7,774 nucleotides of DNA from a virus (IMGVR_UViG_3300048920_000286:1-7774), one strand, 5' to 3'; counted from the first letter of the stretch, positions 1 through 7,774 are shown. A program made the numbers and translations. The notes: a model not told the origin generated them from the letters alone.

Positions 1-127
1 GCCTGATGCACGCCTCCGCACGCCGCACCGAAATGGCCTCAGAGGCCATGCAGCGCAATAAGCGCGCGTCGGGTGCTTCTCTCAAATCCTACCTCGCGGC
101 GGCACCGATCGCGTTGACCCCGGAGGG
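1..127. repeat. Terminal redundancy, left copy (identical to 7648-7774)
   Basis: Base-by-base comparison: gcctgatgcacgcctccgcacgccgcaccgaaatggcc...gaccccggaggg occurs at both ends in direct orientation. Confidence 0.95.
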
Positions 128-884
128 CCAGCGCGAAGCGCTGGCCCTTGGGCTTGTCCATTACAAAACAAGTGACACCGCGTCGAAGACCGGTCGTCTC
201 TCAATCGAAATCGATCCGCTACAGCAGCGGGCGCAACGGCTGCGCAAGTCCGTAATCACGAGTGCACGACTCCATGACCAAGAAGCGAAGAAGGGATCGA
301 GGCGGGGCAAGTGGTACATGCTCACGCTCACCTACCGAGACGGAAGCCGTAGCGGCCCTCGTGACGTTAGCGAGCTACTTAAACGCATGCGCGGCCACTT
401 CAATCGAACTGTCGCTCGGCTCCGACGGCTCACGGGTCAAGTGTTCCGTTACCTGTGGGTGGGCGAACTCACCCAGCGCGGATGGCCCCACTACCACCTC
501 CTGATTTGGGTTCCGCAAGGCATGTGGTTTGGCCGCGTCGATCACAGGCAGTGGTGGCCGCACGGATCCAGCAAGTTCGAAGAGGCCCGCAACGCTGTCG
601 GGTATCTCGCAAAGTACGCATCGAAGTTCAGCAGCGTGATGGCTGCTGCATTTCCGAAGGGGTTCCGCACGCACGGTTGCGGCGGGCTCAATGAAGAATC
701 CCGCCGCGAACTGCGGTGGTGGAAAGCGCCCATCTCTGCACGCGAAGCGCTCGGCGGTGAAGCCGACATCCGTAAGTGCCAGGGCGGTTATTTCGACAAG
801 CTCACCGGGGAGTTCTGGTCGTCCCCGTGGCGAGTGACATTCGCATTCGGCCGGACTATCGCTTGGAAGGTAATCCCACTATGA
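1..884 (+). CDS. Rolling-circle replication initiator (HUH Rep), C-terminal part of the 345-aa protein that begins at 7494
   Basis: In frame with position 3; the first in-window ATG is at 6. HUH motif PHYHLLIW has HYH at 489-497. The two-tyrosine motif YLAKYASK is at 603-626. The sequence WYMLTLTY lies upstream. The stop overlaps the next start (ATGA at 881-884). Confidence 0.9.
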
Positions 885-1177
885 AAGTTGAAATCATCAG
901 CGAGAACATCGCCGTTCGTTCGTTCCCCGCACGCGAAGGCAAGGCCGCAACGGTCTTCCGGGAGCAGAAAGCAGCCATCGTCCGCCCGGGCGACTTCCCG
1001 CTGCCGTTCACCGTTGGTCTCGATGAAGACCAGCAGCCCTACAAGATCGGGACCTACGACCTGTGCCCGACCTCGTTGCAGAACAACAAATTCGGCGGTC
1101 TGGAGTTTGGTCGCCGTATTCGACTGCTGAACCCGTCGCCCACTCCCGGCCCGGCCCCGGTCAAGCCGCAACCGTAA
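881..1177 (+). CDS. ssDNA-binding protein, Ff gene V protein-like (98 aa)
   Basis: [10 protein letters not shown]... parallels Ff gVp [25 protein letters not shown]...[15 protein letters not shown] parallels gVp LDEGQPAYAPGLYTV...FGSLMIDRLRLVP. A GGAAGG SD lies upstream. The start ATG 881 overlaps the Rep stop. The track ORF 776..1177 is the same frame with a spurious upstream extension. Confidence 0.9.
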
Positions 1178-1192
1178 TCCTGAGGAGTTCCC

Positions 1193-1399
1193 ATGGAAGA
1201 GACTGTTCTCACGCTGTACTGCAAACAGGCTGATTTCGATGCCTCGACCGGGCAGTGTGCGCATCCCTTCTATGGACCAGCGCCGATGCTTCTTCCGCCC
1301 ATCGACGTTGCCGAAGGCCTCGCACTGTCAGCCGCAATCGCTGGCATGTGGGGCGTCGGATACATGATCCGGCAAGCCCGCCGGGTCTCAGGCGGTTAA
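1193..1399 (+). CDS. Small leaderless membrane protein, coat-protein paralogue (candidate minor virion protein), 68 aa
   Basis: A GAGGAG SD lies 6 nt upstream. The C-terminal TM plus basic tail ...AAIAGMWGVGYMIRQARRVSGG aligns with the major coat C-terminus ...AAVLAMCGLVALIRAGRKASGG. There is no signal peptide. Two Cys lie in the N-terminal part. Confidence 0.7.
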   Translation: MEETVLTLYCKQADFDASTGQCAHPFYGPAPMLLPPIDVAEGLALSAAIAGMWGVGYMIRQARRVSGG

Positions 1400-1421
1400 C
1401 CACCACCATCGAGAGAGAGTC

Positions 1422-1649
1422 ATGAACAAGATCATCAACCTGCGTTCCAAGGCCCGCAACGTCAGCATCAAGGCCGCAGCCGTCGTCACCACCGCCATGG
1501 TTTCCGTTCCGGCCTTCGCTGGCGAGCTGGCCCAGGCTGCAACGGACGGCATGGACAAGACCGAACTCGGCCTGATCGGCGCGGCCGTTCTCGCCATGTG
1601 CGGTCTCGTTGCCCTGATCCGCGCGGGCCGCAAAGCCTCCGGCGGCTGA
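1422..1649 (+). CDS. Major coat protein (pVIII-like) precursor, 75 aa
   Basis: The signal peptide ends in PAFA|GE. The predicted mature protein is about 42 aa, with an acidic N-terminus (E,D,D,E), a hydrophobic core LGLIGAAVLAMCGLVALI and a basic C-terminus RAGRKASGG. A purine-rich SD (gagagagag) lies upstream. Hand-counted GC3 is about 84%. A strong terminator follows. Confidence 0.9.
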   Translation: MNKIINLRSKARNVSIKAAAVVTTAMVSVPAFAGELAQAATDGMDKTELGLIGAAVLAMCGLVALIRAGRKASGG

Positions 1650-1665
1650 GGCTAGGTCAACGGTA

Positions 1666-1695
1666 GGGGCGGGGAAACCCGCCCCTTTTCTATTT
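1666..1695 (+). terminator. Rho-independent terminator downstream of the major coat gene
   Basis: Perfect 8-bp GC stem GGGGCGGG (1666-1673) / CCCGCCCC (1678-1685) with a GAAA loop, followed by TTTTCTATTT. The position matches the attenuator after gVIII in Ff-type phages. Confidence 0.8.
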
Positions 1696-1707
1696 AGGGG
1701 ACACGCC

Positions 1708-1776
1708 ATGGCGTACGCCGGATATTTCGTGATGATCGGTTTGTTGGGGGGTCTATGGCTCGCGCTGGATGGCTAA
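1708..1776 (+). CDS. Speculative 22-aa hydrophobic micro-ORF (MAYAGYFVMIGLLGGLWLALDG)
   Basis: ATG 1708 is preceded by AGGGGA at 7-nt spacing. The peptide is almost entirely hydrophobic and overlaps the pIII-like start by 22 nt in another frame. Hand-counted GC3 is about 73%. It is too short to call with confidence. Confidence 0.25.
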   Translation: MAYAGYFVMIGLLGGLWLALDG

Positions 1777-3158
1777 TCGCAGTACAGATCGCGGCAGCGT
1801 TCCTATTGACGTTGCTACCTCACTTCGCGTCTGCTCAGACTTACGCCGACGAGGGCGCTGCGTATGCCGCCTGTGTTCCGGTTGCTGCAGCGGCCGTGGC
1901 CTCGAACACGAACCTTCGTCGCAACCCGATTTGCCGTAAGCGCGACGCAACGGGAACCGATACACCAAAGTCGTACTGGGCATGTTTCAACTATCGCAAC
2001 AGCACCACGCTGCCGTGGGTCAGCGGTGTAGCTTGCACTCAGAGATTCGATTTCAAGGACGGTTGTTCCAGCCGTCCTGCGTATACCGGCGTTGGCCCGT
2101 GGTCTTCCGGCGGCGGCTCCGCACGCAACGGCAGTCTCGGTTGCCAGAATGGGTGCGACGGCGTTTGGTATAGCAACGCCGATAACTCCATGACTTTCAA
2201 CGTCACCGGTGATCTGTGCCCGAACGATGAAAAGAGCAACTGCGAGCACATGCCCGATGGCTACTACTGGAACGCCGCACTAAACGTTTGCGAGCCGCCT
2301 GAGGGTAAGTGCCCGCAGGGAAGGTCGCCTAACTCACTCGGCAAATGCGAGCCTGAGCCGTGCCCGGCCGGCAAGATCATGCAAGCTGATGGCACCTGCA
2401 AGAACAAGGACAACGAATGCCCCGCAGGGCAGATCAGGTCGCCTGACGGCAAGTGCTTGCCCGGCGACGGCCAGTGTGCCCAGGGCGAAGTGCGTGGCAA
2501 GGATGGAACCTGCAAAAAGGACCGTGACGGCGACGGCAATCCTGATGAGGGGGAGGAGGGCGGCGAGGGGTCTGACGGCAAGAAGAAAGATGAATTCTCA
2601 GGCGGCGATGACTGCAAGACGCCCCCGACTTGCAGCGGCTCTCCGATCATGTGCGGGCAGGCGCGAATCCAATGGCGCATCGATTGCAACACCCGCAAGA
2701 ACCGCAACGTCGCTGGGGGCACCTGCAACACACTCCCGGTTTGCACCGGGGAGAAGTGTGACGCTCTTGAATACAGCGGGCTTCTCATGCAGTGGCGTAC
2801 TGCGTGTGCCACTGAGAAGCTTGCCCAGGGTAACAACGGCAACGGGGGCGCTCAGCCGGAATGGACCAAGGTCGGCGGAATGTCCACGGATCCCGGTGCA
2901 GGAGCATCACCTGATGATCTGAAGGTACTGAGCACAAAGACGATAAGCGTCTCTGACCTCGATCAGTCCGGCATCGGCGGCGGAGGCTCATGTATGGGCT
3001 TCGCCTCCGGCGGCAGCAATGGCATCACTTCTGGGTTCATGTCGGCCATCTCCACGCCGCCGCCTTTTTTCTGCCAGTACATCGCGCAGATCAAGGCGCT
3101 GATCATCACTATTGCTGCGGTCGCCGCGGCTGTCATCCTCGCGCGAGGTGGTAACTAA
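1755..3158 (+). CDS. pIII-like minor coat / host-adsorption protein, Cys-rich secreted protein with C-terminal membrane anchor (467 aa)
   Basis: Signal peptide ...LLPHFASA|QTY. There are 28 Cys. It contains four tandem C-[PA]-x-G-x6-G-x-C modules, an acidic/Gly-rich linker (DRDGDGNPDEGEEGGEGSDG) and Gly-rich stretches. The C-terminal TM is ALIITIAAVAAAVILA. It sits between the coat gene and the pVI/pI genes. Confidence 0.85.
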   Translation: MARAGWLIAVQIAAAFLLTLLPHFASAQTYADEGAAYAACVPVAAAAVASNTNLRRNPICRKRDATGTDTPKSYWACFNYRNSTTLPWVSGVACTQRFDFKDGCSSRPAYTGVGPWSSGGGSARNGSLGCQNGCDGVWYSNADNSMTFNVTGDLCPNDEKSNCEHMPDGYYWNAALNVCEPPEGKCPQGRSPNSLGKCEPEPCPAGKIMQADGTCKNKDNECPAGQIRSPDGKCLPGDGQCAQGEVRGKDGTCKKDRDGDGNPDEGEEGGEGSDGKKKDEFSGGDDCKTPPTCSGSPIMCGQARIQWRIDCNTRKNRNVAGGTCNTLPVCTGEKCDALEYSGLLMQWRTACATEKLAQGNNGNGGAQPEWTKVGGMSTDPGAGASPDDLKVLSTKTISVSDLDQSGIGGGGSCMGFASGGSNGITSGFMSAISTPPPFFCQYIAQIKALIITIAAVAAAVILARGGN

Positions 3159-3448
3159 TGCCCCAGATCATTGCAGCCCTCGTGGCCCTTCTTGTCTCCG
3201 CTGCGCGACAGTATCTGCCGGGCATCCTCGGCCGCGTCCTGCTCGCATTTGGCATCGGCTTCATCACCCATGAGGTTGCCATGCCGTCGCTCAAATCGTT
3301 GGTCGAGTCGAAGTTCGGCGCGCTTCCACCGGTCCTTCAGGCGTACTGGGGTGCCACTGGCATTGGCGTTGCCGTGACCATGATCCTGTCTGCATGGATT
3401 GCCGGTCGCGCGCAGAAGGCCGTCCTGAGCAAGCTGGGGACCAAGTAA
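3158..3448 (+). CDS. pVI-like small hydrophobic virion/assembly protein (96 aa)
   Basis: TAATG overlap with the pIII-like stop and a GAGGTGG SD. It has two to three hydrophobic helices. Its position immediately upstream of the Zot/pI gene is typical of inoviruses. The functional call rests on position and hydropathy only. Confidence 0.75.
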   Translation: MPQIIAALVALLVSAARQYLPGILGRVLLAFGIGFITHEVAMPSLKSLVESKFGALPPVLQAYWGATGIGVAVTMILSAWIAGRAQKAVLSKLGTK

Positions 3449-4590
3449 TGGCTCTTTACCTTGTAACCGGCCAGCCAGGACACGGCAAAACGGCCTACGC
3501 ACTAGACAAGGCATTCAAGTTCCAGAAGGAGGGGAGGGCGATCTTCGCTCACGGCGTAAAGGACCTCGACTACGCCAAGGCGGGGTGGACGTACGTCGAA
3601 GACCCGAAGAAGTGGGAGCAGCTACCCGACGGCGCTGTCGTCCTGCTCGATGAGTGCTATACCGTTTTCCCGAACCGCAATCCGGGTGCCGCTGTGCCTG
3701 CGCACGTGCAGGCTATGGCTACGCACCGGCATCGCGGCTTTGACTTCATCATGATCGCGCAGCAAGGATTGCAGCTTGATCCGTTTCTACGCGGTCTGTA
3801 CGAAGAGCATGTGCACGTTCGGCAGACGTCGATCATGCGCAGCAAGACAAAGCTCAAGCGCTGGAACCAGTATCAAACGAACGTGCAGGTCAAATGCACC
3901 GACGTGATCGACTGGGTGCGGCCTAAGTACGTATTTGATTACTACACCAGCACCACGCTCGTCACGACAAAGCGAAGCATGCCCATGTGGATGCGGTGGC
4001 TCGTCGTTGCCTTCGTTGTAGTCATCGCGCTCGTTTTCGCAATCAAATGGCAGCTACAGAAAAAGATCGAGGATTACTCGGCCGTTCCTGCCGCCCAGCA
4101 ACCGATGGGCGCTGGACTGCCCGTGACTGCCGCCAGCGAAGCGGGGGCGGGCGCGGGCGGGCCAGTGACCTACGCATCCACCGCTGAGTACGCCAAGGCG
4201 CATTTACCCCGGATCGGGACCATGCCCTGGACAGCGCCAATCTACGACCAGCGCGCCATTACCACCGATCCACAGCTGATCTGCATGTCCAGCATGGAAG
4301 GTCTTGACGGCCACGGTAAGCGCGCGGAGGCGTCCTGCACGTGCCTGACAGAGCAGGGCACGCGTTACGAGCTTTCACAGCCTGAGTGCCGCACCCTTGC
4401 CCGCAACGGCCCGGTCTACAACCCATACAAGACACAGCGGGATTTCTCCGCTGCGCCAAAGCCGCCTGAGTACGTCGCCGAGCCTTTGCCACTTCCATCG
4501 CCGGGCATTACCGGCACCACCGTGCCTGCACCTCAGCGATCCATGGGCACGTTCCCCGAGTCACCGCAGAATCGGTACGACGGCGGCTAG
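3448..4590 (+). CDS. zot: Assembly ATPase pI / zonula occludens toxin (Zot)-family protein (380 aa)
   Basis: Start MALYLVTGQPGHGKT, with Walker A at 3469-3492. Walker B is VVLLDEC at 3637-3657. A central TM (WMRWLVVAFVVVIALVFAI) is followed by a periplasmic C-terminal domain with a Cys-containing ...CTCLTEQGTRYELSQPEC... motif. TAATG overlap with the upstream stop and a GGGGA SD. The track start at 3394 lacks these signals. Confidence 0.92.
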   Translation: MALYLVTGQPGHGKTAYALDKAFKFQKEGRAIFAHGVKDLDYAKAGWTYVEDPKKWEQLPDGAVVLLDECYTVFPNRNPGAAVPAHVQAMATHRHRGFDFIMIAQQGLQLDPFLRGLYEEHVHVRQTSIMRSKTKLKRWNQYQTNVQVKCTDVIDWVRPKYVFDYYTSTTLVTTKRSMPMWMRWLVVAFVVVIALVFAIKWQLQKKIEDYSAVPAAQQPMGAGLPVTAASEAGAGAGGPVTYASTAEYAKAHLPRIGTMPWTAPIYDQRAITTDPQLICMSSMEGLDGHGKRAEASCTCLTEQGTRYELSQPECRTLARNGPVYNPYKTQRDFSAAPKPPEYVAEPLPLPSPGITGTTVPAPQRSMGTFPESPQNRYDGG

Positions 4591-5030
4591 CATGGGTCAT
4601 TGGGTACATCCCGCCAGCCACCCTCAATCCGCTGTAGCCTTTTTCCGCCTATGCACCGTTCGCCAGCGCGCAGCGGATTGGGTGCTGCGTAAGCGGGCAT
4701 GGTGTCTAACGCCTGCTCCATCGATCGGCGGAACGCCCTAGCTTCCGCCTCCGCTTCCCGGGTGAGCTTCGCTACGTCTGCGTCGAATTTTGCCTGTTCG
4801 GCCTTCGTCATGGGCCGGGTCAGCTCCGCCGTAATCGCAGCTGCCTGCCTGCGGGCATTCCATTCGATCAAGCCCATGATGATGAGAATGGCGGCCACGA
4901 CGCCCCCGACGATGTGTCCCCAAGGCGGACCGTTGGTCTGCCGGCCTACATGGCGAACCCGGTCGCTGCGAAATTGAAGGTCCGTCACGTCGGGCGCGCT
5001 GAATGTCGGCTCTTGCCGTTCTCTGTCCAT
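4587..5030 (-). CDS. Hypothetical single-pass membrane protein with coiled-coil-like region (147 aa)
   Basis: ATG at 5030 is preceded by a GGGGGG SD (ggggggatttATG on the - strand). TM is WGHIVGGVVAAILIIMGLIEW, followed by the Ala/Glu/Lys-rich helix TKAEQAKFDADVAKLTREAEAEARAFRR. It is convergent with zot. I recognise no family. Confidence 0.6.
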   Translation of the reverse strand: MDRERQEPTFSAPDVTDLQFRSDRVRHVGRQTNGPPWGHIVGGVVAAILIIMGLIEWNARRQAAAITAELTRPMTKAEQAKFDADVAKLTREAEAEARAFRRSMEQALDTMPAYAAPNPLRAGERCIGGKRLQRIEGGWRDVPNDPC

Positions 5031-5058
5031 AAATCCCCCCAGATTGCATCCTGCGGGC

Positions 5059-5088
5059 ATTCTAGCTGGGGCATCGAGGCGGCGTCCC
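5059..5088 (-). promoter_or_regulatory. Candidate sigma70-type promoter for the 147-aa gene
   Basis: On the - strand: GGGACG (weak -35), an 18-nt spacer, then TAGAAT (-10, 5/6 match; + coordinates 5059-5064). It lies about 28 nt upstream of ATG 5030. Confidence 0.25.
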
Positions 5089-5153
5089 CCGGAGATATGC
5101 CAACCTCCGTGCTGCCCCGGAAGTGGCCCAAGGCAAGGCAATGACATTATGTG

Positions 5154-5182
5154 TTGACTGTCACAGAATCCATCGCGATTAT
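5154..5182 (+). promoter_or_regulatory. Candidate sigma70-type promoter for the 82-aa gene
   Basis: TTGACT (5154-5159), a 17-nt spacer, then GATTAT (5177-5182). The 9-mer CCATCGCGA occurs twice (5170-5178 and 5205-5213), flanking the -10 region and leader. Confidence 0.35.
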
Positions 5183-5220
5183 TCGAAGGCGACAAGCGGT
5201 CGCGCCATCGCGAGTGTGTT

Positions 5221-5469
5221 ATGGCTTGGTACGTCGATCCGGCACACGTTTTTCACGTCAACAGTGACCATGTCTCTTGGAGTACGCAGAACGGGCCGGG
5301 GGCACTAGTCGCGCACTCTGGCATCTATCGCTGCGGGGGGTGTAATAAGGAAGTCACGTGTAATGCTGGTGATCATTTCCCGCCTCAGAACCACCATCAA
5401 CACACCATCCTCGCTGGAGGACCCGTTCGTTGGCAGCTGCTTGTCGCTACCAACACCGAGGGCAGATAA
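5221..5469 (+). CDS. Hypothetical small protein with CxxC plus His-rich (HHxH) putative metal-binding motif (82 aa)
   Basis: ...SGIYRCGGCNKEVTCNAGDHFPPQNHHQHT... looks like a degenerate zinc-ribbon knuckle. The SD is weak. Hand-counted GC3 is about 60%, against about 84% for the coat gene. It is divergent from the 147-aa gene. Confidence 0.5.
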   Translation: MAWYVDPAHVFHVNSDHVSWSTQNGPGALVAHSGIYRCGGCNKEVTCNAGDHFPPQNHHQHTILAGGPVRWQLLVATNTEGR

Positions 5470-5487
5470 CCTCCCGCTGACTGGGCG

Positions 5488-5519
5488 CTGTCATTGTTGG
5501 TTGCTGCCAGCAATGACAG
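5488..5519. other. Long stem-loop (13-bp stem, 1 mismatch)
   Basis: ctgtcattgttgg (5488-5500) pairs with ccagcaatgacag (5507-5519) around a 6-nt loop. It starts 19 nt after the ORF82 stop. There is no U-tract, so it is not a classical intrinsic terminator. Confidence 0.6.
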
Positions 5520-5550
5520 TTCTGGATCCTGCGGCAAGCTCGTGCGGGGT

Positions 5551-5569
5551 GTAGGGGCAGCGCCCCTAC
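5551..5569. other. GC-rich stem-loop between convergent genes
   Basis: gtaggggc (5551-5558) pairs with gcccctac (5562-5569) around a 3-nt loop. It lies between the 3' ends of ORF82 (+) and the DUF3653-like gene (-). Confidence 0.6.
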
Positions 5570-5579
5570 GAGTGCGCTT

Positions 5580-5843
5580 TCATCCGGCAGACCGTCCGAA
5601 GTGCCGGTCCCGGAAGTCGCCCAGGTCTACAACGACGACCTTGACCATCTGGCGCTGACCGGCTTTTCGCTGTCCGGCCTCGGCCTTGCGCCGGGAGGCG
5701 AACCCGGCGACCCTGAGTTCCATCTGATCGCGCCACGCCAGCCCGGCAATCCGTTCGGGGGTCATGCGGTCGCCGTCAGGGCTGACTAGGTAGTTGCCTC
5801 TGACGCTCCAGCCCGCGAAGGGGCCGGTCAGGTACTGGCACAT
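5580..5843 (-). CDS. DUF3653-like phage protein (87 aa)
   Basis: The N-terminal LTGPFAGWSVRGNYLVSPDGDRMTPERI matches my recollection of the conserved GW..RG..LV.P.G core of DUF3653 proteins from proteobacterial filamentous prophages. This is recalled from memory, not searched. It overlaps the repressor 3' end by 16 nt. Confidence 0.65.
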   Translation of the reverse strand: MCQYLTGPFAGWSVRGNYLVSPDGDRMTPERIAGLAWRDQMELRVAGFASRRKAEAGQRKAGQRQMVKVVVVDLGDFRDRHFGRSAG

Positions 5844-6301
5844 GCATCAATGCTCGCTTTGTCCTTGGAACCACGGAGAGGCAAGAGCGATGCCAGCACC
5901 AGCTTAAGCAGGCCCAGGTAGTACCGGCCTGCGTTTAACATAATATACATTCCGGCCTTGGCCGATCCCGGCGAAGCCGTTGCAGCAGTAGGCGTCGCGC
6001 CGAGTCCAACGGCGATCAGCGCCAACATCGCCACGCTCGCCAGCTTTTGCGCAATTCGACTCCAAGCCGCCTTTTCATCGGCTGAGTTGCTGCGCTCGGC
6101 CATCACCACGGCCGACCACATTTCCGGACTGTCGCCGATGTCAACGGCCATACGTTCGACGTAGTGTATTTCCGCGTTTTTCCCTTGTTTCCAGAGGGAA
6201 ACCGTCGCGCGCGACACACCCAATGCGATAGCTCCAGCGTTGTCACTCTGGATTTTCTGCACGTGCTTCCACCGGCAGAAAAGGTCGTAGCTGGCGCTCA
6301 T
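5828..6301 (-). CDS. HTH (Cro/CI, XRE-like) transcriptional repressor with hydrophobic C-terminal segment (157 aa)
   Basis: The helix-turn-helix is SDNAGAIALGVSRATVSLWKQGKN. The gene is divergent from the rightward TTGACA promoter-like elements in 6302-6450. The C-terminal half contains the TM-like segment ASVAMLALIAVGLGA. A dif-like site is embedded at codons about 115-123. Confidence 0.85.
   Translation of the reverse strand: MSASYDLFCRWKHVQKIQSDNAGAIALGVSRATVSLWKQGKNAEIHYVERMAVDIGDSPEMWSAVVMAERSNSADEKAAWSRIAQKLASVAMLALIAVGLGATPTAATASPGSAKAGMYIMLNAGRYYLGLLKLVLASLLPLRGSKDKASIDACAST
5933..5960 (-). other. dif-like XerC/XerD recombination site (candidate attP)
   Basis: The - strand reads CAAGGCCGGAA-TGTATA-TTATGTTAAAC. 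The central TGTATA matches E. coli dif 6/6 and the XerD arm TTATGTTAAAT matches 10/11. The XerC arm is degenerate (4/11). It is an AT-rich island in GC-rich DNA, and no integrase gene is present. Confidence 0.6.
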
Positions 6302-6450
6302 TGTCGATACCTACTTGACAGGGGTGTATAGGGGTACTTTACAGTTCGCCCCGGTGTCGAGGAATGCTTGACACCACCCCGTCCCGGCTCCCCTAGGCCG
6401 TGGCGGGGGTTCTAGGGGGCTAGGGAGAGGGAAGCTTCGTGATCGCAAAG
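6302..6450. promoter_or_regulatory. Repeat-rich intergenic switch region (candidate operators/promoters, possibly origin or packaging structure)
   Basis: CTTGACA occurs twice (6314-6320 and 6367-6373). A rightward promoter is possible: TTGACA 6315-6320, a 19-nt spacer, TACAGT 6340-6345. GGGGTGT (6321-6327) faces an inverted GGGGTGGTGT (complement of 6371-6380). A GC-rich hairpin spans 6377-6388/6397-6408 (10/12 WC pairs). CTAGG occurs four times between 6393 and 6455. Confidence 0.5.
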
Positions 6451-7119
6451 CTAGGTCAACTTCATCCCCTCGATGTGCGGCAGCAACCGGTCAATGGATC
6501 TGTCCAGGTCTCTTATGTCCTTCAAGACGGAAACAAGATATCCAAGCTTTCTGACCTGAACACGCTGGCCCCAATTGTGCTCTGGGTCTCGGAAACGCGC
6601 ATTGATGTGCAGAAAGCGAATGCACCGATACTCCACGTCATACAGCGCGGCAACTCCTTCCTCGTCCAACAAAAATCGCTCGCCGTCAGTCCAGTTGACC
6701 AATCGCACGGCCTGTTCGCTGGCGTCAAGAGCTCCGTAGATGCTTCCGACAAGGCGCTTAGATACTGGGCGCTGAAAGAGACGCGTGAATCGCCTCCGTG
6801 GCGTCCTGAGCATCTGCGCCTTTGCCATCAGCAATTGCCTTCGGCCTCGCAATTCTCGCTCGCGATCCGACAACTCGATCTGCCTCTGTTTTCGGTGCTG
6901 GATGCGTTCCTCGTGGGCATAGGCCACCGCAGCAATGCCGATCACCCAAGTTCCGGCAGCTCCAAACCAATCCGCGCCGCTGCCAAGGTCTTCTTCGATG
7001 AGGAAGCCACCCGGTGCCCAAAGAACCAAGCTCCCCAGTACAAGTACAAGAATTGCGCATGTCATAGCCAGAATTCTGGTTCTGGAGAAGTGCCATTCAC
7101 GTTTGGCCACAGAACTCAT
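6451..7119 (-). CDS. Hypothetical two-TM membrane protein with charged helical linker and soluble C-terminal domain (222 aa); accessory 'moron' candidate
   Basis: ATG 7119 is preceded by a strong SD (GGGAGGGAG, 5-nt spacer). The two clean TM helices are ILAMTCAILVLVLGSLVLWA and WFGAAGTWVIGIAAVAYA. They are followed by HEERIQHRKQRQIELSDRERELRGRR and a domain of about 120 aa. Three hand-counted 60-nt rows give 47-58% GC, against about 67% in a coat-gene row. I recognise no family. Confidence 0.7.
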   Translation of the reverse strand: MSSVAKREWHFSRTRILAMTCAILVLVLGSLVLWAPGGFLIEEDLGSGADWFGAAGTWVIGIAAVAYAHEERIQHRKQRQIELSDRERELRGRRQLLMAKAQMLRTPRRRFTRLFQRPVSKRLVGSIYGALDASEQAVRLVNWTDGERFLLDEEGVAALYDVEYRCIRFLHINARFRDPEHNWGQRVQVRKLGYLVSVLKDIRDLDRSIDRLLPHIEGMKLT

Positions 7120-7145
7120 TCGGACTCCCTCCCGGTTAATTTTGT

Positions 7146-7328
7146 ATGGGCGATTCTCGCATGAGCGCCGTCATCTGCATCCTGTGCTTGATAGGGGCGT
7201 GCATGGCGCTCGCCTTCGGGCTGACGCGGCTTCTGGCCGCCATCCGCCGCATCCGTCAGGACCGCGCGACCCGCCCGATTCGTGACGCCGCATTTGTCGC
7301 CCAGGCACGCGCCGAGGTGGGCCAGTGA
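7146..7328 (+). CDS. Small membrane protein (60 aa; alternative start at 7161 gives 55 aa)
   Basis: TM VICILCLIGACMALAFGL is followed by the basic tail TRLLAAIRRIRQDR. Hand-counted GC3 is about 83%, like the core genes. There is no obvious SD. The stop overlaps the next start (GTGA). Confidence 0.55.
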   Translation: MGDSRMSAVICILCLIGACMALAFGLTRLLAAIRRIRQDRATRPIRDAAFVAQARAEVGQ

Positions 7329-7408
7329 TCTTCCTGATCCCTCTGCTTCTGTGGGCACTTCTCATGTACATCAGGTACGTGCGTACCGGCCGGGGTCCGT
7401 TCGAATGA
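7325..7408 (+). CDS. 27-aa hydrophobic micro-protein (GTG start), pVII/pIX-like in size and shape
   Basis: A GAGGTGG SD lies 4 nt before GTG 7325. Translation is (M)IFLIPLLLWALLMYIRYVRTGRGPFE. GC3 in this frame is about 74%, against about 38% in the alternative frame of track ORF 7282..7497 over the same segment. The start overlaps the upstream stop as GTGA; its own stop overlaps the next start as ATGA. Confidence 0.5.
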   Translation: MIFLIPLLLWALLMYIRYVRTGRGPFE

Positions 7409-7497
7409 TCATGACCCCAGCAGAGATGGTGCCGTTCTTCGTCGGCCTCGTAGCGATCTTCTTCGTCGGCTTCTTGCTGCAAAGGCACAAGAAATGA
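7405..7497 (+). CDS. 30-aa hydrophobic micro-protein, pVII/pIX-like in size and shape
   Basis: MIMTPAEMVPFFVGLVAIFFVGFLLQRHKK is a TM segment with a basic C-terminus. GC3 is about 83%. There are ATGA overlaps with both the upstream micro-ORF and the downstream Rep start (7494). Confidence 0.6.
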   Translation: MIMTPAEMVPFFVGLVAIFFVGFLLQRHKK

Positions 7498-7774
7498 GCG
7501 GCCATTGCAATTTCTGCGGCGAGCCGACCGTCTATTTCTTCGCAGGCGGTCTTTGTGCTGCCTGTGCCGGCAAGAACGCCCGCATCAAGCTCGAAGGGAT
7601 GACGCCTGCGCCGCGTCCTGAGCTTGCAGCGTTCGATGACGCCATCGGCCTGATGCACGCCTCCGCACGCCGCACCGAAATGGCCTCAGAGGCCATGCAG
7701 CGCAATAAGCGCGCGTCGGGTGCTTCTCTCAAATCCTACCTCGCGGCGGCACCGATCGCGTTGACCCCGGAGGG
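7494..7774 (+). CDS. Rolling-circle replication initiator (pII/RstA-like HUH endonuclease), N-terminal part; continues across the circular junction into 1..884
   Basis: ATG at 7494 overlaps the upstream stop (ATGA). It is open to the window end and in the same frame as the copy of the 6..884 ORF (ATG 7653 = ATG 6). Translation starts MSGHCNFCGEPTVYFFAGGLCAACAGKN, a CxxC-x12-CxxC zinc-ribbon-like motif. It is absent from the supplied ORF track because no stop is reached. Confidence 0.85.
   Translation, partial: MSGHCNFCGEPTVYFFAGGLCAACAGKNARIKLEGMTPAPRPELAAFDDAIGLMHASARRTEMASEAMQRNKRASGASLKSYLAAAPIALTPE
7648..7774. repeat. Terminal redundancy, right copy (identical to 1-127)
   Basis: Same 127-nt string as nt 1-127. 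It lies inside the Rep coding frame, so it is the signature of a circular contig rather than a biological LTR. Confidence 0.95.

Follow-up and report, generated by a model that had tools for sequence, protein, structure and literature searches.

Integration by imitation of the chromosomal dif site is a well-known phage strategy, and reviews divide the elements that use it (IMEXs) into three mechanistic classes, none of them without a XerC arm. Placement of such a site inside an open reading frame has likewise been published, for φRSS0, XacF1 and φLf. In φRSS0, attP lies within ORF13, which integration shortens from 156 to 130 amino acids, and the long and short forms of the protein have been suggested to differ functionally (Yamada 2013, PMC3816273). 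In XacF1, it lies inside ORF12, a putative regulator, and both attL and attR have been determined (Ahmad 2014, PMC4076744); the GenBank records of φLf-UK and Xf109 annotate attP inside a DUF3693 gene, and for XacF1 and φLf integration at dif has been shown experimentally, by junction PCR. Earlier work has also dealt with proteins encoded next to such sites. XafT, which joins an HTH to a DUF3653 domain, activates XerD (Midonet 2019, PMC6744903), and DUF3653 genes are found beside dif in all Xanthomonadales dif phages, in an orientation to dif that varies by subclass (PMC6744903). The DUF3653 protein of φLf-UK, PSB15, binds the packaging signal, and its loss is without effect on integration (10.1101/2024.03.19.585677). 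XafV has been described as an activator of XerC-initiated reactions (2026 preprint). Finally, Vibrio CTX-I inoviruses and PM2-like double jelly-roll phages carry a repressor-attP-XafT/P15 module whose genes form the prophage termini, and one-armed attPs that keep the XerD-arm half (ATTTAACATAATATAAA) have been reported (PMC12715192).

The locus considered here comes from a 7,774-nt viral sequence (IMGVR_UViG_3300048920_000286:1-7774), the whole of which we call the window. Its positions 1-127 and 7648-7774 form an exact 127-nt terminal direct repeat, the first and second copies of a circular-assembly overlap, which makes the complete genome circular, at 7,647 nt, and puts the site in its episomal attP configuration, with the caveat that an internal junction of a tandem prophage would read identically. 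As judged from its genes, this is an uncultivated filamentous phage (inovirus) of the Stenotrophomonas/Xanthomonas group. It encodes a pII-like rolling-circle replication initiator (6..884, + strand; Pfam REP_ORF2-G2P, E=9e-29; about 75% nucleotide identity to φLf/Cf1c), a pV-like ssDNA-binding protein (884..1177, +; Pfam Phage_DNA_bind, E=4e-28), the assembly ATPase pI/Zot (3394..4590, +; Pfam Zot, E=2.5e-20; 76% nucleotide identity to PSH1), a pVI-like protein, and a large ORF of 467 aa that matches no family and occupies the position of the adsorption protein. A 75-aa ORF (1422-1649), whose sole Pfam match, to TrbC, falls below the curated cutoff, is a candidate for the major coat protein on size and position alone. 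The closest cultured phages are φLf, Cf1c, XacF1 and Xf109 of Xanthomonas and PSH1 and SMA9 of Stenotrophomonas; their nucleotide identity is about 75-85% and confined to short parts. No recombinase domain turned up when every plausible ORF was scanned against Pfam and PHROG, in agreement with the original prediction that neither an integrase nor a serine recombinase would be encoded, and a tRNA scan of the window found no tRNA gene that might serve as an alternative integration target. φRs551 was considered as a precedent; it has its own resolvase and integrates at a tRNA gene, and is therefore irrelevant here.

The site lies in a 157-aa HTH/DUF3693 regulator ORF (5828-6301, - strand). The N-terminal 117 residues of this protein (5951..6301, -), the part that is kept at a prophage end, match Pfam DUF3693 (E=3.3e-11) and PHROG 638, annotated as a transcriptional regulator (E=9e-25); the name 'repressor' that had been given to it agrees with this homology and annotation and goes exactly as far as they do. 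On the minus strand, 5960-5933 read CAAGGCCGGAA TGTATA TTATGTTAAAC, a 28-nt dif-like site composed of a pseudo-XerC arm (5950..5960), the central crossover region TGTATA (5944..5949) and a predicted XerD-binding arm (5933..5943), and this DNA codes for residues M118-Y-I-M-L-N123 of the regulator. Against E. coli dif (GGTGCGCATAA TGTATA TTATGTTAAAT) the XerC arm, core and XerD arm score 4/11, 6/6 and 10/11. The site, these scores and the encoded residues had all been put forward in the original prediction, and a rereading of the sequence reproduces them. The comparison with candidate hosts that it had called for gives 3/11, 6/6 and 10/11 against Xanthomonad dif (ATTTCGCATAA TGTATA TTATGTTAAAT), a sequence taken from Xanthomonas and Stenotrophomonas genomes that may not include the phage's own host.

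An AT-rich patch of this kind, in DNA with a GC content of about 0.605, might have arisen by chance or as a by-product of coding M-Y-I-M-L-N, with no function at the DNA level, and the XerD arm taken by itself is what that explanation would expect: with 2 mismatches allowed it was matched in 66 of 200 shuffles, about a third, which is not significant. The 16-mer TGTATATTATGTTAAA, which spans core and XerD arm and is single-copy in the window, was by contrast matched in none of 200 dinucleotide-preserving shuffles at up to 2 mismatches. The regulator homologues (n=67) tell against chance more directly. Similarity to the window ORF stops at residues 116-125, and past the dif core most prophage-derived regulator proteins run into unrelated sequence. 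A translation of the dif core is found at residues 105-129 in 58 of the 67, in all three frames and both orientations: in the window's orientation as MYIM (n=7), NVYYV (n=4) or CILC (n=1), and in the opposite one as IHYAK (n=23), YIMR (n=16) or YTLCE (n=7). Since the DNA of the core stays constant while the peptide that it encodes varies over frames and orientations, selection acts on the DNA. Together with prophage junctions that fall precisely at the site, described below, these data refute an origin by chance or as a by-product of coding.

Relatives of the phage in their integrated state provided the junctions. A scan of IMG/VR with the 16-mer returned mostly chance matches in AT-rich, unrelated viruses, and only loci that also carry gene homologues of this phage were kept; the junction evidence comes from close and distant relatives, other than this exact genome. 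In six prophages of the window's type (L002, L005, L072, L112, L113 and L145), both junctions lie exactly at the core and beside chromosomal dif arms, where they had been predicted to fall. Closest to the window phage is L002, whose regulator is 98% identical to that of the window and which is integrated in a 325-kb metagenome-assembled bacterial contig. Its left junction (3024-3051) reads ATTTCGCATAA TGTATA TTATGTTAAAC and is followed by the regulator tail and the DUF3653 gene; its right junction (10341-10368) reads CAAGGCCGGAA TGTATA TTATGTAAAGA and follows the N-terminal part of the regulator, which now ends at 121 aa. The left junction has the terminal C of the XerD arm, which is specific to the phage, and the right one has the phage pseudo-arm, a distribution that, read from these sequences, is the outcome expected of a crossover in the central region. 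This terminal C has been retained in the working dif of both L002 and L113, a pseudo-XerC arm identical to that of the window stands at the outer junction of L002, L072 and L112, and TGTATA is invariant across all attL, attR and dif sequences examined. Just outside the right junction of L002, at 10369-11206, another element has left a second tail and DUF3653 gene as well as pieces of o202 and Zot, a layout that fits serial integration into the regenerated dif followed by decay.

These observations outline a route by which the double-stranded replicative form would recombine with chromosomal dif (ATTTCGCATAA TGTATA TTATGT.....) inside the identical 6-bp central region. One product would join the bacterial XerC arm, the core and the phage XerD arm into a complete working dif, followed by the regulator tail and the DUF3653 gene; the other would join the N-terminal part of the regulator, the phage pseudo-arm, the core and the resident XerD arm, with the ORF running on into foreign sequence. 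Recombination within the core and both products can be read directly from the junctions of the relatives. Because attP lies inside the regulator ORF, integration rewrites the C-terminus of the protein. The original prediction had placed the cut at about codon 119, had the DUF3653-like gene carried to the opposite prophage end, and expected the two forms of the phage to differ in their regulator C-termini; we find the cut after about codon 121, the relocated gene in L002, and a regulator that is shortened from 157 aa to 121 aa in L002 and to 149 aa in L005.

A core that matches dif, a genome that encodes no recombinase of its own, and prophages of relatives at chromosomal dif, flanked by dif on one side and a dif-like site on the other, are features of an IMEX, and we put the probability that the site is the attP of an integrase-less inovirus recombining with chromosomal dif at about 0.88. 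One could propose that the site mainly resolves multimers of the replicative form, as cer and psi do for plasmids, and that integration is an occasional by-product; plasmid Xer sites are dif-like too, and the window is itself a circular form. This appears very improbable to us, given the six prophages with both junctions at the core and the decayed remnants found at dif in complete chromosomes. In addition, a need for Xer resolution is not known among rolling-circle replicons of this sort, and the site was found to lack the accessory sequences that are typical of cer and psi. The remnants in question come from the complete chromosome of Stenotrophomonas sp. 364, where L143:9884-10264 and L144:6935-7315 keep only dif, the tail and the DUF3653 gene; to judge from this layout they are decayed prophages of the window's type, whose XerD arm now serves the chromosome.

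As an attP, the site departs from each of the three established classes. The CTXφ type relies on a pair of inverted dif-like sites, brought together by folding of the single-stranded genome; in the window, a search allowing up to 3 mismatches found neither another dif-like site nor an inverted partner, so a folded single-stranded attP of that type is excluded. The VGJφ type has two recognisable arms and core homology on the XerC side only, whereas in the window the XerC arm scores 3/11 and the core 6/6. TLCφ comes closer: its attP, too, is double-stranded, with a single degenerate arm and a core that matches dif in full, and has an HTH plus DUF3653 module next to it, and the single double-stranded site of the window, with TGTATA at 6/6 and without an inverted partner, agrees with its type of core. 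The arms, however, are the wrong way round, since the TLCφ type requires an intact XerC arm and a degenerate XerD arm and the window has 3/11 and 10/11; TLCφ lacks the XerD arm and the window phage the XerC arm. TLCφ is furthermore a satellite, and its HTH and DUF3653 domains are fused as XafT, whereas attP splits them in the window phage. The Vibrio module, too, has a dif-like attP with a repressor on one side and a XafT-like gene on the other, both of which end up as the terminal prophage genes, but there attP lies between the genes rather than inside the regulator ORF.

The nearest arrangement is that of φRSS0, which confirms the RSS-type precedent put forward in the original prediction, an attP inside a repressor-like ORF of about 156 aa. 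Both phages are integrase-less inoviruses in which a reverse-oriented gene for an HTH regulator of about 156 aa contains, towards its 3' end and on the coding strand, a dif-like attP. They also share polarity: the φRSS0 site, CAGGTCAACGA TTTATC TTATGTAAAAT on the coding strand of ORF13, keeps core and XerD arm (10/11), with a XerC arm at 2/11. The two ORFs are 25% identical (E=7e-6), and their alignment ends at the two cores. φRSS0 differs in its beta-proteobacterial host, in its core, TTTATC, and in having no DUF3653 gene annotated downstream, where 6154-6681 carries no annotation. In sequence terms, the window shares with φRSS0 an attP in the 3' third of a regulator of about 156 aa and an ORF that, in the window's prophage relatives, is truncated on integration.

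The original prediction had also named the Xanthomonas Cf-type phages as analogues of the arm pattern, and in this it was wrong. Cf1c, XacF1, φLf/φLf-UK, Xf109, SMA9 and PSH1 do resemble the window phage in their DUF3693 regulator, in the position of the site within that gene, in a DUF3653 gene immediately downstream and in Rep, ssb and Zot. Unlike the window, however, the Cf1c-type phages carry on the coding strand a 15-nt core, TATACATTATGCGAA, that consists of the central region and the XerC arm, and their DUF3653 proteins are longer (108-127 aa) and 32-50% identical to that of the window. An attP of the Cf1c/XacF1/φLf type was rejected for the window on these grounds: the gene family is shared, but core and polarity differ.

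This difference in polarity is systematic. All six cultured Xanthomonas and Stenotrophomonas phages that could be scored (SMA9, PSH1, XacF1, Cf1c, φLf-UK and Xf109) keep the core and 10-11 of the 11 positions of the XerC arm, with 2-4 of 11 in the XerD arm, and the XerC arm is also the one kept in 9/9 of the reference-genome prophages found with the regulator. The mirror polarity, with the XerD arm kept, occurs in the window and in L001, L002, L005, L072, L112, L113, L116 and L145. The window phage therefore imitates the opposite half of dif from its cultured relatives, and dif mimics of either polarity occur within a single family of regulator genes. In both, reading along the gene, the core comes first and the intact arm after it, which means that the two kinds of site are oriented in opposite directions and place their phages on opposite sides of dif; keeping the XerD arm, the window phage inserts on the XerD side. 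The degenerate arms behave differently in the two sets as well. The pseudo-XerC arms of window-type phages have no consistent pattern among them, and 12 of 13 distinct pseudo-XerD arms of Cf1c-type sites (from L007-L015, L128 and L145 together with SMA9, PSH1, XacF1, Cf1c, φLf-UK and Xf109) have G at the fifth innermost position, a base reported to matter for XafT-driven TLCφ integration (PMC9226527).

Chromosomal layouts show, at the level of sequence, that relatives with an intact XerC arm occupy the XerC side and that a single working dif can be shared by the two kinds. In L145, a 4.4-Mb X. fragariae contig in which the site lies at about 56% of the length and bacterial genes continue beyond both junctions, one strand reads from a junction of the XerC-arm type at 3090 through a Cf1c-kind prophage to the sole complete dif at 9991, and on through the tail and DUF3653 gene and a window-kind prophage to a pseudo-XerC-arm junction at 16939. 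The same two-sided layout is found in the complete chromosome of X. translucens CFBP 2541 (L014/L054) and in L128, and in part in L005 and L012. Where prophages of opposite polarity stand head-to-head round one complete dif (L145:3090-16966; L014:3474-10373; L128:6203-14965), both arms of the working dif have been donated by phages.

How the strands are exchanged is a separate matter, for which the gene downstream of the regulator is relevant. A DUF3653 ORF of 87 aa (5580..5843, -; Pfam DUF3653, E=8.9e-7) overlaps the regulator stop by 16 nt and lies 90 nt from attP. Proteins of this subclass, of about 86-87 aa, occur in S. rhizophila, Stenotrophomonas sp. 364, X. translucens, X. euvesicatoria, X. 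phaseoli, X. fragariae and Lysobacter; in cultured phages the tail and DUF3653 module gave no DNA match by blastn, and by tblastn a match in PSH1 only, at 37% protein identity. Its sequence suggests that the protein is either a candidate Xer activator of the XafT family or a PSB15-like binder of the packaging signal. PHROG profiles imply the existence of relatives in which HTH and DUF3653 are fused, which is the architecture of XafT. In Xf409 (L023, 7390-8160; PHROG 25084 and 34897), the two apparently form one protein of about 250-280 aa, and our scan found no dif-like site in that phage. On the other side, the window protein is 38% identical to φLf-UK PSB15 in the N-terminal motif region, where the LTG and TPE motifs are exact and WAGFXF is present as the variant FAGWSV. 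In an AF2 model (pLDDT 77), a hairpin region at the N-terminus is combined with two helices, one long and one short, and the motifs together with this predicted hairpin-helix-helix layout match the description of φLf-UK PSB15. A Foldseek search of the AlphaFold model against viral structures gave one weak unnamed match, which does not separate a XafT-like from a XafV-like protein.

Within the reading of the site as attP, we propose that host XerD would bind the intact arm and recruit XerC cooperatively to the non-cognate arm, and that the 6/6 identity of the cores would permit both strand exchanges. By analogy with TLCφ, the reaction may be of the dimer-resolution kind, initiated by XerD, independent of FtsK and aided by the DUF3653 protein, to which we would give about even odds if the site is attP. 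The idea that the phage hijacks host Xer recombination is to be qualified in this light: host recombination is still used, but the adjacent DUF3653 gene belongs to the XafT family (PMC6744903), and the phage may not merely hijack. The role of an activator is weakened, however, by φLf-UK, in which PSB15 is a binder of the packaging signal and integration was no lower in its absence.

On the same premise, an exchange initiated by XerC has appreciable but clearly lower odds. As a full account, in which the site is an attP used as in VGJφ or CTXφ, the Holliday junction is resolved by replication or by unassisted XerD, and the DUF3653 protein either has no part in recombination, as a PSB15-like packaging factor, or acts on the XerC pathway in the manner of XafV, we regard this as a tentative alternative. 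XerC-first exchange is the default FtsK-independent route in most characterised IMEXs, the φLf-UK result agrees with it, as do the PSB15 motifs and predicted layout of the window protein, and XafV offers the example of a small protein encoded next to attP that boosts XerC-initiated reactions. It would nevertheless require XerC to cleave beside a 3/11 arm that has no conserved pattern among window-type phages, it sits poorly with a core at 6/6, since VGJφ-type sites match dif on the XerC side only, and the PSB15 data come from phages of the opposite polarity. Because phage and host cores are identical everywhere, the junctions carry no record of the order of strand exchange.

The fate of the regulator tail follows from the position of the site as attP. 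The tail (AGRYYLGLLKLVLASLLPLRGSKDKASIDACAST and stop; 5828..5932, -) is detached on integration and moved to the other prophage end, where it stands after the working dif in L002, L005, L012, L014, L072, L108, L112, L113, L143 and L145. In all elements of the window's kind the conserved sequence RYYxGLLKLxLAS(L/I)LP...IDAC(A/V)S(T/I), ending in a stop, comes after the XerD arm; it is joined to the core in three frames, through linkers of varying length. In every case, the frame of the tail is that of its cognate regulator N-terminal part. Since it matches the regulator frame at the other prophage end, excision would rebuild one long ORF. This co-variation of frame is the sole support for a coding significance of the tail, which we regard as partly supported. 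A crude pN/pS of about 1.08 gives no substitution support for protein-level constraint or for a functional difference between regulator isoforms, and the 3' half of the tail is nearly invariant as DNA. The dif core itself brings in-frame ATG codons (ATG TAT ATT ATG; window 5933-5950, -; L002:3034-3051), and the detached tail ORF at the left prophage junction could thus still be translated from within dif. Integration also separates the DUF3653 gene from the transcription unit of the regulator, so regulation probably differs between the episomal and integrated forms. A promoter and terminator scan of 5400-6500 found no promoter-like sites and a single terminator-like hairpin, which overlaps the pseudo-arm and occurs at the frequency expected by chance, and hence supplies no evidence on transcription units.

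These data add to the published in-ORF sites an uncultivated example, from the Stenotrophomonas/Xanthomonas group, of φRSS0-like polarity within the Cf1c-type regulator family, together with evidence, at the level of sequence, that the side of insertion is set by polarity and that one working dif can be flanked by both kinds. Taken further, the attPs without a XerC arm, in the window phage, its prophage relatives and φRSS0, might constitute a fourth, mirror-image form of Xer exploitation outside the CTXφ/VGJφ/TLCφ scheme, with dif built from phage-donated arms and a lysogeny switch operated by recombination. As a whole this reading is speculative and we think it rather unlikely; its structural half can be read from the junctions and layouts above, and mechanistic distinctness and the switch are proposals. 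If it were true, the phage would contribute the XerD arm only, colonise the XerD side and coexist with phages lacking that arm on the opposite side; many Xanthomonas and Stenotrophomonas chromosomes would have a working dif made up entirely of phage-donated arms; and integration would split a XafT-like HTH/DUF3653 module while exchanging the C-terminus of the regulator. The related phages make it possible to test how Xer acts on a one-armed site, whether DUF3653 subclass goes with the order in which strands are exchanged, and whether the host's chromosome-dimer resolution site is kept up by arms that phages have donated. More practically, a defined attP, both junction types and a set of prophage relatives should aid the annotation of prophage boundaries in Stenotrophomonas and Xanthomonas, genera with clinical and plant pathogens among their members.

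Several of these loci had further features. L008 (JBJNRH010000003.1, titled Nocardiopsis yanglingensis A18) is a Stenotrophomonas-type prophage in an assembly labelled as an actinomycete; its junction is that of SMA9, L007 and L009, and it probably reflects contamination or mislabelling. Abutting the outer junction of L005, at 10800-18960, is a defence island adjoining dif, in which an integrase fragment and an FRG-domain gene accompany a CBASS-like cluster (patatin, DncV-like nucleotidyltransferase, ThiF/E1 and JAB) and a BrxR-like regulator. In the window itself, a 222-aa ORF (6451-7119, -) lies upstream of the regulator on the same strand and has no significant family match. Its GC content is 0.52-0.56 against about 0.61, and L002 and L003 have a 26%-identical homologue in the corresponding position; the ORF may represent an accessory gene.
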